A DNA stretch of 64,000 nucleotides from an uncultured Gemmatimonadales bacterium (GTDB lineage: Bacteria > Gemmatimonadota > Gemmatimonadetes > Longimicrobiales > RSA9): assembly GCA_963708135.1 (NCBI GenBank), contig OY970192.1:4800001-4864000 (forward strand), written 5' to 3'. Within the stretch, counting starts at the first letter, position 1. Each line of letters starts with the position of its first letter. Below are positions 1 to 64,000 of this stretch, in pieces. A program made the translations under genes and the position numbers. The notes beneath the pieces were generated by a model that was given only the letters and a program-made list of their open reading frames with translations, made no database searches and was not told the origin of the DNA.

Positions 1-1527
1 TTCCTGCCGGGGGAGGGCGTGGATGCCTCCACGCTGCCGATGGCCAGGCGGTCGCAGATCGTGCGCATGAACGACGGCGACACGCTCGACCTCACGGCCA
101 TGCTCCTGCGCCGCAGGATCGAGGGACGTACCTACGTGATGTACGGCTACAACGGGCAGTCGCCGGGGCCGCTCATCCGGGTGCCGCAGAACGCGACGAT
201 CGTCGTGCGGTTCCACAACCACATCGATCTGCCGAGCACGGTGCACTGGCACGGCGTGCGCCTCGACAACCACTTCGACGGGGTGCCGGGCGTGACGCAG
301 GAGCAGGTGGCGGTGGGGAACAGCTTCACCTACGAGGTCCACTTCCCCGATGCGGGCGTCTACTGGTATCACCCGCACGTCAGCACCTACATCGAGCAGG
401 CGATGGGGCTGTTCGGCAACATGATCGTCGACTCCCCGGACCCGGCCTACTATTCCCCGGCGAACGACGAGCAGGCGCTGATGCTCGACGATCTGCTCGT
501 GAACGCGGACACGCTGATCCCGTTCGGAAAGCACTCGCCGGACTTCGCCCTCATGGGACGGCTGGGCAACGTGCTGCTGGTGAACGGCGAGCAGCGCCAC
601 GACCTGGAGGTGCACCAGGGCGCGGTGGTGCGATTCGCGCTCACGAACTCGTCCAGCTCGCGCACCTACAACCTCTCGTTCAGCGGGGCACCGATCAAGC
701 TGCTGGCCGGCGACCTGAGCCGGTTCGAGCACGAGCAGATGGTCTCGAGCGTCGTGCTCGGGGTGGCCCAGCGCTACGTCGTGGAGGTCCGCTTCCCCAG
801 GCCGGGGCGCTACGCCCTCGTGAACGCCGTACAGGCGATGTACCACTCCCAGGGCGAGTTCGCCCGGGAGGTTGACACCCTCGGCATCGTGACCGTGGAT
901 TCCACCCCCGCGGCGCCCGACTACGCCGCGCAGTTCGCCACGCTGCGCACCAACGCGGCGGTGGTGAAGGACATCGACCAGTACCGGCAGTACTTCGACC
1001 GGCCGCCCGACAAGCACTTCACGCTGAGCATCCGCCCAGGCGACCTGCCGCTGGGGACGATCCAGTTCATGAACGTGGATACGGCGTACTACCAGCCCGT
1101 GGAGTGGATGGACGGCATGCCGATGATGAACTGGCTGTCGACGGGCACGGAGCTGAAGTGGATCATCCGCGATGACGCGACGGGCAAGGAGGACATGGAC
1201 ATCGACTGGCACGTCAAGCAGGGCTCGGTGGTCAAGCTCCGCATCTTCAACGACCCGTTCTCCTTCCACCCCATGCAGCACCCGATCCACCTGCACGGGC
1301 AGCGCATGCTCGTCGTCGACCGCGACGGCGTGCCCACGAAGGACTTCAGCTGGGAGGACACCGTCATCATCCCGGTAGGGTCCACCGTGGACCTGCTGAT
1401 CGACGCCTCCAACCCGGGGGACTGGCTGATGCACTGCCACATCTCCGAGCACATCGCGTCCGGGATGGAGACCGTGTTCCACGTGGACCCGGTGGCCGGC
1501 ATGGCGGGGCCTTCGACCGGACACTAG
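1..1527 (+). CDS. Multicopper oxidase (probably 5'-truncated by window edge)
   Basis: Copper motifs HWHG, WYHPH, HPIHLHG, HCHISEH; frame open from position 1. Confidence 0.93.
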   Translation, partial: FLPGEGVDASTLPMARRSQIVRMNDGDTLDLTAMLLRRRIEGRTYVMYGYNGQSPGPLIRVPQNATIVVRFHNHIDLPSTVHWHGVRLDNHFDGVPGVTQEQVAVGNSFTYEVHFPDAGVYWYHPHVSTYIEQAMGLFGNMIVDSPDPAYYSPANDEQALMLDDLLVNADTLIPFGKHSPDFALMGRLGNVLLVNGEQRHDLEVHQGAVVRFALTNSSSSRTYNLSFSGAPIKLLAGDLSRFEHEQMVSSVVLGVAQRYVVEVRFPRPGRYALVNAVQAMYHSQGEFAREVDTLGIVTVDSTPAAPDYAAQFATLRTNAAVVKDIDQYRQYFDRPPDKHFTLSIRPGDLPLGTIQFMNVDTAYYQPVEWMDGMPMMNWLSTGTELKWIIRDDATGKEDMDIDWHVKQGSVVKLRIFNDPFSFHPMQHPIHLHGQRMLVVDRDGVPTKDFSWEDTVIIPVGSTVDLLIDASNPGDWLMHCHISEHIASGMETVFHVDPVAGMAGPSTGH

Positions 1528-1578
1528 GGCCGCCGCCGGCGTGCCGCGCTCCTGGCGACGACCCGTAGCCGTCCGCAG

Positions 1579-2019
1579 CTAAGTCCCGGGGCTCCGGTCC
1601 GCCTCGCACGCCGCGCCTTCGCTGCCTTCGGCCGGCCGCGCCTGCGTAGGCTCGGTGCGCGTGAAGCGGGCGCCCATGAGGGTCGCGGATTCGGCCCGCC
1701 CGCCGCGCTTCGGGAACGAGAACGTCACCACCGCGCCGGAGCCGGCGCCGGCGAGCGCGAGGATCCCGGCCAGCATGAGCAGCTCGATGCCGCTGACGCG
1801 CTGGCTCCCCTTCTCGCTGTGGTACCAGGCAAGAACCAGGACGACGGGCAGCCCGAGCGCCAGCAGTACGGTGGCCACGCGCATCACCAGATCGGGCCAG
1901 GCGAACGGCTGCGCCAGCATCGAGAGGAGCTGGAGCAGCAGCCATGCGGCGCCGAGGTACGCCAGCCCCCACTGGCCGAGCTTGCGCTCCTTCAGGTGCG
2001 CGAGGAAGGAGGGGTTCAT
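1579..2019 (-). CDS. Short membrane protein resembling the N-terminal TM module of TolB-like/TPR receptor proteins; probably truncated
   Basis: LKERKLGQWGLAYLGAAWLLLQ...GLPVVLVLAWYH pattern, about 3 hydrophobic segments, then low-complexity tail. Confidence 0.6.
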   Translation of the reverse strand: MNPSFLAHLKERKLGQWGLAYLGAAWLLLQLLSMLAQPFAWPDLVMRVATVLLALGLPVVLVLAWYHSEKGSQRVSGIELLMLAGILALAGAGSGAVVTFSFPKRGGRAESATLMGARFTRTEPTQARPAEGSEGAACEADRSPGT

Positions 2020-2116
2020 TGCGAGGCGGACTCCCAGTTCGTGACCAGGGAGCCCAGTTCGCCCTGGACGCGATAGCGGCCGGCCAGTGCCGCGCGAAGC
2101 ACGCCCGCCGCTCCGT

Positions 2117-4684
2117 TCACCGCGCTCCCTCGATGACGAAGAGCTGAGACGTATACTGCAGAGCGTCGTACGCGTACACGCGTGGATCGTCCGCGAGCGT
2201 CACGGCAAAGATCTGGAGCATGCCGGGATCGGCTCGCGGCACCAGCGTCTCGAGGCGCTCCCGGTGCCCGGTCGTGATGTCGACCCGGTTGACGGGGATC
2301 GGCAGCGTGTCGGCGCGCCAGACCCAGATCGACTCCCCGTCCGGACTCCAGCGGATCAGACGATCCCTGGCGCGCAGACCGCTCACCAGCCGTGAGGAGC
2401 CATCCCGCAGGTCGTGCAGTCGGGCTCTGCCGCTTGCGCTGACCGTGAGCACCCGCTGCCCGTCAGGCGATGCCAGGCCTGCATCGACGCCACCGCTGGT
2501 CAGCGCGCGCCACTTGGTGTCGGACGCTGTACGGAAGAAGCACTGTGGGGTGCGTGAGCTGATCGTGCCGCATGCCAGGATCGAATCCTCGCCGGGTCCC
2601 CATACCTGGGCGTGGTCCAGCGCGCTGAAGGCGCCGAGATCCAGGCGTCGCGTGCCTCCCACACCCACGGGGTACAGGCGCAGCTGGGCGGGCGTGGTCG
2701 GAACGAGCGCAACCACCGAGCGTCCGTCGGGTGAGAAGCCCTCGACCGAACCCTCCCCCAGCCGAACCGCCGGAGAGCCATCGGTCTTCCGCACGATCGC
2801 GCCGTAATCCGCGCCAGCGGCCTCGCCGACGTCCTCGAGCCCGAGCAGGCGACCATCGCGCGACAGCTTGGGAAAGATCGAGCTGTCGAGCCAGGACAGG
2901 TCCATCTCGTCGCCGCCCCCCGGCGGACGGACGCGGATCCGGTGCCTCTTGCTGTCCCGCGTCGCCAGCCAGCGCCCGCCACGCGAGACATCCTGGATCG
3001 TCGTCATGCCCGGCGTCGCGATCGCGATGCGGGCGCCCCCGCGCAGGCTCGCCTCGTGGATCTGGAGGCCCGGTCCGGCATGGGCGGACGAGAAGAGGAC
3101 CAAGCGGCCATCGGCCGACCACGCGAGTCCCTCCTCCGCTTCGAATCCCGCCGCGAGCACCGTCCGGTGCCGCGCCCGGTCCACCACGTCCACCGATCCG
3201 CGGTCGTCGTATCGCGTGGGGTGCTCGAGGAACGCGAGTTGCTGCCCGTCAGGCGAGATGCGCAAGTCACTCAGGTATCCCGGCGCATCGTAGAGCAGCG
3301 TGCCGATCGGGTACTCGAGACGGTCGCGCCCGCCGACCTCGCGAATGATCGCGAGCGTCGTTCCATCCGGCGACCAGTCGGCCTCGCGCACGCTGTCGAG
3401 CATCTCGCGCGGCGTCCCGCCCTCGAGTGGCACGCGTGCCAGGGTGCCGACGAAGAGGCGGTGAGTCCCGAGGTAGTGCGCATGCGTGAGCAGGGCGAGC
3501 TCGCTGCGCGAGGAGACGGCCAGCAGATGCGTGTCGTCGAGGCCGAGTGGCCTCGCCTCGGGGTAGTCGGGACGCACCACGTACAGCGCGGGCACGCTCC
3601 CCTCCCGCGCCGCGTCGAAGACGACCGTCCGGCCGTCGGGGGCGAAGCGGGCGTTGAAGATCGCCTCGCTGGCGAACGTCACCTGGTGGTAAGCGACGCT
3701 CGCCTGCGCGGCGCGGTGGTGGTCCCCGACCAGGAACCCGGCCGCGGCGGTCGCAAGGAATGCGAGACCCCCGATGGCCAGCACTCCCCACCGCGCCCGA
3801 CGTCCGCCGCGCGACCCGGGACCAGCGCCGCGCAGGATCGGTTCTCCCGGGCGAATGAGCGCCTCGGCGAAGTCGCTCGCGGCGGCGAATCGATCCGCCG
3901 GCAGCTTCTCGAGCGCCTGCGCCACCGCCGCCTCCACGTGCGCCGGCACCGACTTCCGCTGCAGTGTGAGTGCGCGCGGCGATTCCGTCATCACGCGGGC
4001 GACGATGGCCTGCGCGTTGGGCCCGGTGAACGGGGCCTCGCCGGCGAGCATCTCGTAGGTCACCGCGCCCAGCGCGTAGACGTCCGCGCGGCCATCGATG
4101 CGCGTCTCGCCCATGGCCTGCTCCGGCGCCATGTACTGCGGCGTGCCGAGGGATAGCCCCGTCTGCGTCATGCGCGCCCCACCCGCGTACTCCACGGCGA
4201 GCGCGATCCCGAAATCCGCGACGAGCGCATGGCCGTTCTGCAGCAGGATGTTCTCGGGCTTGATGTCCCGGTGGATGACGCCCCGCTCGTGCGCGTACTG
4301 CAGCGCAACGGCGGCTTCGGTGGCGATGCGCAACACGTCCGCGATGGCGAGCTGCTTCTCCCGCTCGAGCCGCGCGCGCAGCGTCTCACCCTCCACGAAC
4401 GGCATCACGTAGTAGAGCAGCCCATTGGCCGAGCCCGAGTCGAAGAGCGGCAGGATGTGGGGGTGTTGCAGCGATGCCGTGAGCTCGATCTCCTTCAGGA
4501 ACCGCTCGGGCCCGAGAACCGCCGAAAGCTCAGCGTGCAGCACCTTGATCGCAACATTGCGATGGTGCCTCAGGTCCTCGGCCAGGTAGACGGTGGCCAT
4601 GCCGCCCGCGCCGAGCTCGCGCTCCACGCGGTAGCGCCCGGCCAGCTCCGTTTCCAGCCGCGCCAACAGCTCCGCGGTCGTCAT
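2117..4684 (-). CDS. Ser/Thr protein kinase, TM helix, C-terminal PD40/TolB-like beta-propeller
   Basis: Start ATG 4684 (MTTAELL) overlaps upstream TGA (ATGA); GAGGMATVY, VAIK, HRDIKPEN, DFG, GTPQYMAPEQ; SPDG repeats. Confidence 0.93.
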   Translation of the reverse strand: MTTAELLARLETELAGRYRVERELGAGGMATVYLAEDLRHHRNVAIKVLHAELSAVLGPERFLKEIELTASLQHPHILPLFDSGSANGLLYYVMPFVEGETLRARLEREKQLAIADVLRIATEAAVALQYAHERGVIHRDIKPENILLQNGHALVADFGIALAVEYAGGARMTQTGLSLGTPQYMAPEQAMGETRIDGRADVYALGAVTYEMLAGEAPFTGPNAQAIVARVMTESPRALTLQRKSVPAHVEAAVAQALEKLPADRFAAASDFAEALIRPGEPILRGAGPGSRGGRRARWGVLAIGGLAFLATAAAGFLVGDHHRAAQASVAYHQVTFASEAIFNARFAPDGRTVVFDAAREGSVPALYVVRPDYPEARPLGLDDTHLLAVSSRSELALLTHAHYLGTHRLFVGTLARVPLEGGTPREMLDSVREADWSPDGTTLAIIREVGGRDRLEYPIGTLLYDAPGYLSDLRISPDGQQLAFLEHPTRYDDRGSVDVVDRARHRTVLAAGFEAEEGLAWSADGRLVLFSSAHAGPGLQIHEASLRGGARIAIATPGMTTIQDVSRGGRWLATRDSKRHRIRVRPPGGGDEMDLSWLDSSIFPKLSRDGRLLGLEDVGEAAGADYGAIVRKTDGSPAVRLGEGSVEGFSPDGRSVVALVPTTPAQLRLYPVGVGGTRRLDLGAFSALDHAQVWGPGEDSILACGTISSRTPQCFFRTASDTKWRALTSGGVDAGLASPDGQRVLTVSASGRARLHDLRDGSSRLVSGLRARDRLIRWSPDGESIWVWRADTLPIPVNRVDITTGHRERLETLVPRADPGMLQIFAVTLADDPRVYAYDALQYTSQLFVIEGAR

Positions 4685-7395
4685 TGCCCGTCTCCGCCGC
4701 CGGACGCCTTGCCGGCGCTCGGGGCCGCGCGCAGCATCGCCGGCCAGCCGGTCACGACGTCGATCCGGTCCGCGACGCCATCGTCCTGCACCATCAGGAA
4801 GTGCCGGCCATCCGGCGCGACGTCGTACGGCGTCCAGCGGCCGTTGCGCACGTACTGGCCCGTGAACAGCTCCATCGGGCGGCCGAAGCGCGGGGGATCC
4901 CCCGCCGGATCGACCGGCACGGCGTACAGCGCCTCGCCGCTCACGAAGTAGATCTCGCGCCCGTCGCGCCGCCACAGCGGCGACGTGCCGCCCTGCAGCG
5001 AGATCTGCCAGCGGCCACCGCCATCCGGGTACGACCGCACGTAGATCTCGTTCCGCCCGCTCTCGTCGGACACGTACGCCAGCAGCCGGCCGTCGGGCGA
5101 GAGCATGGGCGAGAGCTCGCTCGCCGGCGTCGCCAGCACCGCGCGCGGCGTGTGGTCCGTCCCGCCCACGGGCACCGCGACGATGTCGAGGCCGGTCGCG
5201 GGCAACGTCTCCCGGAAGAGCAGTGTCTTCCCGTCGGGAGTGAAGGAGCTGGGGAAGCCGAGATAGACGCTGTTGACGAGCTGCTCGGCCGTGCCCGTTC
5301 CGTCCGCGCGGATCCAGAACGGCGCTGCACGGCCCGTCGTGCTCCCCCGCCGCGACGCGAAGGCGATCCGGTCGCCGGCGGGCGTCCAGACCGGGTAGAA
5401 GTTGTCCGACTGGAAGGTGAGGCGCGTCCGGCTCCCGCGCTCGAGGTCCAGCACCCAGATGTCGCGGGCGCCGCGCTGCTCGTCCGTCTGGGTGAAGGCG
5501 ATCCGATGGCCGTCGGGGGAGAACTTCGCGCTCTCGTACGCCCCGGGCTCCAGCGGTACCGGTTTCGCGGCGCCGGTACGGTCGACGAGCACCAGACTGC
5601 GGCGCGGCGTCCCCGCCGGCACATAGACGAGCACACCGGTCCGCGACACGGCGAAAGACGTCCCGTTCGGCCCCCCGCGGCCGCTTCGCAGCAGTGGGAT
5701 GGGAGTGCCGCGGACCATGCCGCGGCGCGCGTCGAACGGGACGGCCGAGACGGAGAGATCCTGGTCCTGGACCAGGAGGTAACCCGGTGCGGCATACTTC
5801 GCCGCGACGGCTCCGCCCAGCAGATCCGAGTGCCCGACATGGCTGCGCGCGCCTGTCCGCAGAGAGAGGAGCTGCAGCTTCGGCCCGCCGCCATCGTAGG
5901 CGAGGACGATCGCCGTGGCGCCGCCGGGGAGGATCTCCGGTCTCGCGAGCTTCACGGGGTGGCCGTCCGCGCGGCGCGGCCGCGCCAGCCGCAGGGGGGC
6001 AGGTGCGCCGCCGCCGCTCGCGACGCGGTACGCTCGACCGCCCTGCACGAAGAGGATCGTGCCGTCGTCGCCCCAGCTCATCCCGTCCAGGATCTCCGGG
6101 CCGCGGGGCAGGTGGCACAGGGTCAGCATGTGCCCGCTGGCGAGCTCGACCTTGCGCAGCTCGCCCGCGGCGACGAACGCGACCCACTGGCCATCCGGCG
6201 AGAACGTGGGAAAATCCGCACCTTCGGTACCCGGCACCGGCCGCGGCTCGGGGTCGGCCAGGTCGCGCTCGACGAGCTGCCGCTCGACCGAGCTCACCGC
6301 GAGGTAGACAATGCGGCGGCCGTCCGGCGAGATGGCGACGTCGTTCCCGACCGCGGTATGGACGTCCACCGGCTGCCCGCTGGGGAGCACCATGCGGAAG
6401 TGCACGGGAGCCGGTGTGGAGTCCGGCGCGGGGCGCCACCACCGTGCGGAGGCGAGCACCATGCCGGCGCCGAGCAGGGCGCCGGTCGCCGTGGCGAGCG
6501 CCAGCGGACGCCACACGTGGCGGCGCTGGCGCGAACGTGTCGGGCCGCCGAAGGGGAGCGGGGCAGTACCGGCCAGCGCGGTGCCGAATGCGGCGGGCGT
6601 GGGGAAGCGGTCGGCAGGGAGCTTCTCGAGCGCAGTGTGCACCGCGTGCTCCACCTGCGGCGGCACGGTCCGGCGCAGCTCGCCGAGCAGGCGCGGCGAT
6701 TCCGTCATCGCGCGGGCGATGATCGCCTGCGCGTTGGGCCCGGTGAACGGGGCCTCGCCGGCGAGCATCTCGTACGTGACCGCGCCGAGCGCGTAAACGT
6801 CCGCCCGGCCGTCGATGCGCGCCTCGCCCATGGCCTGTTCGGGCGCCATGTACTGCGGCGTGCCCAGGCTCAGCCCCGTCTGCGTGAGACGGCTCCCGCC
6901 CGCCTGCTCCACCGCGAGCGCGATCCCGAAGTCGGCGACGAGCGCGTGGCCGTTCTGCAGCAGGATGTTCTCGGGCTTGACGTCCCGGTGGATGACGCCC
7001 CGCTCGTGCGCGTACTCGAGGGCGTCGGCGACCTCCGCCGCGATCCGCACGGCGTCGCTCACCGGCAGCTGCCGCTCCCGCTCGAGCCGCGCGCGCAGCG
7101 TCTCACCGTCCACGAACGGCATCACGTAATAGAGCAGGCCGTCGGCCGAGCCGGAGTCGAAGAGCGGCAGGATGTGCGCGTGCTGCAGGCTGGCGGTGAG
7201 CTCGATCTCCTTCAGGAAGCGCTCGGGGCCGAGCATGGCCGAGAGCTCCGGATGCAGCACCTTGATGGCGACGCGGCGGTGGTGCCGTACGTCCTCCGCG
7301 AGCCAGACCGTGGACATGCCGCCCGCGCCGAGCTCGCGCTCGAGGCTGTAGCGCCCCGCGAGGGCGGCAGCGAGCGACGGCTGAGCGGACGTCAC
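4681..7395 (-). CDS. Ser/Thr protein kinase, TM helix, PD40/TolB-like beta-propeller
   Basis: GTG 7395 with GGGGAGG SD and GTGA overlap; all kinase motifs; multiple SPDG repeats. Confidence 0.93.
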   Translation of the reverse strand: MTSAQPSLAAALAGRYSLERELGAGGMSTVWLAEDVRHHRRVAIKVLHPELSAMLGPERFLKEIELTASLQHAHILPLFDSGSADGLLYYVMPFVDGETLRARLERERQLPVSDAVRIAAEVADALEYAHERGVIHRDVKPENILLQNGHALVADFGIALAVEQAGGSRLTQTGLSLGTPQYMAPEQAMGEARIDGRADVYALGAVTYEMLAGEAPFTGPNAQAIIARAMTESPRLLGELRRTVPPQVEHAVHTALEKLPADRFPTPAAFGTALAGTAPLPFGGPTRSRQRRHVWRPLALATATGALLGAGMVLASARWWRPAPDSTPAPVHFRMVLPSGQPVDVHTAVGNDVAISPDGRRIVYLAVSSVERQLVERDLADPEPRPVPGTEGADFPTFSPDGQWVAFVAAGELRKVELASGHMLTLCHLPRGPEILDGMSWGDDGTILFVQGGRAYRVASGGGAPAPLRLARPRRADGHPVKLARPEILPGGATAIVLAYDGGGPKLQLLSLRTGARSHVGHSDLLGGAVAAKYAAPGYLLVQDQDLSVSAVPFDARRGMVRGTPIPLLRSGRGGPNGTSFAVSRTGVLVYVPAGTPRRSLVLVDRTGAAKPVPLEPGAYESAKFSPDGHRIAFTQTDEQRGARDIWVLDLERGSRTRLTFQSDNFYPVWTPAGDRIAFASRRGSTTGRAAPFWIRADGTGTAEQLVNSVYLGFPSSFTPDGKTLLFRETLPATGLDIVAVPVGGTDHTPRAVLATPASELSPMLSPDGRLLAYVSDESGRNEIYVRSYPDGGGRWQISLQGGTSPLWRRDGREIYFVSGEALYAVPVDPAGDPPRFGRPMELFTGQYVRNGRWTPYDVAPDGRHFLMVQDDGVADRIDVVTGWPAMLRAAPSAGKASGGGDGQ

Positions 7396-10073
7396 CGCTG
7401 CGCCTCCCCCGCCGCGAGCAGTGCGCGCCACTGGTTGACGAAAACGACGTGCGCCCTTCCCGGCCCGGCGTCCCGCCTCTCGAGCATCAGGAAGTCGCCT
7501 CCGGGCAGCACGTCGTAGGCGACGGCGCCGAGGCCCTGTTCGAAGCGATCCATGGAGAAGAGGGCGCGGCGGGAGCGCACGGTGAATCCGCCCGCGGTCG
7601 TCACCTCGGCGGCCATGAGGCTCTCACCGCCGAGGTAGAACAGCTCGCGGCCGTCGAGGGACCAGCGGGGCGTCCTTCCGCCGCCGACAGAGACTTGCCA
7701 GAGATCGGCGCGCGACGGGTCGGTGGACCGCACCTACACTTCGCCCGCGGACACGTACGCCAACCAGCGCCCGTCGGGCGAGGGACTGGGGGAGTGGACG
7801 CGCGCCGGCAAGGCGATGATCACCCGGTCGGCGGCGGCGGGCTGATCGAGGGCGTGCGCGTAGATGGCGCTCCGGCCCGGCCGGAATCTCAGGTAGTAGA
7901 GCGTACGCCCGTCCGCCGAGGGTGCCGGGGCTCCGAGGTTGGTCGCCGTATCACGCACGATGCTGCGCGGGGGCGATGCGCTGCCCACGGTCGCCTGGAA
8001 GATCTCGGCCCCCTGGGCATTGTTGGCGGCGAAGAACAGGGTGCGGCCGTCGGCGCTGAAGGCCGGATCGCTCGTCACGGTCGTGGGGACCGTGATCCGG
8101 CTGGCGGCGCCGCTGCGCAGATCGCGCACCAGGATGTCCCAGGTGCCGAGCTCGACCGAGGCCGCTGCATGAGTGCCATCGGGCGAGGCCGCGACGTCGC
8201 GTGCGTACCCCACCCACGTGGAGTCGAGGAACGGCACGGCACCGTTGCGGCGGACGCGCGCGAAGCTCAGCCGCGGCGTATGCGAGCCACCCGTCGCGTA
8301 CACGAGCTGCCCGGTCCGCGCGACGGCGATCTGCGGGAACGCACCGGCGTCGATCGTGGTCGCTGTCACAATCGGCACCGGCGGGCCCGTGAGACGGCGC
8401 TTTGCCGCGTCGAAAGGCGCAGCCACCAGCGTGCTGTCGGGCCGCACCACGAGGAGGTATCCGGGCTCCACGTAGCGGGCCCAGAAGCCGGGCATGAGCA
8501 CGCGGTGTCGCCCCGTGGCCGGATCGGACACGGCGATGCGGAAGCGCGAGTTGTCGCCGTAGTTGCGCGGCACCACGACGAACAGGATCGCGTTGCCGCC
8601 GGGGAGCGGGCTGCCGCCGGTGTGGAAGACCTCGCCGGCAACGGTATCCAGGCTGGTGACCTGCTCCCACGCGCCGCCGCGCACCGGCACCCGCACGATT
8701 CCGGAGTGGCCGCTGATGAGCAGGTGGTCGTTGTCATCCCATTCGATCACCGAATAGCTGGGCAGCGTGTCGGTCACCGTCGTGACGGGTCCGCCGGTGG
8801 GCGACACCAGGCGAAGCGTGTGGCCGGCAACGAATGCGACCTGGCGTCCGTCCGGCGAGACCGCCGGGTAGCTCGCGCTGTCGGTTCTCGGCAGCGGGCG
8901 CGGATCGAGCGCGTCAGCGTCCCGCACCCAGAGCTCGGGTCCTCCCGACGCGTGCGCCACGTACACGAGCCTCGATCCGTCCGGCGACAGCGCGAAGGAG
9001 CCTTCGGGCGGCGCGCTGTCCGGGAACGAAAGCGTCGCAAGCCACGGCCGGCCGGCGGCGGCCGCAGCGCCGACGCGGTCGGCGGCCACCCTGCCCCAAC
9101 CCCACACCGCCGCCACGACGGCCGCGATGGCGACCGCACCGGCGACGATCGCAGGGCGGTTCCGTCGCCAGCCGGGCGCCGTTCCCGCGCCGGGCCATGC
9201 GGCGGACCCTGGCGTCACGAGCGCGGTCGCGAACTCGCCGGCGCTGCCGAAGCGGTCGGCCGGGAGCCTTTCCAGTGCGGTCCGCACCGCCGCGTCCACC
9301 TGCGCGGGAACACGCCGGCGCAGGAGCGTCAGCGGCCGCGGCTCGGCGGTGAGCACCTGGGCCAGGATGGCCTGCGCGGTGGGACCGGTGAACGGCGGCT
9401 CGCCGGCGAGCATCTCGTAGGTGACGGCCCCGAGCGCATAGATGTCGGCGCGCGGCCCGACGGTGAGCTCCCCCGTCGCCTGCTCGGGAGCCATGTACTG
9501 CGGCGTACCCAGCGAGAGACCGGTCTGCGTCAGGCGCGAGCCGCCCGCCTGCTGTACGGCGAGCGCGATGCCGAAATCCGCCACGAGCGCGTGGCCGTTC
9601 TGCAGCAGGATGTTCTCGGGTTTCACGTCCCGGTGCACCACGCCGCGCTCGTGTGCATACTCGAGGGCGTCAGCGACCTCCGCCGCGATGCGCACGCCGT
9701 CGCTCACCGGCAGCTGGCGCTCGCGCTCGAGCCGCGCGCGCAGCGTCTCGCCCTCCACGAAGGGCATGACGTAGTAGAGCAGACCGTCGGCGCTTCCGGA
9801 GTCGAACAGCGGCAGGATGTGCGGGTGCTGCAGGCTGGCGGTGAGCTCGATCTCCTTCAGGAACCGCTCGGGGCCGAGCATGGCCGAGAGCTCGGGGTGC
9901 AGCGCCTTGATGGCGACACGGCGGTGGTGCCGCACGTCCTCGGCGAGCCAGACCGTGGCCATGCCGCCGGCGCCGAGCTCGCGCTCGATGCGGTAGCGGC
10001 CCGCGAGGGCGCCGGCGAGGCCGGTGGGCTCAAGCACTCGGGCCGAGCCCCCGCCACGCACGGCAACGCCCAC
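7392..10073 (-). pseudogene. Ser/Thr kinase with beta-propeller, interrupted by in-frame TAG at 7734-7736
   Basis: ORFs 7734..10073 and 7392..7733 are contiguous in one frame: AYVSAGEV*VRST; paralogs read EIYVRS/EVYVRP here; start may be GTG 10037. Confidence 0.85.
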
Positions 10074-10220
10074 GAGCGATTGGCTGGGCCATCGCTCCTC
10101 CGTCGGTCGGCAAGATTGGGATGGATTGTGGGAAAGACTCCGAGCTCATTCGGGGCCAGCAAAGAGCATAGCGGGAAGTCACGCGGGGGGCAACGCCGCC
10201 GTGGCCGGGCTATAGCATGG

Positions 10221-10781
10221 TCACGTGCCGCTACTCGCCGGCATGGCGCGGTCGTCCCCCTGGTCCACCAGGTATAATGCCGTCCCGATGATCGCGCCCG
10301 CCAACGCGTTCGCGAGCAGAACGCGAGGCAGCCCCAGCACGTCGAGGGCGACCGGCGTGTCCGCGAACCAGAGGACCAGGTAGAGAAGGCCCGTGCACGT
10401 GACGCTCGTGTATGCAACACCGCCGGCGAGGGACCTCCAGAAGCCCGACCCGTTCAGCACGAGGGCGGCGCTCGCGCCGACCGCCGCGAAGACCGTCACG
10501 TGCACGACGGTATATGCGAGGATTTCGAGGGGCAGGAGGAAGTAGGAGCCAAGCGACCCCGCTGCTCCCGAGCCGGCGCTCCCTCCACTGAACAACGCCG
10601 ACGCGAGCGCCGCCGGGACGGTGAGCGGGTGCAGAGCCAACGCTCCCTGCAGGAAGAACAGGGCCGCGACGGCGACGGCGCCGAGCAGCCCGCCGGCCGC
10701 CCCCGCCTGCACACGGTGCAGGTATCTCGTGACACTGCCGGGCCGGTTCGCGGCGGACGGCCGAACGCGATGTTCGTTCAT
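10221..10781 (-). CDS. Hypothetical integral membrane protein
   Basis: GGAGG SD before ATG; about 4 hydrophobic segments. Confidence 0.7.
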   Translation of the reverse strand: MNEHRVRPSAANRPGSVTRYLHRVQAGAAGGLLGAVAVAALFFLQGALALHPLTVPAALASALFSGGSAGSGAAGSLGSYFLLPLEILAYTVVHVTVFAAVGASAALVLNGSGFWRSLAGGVAYTSVTCTGLLYLVLWFADTPVALDVLGLPRVLLANALAGAIIGTALYLVDQGDDRAMPASSGT

Positions 10782-10908
10782 GAGCCGGATCCTCCGTTCA
10801 TTGCAGTTTCGCCAGCGGAGCGAGCCGCCACCTGGCGACGTTCAATTGCTCGCGATGCTGAGGATCCCCGGGGGCGCTCGAGATGCCCGCAGACGCTACC
10901 GCCGCCGC

Positions 10909-11080
10909 TCAGCGCGAGGCTTCCGCGATGAGCTCGTCCTCAAACGTGAAGTCGAGGTCTCGCCCAGGCGCCTGGCTGGCGTACCACTCGGTCGTACGCC
11001 AGGTCGAAGACAGCGTCGAAGCGGCGGCCGGCGAGGGCGCGCTGCACGGACGGGGGATCGTTGCGGTCGGCCACGGCGTT
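10909..11080 (-). pseudogene. Internally deleted remnant of an NAD-dependent epimerase/dehydratase-like gene
   Basis: ADRNDPPSVQRALAGRRFDAVFDLAYD joined out of frame at about 10990 to EWYASQAPGRDLDFTFEDELIAEASR*. Confidence 0.55.
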
Positions 11081-11226
11081 CGGGATCAGGAAATCCAAGC
11101 GCTGTTTGCGGCTACTCTCGAAGGATGGGCCGTGTACGGAGAGCGGGGCAAGGGGCAAGGCCGCGCGGGGCGGGGAGGTCGGCGACGCTGCTCCCGGCGG
11201 AGGGATCGCGGGGGCGGCGGCACGCC

Positions 11227-11399
11227 AACGGCGGGACATTAACGGCGGCACATTAACGGCGGCACATTGACGGCGGCACATTGACGGCGGCACCACCTGC
11301 CAGCGGCGGCACCTCAACGGCGGCACGTTAACGGCGGCACGTTAACGGCGGCACGTTAACGGCGGCACATTAGGAGCGGCACCTCGACGGCGGTAATGA
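11227..11399 (+). repeat. Tandem array of about 12 x 14-bp units, consensus AACGGCGGCACRTT
   Basis: Units read directly, e.g. 11241, 11255, 11316, 11330, 11344, 11358. Confidence 0.95.
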
Positions 11400-11475
11400 C
11401 GGGTGGGGGTGCGGGGCGGGAGGGATTGGCGCGGGGGGCTATCGCAATGCCCCGATCGTGCAGCGATCCTGGAGG

Positions 11476-11823
11476 ATGAGCTTTGAGCGGCTACGGGTCT
11501 ACCAGGCGGCTGAGCGGCTGGACGCGGAGGTGCAGGCGTTGATCGCACGGCTTGCGCCGGGATTCAGCAGGGACGTCAACCAGCTTCGGCGGGCGGCGGG
11601 ATCCGTCCTTTACAACATCGCCGAGGCGTACGGCTCCGAGCAACCGGGCCGGAAGCGCAACCATCTCGAAATTGCACGCGGCTCCGTGGATGAGACCCGG
11701 GCGATCGTGCGCCGGCTGGCCGCCTCCGGCGCGTTCCCGCTCCGCGCGACGTTCCCGGCGACCGGCCTCGCCGTCACGATCGCGAAGATGCTCACGTCCT
11801 GGATCCGTACCCTCCCGCCCTGA
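11476..11823 (+). CDS. Four helix bundle protein (23S rRNA IVS protein / Avd-like family)
   Basis: GGAGG SD; FERLRVYQAA...NQLRRAAGSVLYNIAEAYG...HLEIARGSVDET signature; 115 aa. Confidence 0.9.
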   Translation: MSFERLRVYQAAERLDAEVQALIARLAPGFSRDVNQLRRAAGSVLYNIAEAYGSEQPGRKRNHLEIARGSVDETRAIVRRLAASGAFPLRATFPATGLAVTIAKMLTSWIRTLPP

Positions 11824-11845
11824 CCGCCCCGCCCCCCACCCCGCA

Positions 11846-11962
11846 GTTCCGCCGTTGTTGTGCCGCAGTTGCCTGTGCCGAAGTACATGTGCCGAAGTTC
11901 ATGTGCCGAAGTTCATGTGCCGCAGTCGAAGTGCCGCAGTCGAAGTGCCGCAGTCTGCCGTC
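11846..11962 (+). repeat. Tandem array of about 8 x 14-bp units (GTGCCGAAGTTCAT / GTGCCGCAGTCGAA), inverted relative to the 11227-11399 array
   Basis: Units at 11875, 11889, 11903, 11917, 11931, 11945; core GTGCCG is the reverse complement of CGGCAC. Confidence 0.93.
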
Positions 11963-11999
11963 CCCCCCGTCTTTTTGGCGACTTCCGGCAGGATCCGAG

Positions 12000-12632
12000 C
12001 TAATGGCCGGACCGGCTGAAGCGCTGGACGATCCGGGCGCCGCGGGCCTGGCTGATCTCGGGAGGCGTCAGGGTGACGCCAGGGACGGACATCCCGGGAT
12101 TCATCAGGTCGTGGATATCGCCCTGGTGCTCCAGCCCGAGGAGATGCCCGAATTCGTGCGCGAGGCCGTTGTCGTTGGCGGCGTCGCCGACCGCGCAGAC
12201 GCCCAGGCGCTCGACGGCCGCACCAGCTTCGCTGCCGACGAAGCGACGGACGAGCAGGAGGCTCACGGAATCGTGCATGGGAAAGCTCGCCGCCAGCATC
12301 AGGAACCCCTGGTCGTCGAGCGCCTCGGATCCATGCGGCGCCTCGGTGTGGTCGGTGGTGGTCCTGCGGACCTGGAACTCGATATCGGCAGCGCCGAAGA
12401 TCCGGTTCACTTCGTGGAGCGACTGCGTGAGGGCGGCCGGCGTACGGGTGGTCGAGATCTCGCGCGTGCGCATGACCCGCTCGTGCTGCACACGCGTTTG
12501 GCGGCCGACCTGCACGTTGCGCGCGACGATCTCCGGCGTGGAAACGGTCAGCGTAATGAAGTGAGCGTGAACGGGTATCACGACCATGTCTACCTCCATC
12601 TCGACATGTGGCGGCTCTTGCGCCTCGCTCAC
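12000..12632 (-). CDS. Metzincin/matrixin-like zinc metalloprotease
   Basis: HEFGHLLGLEH plus Met-turn DLMNP; GTGA overlap with pepT stop. Confidence 0.75.
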   Translation of the reverse strand: MSEAQEPPHVEMEVDMVVIPVHAHFITLTVSTPEIVARNVQVGRQTRVQHERVMRTREISTTRTPAALTQSLHEVNRIFGAADIEFQVRRTTTDHTEAPHGSEALDDQGFLMLAASFPMHDSVSLLLVRRFVGSEAGAAVERLGVCAVGDAANDNGLAHEFGHLLGLEHQGDIHDLMNPGMSVPGVTLTPPEISQARGARIVQRFSRSGH

Positions 12633-13894
12633 ATCCCTTCGGCGAAGAGCTGCACGAGGTTAAGGATGGTGCATGCCGACTGGGCCAGCACGCGGGTGGA
12701 GATCCACTCCGAGGGCCCGTGGAAGTCAACGCCGCCCGCGAAGATGTTGGGCGTGGGCATGCCCATCTCGGTCAGCCGGGAGCCGTCCGTCCCCCCGCGG
12801 ATGGGCTCGAGCCTGGGGGTGATCCCCGCGGCACGCACCGCCTCCTCCAGCTTCCTGGTCACGTCGGGGTGGCGGCTCAGCACGTCGTACATGTTCCGGT
12901 ACTGCTTCGTGATCTCGACCTTCACGTCGAGGCGGGGCTCCTCGGCCATGAGCCCGGCGCACATGCGCTCCAGCCTGCGGCCCCGCTCCTCGAGGACCTT
13001 CGTGTCGAAGTCGCGCAGGATCATCTGCACGCTGCAGGAGGCCGCATCGCCTGACGCCGCGACGGGGTGGTAGAAGCCTTCCCGCGCGTCCGTCGTCTCG
13101 GGCGCCTCGCCCATGGGCAGCCGGTCCAGGAGCTTCCCCATCCAGGTGAGGGCGTTCACCATCTTGCCGCGCGCCGTGCCGGGATGCACGGAGACGCCGG
13201 TGAAGGTGACCACGGCCTTGTCGGCGGAGAAGGTCTCCACGTTGATCTCGCCCGTGAAGCTGCCGTCGATGGTGAAGGCCAGTGCACAGTCGAAGCGCTC
13301 CAGGGGGAAGCGGTCGGCGCCCCGGCCGATCTCCTCGTCGGGGTTGAAGCACACGCGCACCACGGGCCGCCGGACCTCCGGCTGCTGCACCAGGATCTCG
13401 AGCGCGCCCATGATGGCCGCGATCCCCGCCTTGTCGTCGGCACCGAGCAGCGTCGTCCCGTCGGTGGTGATGATGGTGTCGCCGATGCACTGCTTCAGCT
13501 CAGGCGTGTCGGCCGGGTCCAGGACGACGCCGTGGCCCACCTCGATCGCTCCGCCGTCGTACTGCTGAAGGATCTGCGCTCTCACGCCGGTGCCGGTGAA
13601 CTGCGGTGCCGTGTCGATGTGGGCGCAGAGGCCGATCCGCCCCGGTGCCGTGCCGGGGAGCTCCGCCAGGACGTAGCCATTCTCGTCCATCGAGACCTCG
13701 GCCTCGCCCACGCCCCGGAGTCCCAGCTCCTTCAGCTCGTCCACCAGGCGACGCGCCAGCTCGAGCTGCTTCGCGGTGCTCGGGCACGTTTCGCTGGCTT
13801 CGTCCGACTGCGTATCGAGGCGCACGTAGTCGAGGAGGCGCTCCACGATGCGGGTCCGGCTCAGGACGACGGAGGGGTCATCGAAGGCGAGCAT
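12629..13894 (-). CDS. pepT: Peptidase T (M20B tripeptidase)
   Basis: AHIDTA, TTDGTTLLGADDKAG, PDEEIGRG, HPGTARGKMVNA, PIRGGTDG, FHGPSEW. Confidence 0.95.
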   Translation of the reverse strand: MLAFDDPSVVLSRTRIVERLLDYVRLDTQSDEASETCPSTAKQLELARRLVDELKELGLRGVGEAEVSMDENGYVLAELPGTAPGRIGLCAHIDTAPQFTGTGVRAQILQQYDGGAIEVGHGVVLDPADTPELKQCIGDTIITTDGTTLLGADDKAGIAAIMGALEILVQQPEVRRPVVRVCFNPDEEIGRGADRFPLERFDCALAFTIDGSFTGEINVETFSADKAVVTFTGVSVHPGTARGKMVNALTWMGKLLDRLPMGEAPETTDAREGFYHPVAASGDAASCSVQMILRDFDTKVLEERGRRLERMCAGLMAEEPRLDVKVEITKQYRNMYDVLSRHPDVTRKLEEAVRAAGITPRLEPIRGGTDGSRLTEMGMPTPNIFAGGVDFHGPSEWISTRVLAQSACTILNLVQLFAEGM

Positions 13895-14001
13895 TATGCG
13901 CTCCCGTGGTTGAAAGGGCAGATGATAGTGGCGCCACGGCGGCCGGGAGGGGAAATTAGGGAGCCACCCACCCGGCGATCCACGGACCCAGGGAAACGAA
14001 C

Positions 14002-15501
14002 ATGACGACAGCGGCGCAGGCGCCCTCGCGGACGAGGGGATTCACCACCCTCTTCCTCATCGAGCTGTGGGAGAGGTTCGGCTACTACGGCATGACGGCG
14101 GTGGTCGTGCTGTTCATGGTACAGCAGCTCGGCTACACGGACGACCGTGCCAACCTCACGTTCGGCGCCTTCGCGGCACTCGCCTACACCGTTCCGGCGG
14201 TCGGCGGCTGGATCGGCGACAAGCTGCTGGGCAGCCGGCGCACGATGCTGCTCGGCGCGCTGACGCTGGCGCTCGGCTACATCGGCCTCGCGATTCCGAA
14301 CCACCCCGGCCTGCTCTTCCCCGCGCTGGCCATCGTGGCCGTCGGCGGCGGCGTCTTCAAGGCCAACCCCGCCAACATGATCTCGAAGCTGTACGAGGGC
14401 GACTCCGCCAAGATCGACAGCGCGTTCACCATGTACTACATGGCGGTCAACATCGGTGCGACCGCGTCGCAGCTCGCGACGCCGCTCATCGCGGTCAAGG
14501 TGGGATGGCACGTCGCGTTCGCGGTGTCCGCTGGCGGCCTCGTCGTCGGCATCGTGAACTACCTCGCGATGAGCCGCTATCTCAGCCACGTGGGCTCCGC
14601 GCCGGACTTCCAGCCCCTCAATGTGACTCGCCTCGTCCTGGTGGTCGGCGGAATGATCGCGGGCATCGTGCTCGTGTCGTTCATCATTCAGAATCTCGCC
14701 GTCGCACGGGGCACCGTCGTGCTCGGGTTCTTCACCATGCTCGCCATCTTCGGGTTCATGATGAAGCGTGGCAGCGAGCGCGAGCGCAAGGGGCTCATCG
14801 CCGTGCTGATCCTGACGGGCCTCGGCATGCTCTTCTTCATCTTCTACCAGCAGATGTCGACGTCGCTCACACTCTTCTCGCTGCGCAACGTGGACCTCGA
14901 CTTCTTCGGCTACCACGTCCCCGCCGGGCAGGTCCAGGCGCTGAACCCCATCTGGATCTTCATCCTGAGCCCGGGGCTCGCCTGGCTCTACACCAGTCTC
15001 GGCAAGGGGAAGGGCGGAGACTTCCACATCTCCACGAAATTCGCGATGGGCTTCGCCGTGCTTAGTCTCGGGTTCTTCATCTACGGATTCAGCGGTCACT
15101 TTGCCAGCGCGGGCAAGATCTCGTTCTGGTGGATGATCACGGGCTATGGCTTCCAGTCGGTGGGAGAGCTCCTCATCAGCGGTCTCGGCCTCGCGGTCGT
15201 CGCGCGCTACGTCGGCCCGTCGCTGCGCGGCTTCATCATGGGCGTCTGGTTCCTCGCGACCGGAATCTCCCAGTACCTCGGGAGCTACGTCGCGACGTTC
15301 GCGAGCGTGCCCAGGGACGTGACGAGCCCCGTCGCCACGCTGCCGCTCTATACGAACCTGTTCACGAGGCTTGGCATCGTGGCCCTGATCGGAACCGCGA
15401 TCGCCGCCGCGCTGGTCCCGACGATGAAGAAGCTGTCGGCCGTGAGCGAAGGGCCGTGGGAGGAGGCGGCCATTGCCCGCACGGCCCCGGTGGAGGCCTG
15501 A
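14002..15501 (+). CDS. POT/PTR family proton-dependent oligopeptide transporter
   Basis: ELWERFGYYGM, GGWIGDKLLG, FTMYYMAVNIG; many TM segments. Confidence 0.95.
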   Translation: MTTAAQAPSRTRGFTTLFLIELWERFGYYGMTAVVVLFMVQQLGYTDDRANLTFGAFAALAYTVPAVGGWIGDKLLGSRRTMLLGALTLALGYIGLAIPNHPGLLFPALAIVAVGGGVFKANPANMISKLYEGDSAKIDSAFTMYYMAVNIGATASQLATPLIAVKVGWHVAFAVSAGGLVVGIVNYLAMSRYLSHVGSAPDFQPLNVTRLVLVVGGMIAGIVLVSFIIQNLAVARGTVVLGFFTMLAIFGFMMKRGSERERKGLIAVLILTGLGMLFFIFYQQMSTSLTLFSLRNVDLDFFGYHVPAGQVQALNPIWIFILSPGLAWLYTSLGKGKGGDFHISTKFAMGFAVLSLGFFIYGFSGHFASAGKISFWWMITGYGFQSVGELLISGLGLAVVARYVGPSLRGFIMGVWFLATGISQYLGSYVATFASVPRDVTSPVATLPLYTNLFTRLGIVALIGTAIAAALVPTMKKLSAVSEGPWEEAAIARTAPVEA

Positions 15502-15611
15502 GAACCCGCCCGGCCGCCGGCTGCACAACGATTGGAACACGGGACTCCCGGCATCACCCCGGCCACGAACGAGCGTGCGCCGGCTTTCCTCTCGCAAAAG
15601 GAGCGACAGCC

Positions 15612-15884
15612 ATGTACCTGATCTGGATGCTGGTCCTCGGGCTGATCGCCGGGGCGATCGCCAAGCTGATCATGCCGGGGAAGGATCCGGGCGGGATCAT
15701 CGTGACGATGCTTATCGGTATCGCCGGTTCGTTCGTAGGCGGGTTCCTCGGCCGGCTGCTGGGTGTCGGACGTGGCGGGCAGGGAAGCCTCACGGCGGGG
15801 CTGATCGGCTCGATCATCGGCGCGATCATCCTGCTGGCGATCTACCGCGTCGTGATGAAGAATCGCACGACCACGGCCCCGTAG
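15612..15884 (+). CDS. GlsB/YeaQ/YmgE family (transglycosylase-associated) membrane protein
   Basis: AAGGAG SD; LGLIAGAIAKLIMPGKDPGGIIVTMLIGIAGSFVGG. Confidence 0.92.
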   Translation: MYLIWMLVLGLIAGAIAKLIMPGKDPGGIIVTMLIGIAGSFVGGFLGRLLGVGRGGQGSLTAGLIGSIIGAIILLAIYRVVMKNRTTTAP

Positions 15885-15946
15885 CCGCGTGCGCCGCCGG
15901 GCTGCGTGGCGAATCCCGTCGCCACGCAGCCTCTGCGGGCCGCGCC

Positions 15947-16485
15947 TCAGTGGCCGGAGGACGTGACCAGACGTGTTGCGTCGAAGCCCTGTGCGGTGGC
16001 CGTCGCCACCATGCGCTGGTAGGTCGCGTCGTCCAGCTCGGGCGTGCGGGCCAACACCCACAGGTACCGGCGGTCGGGTGAGCCGACGAGGGCGGCGCCG
16101 TAGTCCTCCGTCAGGTCGAGAATCCAGTAGTCGCCCCAGACGAAGGGCAGGAACGAGAGCAGCCGGGGCGCGAAGCGAACCTCGAGCACCGAGGAGGGCC
16201 CACCCGGACGAGCGAGCCGCGCGCGGCCCTCGACCCGGCTGATACCGCCATCCGCGCGGCGACAGGAATTCACCACGCGGATCTGTCCGTCGGGCAGCAG
16301 CTCGTAGTCGGCGGTCACGGCGGCGGCGCATCCCGCCTGGAAGCGGTTGGGGAAGCGGGCGATCTCATACCACCGGCCCGCGTAGCGGGCGAGGTCCACG
16401 CGCGCCACAGGCCGTACGGGCGCGCGCGGCTGTCCTGAACGGCGGCCAGCGCGACGACGAAGGCGAGAGGGAGGGATGCGATCAC
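15947..16485 (-). pseudogene. blc: Lipocalin (Blc family), frameshifted at about 16420-16430
   Basis: VDLARYAGRWYEIARFPNRFQAGC, DYWIL, YLWVLARTP; signal peptide (GTG 16485, SD GGGGAG) is in another frame, with the shift in a (CG)n run. Confidence 0.8.
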
Positions 16486-16499
16486 GGTCTTCTCCCCGG

Positions 16500-17039
16500 T
16501 CAGCGACGTCCGAGCAGCCCACCCAGCACGTTGCCGAGAGCTGATGCGCCACCCTGGCCGCCGACCAGTCCGCCGAGCATTCCACCCACGCCGGAACTGC
16601 CCAGCGCGCCACCGCCCGCGGCGGCCTTGGAGTGGCGAGCCAGAGCGCCCATGGCCAGTGTGGCCACGAGGGGCAGCATCTGCTTCAGGATGGCCGGGTC
16701 GATGCCGGTCTGCGCTGACGCCTGACCGGCTACCTGGCGACTCACGTCCTTGCTGCCCAGGACGTGGGCGAGGATCGCGTTGCCGTCCTCGGTGGTGGCT
16801 TGCTGCGTGAGGGCTGCGGGGTTCTCGAGGTAGGCTTCGTGCTTGCCCGTTCCGAGCGCCGAAGCGAGCGAGCCAAGGCCCTCCTCGCTCGTCACGTTCT
16901 TCTGGAGTCCGTTCGCCAGCGCCGGCATGAGCGCACCGACGGCGGAAGAGGCCTGGTCCGGGCTGAGCCCGAATTGCGCGGCCAGCTGGGCGACTGCACC
17001 GCCATTGGCGGCGCCGAGTACGGTATTGAGGATGTCCAT
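16500..17039 (-). CDS. DUF937 domain protein
   Basis: QLAAQFGLSPDQA...DGNAILAHVLGS...QTGID...LKQMLPLVA; AAAGGGA SD. Confidence 0.85.
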   Translation of the reverse strand: MDILNTVLGAANGGAVAQLAAQFGLSPDQASSAVGALMPALANGLQKNVTSEEGLGSLASALGTGKHEAYLENPAALTQQATTEDGNAILAHVLGSKDVSRQVAGQASAQTGIDPAILKQMLPLVATLAMGALARHSKAAAGGGALGSSGVGGMLGGLVGGQGGASALGNVLGGLLGRR

Positions 17040-17256
17040 TTTGTCCCTTTCGTGTGGGTCCGCCGGTTCGGCGGACGGGTGACATCACACCAGCGCACCA
17101 GGCGCGAGTGGTCGGTCACCGGGGGGCTCGGAGGAAGGAGGGCGGCGGGCACAGGCCCGAGGCAGCCTGGCCCTCGCCAGCGGGTCGGGTCGGCGGGGGC
17201 GCCCGCAGCTACCCGGACCGTCCCGGCGCGCGTGGGTGCGCTCCGAGGCCGCGGGC

Positions 17257-17328
17257 GCTCTCCACGGAAGCGATGCCGTTCTCCATGGCCCCCGGCGACG
17301 AATACATCTCGCTCTGCCCGACCACCTG
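17257..17328 (-). pseudogene. Fragment of a YegP/DUF1508-like gene
   Basis: Translates QVVGQSEMYSSPGAMENGIASVES; the N-terminal half of the domain is absent. Confidence 0.55.
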
Positions 17329-17519
17329 TGGCAAGGAGCTGAGCGCCCCAGTCCAGGCGTCGAGGCGACGCTGGCATCAGACGAGTCGAGCGGCTCGGAG
17401 CTTGGCGCGGTGCCGGGCCCCTGACGCCCGGTGGCGAGGAACTCGCTCGAGGCCGCCTTGCGGCGCGGCGCCGCCGGTGGGATCATGAGCCGGGGCACAC
17501 AGTGGGGTCGGAGGACGCA

Positions 17520-19961
17520 ATGGGCGGGAAGCCGGGCGAGCTTTGCATTGGCGGCGTCGTGGACGCCGGGACGGGGAAGCGCACGGGCAATGCGCTCGTG
17601 GTCGACTCCGCCGACCTGACCACGCACGCGGTCATCGTCGGCATGACGGGCTCCGGCAAGACGGGCCTCGGCGTCGTGCTCCTCGAGGAGGCGCTCCGGG
17701 CCGGCGTGCCGTCCCTCGTGCTCGACCCGAAGGGGGACATGGGGAACCTGCTCCTCGAGTTCCCCGACCTGGCCCCGGCCGACTTCGCGCCGTGGGTGGA
17801 TGCCGATGCGGCGCGCCGGGAAGGCATCACTCCGGACGACCTCGCCGCCCGGACTGCGGAAACGTGGCGCGAGGGCCTCGCCGGCTGGGACCTCGGTGGC
17901 GACGACATCCGGGCGCTGAAGCAGGGCTCGGAGGCCGTCGTCTACTCGCCCGGCTCCACGATGGGGGTGCCCCTCGACCTGGTCGGCTCGCTGGCCGCAC
18001 CGGGCCTCGACTGGGACATGCAGGCGGAGACGCTCCGGGACGAGATCGAGGGCCTCGTGTCCGGCCTCATGACCCTTGCCGGTCACGACGCCGATCCTGT
18101 CTCCGATCCCGGTCACATCCTCCTCGCCACCGTCATCGAGAACGAGTGGCGGGCGGGACGGAGTCTGGACATGGCCTCGCTCATCGGGCTCGTCCAGAAC
18201 CCGCCGATCCGCAAGCTCGGCGTCTTCCCCCTGGAGCAGGTCATTCCGGAGAAGGAACGCCGCGCGCTGGCGATGAGCCTGAACTCCCTCGTCGCCTCCC
18301 CATCCTTCAGCTCCTGGATGCAGGGGCAGCCCGTGGACATCGGGGCGCTCCTGTGGACGCCCGACGGCCGTCCCCGCGCCGCCGTCGTCTACCTGGCCCA
18401 CCTCTCCGAGCCGGAGCGCCAGTTCGTCGTCACGCTCCTGCTCGGTCGCTTCGTCACCTGGATGCGGCAGCAGCCCGGCACGTCTGCGCTCCGGGCCCTC
18501 ATCTACATGGACGAGATGTTCGGGTTCGCGCCGCCCACCGCCGCGCCACCGAGCAAGAAGCCAATTCTCACGCTCTTCAAGCAGGCACGCGCCTACGGCG
18601 TCGGCTTCATCGCCGCCACGCAGAACCCGGTCGACCTCGACTACAAGGCCATGTCCAACGCCGGCACCTGGATGATCGGCCGGCTGCAGACGGAACGGGA
18701 CAAGGCGCGCATCCTGGAAGGCCTCTCGGACGCCGCCGGCGGCACCGACGCGTCCGCCATGGACACGCGCCTGAGCGGCCTGCGCAAGCGCGAGTTCGTG
18801 CTGCGCTCGACCCATGTGCCCGAGCCCGTCGTCTTCACGACCCGCTGGGCGATGGCGTACCTGCGGGGGACGCTGACACGCGAGGAGATCATCCGACTGA
18901 GGAAGGAGCGGGAGGCGAGGGTCGGAGCGCCCGGGGCGACGTCGCCCGCGGGATCACCGGCTGGATCCACCTCCGGCGCGGCCGGGGCCGCCGCCGCATC
19001 GATCTCGCACAACGAATCCGCGCCGACCGCGCCGAGCGCGGACGAGAGCGTGGTCGCCCCGCCCGTCGCCTCGTCCGTGCCGGTCCGCTACCTCGACCCC
19101 TCCGCCTCGTGGAGCGACGACGTGGGCGCCGTTCCCGGCTCCGTCCGCCTGGGGGCCGCGCTCGTCGCCCGGGTGGGGCTCCTGTTCGACGACGCCAAGG
19201 CCGGGATCGAGCACCGCGAGGAATGGGAAGCCGTCTATTTCCCGTTGCCGGAGCGATTCGACCCGGCGGCCGGGATCGCCGTCGATTACGACGACCGCGA
19301 CCTGCGTCCCGAGCCGCCGGACGGGGCGCGCTACGTCCTGCCCCGGGCGCCGGTGGGCGACGCCGCCTACTTCCGGGACGCCCAGCGGGCCATCATCGAC
19401 TGGCTCGTGCGGGAGCGGACCGTCGAGGTGCAGGCAAACCGGGAGCTCGGCCTCTATTCCCGCGTGGGCGAGTCGGCCGACGATTTCCGCGCCCGCTGCG
19501 CGGCCGCTGCCTCCACGAAGGCGGACGAGGAGACGGCGAAGCTGAAGGAGCGCTACGCGTCCAGGATCGACCGGGTGAAGGACGTGCTCGCCCGCGCCGA
19601 GGACCGGCTCCGGGAGGTGCAGGTCGATGCCAGCTCCCGCAAGCAGCAGGAGCTGATCGCCGGCGCGGGGCAGGTCCTCTCCATGTTCCTGCGCGGCCGG
19701 AGCAGCGCCCGGTCCCTGTCCGGGTTCGCGTCGCGGCGGTCCATGACGCGGCGCACCGAGGAGCGCATGCAGACCGCGGAAGGCCGCGTCGCGGAGGAGC
19801 AGGCCGAGCTGGCGGACCTCGAGAAGGAGCTCGGCGACGAGGTGCAGGCGATCGTCGGCAGGTGGGAGGACGCCGCGTCGAAGGCCGAGACCGTGAAGAT
19901 CCCGCTGGAGAAGTCCGACGTCTCCGTGGAGCAGGTCGGACTGGTGTGGATCGGATGTTGA
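17520..19961 (+). CDS. HerA/FtsK-superfamily P-loop ATPase (DUF87/DUF853-like) with C-terminal coiled coil
   Basis: THAVIVGMTGSGKT, LIYMDE, KQARAYG, ATQNPVDLDYK; GGAGG SD. Confidence 0.85.
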   Translation: MGGKPGELCIGGVVDAGTGKRTGNALVVDSADLTTHAVIVGMTGSGKTGLGVVLLEEALRAGVPSLVLDPKGDMGNLLLEFPDLAPADFAPWVDADAARREGITPDDLAARTAETWREGLAGWDLGGDDIRALKQGSEAVVYSPGSTMGVPLDLVGSLAAPGLDWDMQAETLRDEIEGLVSGLMTLAGHDADPVSDPGHILLATVIENEWRAGRSLDMASLIGLVQNPPIRKLGVFPLEQVIPEKERRALAMSLNSLVASPSFSSWMQGQPVDIGALLWTPDGRPRAAVVYLAHLSEPERQFVVTLLLGRFVTWMRQQPGTSALRALIYMDEMFGFAPPTAAPPSKKPILTLFKQARAYGVGFIAATQNPVDLDYKAMSNAGTWMIGRLQTERDKARILEGLSDAAGGTDASAMDTRLSGLRKREFVLRSTHVPEPVVFTTRWAMAYLRGTLTREEIIRLRKEREARVGAPGATSPAGSPAGSTSGAAGAAAASISHNESAPTAPSADESVVAPPVASSVPVRYLDPSASWSDDVGAVPGSVRLGAALVARVGLLFDDAKAGIEHREEWEAVYFPLPERFDPAAGIAVDYDDRDLRPEPPDGARYVLPRAPVGDAAYFRDAQRAIIDWLVRERTVEVQANRELGLYSRVGESADDFRARCAAAASTKADEETAKLKERYASRIDRVKDVLARAEDRLREVQVDASSRKQQELIAGAGQVLSMFLRGRSSARSLSGFASRRSMTRRTEERMQTAEGRVAEEQAELADLEKELGDEVQAIVGRWEDAASKAETVKIPLEKSDVSVEQVGLVWIGC

Positions 19962-20007
19962 GCTGCCGCAACGCCACGGCGGGCGAGTTGTTCTCCCTGG
20001 CGGGCCG

Positions 20008-21888
20008 CTAGTCCCCCGCGCTCCGGTCCCGCGCCTCGGCCGCCGCCTCGACGCGGCGCCTCCAGCGCGCGTAGCGGAGGGCCAGGACCGCCGAGCCAAC
20101 CAGGGCCGCCACCCCGGATGCCGCCAGCACGCTCAGCTTGGCCAGGGCCAGGGTGGCGCGGTCGGTGAAGCTGAGGTCGGCAATGAAGAACGCCATGGTG
20201 AAGCCGATGCCGCAGAGGGCGCCCGCGCCGGCCACCTGCGTCCAGGCAACATCGTCCGGCCGCGCGGCCACGCCCAGCCGGGTGGCGATCCATGCTCCCG
20301 CGGTGATGCCGAGCGGCTTCCCCAGGAGAAGGCCCAGGGCGATGCCCAGGCTCACCGGCTGGAGGAGGTCCCGGGCGTGCGCCTCCAGCGCGATGCCGGA
20401 GTTGGCGAAGGCGAACAGGGGGAGCACCACGTACGCAGACCACGGCTGCAGGGTGCGGGCGAGACGCTGGGCCGGCGACAACAGCCGGTCCACCATGGTC
20501 TCCAGCGCTCCCACGGCGGCGTGGTAGCTCCCGGCGGTCACTTCGCCCACCGGCGGCGCCTCGACACTCTGCAGGAGCGACTCGGTCTGCCGGAGGAGCG
20601 CGGCCGGGCTCGGCGGCCCCCGGGTGGGAATGGCGAACGCCAGGAGCACGCCGGCCAGCGTCGGGTGCACCCCGGCATCCAGCACCGCCAGCCACAGGAG
20701 GATCCCGATCACCACGTAGGGGAGCGCCGCGTACACCCTCCCCCGGTTCAGCGCGAGCGCCAGCAGCCAGAGCAGGAGGGCCGCGCCCAGGCTCGGGAAG
20801 GCGATGTGCTGCGTGTAGAAGAGGGCGATCACGGCGATGGAGCCCATGTCGTCGGCGATGGCGGCAGCCGCCACGAACACGCGCAGGGAGAGGGGCACCC
20901 GCGGCCCCAGCAGGGCGAGCAGCCCGAGGGCGAAAGCGGTGTCCGTACCCATGGGCACGCCCCAGCCGTGGGCCGCGCCGCCGCCGGCATTGAACGCCAG
21001 GTAGATGAGGGCAGGGGCGGTCATGCCGCCCAGCGCGGCGGCGATGGGCAGGGCGGCCTTTCGGCGCGTCGTGAGGGCGCCCACCGTGACCTCGCGTCGG
21101 ATCTCCAGGGAGACCACGAGGAAGAAGATCACGACGAGACCGTCGTTGACCCACGCCTTCAATGGCATGGCCAGGACGTGGCCCCCCACGCCCAGCGCGA
21201 GGGGGGTCACCCAGAGCCGGTGGTAGGCGCCGCGCCACGGCGAGTTGGCCCAGACGAGCGCCGCCACCACCCCCAGGAGCATCAGGATCCCGCTGGACAT
21301 GGACAGCCCCGCGAACTGCTCGGCCAGCAGGCGCAGCCGCCAGCCCAGGGGCTTGCGGATGGTGTTGACCAGGGACTCCTCGTCCCAGGGCCCGTCGTAG
21401 CGGCGTCCGTCCACATAGAAGGTGGGGGTCGCGCGGGCGCCGCTCGCCTGAGCGCTCGCCAGATCCTCCTCCACGCGCGGGGCGTAGCGGTCGTCGTCCA
21501 GCTCCCGGGCAAAGCGCTCCACGTCCAGCCCCAGCTCGGCGGCGATGCGCACCAGCGCCTCCCGGTCCAGCACCTCCCGGCTGGTGAAGAGCCGGTCGTG
21601 CATCTCCCAGAAGCGGCCCTGGGCCGCCGCGCACTCCGACGCTTCGGCGGCGAGGCGGGCGTGCGGGTGGATGTTGCGGTTGGGAAGGTGGCGGAAGACG
21701 TAGCGCACCTGGCCCGGCATGCGCTCGTCGCGCAGCCGGATCACCCCCTCGTGGGCGCCGCGGCAGTGGGGGCACTCGAAGTCGCCGAACTCGACCAGCG
21801 TGACGGCCCCGTCCCGGGCTCCCGAGACGTGGTCCCGCTGCGGGTCCACGGGAGGCCGGAGGTGGGGCGTGGCGACCCTGGCGGGCAT
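20008..21888 (-). CDS. nhaA: Na+/H+ antiporter NhaA with N-terminal DsbA/thioredoxin domain
   Basis: EFGDFECPHC, ATPTFYVDG; then WVNDGL, GWGVPMGTDTAF, AIADD, LPLFAFAN, LCGIGFTM. Confidence 0.92.
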   Translation of the reverse strand: MPARVATPHLRPPVDPQRDHVSGARDGAVTLVEFGDFECPHCRGAHEGVIRLRDERMPGQVRYVFRHLPNRNIHPHARLAAEASECAAAQGRFWEMHDRLFTSREVLDREALVRIAAELGLDVERFARELDDDRYAPRVEEDLASAQASGARATPTFYVDGRRYDGPWDEESLVNTIRKPLGWRLRLLAEQFAGLSMSSGILMLLGVVAALVWANSPWRGAYHRLWVTPLALGVGGHVLAMPLKAWVNDGLVVIFFLVVSLEIRREVTVGALTTRRKAALPIAAALGGMTAPALIYLAFNAGGGAAHGWGVPMGTDTAFALGLLALLGPRVPLSLRVFVAAAAIADDMGSIAVIALFYTQHIAFPSLGAALLLWLLALALNRGRVYAALPYVVIGILLWLAVLDAGVHPTLAGVLLAFAIPTRGPPSPAALLRQTESLLQSVEAPPVGEVTAGSYHAAVGALETMVDRLLSPAQRLARTLQPWSAYVVLPLFAFANSGIALEAHARDLLQPVSLGIALGLLLGKPLGITAGAWIATRLGVAARPDDVAWTQVAGAGALCGIGFTMAFFIADLSFTDRATLALAKLSVLAASGVAALVGSAVLALRYARWRRRVEAAAEARDRSAGD

Positions 21889-22348
21889 GGCGGAGAGGAG
21901 CTCCGGCGCGGCGGCTCAGGTGGACGGCGCCCGGCCGGAGGCCGGGGGATGCCGCTCGAGGTCCGCCCGGGGCCAGTGGCCCGGGTCCGCGGCCACTGCC
22001 CTTGTGCGCTCCGCGAACGCCAGCACCTGGGCGTCGGGGTCGTCGGCGGGGAGGGCCGGCCAGGGCTGCATGTTGCCGGCCGGCCTGGCCGCATCCCGCG
22101 CTTCGCTGCTGCTCATCGACATCGTCCGAGCCAGGGAAGTCTGGCAGAACAGGTATCATCGTCGCCTCCGCTCGTCGCGACAAGGTGCGGGTCGCTCAAC
22201 GCGCGTCCCCTCATCGCGGGCGCGGCGCGGCGCGCTCCCGCCCCTGCCGGGGGTCGAAACGCCGCCGTCGCACCGGTGTACGCATGCACGGCCGGCGAGA
22301 CATCTCGATTCCTCGCACGCCCGCGCTTCCCCTCAACCCGCGCACACC

Positions 22349-23389
22349 ATGTACTCCACCTGCGTGTTCTGCAACAAGCCGCTGGGCGCGAACGAGAGCC
22401 TCGAGGCCTTCCCGGTCGGCCGCCGCATCGCGTTCGACGCGGCGAAGGGGCGGCTGTGGGTGGTGTGCAGGCAGTGCGAGCGGTGGAACCTCTCGCCGCT
22501 GGAGGAGCGCTGGGAGACCATCGAGGAGGCCGAGCGGCTGTATCACGACACGCGACGTCGCGTCGCGACGGAGCACGTCGGGCTCGCCCGCCTGCGCGAC
22601 GGCACCGACCTGGTCCGCATCGGCGCTCCGCTGCGCCCGGAGTTCGCCGCGTGGCGCTACGGCGACCAGTTCGGGCGGCGGCGGAAGCGCCAACTGCTCG
22701 TCGCGGGCGCGGGCGTGGGCGCCGTGGGCGCAGTGGTGATCGGCGGCGCCGTGGCCGGCGTCGGAATGGGTGCCTTCGGCTTCGGGATCTGGAAGCTCGC
22801 GGAGGGCGCGATCCACGGGCTCGGCGACACCGTCGTGGCGCGCGTGAAGACCGAGGACGGAACGCTGCTGCGGGTGCGGCGTCGCCATCTCGCGGAGACG
22901 CGGCTCATGCGCGGCCAGGACGGACCGCTCGCGATGGACCTGCGGTTCGCCGGCGGCGCGACGCACCTCGACGGAGCCGAGGCGATGCGCGTCGCCTCGC
23001 TCATCGTGCCGAAGGTCAACCGCTTCGGCGGCGCGCAGCGGATCGTCGGGCAGGCAGTGGCGACCATCGAGGAGGGCGGCAGCGCGGAGGCGTTCCTCGA
23101 TCGGTTCTCTCAGGTCGCCCACATCCGGACCGAGCCAGCCCGGATCCGCAAGGGCCGAAGCAACTGGGACAACAAAATCAGAAAGCACGGCCTCTTCGGC
23201 CTTCAGCCGGTCGAACGCCTGGCGCTCGAGATGGCGCTGCACGAGGATGCCGAGCGCGAGGCGCTGACGGGAGAGCTCGAGGCGCTCGAGCAGGCATGGC
23301 GGGACGCCGAGCAGATCGCCGCCATCTCGGACGACCTGCTGCTGCCACGCTCGGTGATCGAGCGGATCCGCCGCTGGCGGGGGATGTGA
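22349..23389 (+). CDS. Hypothetical protein with N-terminal CxxC/CxxC zinc-ribbon and central hydrophobic segment
   Basis: MYSTCVFC...VVCRQCERW; coherent codon usage, 346 aa. Confidence 0.75.
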   Translation: MYSTCVFCNKPLGANESLEAFPVGRRIAFDAAKGRLWVVCRQCERWNLSPLEERWETIEEAERLYHDTRRRVATEHVGLARLRDGTDLVRIGAPLRPEFAAWRYGDQFGRRRKRQLLVAGAGVGAVGAVVIGGAVAGVGMGAFGFGIWKLAEGAIHGLGDTVVARVKTEDGTLLRVRRRHLAETRLMRGQDGPLAMDLRFAGGATHLDGAEAMRVASLIVPKVNRFGGAQRIVGQAVATIEEGGSAEAFLDRFSQVAHIRTEPARIRKGRSNWDNKIRKHGLFGLQPVERLALEMALHEDAEREALTGELEALEQAWRDAEQIAAISDDLLLPRSVIERIRRWRGM

Positions 23390-23511
23390 GGGGGCAGGGT
23401 GATGCGATCCTCCCGGGGCCACAGATAGACCACCCGCCACCACTCACGTGGGTTTCGCCGCCCAGCGGCGGCTCGAAACCCGTGTGCGGGTGCGTGTGCG
23501 AAGGTTCGTGC

Positions 23512-23791
23512 CCGGCACCTGCGATCAGGAGCATGGCCAGGCCCAGGATCCGGACGGCGGCGTCCGTTGCCACCACTCCAGCCGACAGGCCCGCGCCCCG
23601 CGCCAGCATCGCCACTGCCCCTGCCAGCCGTGCTCCTCCGACCAGGAGCAGGAGCACCGCCGAGACCGGCCGGAGCCACCGACCTCTCTCCTCGTCCGTC
23701 ACCGCCCCTCCTGCGCGCACGTCAGCAGATGGTCTCGCCCTTCCGCAGCATGGCGAACCCCGCCTCGATCAGCCGGAGCGCCGCCTCCCGG
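23512..23791 (-). pseudogene. Possible remnants: 3' end of a regulator-like ORF and 5' part of a membrane protein ORF
   Basis: REAALRLIEAGFAMLRKGETIC* (23722-23791); GTG 23702 with AGGAGG SD encoding two hydrophobic segments that run into a hexamer-repeat tract. Confidence 0.35.
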
Positions 23792-23834
23792 CTTCGCCGC
23801 GACCACCTGCTGCGCGCGGTCCGCGTCCGAGGCT

Positions 23835-23864
23835 ATTGACCAAGTGGTTAATGAAGCGTATATT
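23835..23864 (+). promoter_or_regulatory. Sigma70-like promoter overlapped by an imperfect palindromic operator
   Basis: TTGACC(23836)-N17-TATATT(23859); palindrome ATTGACCAAGTGGTTAAT 23835-23852; AT-rich patch. Confidence 0.65.
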
Positions 23865-23893
23865 ATGTGATCATCTGGTCTTTAGACGGGGCT

Positions 23894-23941
23894 AACGCCG
23901 GTCCTCGCGTCACTTCGACGCCGCAGGGCCAGGCGTTTTTC
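23894..23941 (+). terminator. Intrinsic terminator-like hairpin
   Basis: AACGCC-GGTCCT-GCGTC / GACGC-AGGGCC-GGCGTT stem followed by a T-run. Confidence 0.55.
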
Positions 23942-24158
23942 TGTTGCAGGAGATCATAATGCAGAGTGTGCAGAAGTGTTGTACTCGCGGCGAGCGAGCC
24001 ATTTTCTCGGCCTGGAATTCATTTCAGTCGTCCGGGCGGTCCAGGTGAGCGGCCGCGTCCGCCGGCGCAGTGACGCCGGGGCGGCACAACACCCCCGCCG
24101 GAGCCGAGTCCCGGCGCATGAGGGCGCTGGCTCATCCAAGAGAACTGGAGAGATCACC

Positions 24159-24824
24159 ATGAAGCGATCCACGAAGGCGCTGCTTGCGCTGCTGGCCCTG
24201 CTGCCGCTGTCGGCGGGGTGCGCAACGCTGAGCCGTAAAGAGAAGGGCGCGATCATCGGGGCGGGGGCGGGCGCGGGGGCCGGCGCCGTGGTCGGGAAGC
24301 TGACCGGCTCGACGACGCGGGGTGCCATCATCGGCGCCATCGTCGGCGGCGCGGCGGGGGCGATCATCGGCCACCAGATGGACCAGCAGGCCAAGGAGCT
24401 CGCGTACGACATGCCCGGTGCGACGGTGCAGCGCGTGGGCGAGGGCATCGCGGTGACGTTTCCCGATGGGCTGCTCTTCGCGTATGACTCGGACGTGATC
24501 CTTGGCGGCGCGAGGGCGGACCTGGACCGGTTCGCCGCCAGCATGTCCAAGTATCCGGGTACGCGGGCGATGATCGTGGGGTATACGGACGCGACCGGCG
24601 CCGCCGACTACAACCAGGGGCTGTCGGAGCGGCGGGCGCAGTCTGCGGCGTCGGTGCTCACCGGGCAGGGCATCGATGCAGCCCGCCTGGGCACGGTTGG
24701 CCGTGGAGAGAGCGAACCGATCGGCGACAATCTGACCGACGCGGGCCGCCAGCAGAACCGGCGCGTCGAGGTGGCGATCTACGCCGACGAGGCGTTCCGC
24801 CGCCAGGCGAAGACGGGCAGCTAG
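24159..24824 (+). CDS. OmpA-family lipoprotein with glycine zipper (YiaD-like)
   Basis: Lipobox SAGC, GAIIG repeats, GYTD, NQGLSERRA, NRRVEV. Confidence 0.93.
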   Translation: MKRSTKALLALLALLPLSAGCATLSRKEKGAIIGAGAGAGAGAVVGKLTGSTTRGAIIGAIVGGAAGAIIGHQMDQQAKELAYDMPGATVQRVGEGIAVTFPDGLLFAYDSDVILGGARADLDRFAASMSKYPGTRAMIVGYTDATGAADYNQGLSERRAQSAASVLTGQGIDAARLGTVGRGESEPIGDNLTDAGRQQNRRVEVAIYADEAFRRQAKTGS

Positions 24825-24873
24825 ACGGCGGCGACCGGCCGCGCTCCCACGGGGTGCGCGGCCGGTCGATCGC

Positions 24874-27414
24874 ATGACGAGAGGCAGAGGATACGTGGCC
24901 ACGGCCCACCGGCGCGTCAGCGACGCGTCCCCGATCACGAAGAATGACCCCCTGCGCGCGGAGACTCTGCTGAAAGCCGGGGCCCTGCAGCGCGCGATCT
25001 TCAACAGCGCCAACTTCTCGAGCATTGCCACCGACGCGAAGGGCGTCATCCAGATCTTCAACGTGGGCGCCGAGCAGATGCTGGGCTACGCCGCCGCGGA
25101 GGTGGTGAACCGGATCACGCCCGCGGAGATCTCCGATCTCGCTGAGCTGATCGCCCGCGCCCGGGCACTGAGCGCGGAGCTGAGCACGCCCATCACGCCC
25201 GGCTTCGAGGCGCTGGTGTTCAAGGCCTCGCGCGGAATCGAAGACATCTACGAGCTCACCTACATCCGCAAGGACGGGACGCGGTTCCCCGCCGTGGTCT
25301 CCGTTACGGCGCTGCGCGACGCGGAGGAGTCGATCATCGGCTACCTGCTGATCGGCACCGACAACACCGCGCGCAAGCAGGTCGAGGAGGAGCGGATGAA
25401 GCTCGACCAGCGCCTGCGCGACCAGCATTTCTACACGCGCTCGCTGATCGAGTCCAACATCGACCCCATGATGAGCATCGATCCGCGCGGCATCATCATC
25501 GACGTCAACAAGGAGACGGAGGGTCTGACCGGCTGCACGCGAGACGAGCTGATCGGCTCGCCCTTCAAGAACTACTTCACCGATCCGGATCGCGCCGATG
25601 CCGGCATCGAGTGCGTGCTGGCCGAAGGCCGAGTCTTCGACTACGAGCTGACGGCGCGCGCCCGCGACGGGACGCTCACGGAGGTCTCCTACAACGCCAC
25701 CACGTTCTTCGACCGTGACCGGGTGCTGCAGGGCGTGTTCGCCACGGCCCGCGATATGACCGACCTGAAGCGGTTCGAGCGGACGCTGCAGCAGAAGAAC
25801 GTCGAGCTGGAAGAGGCCAGTCGCATGAAGTCGGAGTTCCTCGCCAACATGTCGCACGAGCTGAGGACACCGCTCAACGCCATCATCGGGTTTTCCGAGA
25901 TTCTCCAGGATGGCCTGGTCGGCGTCATGACCGATCAGCAGCGCAAGTACACCGGCAATATCTTCAGCAGCGGCAAACACCTTCTCTCCCTCATCAACGA
26001 CATTCTCGACCTCTCCAAGGTGGAAGCCGGCAAGATGACGCTGGAGCTGGAGGCGGTGCCCGTCACCTCAGTGCTCGCCAACAGCATGTCCATCATCCGG
26101 GAGAAGGCGTTTACGAGCCATGTCGAGCTCGACCTGGAGGTCCCGGAGGAGCTGGGTCTCATCCAGGCCGACGCGCGGATGCTCCGGCAGATCCTCTACA
26201 ACCTGCTCTCGAACGCGGTCAAATTCGCTGACGAAGGCGGACGGGTGACGCTACGGGCCATCCGGGCGAAGCGTGCCGACGTCGGCAGGCTTCCGGGTCC
26301 CTGGCAGGGGGTCAGCTTCCCCCTGCCCGACAATGACTTCCAGGAATTCCTCCAGATCGGCGTCACCGACACCGGCATCGGCGTGGCCGAGGCCGACCGC
26401 GACCGGCTCTTCCAGCCGTTCAGCCAGATCGACAGCGGCCTGGCCCGCAAATTCGAGGGCACCGGTCTCGGGCTGGCGATGGTGAAGCTCCTGGCGGAGC
26501 TGCACGGCGGCACCGTGGCCATGGCCAGCGCCGTCGGCGAGGGCTCCTGCTTCACGGTGTGGCTGCCGCTGCGGCCGGCGCTGGAAGAAGGAGCGAGCGG
26601 CTCGCCCGCAGCAGCCGCGCCCATCGTCGCCGGACCCCTCGCTGAGCTACCCGCCGGCGGCCGCACGGCCCTGGTGGTGGAGGACGATGTCAGATCCGCG
26701 GAGCTGATCCGGGTCCAGCTCGAGGCGGAGGGCTTTACCGTCCTGGTCGCTGGCTCCGGCGACGAAGCACTCCGGCTGGCCTCGCGCCAGCCGCTGACGC
26801 TCATCACGCTCGACGTCATGCTGCCGGACATGGACGGCTGGGAGTTCCTCTCGCTCATCAAGCAGATCCCGGAGCTGCAGCGCATCCCCGTCGTCATCGT
26901 CTCCATCGTGGCGGACGCCACTCGCGGTTTTTCGCTGGGCGCGGCGGCCGTCATGCAGAAGCCGATCTCGCGTCAGGATCTGTGCGACTCCCTGGCGGAC
27001 GTCGGCCTGTTCCCCATGGCGCAGGAGAAGATCCTGAAGGTCCTCCTGGTGGATGACGACCGCGACGCCGTGGAGCTGCTGGCGCTGGGCATGGAGGGCG
27101 TCGCCAGTACCGTCCTGCGCGCCTATGGCGGTCGCGAGGCCATCGAGGCCGCGCTGCGGGAGCTGCCCGACGTCATCGTGCTCGACCTCATGATGCCGGA
27201 TATGAACGGCTTCGACGTCGTGACGGCGCTCGTCGCGCACCCCGAAACCGCCCGCATTCCGATCCTGGTGGTCACCTCCAGGAAGATCACCGCCGACGAC
27301 CGGACGAGGCTGAACGGCTTCGTGAGCGCCATCGTGCGCAAGGGCGATTTCAGCCCCAGCCGCATCCGCGAAGAAGTCCGGCGCGCCATGGCGGGCCGCC
27401 GGAAGGCGGCCTGA
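24874..27414 (+). CDS. Hybrid PAS sensor histidine kinase with two receiver domains
   Basis: Two PAS regions, FLANMSHELRTPL, NLLSNAVKF, DTGIG, GTGLGL, two REC domains; exact start uncertain. Confidence 0.93.
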   Translation: MTRGRGYVATAHRRVSDASPITKNDPLRAETLLKAGALQRAIFNSANFSSIATDAKGVIQIFNVGAEQMLGYAAAEVVNRITPAEISDLAELIARARALSAELSTPITPGFEALVFKASRGIEDIYELTYIRKDGTRFPAVVSVTALRDAEESIIGYLLIGTDNTARKQVEEERMKLDQRLRDQHFYTRSLIESNIDPMMSIDPRGIIIDVNKETEGLTGCTRDELIGSPFKNYFTDPDRADAGIECVLAEGRVFDYELTARARDGTLTEVSYNATTFFDRDRVLQGVFATARDMTDLKRFERTLQQKNVELEEASRMKSEFLANMSHELRTPLNAIIGFSEILQDGLVGVMTDQQRKYTGNIFSSGKHLLSLINDILDLSKVEAGKMTLELEAVPVTSVLANSMSIIREKAFTSHVELDLEVPEELGLIQADARMLRQILYNLLSNAVKFADEGGRVTLRAIRAKRADVGRLPGPWQGVSFPLPDNDFQEFLQIGVTDTGIGVAEADRDRLFQPFSQIDSGLARKFEGTGLGLAMVKLLAELHGGTVAMASAVGEGSCFTVWLPLRPALEEGASGSPAAAAPIVAGPLAELPAGGRTALVVEDDVRSAELIRVQLEAEGFTVLVAGSGDEALRLASRQPLTLITLDVMLPDMDGWEFLSLIKQIPELQRIPVVIVSIVADATRGFSLGAAAVMQKPISRQDLCDSLADVGLFPMAQEKILKVLLVDDDRDAVELLALGMEGVASTVLRAYGGREAIEAALRELPDVIVLDLMMPDMNGFDVVTALVAHPETARIPILVVTSRKITADDRTRLNGFVSAIVRKGDFSPSRIREEVRRAMAGRRKAA

Positions 27415-27791
27415 TGGCCAGAGTCCTGATCATCGAAGACAACCCGAGCAACATGACGTTGGCCACGTTCCTGCTCGAGTCCGTCGGGCACTCGGTCCTC
27501 GGCGCCACCGACGCCGAGGCCGGGATGCTCCTGGCGCACGAGGAGCTGCCCGCCCTGATCCTCATGGACATCCAGCTCCCCGGCATGGACGGCCTGCAGG
27601 CGACGTCGTTGCTCAAGCACGACCGCGCCACCCGTGCGATCCCCGTGATCGCCCTGACCGCGCTCGCCATGAAAGGCGACGAGGAGCGCATCCGTGCCGC
27701 CGGGTGCGATGACTACATCGCCAAGCCCTGGCGCTATCCCGCGTTCCTCGCCGCCGTCGCGGGCCAGCTCGAGCGCACTCCGGTCACCTAG
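27414..27791 (+). CDS. Single-domain response regulator (DivK-like)
   Basis: IIEDN, LMDIQLPGMDG, ALTALAM, YIAKP; TGATG overlap. Confidence 0.92.
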   Translation: MARVLIIEDNPSNMTLATFLLESVGHSVLGATDAEAGMLLAHEELPALILMDIQLPGMDGLQATSLLKHDRATRAIPVIALTALAMKGDEERIRAAGCDDYIAKPWRYPAFLAAVAGQLERTPVT

Positions 27792-28039
27792 GTCCGCCCG
27801 GGAGGCGAGGTTCGGGGATTCGCGAACGTCCGCAGGCCGACAGCGTCCGTTGCGCGTTCCCGACGCGCGCGGACCGATGTATGCGGTGTGCGATCGACGA
27901 CCCTGTCCCACCCGACCTTGCCCGGCTCGCGCTGTGTCCGCGCTGCACCGACGCAGCTTCGCGTCCGGGACGGGTGCGACCCCGATCGGACGAGCCGCGC
28001 ATGACTCCGTCGGACGACGTCGTCTTTCTCCTTGACTGT

Positions 28040-29365
28040 CACTACTGTCCCGTTAACGGATGTTTCTGATGCTGCAAGTGCCTGAACACCAATGGCTTGC
28101 GCCACGTTCGCAGGTGTCACGGACTTGAGCGCGCGTTCTGCCCGGTCCATCGTGCCGCTTCCCTGCACTCCGGGAGTGGCCGATGTACACCGGACCGACC
28201 GTCTTCGCTCAGCTCATGGCTCACCTGCCGCGGCACACCTTCCGCCGCGCCGTCCGGCGCTACCACGGCGATCGACGGGTGCGCAGCTTCACGTGCTGGC
28301 ACCAGTACCTCTGCATGGCCTTCGCTCAGCTCACCTACCGCGAAAGCCTGCGCGACATTGAAGCATGCTTCCGCGCCGTGCCCGACAAGTTGTACCACAT
28401 GGGCCTCGGCGGCGGTGTGGCCCGAAACACCCTGGCGGTGGCGAACGAGAAGCGCGACTGGCGGATCTACGCCGATTTCGCTCAGCCCCTCATCTCGAGC
28501 GCTTGCCAGCTCTACGTGGACGAACCGATCGGCCTCGAGCTCGACCGGACCGCCTACGCGCTCGATGCCACGACGATCGATCTGGCTCTCTCGCTCTTCC
28601 CTTGGGCGCACTTCCGCACCACGAAGGCGGGCGTCAAGCTGCACACCCTACTGCAGCTGGCCGGCAGCATTCCCTCGTACGCTTGGATTACGGACGCGAA
28701 GACGCACGACGTGCGCATTCTCGACGTGCTCGTGCCCGAACCGGGTGCCATCTACATCATGGACCGCGGCTACATCGACTTCGGACGGCTTCACCGCTTA
28801 CACCGCGCCCGTACGACGTTTATCGTGCGCGCGAAGGCCAACCTCCAGTTCCGCCGGCTCTACTCGCATCCCGTGGACCGGACCACCGCACTCCGCTGCG
28901 ATCAGACGATCCGCCTGACGGTCCAGCGCTCGGCTCAGGCCTACCCGGACAAGCTCCGCCGCATCCGCTCGCGGGATCCCGACACCGGCAACGAGGTCGT
29001 GCTACTGACCAACGATTTCCTCCTCCCGGCGGCCACAGTCGCCGGCCTGTACCGGTGCCGCTGGCAAATCGAGCTCTTCTTCAAGTGGATCAAGCAGCAC
29101 CTGCGGATCAAGCGCTTCTATGGAACGAGCCCCAACGCCGTGCGGACGCAAATCTGGATCGCGATCAGTGTGTACGTGCTCGTCGCAATCGTGAGAAAAC
29201 GGCTGCACATCCAGCGCGACCTCTACACTTTGCTCCAGATCCTGAGCGTCTGTCCGTTCGAGCAAGTCTCGCTCCCACAGGTACTTGCGACACCCGGCTA
29301 CGCTGCCACAGACGCCGATATTCGTAACCAGTTGCAGCTCTTTGACTTATGACGGGACACTACTG
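28040..29365 (+). mobile_element. IS4-family insertion sequence, 1326 bp
   Basis: IRL CACTACTGTCCCGTTAA versus IRR (rc) CAGTAGTGTCCCGTCAT; 9-bp direct repeat CTTGACTGT at 28031-28039 and 29366-29374. Confidence 0.93.
28183..29352 (+). CDS. IS4-family DDE transposase (DUF4372-type N-terminus)
   Basis: LDATTIDL, MDRGY, LYRCRWQIELFFKWIKQ (YREK signature). Confidence 0.95.
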   Translation: MYTGPTVFAQLMAHLPRHTFRRAVRRYHGDRRVRSFTCWHQYLCMAFAQLTYRESLRDIEACFRAVPDKLYHMGLGGGVARNTLAVANEKRDWRIYADFAQPLISSACQLYVDEPIGLELDRTAYALDATTIDLALSLFPWAHFRTTKAGVKLHTLLQLAGSIPSYAWITDAKTHDVRILDVLVPEPGAIYIMDRGYIDFGRLHRLHRARTTFIVRAKANLQFRRLYSHPVDRTTALRCDQTIRLTVQRSAQAYPDKLRRIRSRDPDTGNEVVLLTNDFLLPAATVAGLYRCRWQIELFFKWIKQHLRIKRFYGTSPNAVRTQIWIAISVYVLVAIVRKRLHIQRDLYTLLQILSVCPFEQVSLPQVLATPGYAATDADIRNQLQLFDL

Positions 29366-29596
29366 CTTGACTGTGACAACACACTGCTCGACAACGACCG
29401 CGTGCAGGTCGATCTCAAGGAGCAGCTCACGCGCGAGTTCGGGGGCGAAAGCCGGGATCGGTATTGGAGCATCCTCGAGCAGCTGCGGTCCGAGGTGGGA
29501 TACGTGGATTACCTGGGCGCCTTGCAGCGCTACCGGCTCGACGCCCGCAGCGACCCCCGATTGCTGCTGATCTCCTCGTTCCTGGTGGACTATCCC

Positions 29597-30067
29597 GCCG
29601 TCGACCTGGTGCGGGGGCAGTATGCCGGCTATCGGAGGGAGCCCAACGTCGCCCGGCATTCGGATGTCGAGACGTTCTGCGCCTTGCGACTGTTCATCGA
29701 TTCCTGGCGCTGGGAGGGCGTGCCCTGGTACCTGCGCTCCGGCAAACGGCTACCCGCCACCTTTGCCGAAGTGATCGTGCAATTGAAGCCGCCCCCGCAG
29801 CGGCTCTTCGCCGATTCGACGCCCCCGGCCGGCCGGGCCGACTATCTGCGCTTCCGCCTCTCCCCCAACTCCGCCGTCGCCCTGGCCGCTCGCGTCAAGC
29901 ATGCCGGCAAGGAGTTCGTGGGCGCGTTGCGGGAGCTATACCTCATGGATCATGAGCCGGGAGAGGAGGCGCCCTACGAGCGCCTCCTGACCGACGCCAT
30001 GGCCGGCGATGGAGCGCTCTTCACCCGGGAGGACACGGTCGAGGCCGCCTGGGCGGTGGTCGATGAC
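29597..30067 (+). pseudogene. zwf: C-terminal fragment of glucose-6-phosphate dehydrogenase fused in frame to the HAD remnant
   Basis: VRGQY, SDVETF, WRWEGVPWYLRSGKRL, YERLLTDAMAGD..LFTREDTVEAAW; NADP-binding domain absent. Confidence 0.85.
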
Positions 30068-30156
30068 CTCGTCGTCGATTGCGACAACGGGTGCGACAAC
30101 CTCTTCCGCGAGCAGGGCTGGGGTGCGGCGCTGCGCGGGCTGGACTCAAGGGGCGC

Positions 30157-31353
30157 TCACTCGACAGGCAGCGCCACCGAGAACGTGCTGCCGTTGCCGA
30201 GCTCGGATTCGGCCCAGATGCGTCCGCGATGGGCCTCCACGATCAGGCGCGCGATGTAGAGCCCGAGCCCCATGCCCTCGACGCGCGAGCCCGGATCGAC
30301 GCGGTAGAAGCGCTGGAACAGCCTGGAGAGGCTTTCCGGCGAAAGGCCGGCCCCGCGGTCTGTCACGGACAGGATGAGCTCGCCCCCGCGCTCGCGGAGC
30401 CGCACCGTGACCGGAGCGTCGGGCGGCGAATACTTGAGCGCGTTGGTGATCAGGTTCATGATCACGCGCTCGAAGCGCTCGTGATCGACAAAGACGCGGA
30501 CCCGGCTGTCGCCGGCCTCGAGGAGGATGCGGGACCGGGAGGCGGGCGCGGGGAGTTGCGCCAGGACGTTCAGGGTCAGCGCCCGCAGGAACGCCGGCTC
30601 CTTGCGGAGCTGCAGCGTCCCCGATTCCAGGCGGGTGGACTCGACCAGGTCATCGATCATGGCGGCCATCTGCTTCGCCGCGTACTCGATTCGCTCCATC
30701 CACAGCGCGGCCCTGCCCGTCGCGTCACTCGCGGGGACCATCCGGAGCAGCTCCGCGTATCCGATGATGCTGGTGAGCGGGGCGCGCAGGTCATGCGCGG
30801 TGAGCGCGATGTAGTCCGAGCGCAGCTCGTCGAGCTGCCGCTTGGCCGTGACCTCGTAGAGTACCAGAATCGCCAGGCTCATCCCGTCGCCCTCACGGTC
30901 CTCGATCGCGCTGCCGTTGAACGAGAACCGGGCCACCTCGCCGCCGGCGCGGAGCAGACGCAGCTCGAGGTCGGCGAAGCGCTCGCCCCGAAGGAGCCGC
31001 TCGAAGGGGTGGTCGCCGGCCGCAAGCGCGGAGCCATCCGGGCATCGCAGGTCGAGCTCCCGGAATCGTGCGGCCAATTCGGCGTCAGTCACAGCGGGCA
31101 GGCCCAGCATCTGGTGGGCCGGCGCATTGGCCATCACGACGGTACCCGTTCCGTCGAGGACGAGAACACCCGCGGCCTGGCTCGTGATCAGGTCGCCGAT
31201 GCGCCGGGAGCGATCGCGCGACTGCTCGGCCAGCTCGAGCTGCCGCAGACCGGCGAGCAGGAGCTGCTCGTTGGCCGCGCGGATCTGATCGCTGAGCATG
31301 AAAGGCTGCTCGGGCTCCTGAGCCTGCGGCTCCACAGGGTCTCTTTCTTTCAT
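30157..31353 (-). CDS. PAS-domain sensor histidine kinase
   Basis: AHDLRAPL, NLITNALKY, DRGAG, GMGLGL; ATG 31353 with GGGAG SD. Confidence 0.92.
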   Translation of the reverse strand: MKERDPVEPQAQEPEQPFMLSDQIRAANEQLLLAGLRQLELAEQSRDRSRRIGDLITSQAAGVLVLDGTGTVVMANAPAHQMLGLPAVTDAELAARFRELDLRCPDGSALAAGDHPFERLLRGERFADLELRLLRAGGEVARFSFNGSAIEDREGDGMSLAILVLYEVTAKRQLDELRSDYIALTAHDLRAPLTSIIGYAELLRMVPASDATGRAALWMERIEYAAKQMAAMIDDLVESTRLESGTLQLRKEPAFLRALTLNVLAQLPAPASRSRILLEAGDSRVRVFVDHERFERVIMNLITNALKYSPPDAPVTVRLRERGGELILSVTDRGAGLSPESLSRLFQRFYRVDPGSRVEGMGLGLYIARLIVEAHRGRIWAESELGNGSTFSVALPVE

Positions 31354-31421
31354 CGCTCCCGCGCTCCTTTCCCCTTGCGTAGGTCGAATCGACTGCACCG
31401 GTAACCGGCTGCCGGGCACGG

Positions 31422-33131
31422 CTATGGCTCCTGCGTCGCGTCGCCCGGTTGCGCCTGGTAGTGGTACGTCGGCTCGCCGGCTTCGATGGTCTCGTCGAGG
31501 AAACCCAGGGTGACCAGGTGCTTCAGGATCGGGAGCAGCTTCGCCCGGACGATGCCGGTCTCCCGCTCGAGGGTCTCCGCGGTGGCGTCGCGCAGCTCCA
31601 TGAGCGACTGCAGCACCGCGCTCTCGGGGCCGGTCAGCCCCAGGAACGCCGGAGAGGCCACGGCGCCACGCTGGACCGGCACGCCGGTGACGATCCCGTC
31701 ATAGCCGCGCAGCACGCCATCCATGACCAGTCCTCCGGGCGTGATCTGGTAGAGGCGAAGCGCGCGGCTGTGCCCGCTGCGCCGCATCTTCACGACGCCG
31801 ATCACGCTCTGGATGTGCCCGTTCAGCTCGACGAAGCGCTGCATAACGATGTCGTCGGTGAGGAACGAGACGGCGTGCGCGGTGAAGCGCGGGGGCGCGA
31901 ACGCCTCGGCCACCTCGGCGGTCATGACCACCGTGACCCCGAGACCGGTGAGTGTCGCGATCATGCGGTAGAGCGATTGGCGCATCTCGCCACTTTCCGT
32001 CACCGCCAGCCCCACCTCGAACCCCGAGAGCGAGTCCATGACGACACGCGTGGCGCCCAGCTTGAGGACGGACTCCTGCAGCTCCTGCAGCACCTCATCC
32101 ACGGAAAGGTCCAGGGGACGGAGTCGCAGGAGGCGGAGCCGCCCTTGCGCGATCATCGCCTCGAGATCGACGCCGAGCATCCGGGCGCGCAGCAGGTACT
32201 CTTCGGGGTACTCCTCGAACATGGCGATCACGCCCGATTCGCCGCGCTGCAGCCCGTCGATCATGAACTGCATGCCGACGAGCGTCTTGCCCGAGCCCGC
32301 CGGGCCCGTCACCAGCACGGCATCGCCGGCGGGAATCCCGCCGCCCATCATCTCGTCCAGGCCCCGGATGCCCGTGGACAGCCGCTCCGAGCTTTGCCTC
32401 GCCTCGGGTCGGACCGGCACCTCGCCGATACGCGGGAAGACGCGCACGCCATCTCCGCTGATGCGGAACGGGTGCAGCCCGGGAATGGACGCCCGACCCC
32501 GCATCTTGACCGCCTGCAGCTTGCGCACGCTGGCGTTGCCCTCCGCCTTCTGGAACATCCAGATGATGCCGTCGGCGACGGTGAAGATGGGGTTGTCGTG
32601 CACCTCGGCTTCCGAGTACTCCCCCACCAGGAAGGACGTGACCTGACGATTCGTGAGCTGGATGGCCAGCCGCTGGAGGAAGCTCTGCGGGTCCGGCTCG
32701 GCACTGGCACCCCGCCCGGCGGCTCGCAACACGGTGCGGAAGGAGTCTACCACCACCAGGCTGGGCTCCGTCATCTCGACCTCCTGCACGATGCGCTCGA
32801 GCACCTGTCGCAGGTTCTGCTCGAGGGCCAGGTCGCTGAGGTTCACCAGGCGGATCGCCTTGCCTACCGCCTCCACGTCGAAGAAGGAGAACTGCTGCTG
32901 GTAGCGCAGCATCTTGAGCGTCGGCTCGCCCAGCACCGTGAAGTAGAGCGCGGGCCGCTCCGGCGTGGCGTTGGCGAACAGGATCTGCTGCACCAGCGTG
33001 GTCTTGCCCGTGCCCGGCTCGCCCGCGATGAGATTGAACGAGTACTCGGGAATCCCGCCGCCCAGGACCTGGTCCAGGCCTGGCACGCCGGTGGCGAGTC
33101 CACGGATGGACACACCGGTCTTTTCGGTCAT
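31422..33131 (-). CDS. KaiC-like double RecA-domain ATPase with C-terminal winged-helix-like extension
   Basis: Two Walker A motifs (GEPGTGKT, GPAGSGKT), VVDS/VMDS, KMRG/KMRR motifs. Confidence 0.9.
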   Translation of the reverse strand: MTEKTGVSIRGLATGVPGLDQVLGGGIPEYSFNLIAGEPGTGKTTLVQQILFANATPERPALYFTVLGEPTLKMLRYQQQFSFFDVEAVGKAIRLVNLSDLALEQNLRQVLERIVQEVEMTEPSLVVVDSFRTVLRAAGRGASAEPDPQSFLQRLAIQLTNRQVTSFLVGEYSEAEVHDNPIFTVADGIIWMFQKAEGNASVRKLQAVKMRGRASIPGLHPFRISGDGVRVFPRIGEVPVRPEARQSSERLSTGIRGLDEMMGGGIPAGDAVLVTGPAGSGKTLVGMQFMIDGLQRGESGVIAMFEEYPEEYLLRARMLGVDLEAMIAQGRLRLLRLRPLDLSVDEVLQELQESVLKLGATRVVMDSLSGFEVGLAVTESGEMRQSLYRMIATLTGLGVTVVMTAEVAEAFAPPRFTAHAVSFLTDDIVMQRFVELNGHIQSVIGVVKMRRSGHSRALRLYQITPGGLVMDGVLRGYDGIVTGVPVQRGAVASPAFLGLTGPESAVLQSLMELRDATAETLERETGIVRAKLLPILKHLVTLGFLDETIEAGEPTYHYQAQPGDATQEP

Positions 33132-33568
33132 CCTGTCTCCCTCTCGCGAGCTGCCGGGTCATCACCCGGGAGATCGGGCCGCGCCGGTTGGATGAGCTGC
33201 GTGGTCAGGGGCTCGCCCAGGAACGTGAAGAGGAGCCCGATCAGCTGGGCGCATACCGCGTGGAGCGCCTCGCCGGCTTCGCGCGCCTCGCGCCCGGCGA
33301 GCGCCGCGCGGGCGTCGTCCAGCGAACGCGGGCGGCTCGCGCCGTCCGCGAGGAACGCGAAGCGTCGGCCGGCCAGGTCCAGGGCGCGCGCCTCGAGGGC
33401 CGCGAACCCCTCGTCACCGAGCACGCGCGACAGGTCATGGCGCAGCCGCTGCAGCACGCGCTCGGTCGCGGGCAGGAGGTCCGCGACCGCGAGGCGGTCG
33501 TTGGCCTCGTGCTCGATCAGGCGACGAGCCAGCCCGTTCGCAGCGGGGGGAGGATCGGGCGACTCCAC
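33128..33568 (-). CDS. Hypothetical helical protein coupled to the KaiC-like ATPase
   Basis: LSRVLGDEGFAALEARAL...LLFTFLGEPLT; ATGA overlap; start GTG approximate. Confidence 0.7.
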   Translation of the reverse strand: MESPDPPPAANGLARRLIEHEANDRLAVADLLPATERVLQRLRHDLSRVLGDEGFAALEARALDLAGRRFAFLADGASRPRSLDDARAALAGREAREAGEALHAVCAQLIGLLFTFLGEPLTTQLIQPARPDLPGDDPAARERETG

Positions 33569-33600
33569 GGCCCTCCGCTCGGGTCCTGCCCACCCGCTCC

Positions 33601-35396
33601 TCACGGCGGGCTCCCGTCCGCGGGAACCGCGGACACCCGCCCCGCCGGCGCCGGGTGCTCGAGCTGTTGCTGTCGTTGCGGCTCGATCTGCAGGTCGCGG
33701 CCGTACACATCGTGCAGGAAGCGCACGGTGCCGTCCTCGTCGACCCAGACGGTGAAGTAGAGGATGTAGACCGGAACGCCCTCGCGGAACTTGATCGGGG
33801 TTTCCACACCCGTCGCCAGGATGGCCTCGAGCTGCTCCGGGGGCGTGCCCGTGACGCGCTCCATGAGCAGCCGCGCCAGCTCCTTCGGCTTCTCCAGCCG
33901 GATGCAGCCGTGGCTGAAGGCGCGGTCGGTGAGCGAGAAGAGCTGGCCCGCCGGCGTGTCGTGCAGGTAGATGTTGTCGTTGTTCGGCAGCATGAACTTG
34001 AGCTGGCCCAGCGCGTTGTCGGGTCCCGGCCGCTGCCGGAAGCGGTAGGCGCCCGGCCTGGTGAGGTCCACCGAGGAGGCGTCTACCACGCGCTCCCGCT
34101 TCACCACGTCCATGTGGTGGGCGACGAGGTAGCCGGGATCGCGCCGGATTCCCGGCACCACCTCGTCCGCCGCGATCGACGGCGGCACGTTCCACGAGGG
34201 GTTCACGATCAGCGAGGTCATGGTGTCGGCGAAGAGCGGCGTCTTCCACCCCTGCTTGCCGACGACGACGTGCATGACCTCACTGGGATGGCCGCCCTCG
34301 ATCATCTCGAGCTGGAAGCCCGCCACGTTGACGACGATGTAGCGCTCGCCCAGGTCACGCGGCAGCCAGCGCCAGCGGTCCAGGTTCAGCCGCAGGTCGG
34401 CGATCCGGTCGGCCACGGTGTAATTGAGTTCCCGCAGCGTGAGCGCACCCAACGCGCCGTCCTCGTCGATGCCGTTGCGGCTCTGGAAGTGCACGAGCGC
34501 GGCGCGCAGGCTGTCGTCGAAGACGTCGGGACGCGCCACGCCGAGGCGCGCCAGACGGGATTCGCCGCTGTCCGCCGGGACCAGCAGGCGCTGGCGCAGC
34601 GCCACGATCGTGGCGCCGCCGTGCTGGCCGGCCCGCGGCCGGCGCGCGGGCGGCGGAACCTGCGGCCAGCCGCCGCTCGCCTCCAGAACGCGGTAGCGCG
34701 CCAGCGCCTGCACCAGCCGGCCGTAGTAGGGCGCCACGGGCCGCAGCCGCGCCAGCAGCGAATCGACCGGCTCGGTGCGCACGGCCTTGAGGACGTCCAG
34801 CTCGAGCGTCGTGTCGCGCGGGATGCGCCAGCTCAGCCCGGTCTTCTGCGGGTCCACGGTCCCCTGGATCAGGTCGCGGGCGTAGCGGCCGAAGCCTTCC
34901 GTGAGCACGAGGTCCAGCTGCCCCAGCAGCGCGGCCCGCGCCGCGGAACTCAGCTTCGTCGAATCCAGGCGCACGACCATCGCATGGGCATGTCCAGCCC
35001 GTACGAGCGCGGGTCCAGGCCGTCCTCGGCCGCCCGCCCGATCGCGGCGTAGATCTCCTGTCCCTTCGGCAGCAACACCTCGCCGTCGGTCCAGGCGCTC
35101 CGGTACAGGCGCCAGCGGTAGAAATGTCGTGTGGGCTCGCTGATATGGAGCGTGTCCGCGGCCGAGAAGCGGACCATCGACTCCCGCGGCACGCTCGCGA
35201 GCAGCGCTGTCACCCGCCGCAGGAGCCCGCCGCTCCCCTGCTCCTCGACCGAGCGCGCCGCGGCTCTCGTCCGCGCCTGGTCGGCACACCCGGAGAGCCC
35301 CGGTATCAGCGTGAGCAGCAGGGCCGCGACCACGAGCCCGCACCGTCTACCGTTCTGCCGCTTCAATCGCTTCCCCTTCCCCTGTGATGTCAGCAT
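33601..35396 (-). pseudogene. L,D-transpeptidase (YcbB/LdtD-like) lipoprotein, frameshifted at about 34990
   Basis: Lipobox LSGC and EDGLDPRSY in one frame; PG-binding domain, NPSWNVP, YLHDTP, SHGCIR in another; a single missing base explains the break. Confidence 0.85.
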
Positions 35397-35476
35397 CCAG
35401 CTATTCGTGCAGGCTGCGATCGGTATGGAAACGGGTCGAAGACCTCGTGCACGCCCCGGATCCGGCCGCTCGAGGC

Positions 35477-36340
35477 TCATCCCCGGGCGTCTACCCGGAA
35501 GTGCAGCGTGTCTCGAAGGTTCTGCAGCGTCCTGTAGTAGTAGAGCGGCGTCGGACGCCGGCCATCGAACTTCAACCCTTTCAGGAATCGCACCTCCTCC
35601 TCCGTCACGCTGGCGCTGAGGCCGGGATCGGTGAGGAACTCCTTCAGCCCCTCCTCCAGCACCACCTCCTCCGGCTCCCGCTCCACGAACCCGAACTGCT
35701 TCACGTGACCGGGGCTGACCGGATGGTTCAGCACTATCGTCAGGTCGAACGTCGCCAGGTCGATGTCCCACGAGTCGATCAGCGGCTCCAGGAACCAGAG
35801 GCACTCGTCCACGGAGAGCCGGAAGATGTCCGTCTCCAGGAAGGCCACCACCACACCCCGCATCTCCTCCTGCGTCCGCCCGCTCTCCCGAGCCACCATG
35901 CGCAGCCAGTACGCATTGTCGATCTCCTCCCGCGCTACCCACTTCGCGACATCCAGCAGCTTCTGCGTGACCAGCCGCTCCAGCTCCCCGAACGGCTGCT
36001 TCTCGAAGATCGACCGCACGGCGTGCACCCGGTTCCGGTTGCACTTGCGCAGGATCAGCTCGCGCACCTCCTCGAAGAGCGGCGCCGGGCCCTCGCCCAG
36101 CGCGCGCCTCAACTCTTCCTTGCGCTGCAGGTCCGCCAGCCGCGCCAGGTCGCCCGCCGGCAGCTTGAGGAACGCCTCCATCTTCCCATAGATGTCCGTC
36201 CGCGCCGGCACCGGCGGCGCCTTGCGCCGGGTCAGCAACTGAGACACATAGGACTCGGTCACCTCCGCCGCCCGGGCGAGGTCCTTCTGTTCCAGCCCCA
36301 GCTCCTTCAGTTGACGCCGGATGAGCAGCGACACGTCCAC
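35477..36340 (-). CDS. XRE-family HTH transcriptional regulator
   Basis: LGLEQKDLARAAEVTESYVSQLL N-terminal HTH. Confidence 0.85.
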   Translation of the reverse strand: MDVSLLIRRQLKELGLEQKDLARAAEVTESYVSQLLTRRKAPPVPARTDIYGKMEAFLKLPAGDLARLADLQRKEELRRALGEGPAPLFEEVRELILRKCNRNRVHAVRSIFEKQPFGELERLVTQKLLDVAKWVAREEIDNAYWLRMVARESGRTQEEMRGVVVAFLETDIFRLSVDECLWFLEPLIDSWDIDLATFDLTIVLNHPVSPGHVKQFGFVEREPEEVVLEEGLKEFLTDPGLSASVTEEEVRFLKGLKFDGRRPTPLYYYRTLQNLRDTLHFRVDARG

Positions 36341-36369
36341 TTCAGCCGTTCGGCAAAGGGGGAGGCTCG

Positions 36370-36441
36370 CTTAACTCAGCCAAGTTAACCATACCCGGCC
36401 CGAAGGGCAATGGCTTCGGTTCACTTGACAAGTAAAGTGAA
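36370..36441. promoter_or_regulatory. Divergent promoter region with nested palindromes
   Basis: TTCACTT..AAGTGAA (36420-36441) enclosing ACTTGACAAGT with a perfect TTGACA; TTAACT..AGTTAA near 36371-36388. Confidence 0.5.
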
Positions 36442-36460
36442 ATGCACTAACTCAATTCCT

Positions 36461-37768
36461 ATGCGCAAGCCTACGTCGTCGGTCGAGCTGCCGGGCAGTC
36501 CCACGCCGCCGGCCGGGCAGGTGTCCGTGCCGCCCGCGGGGCCGCCGGCGCGCGGGCCGGCGGTGGCCGGACCCCGCGGGTTGGCGGGTCCGCCGGCGGA
36601 GGGGGAGCGTCGCGGCCGGGTGCTGGGGTGGCGGAGCCGCGATGTGCTGCGCGCGACGGCGCTGGTGAGCGGTTTCCTGCTGGCGTTGGTGGTACTGTGG
36701 GTGGCGCGGGAGATCTTCCTGACGGCGTTCCTGGGGATCCTCCTGGGGCTGGCGGTGGGCGCGGGCGCGACGCAGCTCGCGCGGTTGCGCATCCCGCGGG
36801 GGGTGGGTGCCCCGCTGGTGGTGTTCAGCTTCCTGGCGGCGCTCTACGGGGTGGGGGCAGCGATCGCGCCCACGCTGCAGGAGCAGGGGGTGCTGCTGCG
36901 GACGCAGGTTCCGGAAGCGGTGGATCGCATCCAGGGCTGGCTGAACGCCCGCCCGAGCTTCGCCGCGCTGCTGCTGCCGGACCGGCCGGGCGGGGAGCCG
37001 CGCGCCGCCGCGGCGGAGGCGGGCGCCGCGCCGCCCCCGTCCAGCCCGGCCGGGCCGGCTGGGCCTACGGTGGGCGAGCGGGTGATGTCACAGTTTCGGG
37101 GCGCGCTGCACTACCTCTTCCCCTTCCTGTCTTCGGCGGTCTCGGTGGCCGTGGGAGTGTTCCTGATCGTGGTGCTGGCGATCTACGTCGGGGCCGATCC
37201 CGGGCTGTACCACACCGGCCTGATGCACCTCTTTCCGCACCGGGCGCGGGAGCAGGGGGGCGAGGTGCTCACGCGGATCGCGACGGTGCTGCGCAGGTGG
37301 CTCGTGACTCAGCTTCTGGCGATGCTGGTGATCGGGGTGGTGAGCACGATCGCCCTCTCCATGCTGCAGGTGAAGGCGGCCGTCGCACTGGGTGTGATCG
37401 CGGGGCTGCTCGAGTTCGTGCCGACGGTGGGGCCGATCATGGCGGCCGTCCCCGCGGTGGCCATGGGCTTTCTCGATTCGCCCGAGAAGGCGCTCTCCGT
37501 GGCACTGGCGTACCTGATCATTCAGCAGCTCGAGGGGCACCTGCTCATCCCCATGCTGATGAAGGAAGGGATGGACCTGCCGCCGGCGCTCACGATCGTG
37601 ACGCAGGGGGTCATGGCGTTGCTGTTCGGGTTCCTGGGGTTGATGGTCGCCGTCCCGCTGCTGGCGACGGTGATCGTGCCGATCAAGCTGCTGTACGTGC
37701 AGGGCGTGGTGGGCGACGCCGTATACGAAGATGAAGAGGAGCAGGCGATCGGACTGGCCGGCGCCTGA
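36461..37768 (+). CDS. AI-2E family (PerM-like) transporter
   Basis: GLLEFVPTVGP, QQLEGHLLIPMLM, GFLGLMVAVPL; start uncertain. Confidence 0.9.
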   Translation: MRKPTSSVELPGSPTPPAGQVSVPPAGPPARGPAVAGPRGLAGPPAEGERRGRVLGWRSRDVLRATALVSGFLLALVVLWVAREIFLTAFLGILLGLAVGAGATQLARLRIPRGVGAPLVVFSFLAALYGVGAAIAPTLQEQGVLLRTQVPEAVDRIQGWLNARPSFAALLLPDRPGGEPRAAAAEAGAAPPPSSPAGPAGPTVGERVMSQFRGALHYLFPFLSSAVSVAVGVFLIVVLAIYVGADPGLYHTGLMHLFPHRAREQGGEVLTRIATVLRRWLVTQLLAMLVIGVVSTIALSMLQVKAAVALGVIAGLLEFVPTVGPIMAAVPAVAMGFLDSPEKALSVALAYLIIQQLEGHLLIPMLMKEGMDLPPALTIVTQGVMALLFGFLGLMVAVPLLATVIVPIKLLYVQGVVGDAVYEDEEEQAIGLAGA

Positions 37769-37914
37769 CGACACGCTGCGTCTGCCCCGGCGGCCGGGGT
37801 CGGAGACCGGCTCTCGCCGGGATCAGTATCGCGGCCGCGTTCCATCGGTTGCGTGCCATGCAGGTCCACGGTGGCAGGTTCCGGGCCTGGAGAGCGGCGA
37901 CCGCGCGGGGTCCG

Positions 37915-38288
37915 CTACGGCCTGCCGTGACAGAGCTTGAACTTCCTGCCGCCGCCGCACGGGCAGGGCTCGTTGCGGCCGATGTCGTCCGCCTGGAAAC
38001 TGGCGTCCTCCGCGGCGAGCAGCTGCATGATCTCGGTCGGCGCGCGAAGTGGTCGCGCGCGTAGACGTCGCCGTTGTGATCGGGCGCCAGCGCGTTGCCG
38101 CAGGTCTCGGCGAGGATGCAGCGGCGGCGGCGACGACCGCGACCACCCGCGCCGTCTGCGCGTGCATCCGGGTCTCGCCGGATCTCCGCGTAGACCGAGA
38201 TATCGAACCGGAGCACGCGCAGCATCCGCTGCCAGACGACTCCTGAGCCAGTGCGCGCTCCCGATGTGCTCACCGCGGGCGATCGCAT
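37915..38288 (-). pseudogene. Mosaic remnant: YIP1-like 5' end joined to two pieces of an anaerobic sulfatase maturase-like gene with SEC-C motif
   Basis: RMLRVLRFDISVYAEIRRDP; CILAETCGNALAPDHNGDVYARDHF; RAPTEIMQ...GRNEPCPCGGGRKFKLCHG*. Confidence 0.65.
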
Positions 38289-38326
38289 GTCTCCGCCGTC
38301 CGCCCGCGGTCCGCCGCCCGGGCGGC

Positions 38327-39916
38327 TTATTGCGCCGCCGGCCGGTTGCTGCCGTCGAGGACGATGAAGCGCGGGTTGAGCATCTTTGTCGGCTCCGGCC
38401 CCGCGGTCGAGCCGGGATTCACGTAGTTGCGCTGGATGACCTTGATGATGTCTCCCGTGGGCACCAGCTTCCGTGGGACCTCGGTACAATGCTCGAGGCC
38501 GGTGCAGTCCCGCGCGATGTAGTAGACATAGAAGTAGCGGGCGTCGTGCTGGAGTGCGCCCGCGAACGGCGCGGCCGTCCCGTCGAGAGCATTGTCGGAA
38601 ATGTTCTTGACGCCGACGAGCTGGGGGAACCAGTTGACGGAGAGGCTCACGTAGGTGGCGTTCCCCGTCTCCTTCGCCAGCGTCCCGACCAGAGCGATGA
38701 CCTGACCGTCGTCGATCCGCATCGACGGGCTGATCTGGTAGTCCGCGTCCTGCGTGTCACCCAGGCAGTCCATCGGGCCGCGCGCGGGGTCCGGGTAGCC
38801 CAGGCAGTGCTGGCCCACGAGGTCGAGGTACCTGTATGCGCTGAAGAAAGGGACCGTGTCCGCCTGGGGCTGGTTCCAGTGCGCCCGCACCGCATCGAGG
38901 AGCGCGTTCAGGTCACCCGCCAGCGTGGTCTCGTCGAAGTTCCAGCTCCTCGTCTCGTAGGCGGGGATGGGGAAGCCGCTCGCCGGGTGCGACGGGTTGG
39001 TGTCCCGCACGCGGAGCACCGTGAGCGGAAGCTGCTTGCGCCACTGTTCGCCCGCCGCGTCGTCCGTCGGCATGGCGTAGCGGATGTAGGTGATGAGGTC
39101 ATCGGCGCCGCGGCCCAGTCCCACGCGCACCAGGGAGGGGGAGACCGGCTCGGTGAACACATTGTCGGACGTGGGGACTCCCGCGCGCAGCAACGCCGCC
39201 GTCATTGCGTCCGACATCGCGGCATCGGGCGTGATCACGAAGTAGCGCTGCTGTCCCCAGACGCTGCCGCTCTGCCGCTGGATGATGACGTTGTTGGTGC
39301 TGTTGCCGATGCTCGAGATCATCATCCTGCGCGCCGGGTCCGGCGAGGCGCCGAAGAGAATGCCCTTCAGCAGCGGATCGGCGGCAACCCTCGGAAGGAT
39401 CGGATCGCTCTCGTTGAGGCCTGCCTCGCGGCTGAAGACGTTGGTCCCCATCCCGAAGTACCTCGCCTCGGGCGGGAGGTCTGCCAGGACCACCAGCGCC
39501 TCACGGGCGTCGAGCCGGTAGGTGGCGGACATGCCCCGCTGCGCCTGGGTCAGCACGTGCTGCATGCGCGGATCCACGAACTCCTCCTGCCACTGCGGAA
39601 CCACGGCGAGCGCGTAGGGCGCGGTCGGGTTGTTGCCGTAGCAGTAGCCGAGCGTCTGAAGCGGATACCTGCACTGCTCGATCCCCCACAGCGTCCAGTA
39701 GCCCTGCGCGACCTCGTAGCCCCGGGCTTCGAGATCCGCCTTCAACGCGTCGGCCTTCTGCTGGATGGACGCCGGCAGGTGCATGGCGGTGCCGACATCG
39801 GCGGCAACGGTGCCAGGCGCCTGCTGGGTCGGCGTGAGAGTGGAGTCGTCGGCGCACGCCGCAATGGCGGCGGCGAGAAGGACGGCGGACAGGGTGCCGA
39901 ACAGCCGCGATTTCAT
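38327..39916 (-). CDS. Hypothetical lipoprotein (529 aa)
   Basis: GAGGAGG SD; MKSRLFGTLSAVLLAAAIAAC lipobox; several Cys. Confidence 0.85.
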   Translation of the reverse strand: MKSRLFGTLSAVLLAAAIAACADDSTLTPTQQAPGTVAADVGTAMHLPASIQQKADALKADLEARGYEVAQGYWTLWGIEQCRYPLQTLGYCYGNNPTAPYALAVVPQWQEEFVDPRMQHVLTQAQRGMSATYRLDAREALVVLADLPPEARYFGMGTNVFSREAGLNESDPILPRVAADPLLKGILFGASPDPARRMMISSIGNSTNNVIIQRQSGSVWGQQRYFVITPDAAMSDAMTAALLRAGVPTSDNVFTEPVSPSLVRVGLGRGADDLITYIRYAMPTDDAAGEQWRKQLPLTVLRVRDTNPSHPASGFPIPAYETRSWNFDETTLAGDLNALLDAVRAHWNQPQADTVPFFSAYRYLDLVGQHCLGYPDPARGPMDCLGDTQDADYQISPSMRIDDGQVIALVGTLAKETGNATYVSLSVNWFPQLVGVKNISDNALDGTAAPFAGALQHDARYFYVYYIARDCTGLEHCTEVPRKLVPTGDIIKVIQRNYVNPGSTAGPEPTKMLNPRFIVLDGSNRPAAQ

Positions 39917-39954
39917 GACAGGCCTCCTCGAGGACGAATACCGGCTACGAGTCT

Positions 39955-40042
39955 CCTCGTTCGGCAGCCGGTCGGTCTCCGGGAGGGAGATTCCTGGCGT
40001 TGCGGACCGGCCTTGCAGCCGGGGTGCCCGTTCGGGGGAGCA
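39955..40042 (-). ncRNA. Candidate c-di-GMP-I (GEMM) riboswitch variant
   Basis: GG-GC-ACC-CCGGCU-GCAA-GGCCGG-UCC-GC-AAC-GCC...GGCUGCCGAA matches the GEMM-I layout; about 40 nt upstream of the lipoprotein ATG. Confidence 0.6.
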
Positions 40043-40409
40043 GTGCAGCGTCGCGTCGGTGGGGCTGGCAGCAATCGAGCCCCACGGCCTGGCGCGAGGC
40101 AACCGTGCCCCGCGCCGCGAGTTGCGTCGGCGGGGCACGGCTCGGCGGTGTGCTGGAAGGGGCAATCTGCGACGGCTGCCGCGCCTCCGCCCGCGCCAAG
40201 GTGCGACCGCGGCCGCCTCCGACGCGCCGGTCCGGGGGCGCGGTGGACGACCCGCCCGAGGAGGCGCTGCCGGTGCTGCAGGGCAGGCGCCGGCCGCGCG
40301 CCGGGTGCGCAACTCGCTGCTCGCCGCCCCGCGTGCGGCGCGGGTGTGGAGATCGCGAGCGGATCCACCTACCTTCGAGGATGGACGACGCGACATCGAG
40401 GAGGTGAGC

Positions 40410-40952
40410 GTGGAGAGCCTGAAGGGGAAGCTCCTCCTCTCCGGGGGCGGCCTGTTCGACCCGAACTTTCGGCAGACGGTGGTGCTGCTCGGGGAGCATG
40501 ACGAGACGGGCGCGGTGGGGGTCGTGCTCAACCGCCCCCTGGAGGTCAGTGTGGAGGAGGCGGTTCCGGCGCTGGCCGGCGTGGCCGGTCCGGGCGCGCG
40601 GCTCTTCGGCGGCGGCCCGGTGGAGCCGGAGCAGGCCGTGCTGCTGGTGGAGGTGGCGGACCCCGCCGTCCTGGACGTGCCGGTGCTCGCCTCGATCGGC
40701 TTCGTTACCGGCGAGGTGCCGTGGGACGTGCGATCGTCCGTGCGCCAGGCGCGGGTCTACGTGGGCCACGCGGGCTGGGGCCCCGGGCAGCTCGACGCCG
40801 AGATGGCGAGCGGCGCATGGATCGTGGAGGACGCCACGGCCGAGGACATCTTCGCGGCTGAGCCCGCGGCGTTGTGGCGTCGCATACTGGAGCGGAAGGG
40901 CCCCCGCTACGCCAGGCTCGCCCGCATCCCGTTCGATCCCACGATGAACTGA
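40410..40952 (+). CDS. YqgE/AlgH (UPF0301) family protein
   Basis: DPNFRQTVVLL, GVVLNRP, GGPVE, GHAGWGPGQL..E; GAGGAGG SD. Confidence 0.93.
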   Translation: MESLKGKLLLSGGGLFDPNFRQTVVLLGEHDETGAVGVVLNRPLEVSVEEAVPALAGVAGPGARLFGGGPVEPEQAVLLVEVADPAVLDVPVLASIGFVTGEVPWDVRSSVRQARVYVGHAGWGPGQLDAEMASGAWIVEDATAEDIFAAEPAALWRRILERKGPRYARLARIPFDPTMN

Positions 40953-41044
40953 TCGGGCGGCAGGCGGCCCGGTGCGCCGACGGCCGGCGCGATCGACTCA
41001 AGCCGGCGCGCCCCGGCCGGCGCGCGGCACGGATGCGCTCGTCG

Positions 41045-41924
41045 TCACAGCACGGCGAAGATCCCCTTCATGGCCCGCTCCAGCGCGCGCCGCAGGCCGT
41101 CGGCCTTCGCCCCGAGATGGAACGCCGCCACGGCGACGGGGCGCAGCAGCCCCTCCAGCTCCTCGTCCCGCGCCGCGGCCTGGGCGTCGCCGGGCACGTC
41201 CGCCACGCGCGTCCCCTGCGCGCCCGCCGTGACCACCACTCCTCGCCCGCTCGAGCTCGCCGTACGCCCGCGCCACAGTGCCCGGGGCAATGTCGAGGTC
41301 GTCCGCCAGACGGCGCACGGTCGGCAGCCGGTCCCCGGGCGAGAGCCGCTTCGTCGCCACCGCCTCCTGCACCTGCGCCACGATCTGCTCGTAGATCGAC
41401 GCGCTCGACGAATCATCGATCGCGATGCGGAACCCCGCCTCGGCACCTCGTGCGGGGGCCGCGCTTCGCTCCGCCGCCGTCCCGGATCCGTCGCCGAGAA
41501 CCTCCACCACGGCGGCGCGCGCCGCCTCCAGCGTGACGCCGGCCTCCCGGAGCACACCCGGAACCGTCCGCCCGAGCGCGAGAATCCCGAGAAACAGGTG
41601 CTCCGTCCCCACGTACTCGTGGTTCAGCCGCTTCGCCTCGGCCATGGCCCGCTCGAGCGCGCGCTTCGCCTCGCCCGTGTACGGCAACTCCCCGCCCTGG
41701 CGCGCGGCGCCCCGGTCGCCGCGGAGCTCGACCTCGAGCCGCTCCCCCAGGCCGCGCCCGTCGGCCCCCAGCCGCTCCAGCACCACCATGGCGAGTCCGC
41801 CGCCCTCCCTCAGCAGCCCCATCAGCAGGTGTTCCGGGGCTACCCGGGCATCTCCGTGCTCTGCCGCAACGTCCCGCGCCTCTGCCAGCGCGCGGCGGAC
41901 CCGGTCCGTGAAGTTGTATCGCAT
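41045..41924 (-). pseudogene. Clp N-terminal repeat domain fused to a GntR (YtrA-like) regulator; +1 frameshift at about 41247
   Basis: NFTDRVRRAL..EHLLMGLL and HEYVGTEHLFLG; IYEQIVAQV..GDRLPTVRRLA..TVARAYGELE; GVVVTAGAQGTRV continues in the next frame. Confidence 0.8.
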
Positions 41925-41945
41925 CCGCTCCGCTCCCGACGGGGT

Positions 41946-42007
41946 TTGTACCAATCCGACAGATACAATGGCACGGCGGCGTTCTTGTGTCAATGGAGAT
42001 GGCACAA
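41946..42007. promoter_or_regulatory. Two 23-bp imperfect palindromes, probable GntR operators
   Basis: TTGTACCAATCCGACAGATACAA (41946-41968) and TTGTGTCAATGGAGATGGCACAA (41985-42007). Confidence 0.7.
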
Positions 42008-42039
42008 AGCCCGCACGGTGCGGGTCGGCGGCGGCTTCC

Positions 42040-42069
42040 TTGACGCGGATCCCGTCCGCGCTCTATGCT
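42040..42069 (+). promoter_or_regulatory. Sigma70-like promoter upstream of the PP2C gene
   Basis: TTGACG-N18-TATGCT. Confidence 0.55.
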
Positions 42070-42136
42070 CGGACGTGCGCGAACGCGCGCATCAGCCCTG
42101 CACCCTCATCTCCCATAGCCAGGCGACGGGCCCGTG

Positions 42137-43057
42137 ATGGCGGAGCTTCCTGCAGCGCCTCGAGCATCACAGCGTGCCACGGCGGAAGGGGGCCCGGTGA
42201 GCGGTCCCGCGTCGCCGCAGTTCTCCAACATCGACGCATGGGGGGTCACGCACACCGGCAACATCCGTCCGGACAACCAGGACCACTTCTTCCTGGGGGC
42301 GCTGGCGCGTGGGGTGACGGTGGACTGCTCGAGCACCGGCGAGGCTGGCGGGGGGGTGGTGCACGCGGAGCGTCTCGCGTCGCTGGCGGTGGTGGCGGAT
42401 GGCGTCGGCTCGTCGGGCGGCGGGGAGCAGGCCGCGCGGCGGGCGGTGGAGGGGCTCGTCGCCTCGGTGTCGCGGTTCTTCCACGATGCGGCCGTCCGGG
42501 AGCCGCAGGACCCGGAGGTGTTCTCGCGCCTGCTGCACGACGCGGCGCTGGCGGTCCACGGCAGCCTGCTGGCGGAGGCGGAGCGGGAGGGCGGGCGGCG
42601 CACGTTCGCGACGACGCTCACGCTCTTCCTCGGTCTCTGGCCGCACGCCTACCTGCTCCAGCTGGGCGACTCCCGCTGCTACATCTACCGCGACGGCGTG
42701 CTCACGCAGATCACGCGCGACCAGACGATGGCGCAGGAGCTGATCGACAGCGGCGTGCTGACGCGGACGGTGGCGCAGCGGAGCCGCTGGGCGCACGTCC
42801 TGTCGAGCGCCATGGGCGCGCAGCAGGCGGAGCCGGTGGTGACGCGGGTGGTCCGGGACTGGGGGACGGTCGTGCTGCTGTGCAGCGACGGCCTCACCAA
42901 GCACGTGCCGGACGAGCAGATCCGGGAGCGACTCGCCACCATGACCAGCGCCCGCCAGGTGGTCGAGCAGCTGCTCCAGGACGCCCTCGACGCCGGCGGC
43001 ACGGACAACATCACCCTCATTGTGGGGCGGACCGTGAAGCCCGAGGCGCGCGAGTGA
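42137..43057 (+). CDS. PP2C/PPM-family Ser/Thr protein phosphatase
   Basis: GNIRPDNQD, VVADGVG, GDSRCY, LCSDGL, GGTDNIT; start uncertain. Confidence 0.93.
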   Translation: MAELPAAPRASQRATAEGGPVSGPASPQFSNIDAWGVTHTGNIRPDNQDHFFLGALARGVTVDCSSTGEAGGGVVHAERLASLAVVADGVGSSGGGEQAARRAVEGLVASVSRFFHDAAVREPQDPEVFSRLLHDAALAVHGSLLAEAEREGGRRTFATTLTLFLGLWPHAYLLQLGDSRCYIYRDGVLTQITRDQTMAQELIDSGVLTRTVAQRSRWAHVLSSAMGAQQAEPVVTRVVRDWGTVVLLCSDGLTKHVPDEQIRERLATMTSARQVVEQLLQDALDAGGTDNITLIVGRTVKPEARE

Positions 43058-43100
43058 AGCCGTGGGTGCGCGCGTTCCGCCAGCCAGGAGACCAGTCGAG

Positions 43101-44645
43101 ATGAAGCAATGGATCGCGGTGAGCGCGACGTGCGCGCTGCTCGGTGCGCCCGTCGCGGCGCAGGCGCCCGCGCCACCGAAGGGGTTCGATGCCTACGTCC
43201 AGCGCGTCATGACACAGTGGCAGGTGCCGGGGCTGGCCGTCGCCATCGTGAAGGATGGCAAGGTGGTGCTGGCGCGGGGCTACGGCGTGCGCGAGCTGGG
43301 CAAGCCGGAGCGGGTGGACAGCGCCACGATCTTCGACATCGGCTCCAACACCAAGGCGTTCACGGCGGCCGCGCTGGGCACGCTGGTCTCCTCGGGGAAG
43401 CTCTCCTGGGACGACCACGTCGTGGACTACGTGAGGCCGTTCCGGCTGAGCAGCCCCTACATCACGGCGGAGATCACGCTGCGCGACCTGCTCACGCACG
43501 ACAGCGGGTACTGCGATCCGGGCATGTGGTACACGTCGGACGACACGGCGGTGATCGAGCGGCTGCGCTATCAGAAGCCGGACTACCCGTTCCGGACGAC
43601 GTTCTGCTACAACAACATGCTCTACCTGACGGCGAGCCGGTTCATCCCCGCGGTGACCGGGGAGCCGTGGGACCGCTACATCGCGGAGCACGTGTTCGCG
43701 CCGCTGGACATGCGCAGCACGGTGACGATGGAGGCGCAGGTCGCGGCGGCGCCCAATGTCGCCATGCCGCACGGCATGGTGGACGGCAAGGTCGTGCCGA
43801 TCCACCGCTACTGGCCGCACGACATGGACATCATCTCGCCGGTGGGCGGCATCTACTCGAGCGCCGAGGACATGAGCCACTGGCTGCTCATGCTGCTCGC
43901 TGATGGGCAGTACGAGGGCAGGACGGTGCTGGACTCCTCGGTCGTCAGGGAGATGGAGACGCCGCAGATCGTGATCAAGCCGTCGGGCGTCGGCGAGGAG
44001 ATCCGGTTCTGGATGCCCGGCGGCAGCTTCTACACCTATGGCCTCGGCCTCTTCGTCCAGGACCTGGCGGGTCACACGGTGGTCTGGCACGCGGGCGACA
44101 TCGACGGCATGGCGTCCAACCTGGCCATCGTGCCGGACGCACATCTGGGCGTGGCCGTGCTCTCCAACATGAACGGGAGCGACGCGCGCTTCGGCATCCT
44201 GCACTACGTGCTGCGCTCCTATCTCGGCCTGCCGCCCGGCAACTTCTCCGACTCTCTCTATGCGACGACGCAGCGCCTGCGCCAGCGCGGGGAGGCCGCG
44301 CGGGCCCGGCTCGCCGCCACGCGCAACCCCGAGGGCCAGCCCCCGGCGCCGCTCGCCAGCTACGTGGGGACCTACAGCGACCCGTACGCCGGAACCGCCC
44401 GCGTCACGCTCGAGGATGGCCACCTCGTCCTGCGGCTCGAGAACCCCGACTTCGCCGGCGACCTCGAGTACTGGAACGACGACACCTTCCAGGTGCGCTA
44501 CCGCTACCGCTACCGCGGCACGGCGTACGTGACCTTCGCGACCGACGTGGCGGGCAAGCCTCAGAGCCTCTCCATGGGCCGGGGCGGGCTGCACTACGAG
44601 CGGGTGAAGGGCACGGGCAACGGCGGGGCGAAGCCGTCGCCGTGA
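43101..44645 (+). CDS. Secreted serine hydrolase (beta-lactamase family) with DUF3471-like C-terminus
   Basis: Signal peptide, SNTK (SxxK), LLTH, YNN, WHAG. Confidence 0.92.
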   Translation: MKQWIAVSATCALLGAPVAAQAPAPPKGFDAYVQRVMTQWQVPGLAVAIVKDGKVVLARGYGVRELGKPERVDSATIFDIGSNTKAFTAAALGTLVSSGKLSWDDHVVDYVRPFRLSSPYITAEITLRDLLTHDSGYCDPGMWYTSDDTAVIERLRYQKPDYPFRTTFCYNNMLYLTASRFIPAVTGEPWDRYIAEHVFAPLDMRSTVTMEAQVAAAPNVAMPHGMVDGKVVPIHRYWPHDMDIISPVGGIYSSAEDMSHWLLMLLADGQYEGRTVLDSSVVREMETPQIVIKPSGVGEEIRFWMPGGSFYTYGLGLFVQDLAGHTVVWHAGDIDGMASNLAIVPDAHLGVAVLSNMNGSDARFGILHYVLRSYLGLPPGNFSDSLYATTQRLRQRGEAARARLAATRNPEGQPPAPLASYVGTYSDPYAGTARVTLEDGHLVLRLENPDFAGDLEYWNDDTFQVRYRYRYRGTAYVTFATDVAGKPQSLSMGRGGLHYERVKGTGNGGAKPSP

Positions 44646-44687
44646 GGCGATGAAAGGCCGCACCGTCAACACCCTCGCGCTCGAGCC

Positions 44688-47360
44688 ATGACCGCGATCC
44701 CGGAGCGCCTCGCCTCGGCCCTCGCCGACCGCTACCGCGTCGAGCGCGAGCTCGGCGAGGGCGGGATGGCCACGGTCTATCTGGCGGAGGACCTGAAGCA
44801 CCACCGGCAGGTGGCGCTCAAGGTGCTCAAGCCGGAGCTCGCGGCCACGCTGGGCGCCGACCGGTTCCTGCGCGAGATCGACGTCGCGGCCAGTCTGCAG
44901 CACCCGCACATCCTGCCGCTGTTCGACTCGGGCGAGGCGGGCGGCTTCCTGTTCTACGTGATGCCGTATATCCAGGGCGAGTCGCTGCGCGCGAGGCTGG
45001 CGCGTGGCGGCGAGCTGCCGGTGCCCGAGGCCGCGAAGATCCTGCGCGACGTGCTGGACGCCCTCGCCCACGCACACCAGCACGGCGTGGTGCACCGCGA
45101 CATCAAGCCGGACAACGTGCTGCTCTCGGGGCGGCACGCGCTCGTGACGGACTTCGGCGTCGCGAAGGCTGTGAGCGAGGCGACGGGGCGCCAGTCGCTC
45201 ACGACGGTTGGCGTCGCCCTCGGCACGCCATCCTACATGGCCCCGGAGCAGGCAACCGCAGATCCCAACGTGGATTTCCGCGCCGACCTGTACGCCGTCG
45301 GGGCCATGGCGTACGAGATGCTCACCGGCAACCCGCCGTTCAGCGGGGCGAGCCCGCAGGCCATCCTGGCGGCGCAGGTGACGGAGCCCGCCAGGCCGAT
45401 CACGGCCGTCCGCCCCTCCGTGCCGGCACTGCTCGGCCAGCTGGTCATGCAGTGCCTCGAGAAGCGCCCCGCGGACCGGCCCACGAGCGCCGACGCGCTG
45501 CTGCCCACGCTGGAGGCACTGGCGACGCCGAGCGGCGGCGTGACACCGGCCGCGACGGCGCCCTTCGCGGCCGCGCACGCTCACCCGCGGCGGGGCCCGA
45601 TCCCGCGGATGGCGGCGATTGCGCTGGGCGTCGTCGCCTTCGGTGGCGCCGCGTACGGCGGCTATCGGCTGCTCCGGCCGGCGGCCCGCGCCAGCGCGCA
45701 CTCGCTGGCGGTGCTCCCCTTCGAGAACGCGGGAGGGGACACCACCAACCAGGTGTTCACCAATGGCGTACAGGACGAGATCCTGACGGACCTCACGCGC
45801 ATCGGGGCGCTGCAGGTCACATCGCGCACCTCGGTCCAGGAGTACCGCCACACCACGAAGAGCGTGAAGCAGATCGGCGCGGAGCTCGGCGTGGCGACGG
45901 TGCTCGAGGGGCAGGTGCAGCGCGCGGGCAGCCAGGTGCACGTCACCGTGCAGCTCGTGGATGCCACGCGCGACCGGCAGATCTGGGCCAGCTCGTACGA
46001 CCGCAAGCTGACGGCGGAGAACATCTTCGCCATCCAGGGCGACATCGCGCAGAACGTGGCGCACGCGCTCCAGGCGAGCCTCACCGCCTCTCAGGAGAGC
46101 GCGATGGAGACGTCACCGACCGCCGACCTCGAGGCGCTGGACTGGTACCACCGCGGCAAGGAGCTGTTCGACAACCGGAGCGGCGTCAACGACACGGCCA
46201 TCAGCGCGGCGTTCGGCCGCGCGGTTGCGCGCGACTCGAGCTTCGCGGGGGCGTGGGCGTGGCTGGCCGCGGCGCGGAGCTGGGAGGTGCGCGACGGCTG
46301 GACGACGGATACCGTTCCCGCCCGGACCGCGCTCGACCGCGCGCTCGCGCTCGCGCCATCCGCGCCCGAGACGGAGCTCGCGCAGGCCTTCTTCACCTAC
46401 TACGCGAAGGCCGATTACAATGACGCGCTGCGCCATTTTCGGGCGCTGGCGGACAAGCGCCCGGGCGACGTGGACGCGATCCAGGGCATCGGCTACATCG
46501 CGCGCCGGCAGGGGCGCTGGGACGACGCCCTCGAGCACGAGCGGAAGGTCATCACGCTCAGCCCGCGCGAGCCGAGCGCGCTCTACGATCTGGGCGAGAG
46601 CTATATGATGCTCCGCCGGTTCGACGAGGCCGACAAGCAGATCCGCCGCGCGCTCATCCTCGACCCGCGCAACGAGCGCACCATCGCAGACCTGAGCTTC
46701 TGTCTCCTCGCCCGCGGGGATACGGCCGCCGCGCGAAGGGTGGCCAGCGGGATGGCCGCCAGCCATGAATTCGGCGCCCTCACGGCTGCCCCCTGGCTGA
46801 TCGACCGCTGGGCAGGGCGCTACGCCGCCGCGAGTACACGCGTCGATTCCCTTCTCGAGATGCGCCCCGTGTACCGGCCCGGCAAGGCGGTCGAGCACGC
46901 GCTCGACGACCTTGCCGCCGGCGATACCGGCCGTGCCCGGCTACACTCGGACTCCGCCGCCCACCTCGCCCGATCCGCGATCGCCCACTACGGCCCGACC
47001 GACGTGTTCGGCAACCTCGCCGATCTCCACATGGTGCTGGGGCTGGCCGAGGCGATCGAGGGAAAGGCGAGCGACGCCGCGGCCGACGTACGCCGCGCCA
47101 TCGCGCTGAACCCGCGTGCCCGGGACGCCATCGAGGCGAGTCGGGCCGAGGAGACCCTGGTCCTCGTCCACGTGATCCTCGGTCACCGGGACGAGGCGAT
47201 CCGGCTGATCCGGGAGCAGGCGCACCGACCCCTGGCTTTCTCGAGTATCCTGCCATTGTCCCGGGCCACGATCCGCATGGATCCGCTGTTCGCCGGGATC
47301 CGCCCGGACCCCCGGCTGAGGGCGCTGCTCGCGGATGACGCCGCCTGGGTGGTCCGATGA
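44688..47360 (+). CDS. Ser/Thr kinase, TM helix, TolB-N-like domain and TPR repeats
   Basis: HRDIKPDN, DFG, YMAPEQ; SLAVLPFEN; TPR-like helices. Confidence 0.93.
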   Translation: MTAIPERLASALADRYRVERELGEGGMATVYLAEDLKHHRQVALKVLKPELAATLGADRFLREIDVAASLQHPHILPLFDSGEAGGFLFYVMPYIQGESLRARLARGGELPVPEAAKILRDVLDALAHAHQHGVVHRDIKPDNVLLSGRHALVTDFGVAKAVSEATGRQSLTTVGVALGTPSYMAPEQATADPNVDFRADLYAVGAMAYEMLTGNPPFSGASPQAILAAQVTEPARPITAVRPSVPALLGQLVMQCLEKRPADRPTSADALLPTLEALATPSGGVTPAATAPFAAAHAHPRRGPIPRMAAIALGVVAFGGAAYGGYRLLRPAARASAHSLAVLPFENAGGDTTNQVFTNGVQDEILTDLTRIGALQVTSRTSVQEYRHTTKSVKQIGAELGVATVLEGQVQRAGSQVHVTVQLVDATRDRQIWASSYDRKLTAENIFAIQGDIAQNVAHALQASLTASQESAMETSPTADLEALDWYHRGKELFDNRSGVNDTAISAAFGRAVARDSSFAGAWAWLAAARSWEVRDGWTTDTVPARTALDRALALAPSAPETELAQAFFTYYAKADYNDALRHFRALADKRPGDVDAIQGIGYIARRQGRWDDALEHERKVITLSPREPSALYDLGESYMMLRRFDEADKQIRRALILDPRNERTIADLSFCLLARGDTAAARRVASGMAASHEFGALTAAPWLIDRWAGRYAAASTRVDSLLEMRPVYRPGKAVEHALDDLAAGDTGRARLHSDSAAHLARSAIAHYGPTDVFGNLADLHMVLGLAEAIEGKASDAAADVRRAIALNPRARDAIEASRAEETLVLVHVILGHRDEAIRLIREQAHRPLAFSSILPLSRATIRMDPLFAGIRPDPRLRALLADDAAWVVR

Positions 47361-47380
47361 GCCGCACAGGTGGCGCCGAA

Positions 47381-47794
47381 TCAGTCGAGCAGGAGCACGA
47401 ACCCGGCAATGCGGAAGTGGGAATCCGTCGTGATCGCCTCGCGGATGCGCCGCTCGCGCATGATCACGACGCTCGTGCAGTCGGTGAACAAGAACGCCTG
47501 GTCGTGGTACTTGCGGAACTGGCCTTCCGCCGCCTCGAAGCGCTCGGAGCCCACCCACTCCAGGTCGAGAGCGGCCGTCTCGTGGATCAGGTCCAGAAGC
47601 CGGAATGCCATGCTCGTTCCGGCGCGGGCCCGCGCCAGCGTGCACGACTCGTCCAGCACGTAGTCCGTCGTGACCAGCCGCGCACCACCCCGGACCAGCT
47701 CTGCCACGAGCTCCGCCGTCCGCGCGTGCGCCGCATCGTTGCGATCGATCAGCGCGTACCAGCCGGACGTGTCCACGAAGACGCTTCTCGCCAT
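47381..47794 (-). CDS. vapC: PIN-domain (VapC) toxin
   Basis: VFVDTSGW, VLDE, FTDCTS, TTDSHF. Confidence 0.92.
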   Translation of the reverse strand: MARSVFVDTSGWYALIDRNDAAHARTAELVAELVRGGARLVTTDYVLDESCTLARARAGTSMAFRLLDLIHETAALDLEWVGSERFEAAEGQFRKYHDQAFLFTDCTSVVIMRERRIREAITTDSHFRIAGFVLLLD

Positions 47795-47803
47795 GACGGC
47801 GGC

Positions 47804-48049
47804 TCAACGCTCGTAGATGAGCCGATCGATCTCCTCCCCCGTGAGGACGCCTCCCGGCCCGTCCACGGCGAAGTCCTCGATGTGGAGGAGGGGATCGTCC
47901 TCCGGAACGGTGCTCCCCCCATCGCCGACCGGCTCGAGGCGCGCCACCGCCTTCCCCCGGTAGGTGAGCAGGAGCCGCTCCCCCCGTCGGAGCGCGTCCA
48001 GCGCGCGCCGGGCGTTGCGCCGGAACTCGAGCATCGTGATCTCTCTCAT
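47804..48049 (-). CDS. Phd/YefM-family antitoxin
   Basis: MREITMLEFRRN..LLTYRGKAVARLEP; directly upstream of vapC. Confidence 0.88.
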   Translation of the reverse strand: MREITMLEFRRNARRALDALRRGERLLLTYRGKAVARLEPVGDGGSTVPEDDPLLHIEDFAVDGPGGVLTGEEIDRLIYER

Positions 48050-48103
48050 GGACATCAAGTTAACCTTCAAGTTGAAGTCGAGGAAGCTCCGTAATGGGGA
48101 CCG

Positions 48104-48487
48104 TCAGCTCTCCAGCTCACCCACGAGCAGGCGGTGTGACGCACGGACGCGGCGGTCCAGCGTGCAGAGCGGCACCCGCCGCGCCTCGCTGTGCGCGGCC
48201 AGGAATCGGTCGAATGGATCGCGCGTCCACGAGAGCGGCAGCGCCTTCTCCACGAGGGCCACCAGGGGCACCTCGTCCACCACGAACCGGGGATCCGCGG
48301 CCACGGCGCGCGTGAACGCGGGCTGCCGAACCTCCAGACGGCCGACCTCGGCCAGGAACTGGATCTCCAGGAAGGACACGGGAGAGATGCCCCACGGGCG
48401 GTATCCGTCTAGCCACGGAAACTCCTTCAGGCGCTCGGCCCCGAGGACCGTCCAGAGGAGGAAGTGCGTGTCCAGCAGGATCTTCAC
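48104..48487 (-). CDS. vapC: PIN-domain (VapC) toxin
   Basis: ILLDTHFLLW, SFLEI, RDPFDRFLAA, TLD; GTGA overlap. Confidence 0.92.
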   Translation of the reverse strand: MKILLDTHFLLWTVLGAERLKEFPWLDGYRPWGISPVSFLEIQFLAEVGRLEVRQPAFTRAVAADPRFVVDEVPLVALVEKALPLSWTRDPFDRFLAAHSEARRVPLCTLDRRVRASHRLLVGELES

Positions 48488-48732
48488 CCCTCCGGCTCCA
48501 GGTCCTCGGCGTCCTCGGACCACGTCCAGCCCCACCGATCCGCCTCCTCCAGCCCGGGCACGCGCAGGAGCGAAGCGTAGTCCGGGAGGTCGCCCGCCTC
48601 TCTCGCGTCCGGCTCCCGCCGCAGCACGATGCGACGTCCCCCACGCTCGATGCACACCACCGCTCCCGCGGCCACCTCGTCGAGCAGCCGGAACCAGTTC
48701 CTGCGGGCCTCGCTGGCCGTCACGCGTTTCAT
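48484..48732 (-). CDS. Phd/YefM-family antitoxin
   Basis: MKRVTASEARRNWFRLLDEVAAG..IERGG. Confidence 0.85.
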   Translation of the reverse strand: MKRVTASEARRNWFRLLDEVAAGAVVCIERGGRRIVLRREPDAREAGDLPDYASLLRVPGLEEADRWGWTWSEDAEDLEPEG

Positions 48733-48747
48733 GTGTACAATGTACAA
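48733..48747 (-). promoter_or_regulatory. Tandem TGTACA operator overlapping a -10 box (TACATT)
   Basis: TGTACA at 48734 and 48741; -10 lies 6 nt before the ATG. Confidence 0.65.
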
Positions 48748-48990
48748 CTGGACCGCGGCCGCGGCAAGACCCCCGATCACCGTCGCCGCGGGTTCGAGCC
48801 ATTCCGAGCCCCGCCGGTGCGTCTGCACCCCGGGCTTCGTATCCATGGCGGTCATCCGGCGCGCTCCTCGTTGGTCAGGTACACTCTCGTACGATGCTTG
48901 GCGATGGCTGTAAGGCGGACAATGTCGGCGGCATCCGCGGGCGGAGCGATAGCGGAATCGGCCACCCAGCGGCGACGCGGGGGCTTTTGG

Positions 48991-50451
48991 ATGCCTGAAC
49001 CGGGAAGGCCTCGCGGCGCGGCGGAGGTCGCCGCCGTCGCCTCGCACGGCGCGGGGCTCAGGCGGGAGCTCGGGCTGTGGGATCTCGTGCTGACGCAGGT
49101 GATGTTCATCGTGGGCGCGCAGTGGGTGGGCACGGCGGCCATACTGGGCCACTCGCAGGTCGTCTACTGGCTTCTCGCCATGGCGGCGTTCTACGTGCCG
49201 CAGGCGGCGGTGGTGATCTTCCTGAACCGGCAGATGCCGCTCGAGGGCGGGCTGTATCAGTGGGCGAGGATCGGGTTCAACGACGGGATCGGGTTCATGG
49301 TCGCGTGGAACCTGTGGGTGTTCGGGGTCATCCTCCTCTCGTCCTACGGGGTCGTGATCGCCGAGACGTTCGGCTACGTGCTGGGTCCGAGCGCGCACTG
49401 GCTGACCGGCACGAAGTGGTACGACGGCGCGGTCACCGGCTTCGTGGTGGCGATGATCATCCTGGTCTCGTTGTACGGCCTGCGCATCGGCAAGTGGGTG
49501 CACGACGCGGGCGGGCTGGCGCACCTGCTGACGTTCGCCGCGCTGCTGCTGATGCCGATCTTCGCGTTCGCGCATCACACGGTGGCCGACCACCACCCGT
49601 TCGCGGTGGCAATGCCCGGGGCGACGCTTCTGTCGGTCAACATCTTCAGCAAGATGGCGCTCGGCGCGCTGACCGGCTTCGAGTTCGTGGCGATCCTCGC
49701 CGGGGAGACGCGCGATCCCGCTCGGGCGATCGGCCGGTCCGTGCTCATCGCCACGCCGGTGATCGCGCTCATGTTCATCCTGGGCACGAGCGCCGTGCTG
49801 GCGGCCACGCCGGCGGGGAAGATCGACCTTATCGCACCCATCCCGCAGGCGCTCACGTACGGGCTGCGCTCCTTCGGCTGGGCGGTCTACATCGTCCCGG
49901 TGCTCACGATGCTGCTGCTCATGCGGCACATCGCGAACGTGAACCTGCTCTTCGCGGCCAACGCACGCCTGCCGATGGTGGCCGGCTGGGACGGCCTGCT
50001 GCCGGGCTGGTTCACGCGGCTGCACCCGCGCTACAGGACGCCGCTCAACTCGATCCTGTTCCTCGGCGCCGTAACGCTCGCGTTCGGCGCGCTGAGCCTC
50101 GTCGGCGTCGGGCTGCAGGAGACCTTCCAGCTGCTGGACAACGCGGCCGGCGTGCTGTACGCCGTCTGTTACCTCGCCATGTTCGCGCTGCCGCTGGTGG
50201 GTATGCGGGGATTCCAGCGCGCGCCGCTGTGGCTGCGCCTGGCGGCGGTGTCCGGCTTCGCGGTCACGCTGCTCTACATCGTGCTGTCGGTGTTCCCGAT
50301 CATCGACGTGAAGAGCTGGGCGAGCTTCGCCGCCAAGATCATCGTGGTGGTCGTCGCCGCGAACCTGGTCGGCGTGGCCATCTATCGCGCGGAGAAACGG
50401 CGGCAGGCGGCGCGCGAGGCCGCGATGGCGGGCGTGGCCGGCGCGGCATAG
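48991..50451 (+). CDS. APC-family amino acid permease
   Basis: LRRELGLWDL, PLEGGLYQW, GFEFVAILAGE, LHPRYRTP; about 12 TM; start could be 48922. Confidence 0.92.
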   Translation: MPEPGRPRGAAEVAAVASHGAGLRRELGLWDLVLTQVMFIVGAQWVGTAAILGHSQVVYWLLAMAAFYVPQAAVVIFLNRQMPLEGGLYQWARIGFNDGIGFMVAWNLWVFGVILLSSYGVVIAETFGYVLGPSAHWLTGTKWYDGAVTGFVVAMIILVSLYGLRIGKWVHDAGGLAHLLTFAALLLMPIFAFAHHTVADHHPFAVAMPGATLLSVNIFSKMALGALTGFEFVAILAGETRDPARAIGRSVLIATPVIALMFILGTSAVLAATPAGKIDLIAPIPQALTYGLRSFGWAVYIVPVLTMLLLMRHIANVNLLFAANARLPMVAGWDGLLPGWFTRLHPRYRTPLNSILFLGAVTLAFGALSLVGVGLQETFQLLDNAAGVLYAVCYLAMFALPLVGMRGFQRAPLWLRLAAVSGFAVTLLYIVLSVFPIIDVKSWASFAAKIIVVVVAANLVGVAIYRAEKRRQAAREAAMAGVAGAA

Positions 50452-50479
50452 CCACCTCGCGCGAGAGTTCCAACGCAGG

Positions 50480-50600
50480 CCGGGCACGGACCACCGGCCG
50501 GGCACGGGTCACGGGCACCGGCACGGAAGACGGGCAGAACGAGGCACCGGGGCAGGGGTAGGGGAACGTGGACGTGCACGTGCACGTTGTAGCGGAACGG
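50480..50600 (+). repeat. Degenerate period-6 repeat tract (GGGCAC/GTGCAC-like)
   Basis: gggcac..ggtcac gggcac cggcac..gggcag gggtag gggaac gtggac gtgcac gtgcac. Confidence 0.6.
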
Positions 50601-50751
50601 AGGAGACCCGGCCGCACCGAGCACCGTGGCGACCCCGCCGGCGCGGCCGGCGCGGCCGGCGCGGCGATCCGCTGGCCCGTACCGCGGCTGCGGTCTAGAT
50701 TTGTCATTGTCTCACCACTCAGCTCCCCCATTTCGTCGCACCCCGAGGCTG

Positions 50752-53460
50752 ATGAGCCTTCCAATGGAGCGCCTGGCCGCATCCCTGGCCGACCGCTACC
50801 GCATCGAGCGCGAGCTCGGCGCCGGCGGGATGGCCACGGTCTACCTGGCCGAGGACCTCAAGCACCACCGCAAGGTAGCCATCAAGGTGCTCAAGCCCGA
50901 GCTCGCCGCCGTGCTCGGCGCAGAGCGGTTCATTCAGGAGATCACCACCACCGCCCAGCTCCAGCACCCGAACATCCTGCCGCTCCACGACTCGGGCGAG
51001 GCCGACGGCCTGCTTTACTACGTGATGCCGTACATCGAGGGTGAGACGCTGCGGAACCGGCTCGACCGCGAGACGCAACTCGGCGTGGATGAGGCGGTGG
51101 AGCTCGCGGAGGAGGTGGCCGGGGCGCTGGACTATGCTCACCGGCACGGCGTCGTGCACCGCGACATCAAGCCCGAGAACATCCTGTTGCACGATGGGCG
51201 GCCCATGGTGGCCGATTTCGGGATCGCGCTGGCGGTGAGCGCCGCGGCCGGCGGGCGGATGACCGAGACGGGGCTGTCCCTCGGCACGCCGCACTACATG
51301 AGCCCGGAGCAGGCGACGGGGGAGCATACCATCACCGGCCGCTCCGACATCTACTCGCTGGGCGCGGTCTTGTATGAGATGCTCGCCGGCGACCCGCCGC
51401 ACACCGGCAGAACGGCCCAGCAGATCATCGCGAAGATCGTGACGGAGGAGCCGACACCGGTCGCGCGGCTTCGAAAGAGCGTGCCGGCGAACGTGGCGGC
51501 GGCGGTGGCGACGTCGCTCGAGAAGCTGCCGGCGGACCGGTTCGAGAGCGCCCGCGCCTTCGCGGAGGCCCTCGCCAATCCGGCGTACCGCCATGGAGTC
51601 ATCGAGGCCTCGAGCGGAGCGAGCGCGGCCGCCGTCCGCGGCTGGAAGCGGCTCTCGCTCGCGCTCGCCGGCGCGCTGGTCCTGGCCCTCGCCGGGGCGG
51701 CCTGGGGGTGGCTTCGCCCGCAGCCGGCGGCGCCGCTGGTCCGGTATCGGCTGGGACTCCCCGACGATGCCGCATTCGACGCCGCATTCGACCTTCCGGC
51801 GCCGGCTCCGGACGGCTCCTTCCTCGTATATCCCGGCCCCGACGCGAGCGGGAGCGGCGTACGCCTGTGGCTCAAACGACGCGACAGCGACACGCCGACA
51901 CCGATCGCCGGGACCGACGGCGCACAGAGCTTCGCCATCTCGCCCGACGGCGCCTGGATCGCATTCACCGGCCCCACGTCGGGGCGGCTGCAGCGGGTGC
52001 CGGTGAGCGGCGGCGCACCGGTGGCGATCGCCGACGACGGCGTCGCCCCGGGTGCCGGCGTCGCCTGGCTGGATGACCATACCCTCGTCGCTCTCGACCG
52101 CAGCGCCACGAGCCTGGAGAGCATTCCGGCGACCGGCGGAGCGCCACGCGTCGTCTATCACACCGACTCGGCGCAGGTCTTCCAGCCGGTTGCTCTTCCG
52201 GGCGCCCGCGGCCTGCTGTTCGGGCGCTGCTACTCGTATTGCGCCATCGGGGAGTTGTGGGCGCTCGACCTGCACAGCGGCAAGGCACACCGGATCCTGG
52301 CCGGCGTCAGCGGTTCGTCCGCGTACCTGGCTCCCGGATACGTGGCGTACGATACCCGGGCGGGCGGGCTGTTCGCGGTGCCGTTCGATCTCGGCCGCCT
52401 GCAGGTGCACGGGTCACCCATCCCCATCGCCGACAGCCTGCGCGAGAGCTTCAACGTGGCAAGCAAACCCTTCCACGTCTCACGGTCGGGCACGCTCGTC
52501 ATGGGGCTCGTGTCGGGCCCACGCCCGCGCAACGAGCTGGTGTGGGTGGACCCTGACGGCCGCACCACTCCCGTCGATACGAGCTGGACGTTCGAGCGCA
52601 CGCAGTCGGCAGGCAATCCGGGCTGGGCGCTCTCGCCCGATGGGAAGAGGCTGGCCATCGGCGTGCATACCCCGTCGGGCGACGCCATCTGGGTCAAGCA
52701 GCTCCGGCTGGGGGCGGCGCAGCCGATCAGCAACGACTCCGTCCCCGCCTACCGTCCGCGCTGGACGCGCGACGGCCGCTACATCACCTTCGTGGGAGGC
52801 GACCGCGAGCCGGGGTTCTTCGCGCATCGCGCCGACGGCCTGGGCGCCGACTCGCTGCTCCTGCGCGGATTCTTCAATGAGGGCGCCATCGCACCGGGCG
52901 GCACGCAGTACGTGCTGCGCACCGGCCACCTCGGATCCGGGGCCGGTGGACGCCAGATCATGCGATTCCGCACCGGCGTCAACTCCGTCCCCGTTCCGTT
53001 GATCGATGCCGGCTCCGGGCACGACGCGGAGGCCGCGGCCGTCTCGCCCGACGCGAGGTGGATCGCCTACCAGTCGGACGAGACGGGGCGGCTGGAGGTC
53101 TTCCTCCGTCCGTTCCCCGACGTGAGCGCGGGGAAGTGGCAGGTCTCGCGCTCGGGAGGTGCCGGACCGCTCTGGTCCCGCGACGGCCGCCGCCTCTTCT
53201 ACCTCCGCGACGATGCCACCATGATGGCCGTGCAGGTCGCCGGAAACGCTTCGCCGCAGCTCGGCGACCCCGTGCCCCTGTTCCGCGTGCCCGACAGCCT
53301 GCTACGTGTTGCGCCGCCCGCCAACTACACGCCCTGGGACGTCGCGCCCGACGGCCGTTTCATCATGGTGCGGAACCTGGCCGCCGGCCGCGCCGTGCGT
53401 TCCGAGATCGTCGTGGTCGAGAACTGGCTGCAGCACTGGCGGCGCGGGGTGGAGCGGTGA
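50752..53460 (+). CDS. Ser/Thr kinase, TM helix, PD40/TolB-like beta-propeller
   Basis: Complete kinase motifs (HRDIKPEN, GTPHYMSPEQ); SPDG repeats. Confidence 0.93.
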   Translation: MSLPMERLAASLADRYRIERELGAGGMATVYLAEDLKHHRKVAIKVLKPELAAVLGAERFIQEITTTAQLQHPNILPLHDSGEADGLLYYVMPYIEGETLRNRLDRETQLGVDEAVELAEEVAGALDYAHRHGVVHRDIKPENILLHDGRPMVADFGIALAVSAAAGGRMTETGLSLGTPHYMSPEQATGEHTITGRSDIYSLGAVLYEMLAGDPPHTGRTAQQIIAKIVTEEPTPVARLRKSVPANVAAAVATSLEKLPADRFESARAFAEALANPAYRHGVIEASSGASAAAVRGWKRLSLALAGALVLALAGAAWGWLRPQPAAPLVRYRLGLPDDAAFDAAFDLPAPAPDGSFLVYPGPDASGSGVRLWLKRRDSDTPTPIAGTDGAQSFAISPDGAWIAFTGPTSGRLQRVPVSGGAPVAIADDGVAPGAGVAWLDDHTLVALDRSATSLESIPATGGAPRVVYHTDSAQVFQPVALPGARGLLFGRCYSYCAIGELWALDLHSGKAHRILAGVSGSSAYLAPGYVAYDTRAGGLFAVPFDLGRLQVHGSPIPIADSLRESFNVASKPFHVSRSGTLVMGLVSGPRPRNELVWVDPDGRTTPVDTSWTFERTQSAGNPGWALSPDGKRLAIGVHTPSGDAIWVKQLRLGAAQPISNDSVPAYRPRWTRDGRYITFVGGDREPGFFAHRADGLGADSLLLRGFFNEGAIAPGGTQYVLRTGHLGSGAGGRQIMRFRTGVNSVPVPLIDAGSGHDAEAAAVSPDARWIAYQSDETGRLEVFLRPFPDVSAGKWQVSRSGGAGPLWSRDGRRLFYLRDDATMMAVQVAGNASPQLGDPVPLFRVPDSLLRVAPPANYTPWDVAPDGRFIMVRNLAAGRAVRSEIVVVENWLQHWRRGVER

Positions 53461-53546
53461 GCGCCGAGCGTCTGGCCGCCGCCCTGTGGCCGACCGCTAC
53501 GGCATCGAGCGCGAGCCGGGCGAAGGCGGGATGGCGACCGTGTATC
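53457..53546 (+). pseudogene. 5' stub of another array kinase
   Basis: GTGA overlap; VSAERLAAAL, frameshift, ADRYGIEREPGEGGMATVY, then homology stops. Confidence 0.85.
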
Positions 53547-53598
53547 GGAACGCCAGGCGGCGCTGGCGCGCGTACCGTAAGCCGCTTATGATAGATCC

Positions 53599-53862
53599 AT
53601 GAGCGACATCAAGCGATATCTTGCGGAGATCGGGGCCCGCGGCGGCCGCAAGAGTCGGCGAGTCCTGGACCCGGAGACCGCGCGGGCGATGGTCCGGGTG
53701 CGCGAGGCGCGGCGCGCGTTCCGGCGGTTCCGCGCCACGTGTTTCTGGTCGTACCGGCCGGATCTGGTGATCGGGATCGAGGACGTGCCGTGGGTGGTCG
53801 AGCAGCTGCGGAAGCACGGGAACCGGGAGGCCTGGCGCGTGGCGGCGAGGCTATGCCGCTGA
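53599..53862 (+). CDS. Small protein, probable antitoxin partner of the downstream nucleotidyltransferase
   Basis: 87 aa with CFWSY..VVEQLRKHGN; overlaps next gene; TATGAT -10 box 6 nt upstream and TAAGC-C-GCTTA palindrome. Confidence 0.7.
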   Translation: MSDIKRYLAEIGARGGRKSRRVLDPETARAMVRVREARRAFRRFRATCFWSYRPDLVIGIEDVPWVVEQLRKHGNREAWRVAARLCR

Positions 53863-54480
53863 CGGAGTTTCAGCGCCGGCTGCTGGCGGAGCTGGCGTCG
53901 CCACCGAACGACGAGCGCTATCTGGCGGGCGGCGCGGGGATGCACTTCGCGCCGAACTCGGCCCGCTACAGCGATGACCTCGATTTCTTCCACGATTCCG
54001 AAGCCCGCGTTTCGCATCCGCCTTCGCCGCGGATCGCGATCATCTCGAGCGCGCTGGCTACACGGTGGAAGTCGAGCAGAGTCTTCCCGGGATTCGTCCG
54101 GGCGGGTGCTAGCGCTGGCGGCTCTGTGCTGGGCGGCGGTGGGCAAGGATCCTGGCTTCACGCCGCTTTCGCTGCTGGAGCTGCTGAAGCGGCGGGGCCG
54201 CTACCGGCCGGAGGATTTCGCCCGCCTCCACCTCGCCGAGCCGTTCGAGGTCACGGACGCGAAGCGGACCTGGCTGGCGGCGCTTGCGGAGACGGAGTCG
54301 TTCGTGCGCGAGCGGCCGCCGGAGGAGAGCGGCTGCCTCTACTATTCGACTGAACGCCAGCAGTTCGTGGTGCCGCGAAGCGATGCCAGTTTGGCCGCGC
54401 AACGGGTCGTGCCGCACTTCGGCGCGCCAGGCGGCATGCTGCCCCGGATGGCCGATTCCCGAGTCGAAGGAGCGTCGTGA
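53853..54480 (+). pseudogene. AbiEii/DUF1814-like nucleotidyltransferase, frameshifted and probably internally deleted
   Basis: YLAGGAG..RYSDDLDFF motif; frame changes at about 54010 and 54085-54105; C-terminus in a separate ORF. Confidence 0.7.
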
Positions 54481-57137
54481 TCTCTGCCGCCGAGCGTCTC
54501 TCGGCCGCCCTCGCGGACCGCTACCGCATCGAGCGCGAGCTCGGCGAGGGCGGCATGGCGACCGTGTATCTCGCGCGCGACCTGAAGCACGAGCGCGACG
54601 TCGCCCTCAAGGTGCTTCGGCCGGAGCTCGCCGCGGTCATCGGCGCCGAGCGCTTCCTCGCCGAGATCAGGACCACGGCCAACCTGCAGCACCCGCACAT
54701 CCTGCCGCTCTTCGACTCGGGCGAGGCGAGCTCCTTCCTGTTCTACGTGATGCCGTACGTCGAGGGCGAGTCGCTGCGCGACCGGCTGAATCGGGAGAAG
54801 CAGCTGCCCATCGCGGACGCGCTGCGCATCGCGCTGGGGGTTGCCTCGGCGCTGGACTACGCGCACCGCCACGACGTCGTCCACCGCGACATCAAGCCGG
54901 AGAACATCCTGCTGCACGACGGTCAGCCGCTGGTGGCCGACTTCGGCATCGCGCTGGCGCTGAGCACGGCCGGCGGCACGCGCATGACGGAGACGGGGAT
55001 GAGCGTGGGCACGCCCACGTACATGAGCCCCGAGCAGGCCATGGGCGAGCGCGCCATCGATGCCCGGGCCGACATCTACTCCCTCGGCTGCGTCGTCTAC
55101 GAGATGCTGACGGGTGACCCGCCGTTCACGGGCTCGACCGCACAGGCGATTGCGGCACGCGTGCTCACGGAGCCGCCGCGATCACTGACGAAGCAGCGGC
55201 ACACCGTCCCCGCGCATGTCGAGGCGGCGGTGCTGACGGCGCTGGAGAAGCTGCCGGCGGATCGGTTCGCCACGGCGCAGGCCTTCGCCGATGCGCTCGA
55301 GGGCAAGGCGGGCGCCACGGCGGCCGCGGTGCGCGGGATCGCCGGTGCCGCGCGCCGCTCTGGATGGCGGGGGACGCTGCGGAACCCGGCGGTGTGGGTG
55401 CTGGGCCTCGTCGCCATCGGCTTGTCGGTGGTAGCCTTTCGTGAGCGGACCGCCAACCGGACCGCTGGTGCCGACAGTGTGGTGCGCTTCACCGTGGACC
55501 TCCCCCCTGGCTACGAGCCGGCCATGTACGACGCCGGAGGGCCCGACCTGGCGATCTCTCCGGACGGATCCACGCTGGCCTTCCCCGTGATCGATCCGCG
55601 CGGCGGCCAGCAGTTGTTCGTGCGACGCCTGGCCGAGGCGACCGCCCGGGTGCTCCCGGGCACCGACGGTGGATTCGGGCCGACGTTCTCGGCGGATGGA
55701 GCCCACGTCCTGTTCTATACGGCCGGCCGGCTCGAGAAGGTGGCGCTCAGTGGCGGCGCTCCTCAGCTGGTGGCGAGCAAGCTCCCGGGGGGTGGGCAGA
55801 CCTGGATACCTCACGGGGACATCGTCTTTTCCACCCCCGCATTCCCCGTTCTCATGCGTGTCTCCGCCGCGGGGGGCGAGCCACGCCCCGCGGCAGCCCT
55901 GGACACAGCGCGGGCAGAAAGGGGCCAGTTCTTCCCGCACGCCCTGTCCGATGGTCGCCACGTGCTCTACACGAGTTGGGGCCGCGGATCGACGGAAGAC
56001 GCCCGTATAGGCATCCTGGACCTCTCCACCGGCCGCGCGCGCCGGCTCGACGTGTCCGGCACGTTCCCTCTGGGGATGCTGGACGGGCGGCTCATCTACA
56101 CCGACCAGACCGGCACCGTGCTGGCGGTGCCGCTCGATGTCGCCTCCGGCCGCGTAAGCGGTCAGTCGGTTCCGCTGCTCACCGGTGTGGCGACGTCGGC
56201 CCGCGGCTCGGCCGTGGCCGCGCTCTCGCCAACGGGTACCCTGGCGTACGAGGGAGGCAGTCGGGAGTCGACCCTGGTGCTTGCGAACGCGGCCGGGGCG
56301 ACGCCGCTCCTTCCCGAGGCCCGGCCTTACTCGATGCCGCGCTTTTCCCCGGATGGTAAACGGGTGGCCGTCAGCATTGCGTCGGGCACCTCGTCGGACA
56401 TCTGGCTGGAGGACGTGGTATCCGGGAGCCTGACGCGACTCACCAGCGGCGGCACGGTCAACGAGCGACCCGAGTGGTCGCCCGACGGGACCCGGGTGAT
56501 CTTCCGCACCGTGCGGGGCGGACGCTCGGCCATCTGGTGGCAGCCCGCCAACGGCAGCGGGCCCGCGTCCCCCCTCCTCGCCGACAGTGATGCGGACTAT
56601 TTCGAGGGGGTCATGACGCCCGACGGCCGCAGTCTGGTCTACCAGGTGGACACGGGCGAGTCCGACGTCATGATCCGGCGGCTGGACGGAGGCGACACGG
56701 ACCGCGTCATCGCCGCCACCCCGGCCACCGAATCCCGTCCGCGCGTCTCGCCCGATGGCCGCTGGGTGGCGTACATGACCGATGACGGCGGTGGGCCGCA
56801 GGTGGTCGTTCAGCCGATCTCCGGCTCGGGTGCCAGGGTCCAGGTCTCGGTCCGCGGAGGCAACGAGCCGGTCTGGGCGCCTGACGGCCGCCACCTCTTC
56901 TACCGGAACGACGGCAAGTTCATTGTAGCCGAGGTTTCGGGCACGCCGACATTCCACGTCCTCTCCCGATCCGACTTCATGAACGACACCTACCTGCCGT
57001 CGGCCGTGCCCCACGCGAACTACGACGTCTCGCCGGACGGGAAGAAGCTGCTCGTAGTCGAGGGCGAGCGGCAGCAGCTCATGGTGGTGCACGACTGGGC
57101 CGCGGAGGAGAGGGCGAAGCTGAAGGAGGTCAACTGA
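54477..57137 (+). CDS. Ser/Thr kinase, TM helix, PD40/TolB-like beta-propeller
   Basis: Complete kinase motifs; GTGA overlap; SPDG repeats. Confidence 0.93.
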   Translation: MISAAERLSAALADRYRIERELGEGGMATVYLARDLKHERDVALKVLRPELAAVIGAERFLAEIRTTANLQHPHILPLFDSGEASSFLFYVMPYVEGESLRDRLNREKQLPIADALRIALGVASALDYAHRHDVVHRDIKPENILLHDGQPLVADFGIALALSTAGGTRMTETGMSVGTPTYMSPEQAMGERAIDARADIYSLGCVVYEMLTGDPPFTGSTAQAIAARVLTEPPRSLTKQRHTVPAHVEAAVLTALEKLPADRFATAQAFADALEGKAGATAAAVRGIAGAARRSGWRGTLRNPAVWVLGLVAIGLSVVAFRERTANRTAGADSVVRFTVDLPPGYEPAMYDAGGPDLAISPDGSTLAFPVIDPRGGQQLFVRRLAEATARVLPGTDGGFGPTFSADGAHVLFYTAGRLEKVALSGGAPQLVASKLPGGGQTWIPHGDIVFSTPAFPVLMRVSAAGGEPRPAAALDTARAERGQFFPHALSDGRHVLYTSWGRGSTEDARIGILDLSTGRARRLDVSGTFPLGMLDGRLIYTDQTGTVLAVPLDVASGRVSGQSVPLLTGVATSARGSAVAALSPTGTLAYEGGSRESTLVLANAAGATPLLPEARPYSMPRFSPDGKRVAVSIASGTSSDIWLEDVVSGSLTRLTSGGTVNERPEWSPDGTRVIFRTVRGGRSAIWWQPANGSGPASPLLADSDADYFEGVMTPDGRSLVYQVDTGESDVMIRRLDGGDTDRVIAATPATESRPRVSPDGRWVAYMTDDGGGPQVVVQPISGSGARVQVSVRGGNEPVWAPDGRHLFYRNDGKFIVAEVSGTPTFHVLSRSDFMNDTYLPSAVPHANYDVSPDGKKLLVVEGERQQLMVVHDWAAEERAKLKEVN

Positions 57138-57140
57138 ATC

Positions 57141-58115
57141 ATGCCACCGGACGCCGTTCGACCGATCACCCTGGACGAGATCCGTGAAGCGCGCGCGCGC
57201 ATCGCGGACGTCGTCGTGCGCACGCCGCTGATCCGGCTGGAGCTCGGCCCCGACCAGCCCGACATCCGGCTGAAGCTCGAGAACCTCCAGCCGATCAACG
57301 CCTACAAGCTGCGCGGCGCGGTCAACGCCGTGGCCATGCTCCCCGAGGCGGCGCGCGCGCGCGGCGTGTGGACGATCAGCGCGGGCAACGCGGGACAGGG
57401 CGTCGCGTACGCGGCGAGGAGCGCCGGCGTGCCGTGCACCGTGGTGGCCATCGAGACGGCACCCACGTCGAAGATGGAGCGGATGCGGGCGCTCGGAGCG
57501 CGCATCGTCCCGGTGCCATACGACGTCGCCTGGAAGGCGCTCGAGGCCCGCGAGTACCCGGGGATCGACGGCACCTTCGTGCACCCGTTCGACGACCACG
57601 ACTTCATTGCCGGCCATGCGACGATGGGCCTGGAGATCCTGGAGGATGCGCCGGACACGGCCGCCGTCGTCGCCGCGATCGGCGGAGGCGGGCTCGTCAC
57701 GGCGCTCGGGAGCGCGCTCAAGGCGCTCCAGCCGGGCATCGAGGTGTGGGGTGCCGAGCCGGAGACGGCCGCTCCCGCGGCACGCTCGTTCGCCGTGGGA
57801 TCGCCCCAGGTGTTCGACGCGTGGGAGCCATCGTTCGTGGACGGTGCCGGTGGCCAGAGCGTGTTCCCCCGCATGTGGGAGCGCATGCGCCCTGTGGTGG
57901 ACGGCTCGATCGTGGTCACGCTGGAGGAGACGCGCCGCGCCATGCGACTGATGGCGGAGAAGGCACGCATCATCTCGGAGGGCGCGGGCGCGTTGCCCCT
58001 TGCCGCCGCCCTGACCGGGAAGGCGGGCCCCGGCCCGATCGTGGCGGTCGTCTCGGGTGGCAACATCGACCTCGGGAAGTTCTGCGAGCTCATCCGGGAC
58101 GCCTCCGCCCCGTGA
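57141..58115 (+). CDS. PLP-dependent threonine/serine dehydratase family enzyme
   Basis: KLENLQPINAYKLRG, SAGNAGQG, IGGGGL, SGGNID. Confidence 0.92.
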   Translation: MPPDAVRPITLDEIREARARIADVVVRTPLIRLELGPDQPDIRLKLENLQPINAYKLRGAVNAVAMLPEAARARGVWTISAGNAGQGVAYAARSAGVPCTVVAIETAPTSKMERMRALGARIVPVPYDVAWKALEAREYPGIDGTFVHPFDDHDFIAGHATMGLEILEDAPDTAAVVAAIGGGGLVTALGSALKALQPGIEVWGAEPETAAPAARSFAVGSPQVFDAWEPSFVDGAGGQSVFPRMWERMRPVVDGSIVVTLEETRRAMRLMAEKARIISEGAGALPLAAALTGKAGPGPIVAVVSGGNIDLGKFCELIRDASAP

Positions 58116-58167
58116 GCGGCCCCGACCGAGCTCCCGCCCGCACACCGGAGTGTCCATCCTGGCCGAC

Positions 58168-59748
58168 ATGTCCCCCTCCGTAGCCCGGCTCCGCGCGGCC
58201 GCGTGCGTGGCCCTGCTCTGCTGCGTCGCCCGGCCCCTCTCCGCCCAATCGGCGCGGCCCATGACGATTCCGGCGCTGGGCACCATCACGTTCCCCACCT
58301 CCACGCGCACCGCGGCGGCGGAGAGCACCTTCGTGCGCGGCGTGCTGCTGCTGCACGTCTTCGAGTACGCCGACGCCGCCGCGGCTTTCCGCGCCGCACA
58401 GAAGCTCGACCCCCACATGGCAATGGCCTCCTGGGGCGAGGCCATGACCCACGACCACCCGGTGTGGGACGAGGAGGATCCGGCCGCCGCGCGCGCGGCG
58501 CTCGCGAAGTACGCCCCGACGGCCGCCGCCCGCGAGGCCAGGGCGCCGACTGCTCGCGAGCGTGCCTACCTCCACGCGGTGGACCTCCTGTTCGGCACGG
58601 GAGCCAAGGCGGAGCGGGATACGGTCTACTCGCGGGCGATGAAAGCGGTACTCGATGCCTATCCAGGCGACGACGAGGCCCGCGCCTTCTACGCGCTCTC
58701 CCTCCTCGGGCTGAGCCAGGGCGTGCGCAATGTGCCGACCTATCTCCGCGCCGCGGCGATCGCTGAGAGCGTGTTCGTGCGCAACCCGCACCACCCCGGC
58801 GCCGCGCACTATTGGATCCACGGCATGGACGACCCCGAGCACGCCGCGGCGGCGCTGCCCGCGGCGCGGGCGCTCTCCCGGATCGCCCCCGACGCCGCGC
58901 ACGCGCAGCACATGACTTCCCACATCTTCATGGCCCTCGGGATGTGGGATGACGTCGTGCGCGCGAACGAGAACGCCACGCGCGTCGTGGACGAGGGTCT
59001 TGCCGCGCGCGGGCGCGGCGCTTCATTCTGCGGCCACTACAACTTCTGGCTCGAGTACGGCTACCTGCAGCTGGAGCGCACCGGCGATGCGCGGACGCTG
59101 ATGCAGAAGTGCAGGGCCCAGGCCACGCCTGCCATGCGCGACGAGCGCGACCCCGACAACTCGACGATCGGCTCGGCCGTCCAGATGTGGTCCCGCTACC
59201 TCATCGACACCGGGGACTGGTCCGGGCAGGACGCGCGCTGGACGCCCGAGTTCGGCAAGGCGGAGTCGGCGCGCAACGAATGGGAGTTCGCGCGCGGCTT
59301 CGCCGCGGCCAGACGCGGTGACCTCGCGACCCTGCGCGACGCCATGGCGGGCTTCCGGGCCGGCCGCGCGCACCTGCTCTCGGAGATCGCGGCCAAGCCG
59401 AAGCCCGATCCGGACGACGTGGAGTACCGTTCCCGGCTCGAGGTGCTCAGCCTGGAGCTCGAGGCCGCGGCCCGCCTGGCGGCAACGCCGGCGGAGGTTG
59501 ACTCGGCCGTCGTGCTGCTGCGCCGCGCTACGCGCGTCGAGGACTCGATGGCGTTCGCCTTCGGCCCGCCCACCGTGGACGAGCCGTCGCACGAGATGCT
59601 CGGCGACGTGCTGCTCCGCATGCGCCGGTTTTCCGAGGCCACGCGCGAGTTCGAGGACGCGCTCCGGCGCGCGCCGGGACGCGCGAGCGCCCGACGCGGC
59701 CTCCAGCAGGCGCGGGCGGGGATGAAGCGCGGCGACGCGTCGCCTTAG
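58168..59748 (+). CDS. Secreted TPR-repeat protein with His-rich motifs
   Basis: Signal peptide; LDPHMAMASWG, HPGAAHYWIH, HAQHMTSHIF. Confidence 0.8.
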   Translation: MSPSVARLRAAACVALLCCVARPLSAQSARPMTIPALGTITFPTSTRTAAAESTFVRGVLLLHVFEYADAAAAFRAAQKLDPHMAMASWGEAMTHDHPVWDEEDPAAARAALAKYAPTAAAREARAPTARERAYLHAVDLLFGTGAKAERDTVYSRAMKAVLDAYPGDDEARAFYALSLLGLSQGVRNVPTYLRAAAIAESVFVRNPHHPGAAHYWIHGMDDPEHAAAALPAARALSRIAPDAAHAQHMTSHIFMALGMWDDVVRANENATRVVDEGLAARGRGASFCGHYNFWLEYGYLQLERTGDARTLMQKCRAQATPAMRDERDPDNSTIGSAVQMWSRYLIDTGDWSGQDARWTPEFGKAESARNEWEFARGFAAARRGDLATLRDAMAGFRAGRAHLLSEIAAKPKPDPDDVEYRSRLEVLSLELEAAARLAATPAEVDSAVVLLRRATRVEDSMAFAFGPPTVDEPSHEMLGDVLLRMRRFSEATREFEDALRRAPGRASARRGLQQARAGMKRGDASP

Positions 59749-59776
59749 AGATCTTTCACCTTCGAATTGGAGTCCC

Positions 59777-60715
59777 ATGAACCAGTCCGATCACGCTCCC
59801 CTGGTCGCCATCGCAATGCTCGCCGCCCGGGCGGATGGCCAGACCGACTCCGCAGAGCAGGCGGCCATCCACGACGTCGTCGAGCGGATCGGTGCCGCGG
59901 ACGTCAGCCAGCTCGCCGCGCAGGTGAGCGCCGGAACGCTTCGGGTCACCGACCTGGCCGGCCGACTCTCAGACGACGGAGCACGGCGCGCGGCGTACAC
60001 GACGGCGCTGGCCGTCTGCCACGCGGATGGCTCGGCCAATCCCGACGAGCGAAAGTTCCTCGATGAGCTGCGCGACGCGCTCGGACTGGACGCGGTCGCC
60101 GCCGCGGAGCTGGACCGGACCGCCGGCGGGCTGTCCGCCGCCCCGAGCATGGAAACGGACGGCGCGGCCGCAAAGGCGGGCGCGTCGGACACGGGCGGCG
60201 CCGGGCTCGAGGATTTCATCCTCGACCAGGCGATTCTCACCGGCGCCCTCGAGGTGCTCCCGGACCACCTGGCGAACATCGCGATCCTGCCGCTTCAGAT
60301 GCGCATGGTCTATCAGATCGGTCAGCGCCATGGTCAGCAGCTGGACCTGAGCCAGGCGAAGGACCTCGCGGCCACCCTCGGGCTCGGCGCCGCCGCCCAG
60401 GCGGTAGAGGGCGTCGCGATCAAGCTGCTGGGCGGCCTCGCCGGCGGACTGCTCGGCGGACTCATCGGCGGGGCGACGAGGGTCGCGACCGGAGCGGCGA
60501 TCACCTTTGCCGCGACGTACGCGCTCGGTCACGTCGCCGATCGGTACTACGCGCAGGGGCGTAAGCTCAGCGCCGCGGACCTCCAAGCCCAGTTCGCGAA
60601 CTTCAAGGACGAGGCCCACACGATCTATCCACGGGTCGAGCAGGAAATCCGCGCGCGCTCGAAGACGCTCGATCTCGGGAGCCTGACGCGGTCTCTGGGC
60701 GGCAGGCCATCCTGA
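59777..60715 (+). CDS. TerB-like domain plus DUF697-like domain protein
   Basis: ARADG..E and CHADG..ER motifs; ILPLQMRMVYQIG, Gly-rich helix, FAATYALG. Confidence 0.75.
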   Translation: MNQSDHAPLVAIAMLAARADGQTDSAEQAAIHDVVERIGAADVSQLAAQVSAGTLRVTDLAGRLSDDGARRAAYTTALAVCHADGSANPDERKFLDELRDALGLDAVAAAELDRTAGGLSAAPSMETDGAAAKAGASDTGGAGLEDFILDQAILTGALEVLPDHLANIAILPLQMRMVYQIGQRHGQQLDLSQAKDLAATLGLGAAAQAVEGVAIKLLGGLAGGLLGGLIGGATRVATGAAITFAATYALGHVADRYYAQGRKLSAADLQAQFANFKDEAHTIYPRVEQEIRARSKTLDLGSLTRSLGGRPS

Positions 60716-60945
60716 CCGCGAAAAGCCGTGGCGCGGAGCGACGTCACTCTGGCCGCGCAGCGGGTCGTGGTGCCCGCTCTCGCCAGCGAGGAGAAGCGTC
60801 GATCGGGGCGCCCGACTGCCGCCCTTAGCGCGGCAGGGGCGGGGCCTGCATATTGGCATACCCCCTTTTCAGGACTTGTGGAGCGGGAGATCCGCTCATC
60901 GCGGCTCACCCTCGACCGGGAGCGTCCAATGGCGCGGAGTCGGTC

Positions 60946-63630
60946 GTGACCCCTGGCGCGGACCGGCTATCGGCCGCCCTCGCCGACCGCTACCGCATCG
61001 AGCGCGAGCTCGGCGCGGGCGGCATGGCCACGGTCTACCTCGCCGAGGACCTGAGGCATCACCGCCAGGTGGCCATCAAGGTGCTCAAGCCCGAGCTCGC
61101 CGCCGTGCTCGGCGCCGATCGCTTCGTCCAGGAGATCACCACCACCGCCCAGCTGCAGCACCCGCACATCCTGCCGCTCTTCGACTCCGGCACTGCCGAC
61201 GGCTTCCTCTTCTACGTCATGCCCTACGTCGAGGGCGAGACGCTGCGGGACAAGCTGAACCGCGAGACGCAGCTCGGCGTGGACGAAGCCGTGCGGATCA
61301 CGACCGAGGTGGCCGACGCGCTGGACTACGCGCACCGGCACGGCGTGGTGCACCGCGACATCAAGCCGGAGAACATCCTGCTCCACGACGGCCGCCCGAT
61401 GGTGGCGGACTTCGGCATCGCGCTGGCGGTCAGTGCGGCGGCGGGCGGGCGCATGACGGAGACCGGGCTGAGCCTCGGCACGCCGCACTACATGAGTCCC
61501 GAGCAGGCGACGGCGGAGAAGGACCTCACCGGGCGCAGCGACGTCTACTCGCTGGCGAGCGTTCTCTACGAGATGCTGACCGGCGACCCGCCGCACGTCG
61601 GCTCCTCCGCGCAGCAGATCATCATGAAGATCGTGACGGAGGAGGCGGCGCCGGTCACGAAGCTGCGCCGCTCCGTGCCGCCGAACGTGGCGGCGGCGGT
61701 GGCCAAGGCGCTGGAGAAGCTGCCGGCCGACCGGTTCGAGAGCGCGAAGGCCTTCGCGGACGCCTTGAACGATCCTGGTTTCGCGACTCAGGCCACCGCC
61801 GCGCGATCGTTCGCCGCCGTGCCCGCCGGCCGACCGCTCGTCGTGCTCGCCGTGGCCGCCACCGCCGTGGTCGTGGCGCTGGCGGCCGGATGGATGATCG
61901 GCGGGCGCGGTGGCGATCCCGGCAGCGTCGCCCCCTCGGACGTCGTGCACGCCACCCTGGGGCTGGGGGACAGCGTCACCGTCCCCCAGATCCTGACGCT
62001 GCGGCTGGCGATCTCACGATCGGGACGGCGCCTCGCGTTCATCGGCCAGAAGGGCGGCGTCGTGCAGCTATGGGTCCGCGAGCTCGGCGAGGACGCGGCG
62101 CACCCGGTGGCGGGCACCGAGGGGGCCGGCGATCCCTTCTTCTCCCCGGACGGAGAATCGATCGGGTTCTTCACGGGCAGTGGAGCGCGCGCGCAGCTCC
62201 GCGTGGTGCGCTTCAGTGGCGGTGCGGTTCGCACGGTCGTCCAGGATTCGCTCCAGGACTACGGCGGCGGTTCGTGGGGGGACGACGGTCGGATCTACTT
62301 CGTATACGGCGACGGCCTCGCCTCCGTGGGCGCGACGGGGGGGCCTGTGACGAGCATCGCGCGGCCGGACTCGGGATCGGGCGCCTTCCAGTACGGCTTT
62401 CCGGAGGTGCTCCCGGGAAGCCAGAAGGTTCTGATCATGGTCTACCGGGGATCGCTCGGCGCGTCACGGATCGGCGTGGTCGATGTGGCGACGAGGGGCG
62501 TCACCGAGCTCACTCCCGGTACCGTCGCGCGCTACGTGGCGCCGGGATATCTGGCGATCGGGCTGCCCGACGGCCGCATCCTCGCCGCGCGCTTCGACGC
62601 CGCGGCGGCCCGTCTCACGAGCCCCCCGATCCCCGTTCTGCAGGGCGTTCAGACCGATAACACGAACGGCTCGGTGCAGTTCTCGGTGTCGTCAACCGGT
62701 ATCCTGGTCTACGAGCGCCAGTCCGGCGGCATCGGCGGACCCGTCTGGGTGGATCGGGCCGGCGCAATCACGCCGGTGGACACGAACCTGACCGGCGCGT
62801 ACCAGGATCCGGCGCTGTCCCCGGACGGCAGCCAGTTCGTCGTGGTCCGGCAGGAGGCCGGGGCGACGCAGCTGTGGGTGAAGCAGCTCCCGACGGGCGC
62901 CTTCACCCGACTCACCTCGGATCCGGAAAGCGCGGATCGCCCGGAATGGTCGCCGGACGGGCGACGAGTGGCATACCTCGCCACGGTGAACGGGGTGCGC
63001 AGAGCCTTCATCCGACGGGCCGACGGAAGCGGCGACGAGCGTCCTGTCATGCCGAATCTGCCCGAGCTGGACGAAGTCGCGCTAGACCCCCGCGGGCGCT
63101 TTCTGCTCTTCCGTACCTTCGGTGCCGGAATCGACAGCCGCCATCTACTCGTCGCGGAGGCCGGCAGGGACACGGTACCGCGGGTGCTCCTCCCCTCGCG
63201 CCTCGATCACTACGCGATGAGACTCTCACCCGACGGACGCTGGCTCGCGTACGTCTCGGAGGAATCCGGGGTCGCCGAGGTTTATGTCCGCCCCTTCCCC
63301 AACGTCGATTCGGCGCGGATCGCGATATCGGTGGGAGGCGGCGTCGAGCCGCTCTGGGGCCGCGACGGCACCGAGCTCTTCTTCCGCGGCCGGCGCGGCG
63401 AGATGTTCGCGACGCCCGTGACCCTCGGCGCGCGCTTCACGCAGGGGACGCCGACCCTGTTGTTCAGGCTCCCCGGCCTCGTGCAGGATCCCTACCATCG
63501 CGCCTACGACGTGAGCCCGGATGGCACGCGGTTCCTGATGGTTACGAGCGCCGGCGACGACGCGTCCGACCTGAACGTGATCGTCAACTGGCGCGTCGAG
63601 GTCGAGCGGGCGATGGAGAACGGGAAGTGA
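60946..63630 (+). CDS. Ser/Thr kinase, TM helix, PD40/TolB-like beta-propeller
   Basis: GTG 60946 with GGAG SD; complete kinase motifs; SPDG repeats. Confidence 0.93.
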   Translation: MTPGADRLSAALADRYRIERELGAGGMATVYLAEDLRHHRQVAIKVLKPELAAVLGADRFVQEITTTAQLQHPHILPLFDSGTADGFLFYVMPYVEGETLRDKLNRETQLGVDEAVRITTEVADALDYAHRHGVVHRDIKPENILLHDGRPMVADFGIALAVSAAAGGRMTETGLSLGTPHYMSPEQATAEKDLTGRSDVYSLASVLYEMLTGDPPHVGSSAQQIIMKIVTEEAAPVTKLRRSVPPNVAAAVAKALEKLPADRFESAKAFADALNDPGFATQATAARSFAAVPAGRPLVVLAVAATAVVVALAAGWMIGGRGGDPGSVAPSDVVHATLGLGDSVTVPQILTLRLAISRSGRRLAFIGQKGGVVQLWVRELGEDAAHPVAGTEGAGDPFFSPDGESIGFFTGSGARAQLRVVRFSGGAVRTVVQDSLQDYGGGSWGDDGRIYFVYGDGLASVGATGGPVTSIARPDSGSGAFQYGFPEVLPGSQKVLIMVYRGSLGASRIGVVDVATRGVTELTPGTVARYVAPGYLAIGLPDGRILAARFDAAAARLTSPPIPVLQGVQTDNTNGSVQFSVSSTGILVYERQSGGIGGPVWVDRAGAITPVDTNLTGAYQDPALSPDGSQFVVVRQEAGATQLWVKQLPTGAFTRLTSDPESADRPEWSPDGRRVAYLATVNGVRRAFIRRADGSGDERPVMPNLPELDEVALDPRGRFLLFRTFGAGIDSRHLLVAEAGRDTVPRVLLPSRLDHYAMRLSPDGRWLAYVSEESGVAEVYVRPFPNVDSARIAISVGGGVEPLWGRDGTELFFRGRRGEMFATPVTLGARFTQGTPTLLFRLPGLVQDPYHRAYDVSPDGTRFLMVTSAGDDASDLNVIVNWRVEVERAMENGK

Positions 63631-64000
63631 CGGGAGCTCCCCACCGTCTCGCCGCGGCCCTCGCCGACCGTTACCGCATCGAGCGCGAGCTCGGCGCGGG
63701 CGGCATGGCGACGGTCTACCTGGCCGGGGACCTGCGCCACCACCGCGAGGTGGCCATCAAGGTGTTGAAGCCTGAGCTGGCCGCCGTACTGGGTGCCGAC
63801 CGCTTCGTCCAGGAGATCACCACCACCGCGCAGCTCCAGCACCCCCACATCCTCCCCCTCTTCGACTCCGGCACCGCCGACGGCTTCCTCTTCTACGTGA
63901 TGCCATACGTGGAAGGGGAGACACTGCGGGACAGGCTGAACCGGGAGACGCAACTCGGCGTCGAGGAGGCGGTGCGCATCACGCGGGAGGTGGCCGACGC
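63627..64000 (+). CDS. Ser/Thr kinase, 5' part (runs off the window; not in the ORF track)
   Basis: GTGA overlap; VTGAPHRLAAALADRYRIERELGAGGMATVY..VAIK..QEITTTAQLQHPH. Confidence 0.9.
   Translation, partial: MTGAPHRLAAALADRYRIERELGAGGMATVYLAGDLRHHREVAIKVLKPELAAVLGADRFVQEITTTAQLQHPHILPLFDSGTADGFLFYVMPYVEGETLRDRLNRETQLGVEEAVRITREVAD

Follow-up and report, generated by a model that had tools for sequence, protein, structure and literature searches.

The locus described here raises the question of what two mutually inverted arrays of 14-nt units, 13 on the left and 8 on the right, are doing around a gene of the PF05635 family, and whether they act in RNA or in DNA. A sequence-only reading of the window (the whole stretch of 64,000 nucleotides that was analysed) had counted about 12 and about 8 such units and proposed a self-contained RNA hairpin with the gene in its loop, built like the RNase III-excised intervening sequences (IVS) of some 23S rRNAs.

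Anatomy of the cassette and its protein

The whole cassette measures about 760 bp (Table 1). The left units lie at 11210-11395, with a single 19-nt irregularity, and the right units at 11846-11954, and the C-run that ends the right arm pairs with the G-run of the left arm. These counts bear out the sequence-only reading, whose two quoted units match at 11 of 14 positions as it stated, and the inner inverted pair that it had placed against the stop codon proved complementary at 17 of 20 ungapped positions. Between the arms, stretches of 64-77 nt reach 70-77% complementarity in many registers; the arm-vs-arm score is 104, where the 95th percentile of between-locus cross-pairs is 44. Folded as RNA, 11200-11970 reached -422.6 kcal/mol (z -7.29), lower than any of 20 shuffles, and its terminal inverted repeats build a stem with the ORF in the loop, as had been proposed. 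Folded as DNA, both strands form structures, at -229.7 and -211.6 kcal/mol. The two arms differ in sequence, with ACGG on the left and ACTG or ACTT on the right, and the systematic difference between arms to which the earlier reading had drawn attention recurs in 6 of the 8 arm pairs of the host genome (one further pair shows it partially and one lacks it).

Table 1. Features of the cassette and the adjoining downstream gene (window positions)
Feature	Position	Strand	Description
Left arm	11208..11395	+	G-run, then 13 tandem 14-nt units, core ACGGCGGCAC
Inner inverted repeat, left half	11400..11419	+	Non-periodic, G-rich
Predicted promoter	11427..11470	+	TGGC-N7-GCTAT 11427-11442; TGCCCC 11448-11453; -10-like hexamer 11465-11470
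PF05635/TIGR02436 four-helix-bundle gene	11476..11823	+	115 aa, pI 11.0
Inner inverted repeat, right half	11824..11843	+	Immediately 3' of the stop codon
Right arm	11846..11967	+	8 tandem 14-15-nt units, core GTGCCG(C/A)AGT, then C-run
Convergent host gene, outside the cassette	12000..12632	-	Weak Peptidase_M10 match below cut-off; downstream of pepT

Protein genes lie on both flanks of the cassette, the upstream neighbour oriented away from it and the convergent downstream gene ending with its stop codon 46 nt from the last right-array unit. Scans of 10780-12100 for sigma-70 consensus promoters and intrinsic terminators found neither. An Rfam scan of 9000-15000 returned no rRNA match and two matches far below their gathering scores, on which a structured RNA family was rejected. 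On the minus strand at 10991-11068 is a 26-aa fragment, 58% like another gene of the host genome (E 0.038), which we take to be epimerase remnant-like; it may be a scar beside the left arm. Elsewhere in the window, 2117-10073 of the minus strand holds three tandem, ordinary-looking Ser/Thr-kinase-like genes with propeller-like C-termini.

The assignment of the gene to the four-helix-bundle family was upheld, the product scoring 54.3 bits against both PF05635 (cut-off 33.8) and TIGR02436 (cut-off 24), and the predicted structure consists of four helices (pLDDT 94.8). The model matches BT_0352 and, at TM 0.82-0.89, Xcc0516 (2GSC chains); its match to Avd is weaker, with a TM of about 0.8 to the Avd chains and 16-17% sequence identity. 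Structures of PF05635 proteins have been solved since 2006, and the available part of PMC4990558 gives no known function for them. The family resembles Avd (PMC10053308), a positively charged pentamer that binds RNA (10.1101/2023.10.23.563531), and the homopentameric state is known for both Xcc0516 and Avd (PMC4990558; 10.1101/2023.10.23.563531). The cassette protein is thus like the Avd of DGR systems in fold and strongly basic character; however, no template or variable repeat was seen at the locus, and a search of the host genome (97.65% complete) for PF00078 found no reverse transcriptase; a DGR was rejected on this result. The description of the element as free of rRNA and of reverse transcriptase therefore holds.

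Arms, genes and repeat words across genomes

The host genome, of 5.45 Mb, contains 11 PF05635 matches and a twelfth, decayed copy, most of them accompanied by tandem arrays of their own unit that are often inverted across the gene. Inverted flank similarity exceeded the 99th percentile of 600 random genes (so that random genes score 1% by construction) in 7 of the 11. For a wider comparison, 138 loci yielded 133 matches and 112 distinct genes, from which 14 with a flank shorter than 300 nt were dropped, leaving 98 homologues. Inverted flanks rose above the 95th percentile of cross-pairs in 75 of these 98 and direct flanks in 18, and the best arm pairing was with the gene's own partner in 58. 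A PF05635 gene with inverted arms, which the sequence-only reading had put forward as a self-contained unit, is accordingly a recurring cassette.

The arms carry a word that goes with the protein. A core of ACKKCG / CGMMGT in units of 13-15 nt occurs in 23 of 28 rows of one branch of the protein family (SH-aLRT 85 in a quick maximum-likelihood tree) and in 0 of 33 rows of another, in which the commonest units are of 6 nt, and the core label requires 7 changes on the tree against 24.6 when shuffled. Both types of repeat word are found within single genomes, and the word therefore follows the protein and not the host. Within the arms of the clade, position three of the core mostly alternates between G and T (locus-weighted 9.2 and 7.5 of 20), position two between C and A; at neither position does the variation run by transitions, a pattern that might reflect read-out of the duplex by the protein.

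The repeat family of the 11210-11954 arrays forms 30 arrays across the host genome, 28 of them outside called genes, and it is shared by the closest paralogue (82% identical) and by the decayed copy, both at unrelated loci. Ahead of one solo array lies DNA that is 77% similar, over 75 nt, to the leader of the 82% paralogue, and this leader-like DNA suggests that the array was left when the gene was lost from a full cassette. Arrays of the family with 15-nt units also lie in frame within a tRNA-synthetase-like gene at 5271885-5271954 of the host contig, presumably glnS by sequence type, and at the start of another ORF at 1170736-1170880. At 2369145-2370793 of the same contig, about 1.3 kb of inserted DNA interrupts a PF05635 copy, whose arms and promoter are kept.

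Another way to view the arms is as independent REP-like minisatellites at gene ends, serving termination or mRNA protection, with a competence-regulated gene hitchhiking in some arm pairs. A PF05635 gene or remnant adjoins only 6 of the 30 arrays, leaving 24 without one; the outer array end falls within 70 nt of a host stop codon in 16 of 30 (a hand count on crude gene calls); six arm pairs of the host genome are gene-less; and in genome G443 the gene inside a related arm pair is not PF05635 but an ordinary small membrane-protein gene, related arms also occurring there as an empty pair. Arrays spread genome-wide without regard to the gene had been named by the sequence-only reading as a finding that would tell against it, and to this extent they exist, but they are abundant mainly together with the cognate clade. 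Triple-core arrays are bimodal across 73 family genomes, and a gene of the cognate clade is present in 14 of 17 array-rich against 7 of 56 array-poor genomes, where the clade comprises the branch and a small sister group with the same core (the branch alone gives 12 of 17) and related genomes are not independent counts; a reversed control pattern is also frequent in three array-rich genomes, the host genome included. This co-occurrence, the agreement of repeat word with protein clade within and across genomes, the arms around 7 of 11 PF05635 genes against 1% of random genes and the lack of a terminator-like site at 10780-12100 all stand against independent minisatellites, which we regard as rather unlikely to be the explanation.

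The organisation does resemble that of REPIN/RAYT systems, in which a gene is flanked by inverted repeats of its own word (PMC3337134), in that gene-less inverted pairs and solo copies are dispersed between genes and co-occur with the gene family, and in that hairpins are expected in single strands. REPINs are described, in the part of PMC3337134 available, as inverted non-autonomous pairs thought to use the RAYT. However, a search of the host genome for PF01797 (the REP-associated Y1/HUH transposase) did not find it, and a RAYT was rejected on this result; moreover, the cassette protein is a four-helix bundle without known catalytic activity, the units form non-palindromic tandem arrays, and predicted expression is tied to competence, as described below.

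Empty orthologous sites were sought in relatives. No homologue of the downstream neighbour was found in 72 relatives, neither of two tests in another genus turned up a clean empty allele, and a junction in G443:C120 is rearrangement-like.

RNA or DNA as the site of action

According to the IVS-like model, a transcript running over both arms folds into a long stem, this stem is then cut out or processed, and the repeats in the RNA are bound by the protein. Consistent with this are the strength of the RNA fold (z -7.29), the binding of RNA by Avd (10.1101/2023.10.23.563531) and the 23S IVS of Coxiella burnetii, which is excised by RNase III and has the same protein family and stem-loop layout (PMC4990558); minus-strand read-through from pepT could, in addition, cover both arms as antisense RNA. 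In the Coxiella S23p element, too, terminal inverted repeats enclose a PF05635 gene as their loop, and short tandem repeats stand before its ORF (PMC4990558). The cassette, however, is intergenic and not in rRNA; its arms are 14-nt arrays of more than 100 bp, whereas the Coxiella stem is of 28 bp and cut by RNase III (PMC4990558, in the part available); and it has its own predicted promoter inside an arm, in a host family without detected RNase III.

A search for RNase III (PF14622) was positive in 0 of 73 family genomes, with the control positive in 8 of 14. At this locus, as in 61 of 65 cassettes, the left arm contains the predicted promoter (of the remaining cassettes, 3 have it overlapping the arm and 1 outside), such that the gene's own mRNA would lack the left arm. 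RNase III-dependent excision of the IVS kind was rejected on these grounds, and the RNA-hairpin and RNase III model of the sequence-only reading is not supported. Neither is there a strand bias: the sense-strand duplex is the more stable one in only 43 of 73, and the G.A mismatch falls on the sense strand at 11 loci and on the other strand at 9, with 1 tie (21 scorable, p 0.82), while the arms of some homologues pair without a G.A mismatch at all. The proposal that the mismatches are maintained thus survives for the gene-bearing arm pairs of the host genome, where the sense-strand G.A mismatch holds, but not as a sense-strand rule for the family. The orientation of the upstream neighbour, away from the cassette, and the lack of any Rfam match at gathering score also count against an RNA element, which we consider distinctly improbable. 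Taken together, the absence of strand bias, the promoter within the arm, the failure to detect RNase III and the folding of both strands argue that the arms probably act at the DNA level. The failure to find RNase III in any of the 73 family genomes raises, in its own right, the question of how rRNA is matured in them.

We conclude that this is a recurrent cassette that is related to ORF-bearing IVS and organised like REPIN/RAYT, and that is a member of neither.

The predicted promoter motif and natural competence

A motif search on 109 PF05635 leaders reached a log-likelihood of 560, compared with 79 for shuffled input, and returned a motif summarised as YGNC-N7-GCYAT-N5-TGCCC-N12-ATNNT. The matrix anchors 75 of 107 leaders, those of the host genome having been removed before training, and with this matrix the predicted promoter of the cassette scores 30.1 bits; after it, a leaderless start at the ATG of the PF05635 gene is probable. 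The motif is present at 9 of the 12 held-out PF05635 genes and remnants of the host genome. In that genome 61 sites score above 18 bits, where each of four column-shuffled matrices yields 0-1; with the threshold at 15 bits there are 73 sites, of which 66 are intergenic (background 20%).

Sites precede miaB-comEC (26.5 bits), a pilin operon (25.0), bamD-nadD-secA-radC (23.9), a PilB-type ATPase (20.9), comM (20.6), yraN (19.3) and comF (15.6). In other family genomes (the best 30 loci per search, host excluded), the motif lies before comM in 27 of 29 and before yraN in 22 of 29, the antisense strand giving 0. Core roles in natural transformation have been published for comM, yraN, comEC, comFC and dprA (PMC13663708), and since the cassette shares its upstream motif with the DNA-uptake genes of the host, it is likely to be expressed during natural competence. 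The set recalls the CRP-S regulons of gammaproteobacteria, which include com genes, pilins, dprA, radC, ssb and comM (PMC1635313), and the toxTA module of Haemophilus, horizontally acquired and under the host's competence promoter (10.1101/633164); unlike either, the present system has a different motif, and the cassette has arms and many dispersed copies.

The regulon has its weak spots, in that the dprA operon site scores 11.2 bits, within the range of shuffled matrices, recA scores 6.3, comEA has no site, and sites also stand before housekeeping first genes (miaB, bamD and a dihydroorotase-like gene). Sites before recQ, two ssb, one integron-like integrase and four IS91-type transposase copies, and the four WYL domains at two loci of the host genome, would fit a response to DNA damage or single-stranded DNA (driven, for example, by a WYL activator), with the cassette spreading by way of repair recombination. 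This is highly improbable given the sites at uptake genes (the comEC operon, comF, pilins and the PilB-type ATPase), the weak recA score and the lexA leaders, 0 of 2 of which carry the motif in the host genome and 0 of 30 in relatives (best 30 loci). The lexA and recA results also led us to reject a LexA (SOS) regulon.

Other families of the phylum provide a separate line of evidence. In two of them (f4 and f5), the motif at comM and yraN is another one, equally spaced from the -10 element; the first matrix reaches 12 bits in 0 of 28 comM and 0 of 30 yraN leaders there, and exceeds 5 bits in 0 of 30 PF05635 leaders. When a matrix was built from the comM and yraN leaders of those families, 13 of 25 PF05635 leaders from the same families exceeded the 95th percentile of background, against 0 of 25 in antisense and only 5 of the 107 in the first set. 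Each matrix thus fits mainly the PF05635 leaders of its own group, a double dissociation from which it follows that the cassette promoter tracks the motif of its host. A de novo search of the f4 PF05635 leaders alone was not clearly above shuffled input (86.8 against 76.1), and in f4 the PF05635 signal emerged only once the matrix built from comM and yraN leaders was applied. On these sequence comparisons, the PF05635 promoter is very probably of the competence type. The two motifs, one in the host family and another with the same spacing in f4/f5, also mark candidate competence regulons.

The motif is not confined to uptake genes and PF05635. It precedes five Uma2, four AbiEi-nuclease (AbiEi-DUF559) and two GxxExxY-type genes, at which arms are found in 0 of 5, 1 of 4 and 1 of 2 cases; since these other small genes use the motif without arms, the promoter does not require them, and we rejected the notion that arms are a general package of all motif-driven genes, as mostly they are not. 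Several further sites are worth recording. Upstream of a weakly Phd/YefM-like gene in the window is a second site (48484-48967, minus strand, 23.0 bits). On the host contig, sites of 19.7, 12.7 and 23.0 bits at 3951703-3954831 accompany a sigma-54 activator without obvious sensor domain, three peptides of 61-64 aa without Pfam match and a CAAX protease; together these may make up a bacteriocin-like locus that is linked to competence. A DUF4160 gene pair with a site of 21.4 bits lies between two opposite-strand WYL genes at 481888-484523. At 3227729-3235399, a comEA-like gene and two pilus ATPases come immediately downstream of a PF05635 gene with about 3 kb of repeats; both this PF05635 copy and its comEA-like neighbour are without the motif.

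A competence promoter would also be expected if the protein were a competence-phase modulator, either an inhibitor that limits curing of the chromosome or a host accessory factor binding single-stranded DNA, with the arms of minor importance. Mobile elements are known to suppress transformation (PMC12378983), the acquired toxin-antitoxin pair of Haemophilus is under competence control, and the protein is basic (pI 11). Such a role leaves unexplained both the retention of arms around 75 of 98 genes and the match of word to clade, and we think it improbable.

Our preferred reading, to which we hold tentatively and which may well prove wrong, is that of a competence-expressed cassette whose arms form a hairpin in single-stranded transforming DNA and not an RNase III-cut RNA. 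The motif would be the promoter of the competence regulon. Transforming DNA enters single-stranded, in which state the arms would pair and bring the host flanks together, and flanks joined in this way would make the insert easier to acquire, or harder to remove, by host recombination (RecA, DprA, ComM, YraN). The basic, Avd-like protein would bind the cognate arm core, in trans as well, and if it does so, the arm pairs that lack a gene and the solo arrays would represent non-autonomous copies and remnants. First entry into a new site is left unexplained by this competence-cassette model. A bolder extension, possible but doubtful in our view, is that PF05635 cassettes at large are transposase-free selfish elements that spread by natural transformation and take the competence promoter of their host, the hairpin hiding their length from recombination and the pentamer reading the word of its clade and supporting gene-less copies, with the rRNA IVS as a special case that landed in 23S rRNA.

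Within its incomplete coverage, supplements aside, our literature search found no description of the arms or of a link to competence, and it found none of competence motifs for these two groups of the phylum; the accessible portion of a 2025 review of competence and mobile elements contains neither 'four helix' nor 'hairpin' (PMC12378983). The candidate competence motifs for the two groups are a by-product of the analysis. A motif common to comM, yraN and comEC says when PF05635 proteins are likely to be made, and so opens the way to direct experiments, and the cassettes offer an origin for otherwise unexplained minisatellite arrays. Deletion of inserts by transformation is more efficient than their acquisition (PMC13663708, in the part available), and if the competence-cassette reading is true, small insertions could beat this deletion bias without a recombinase of their own.
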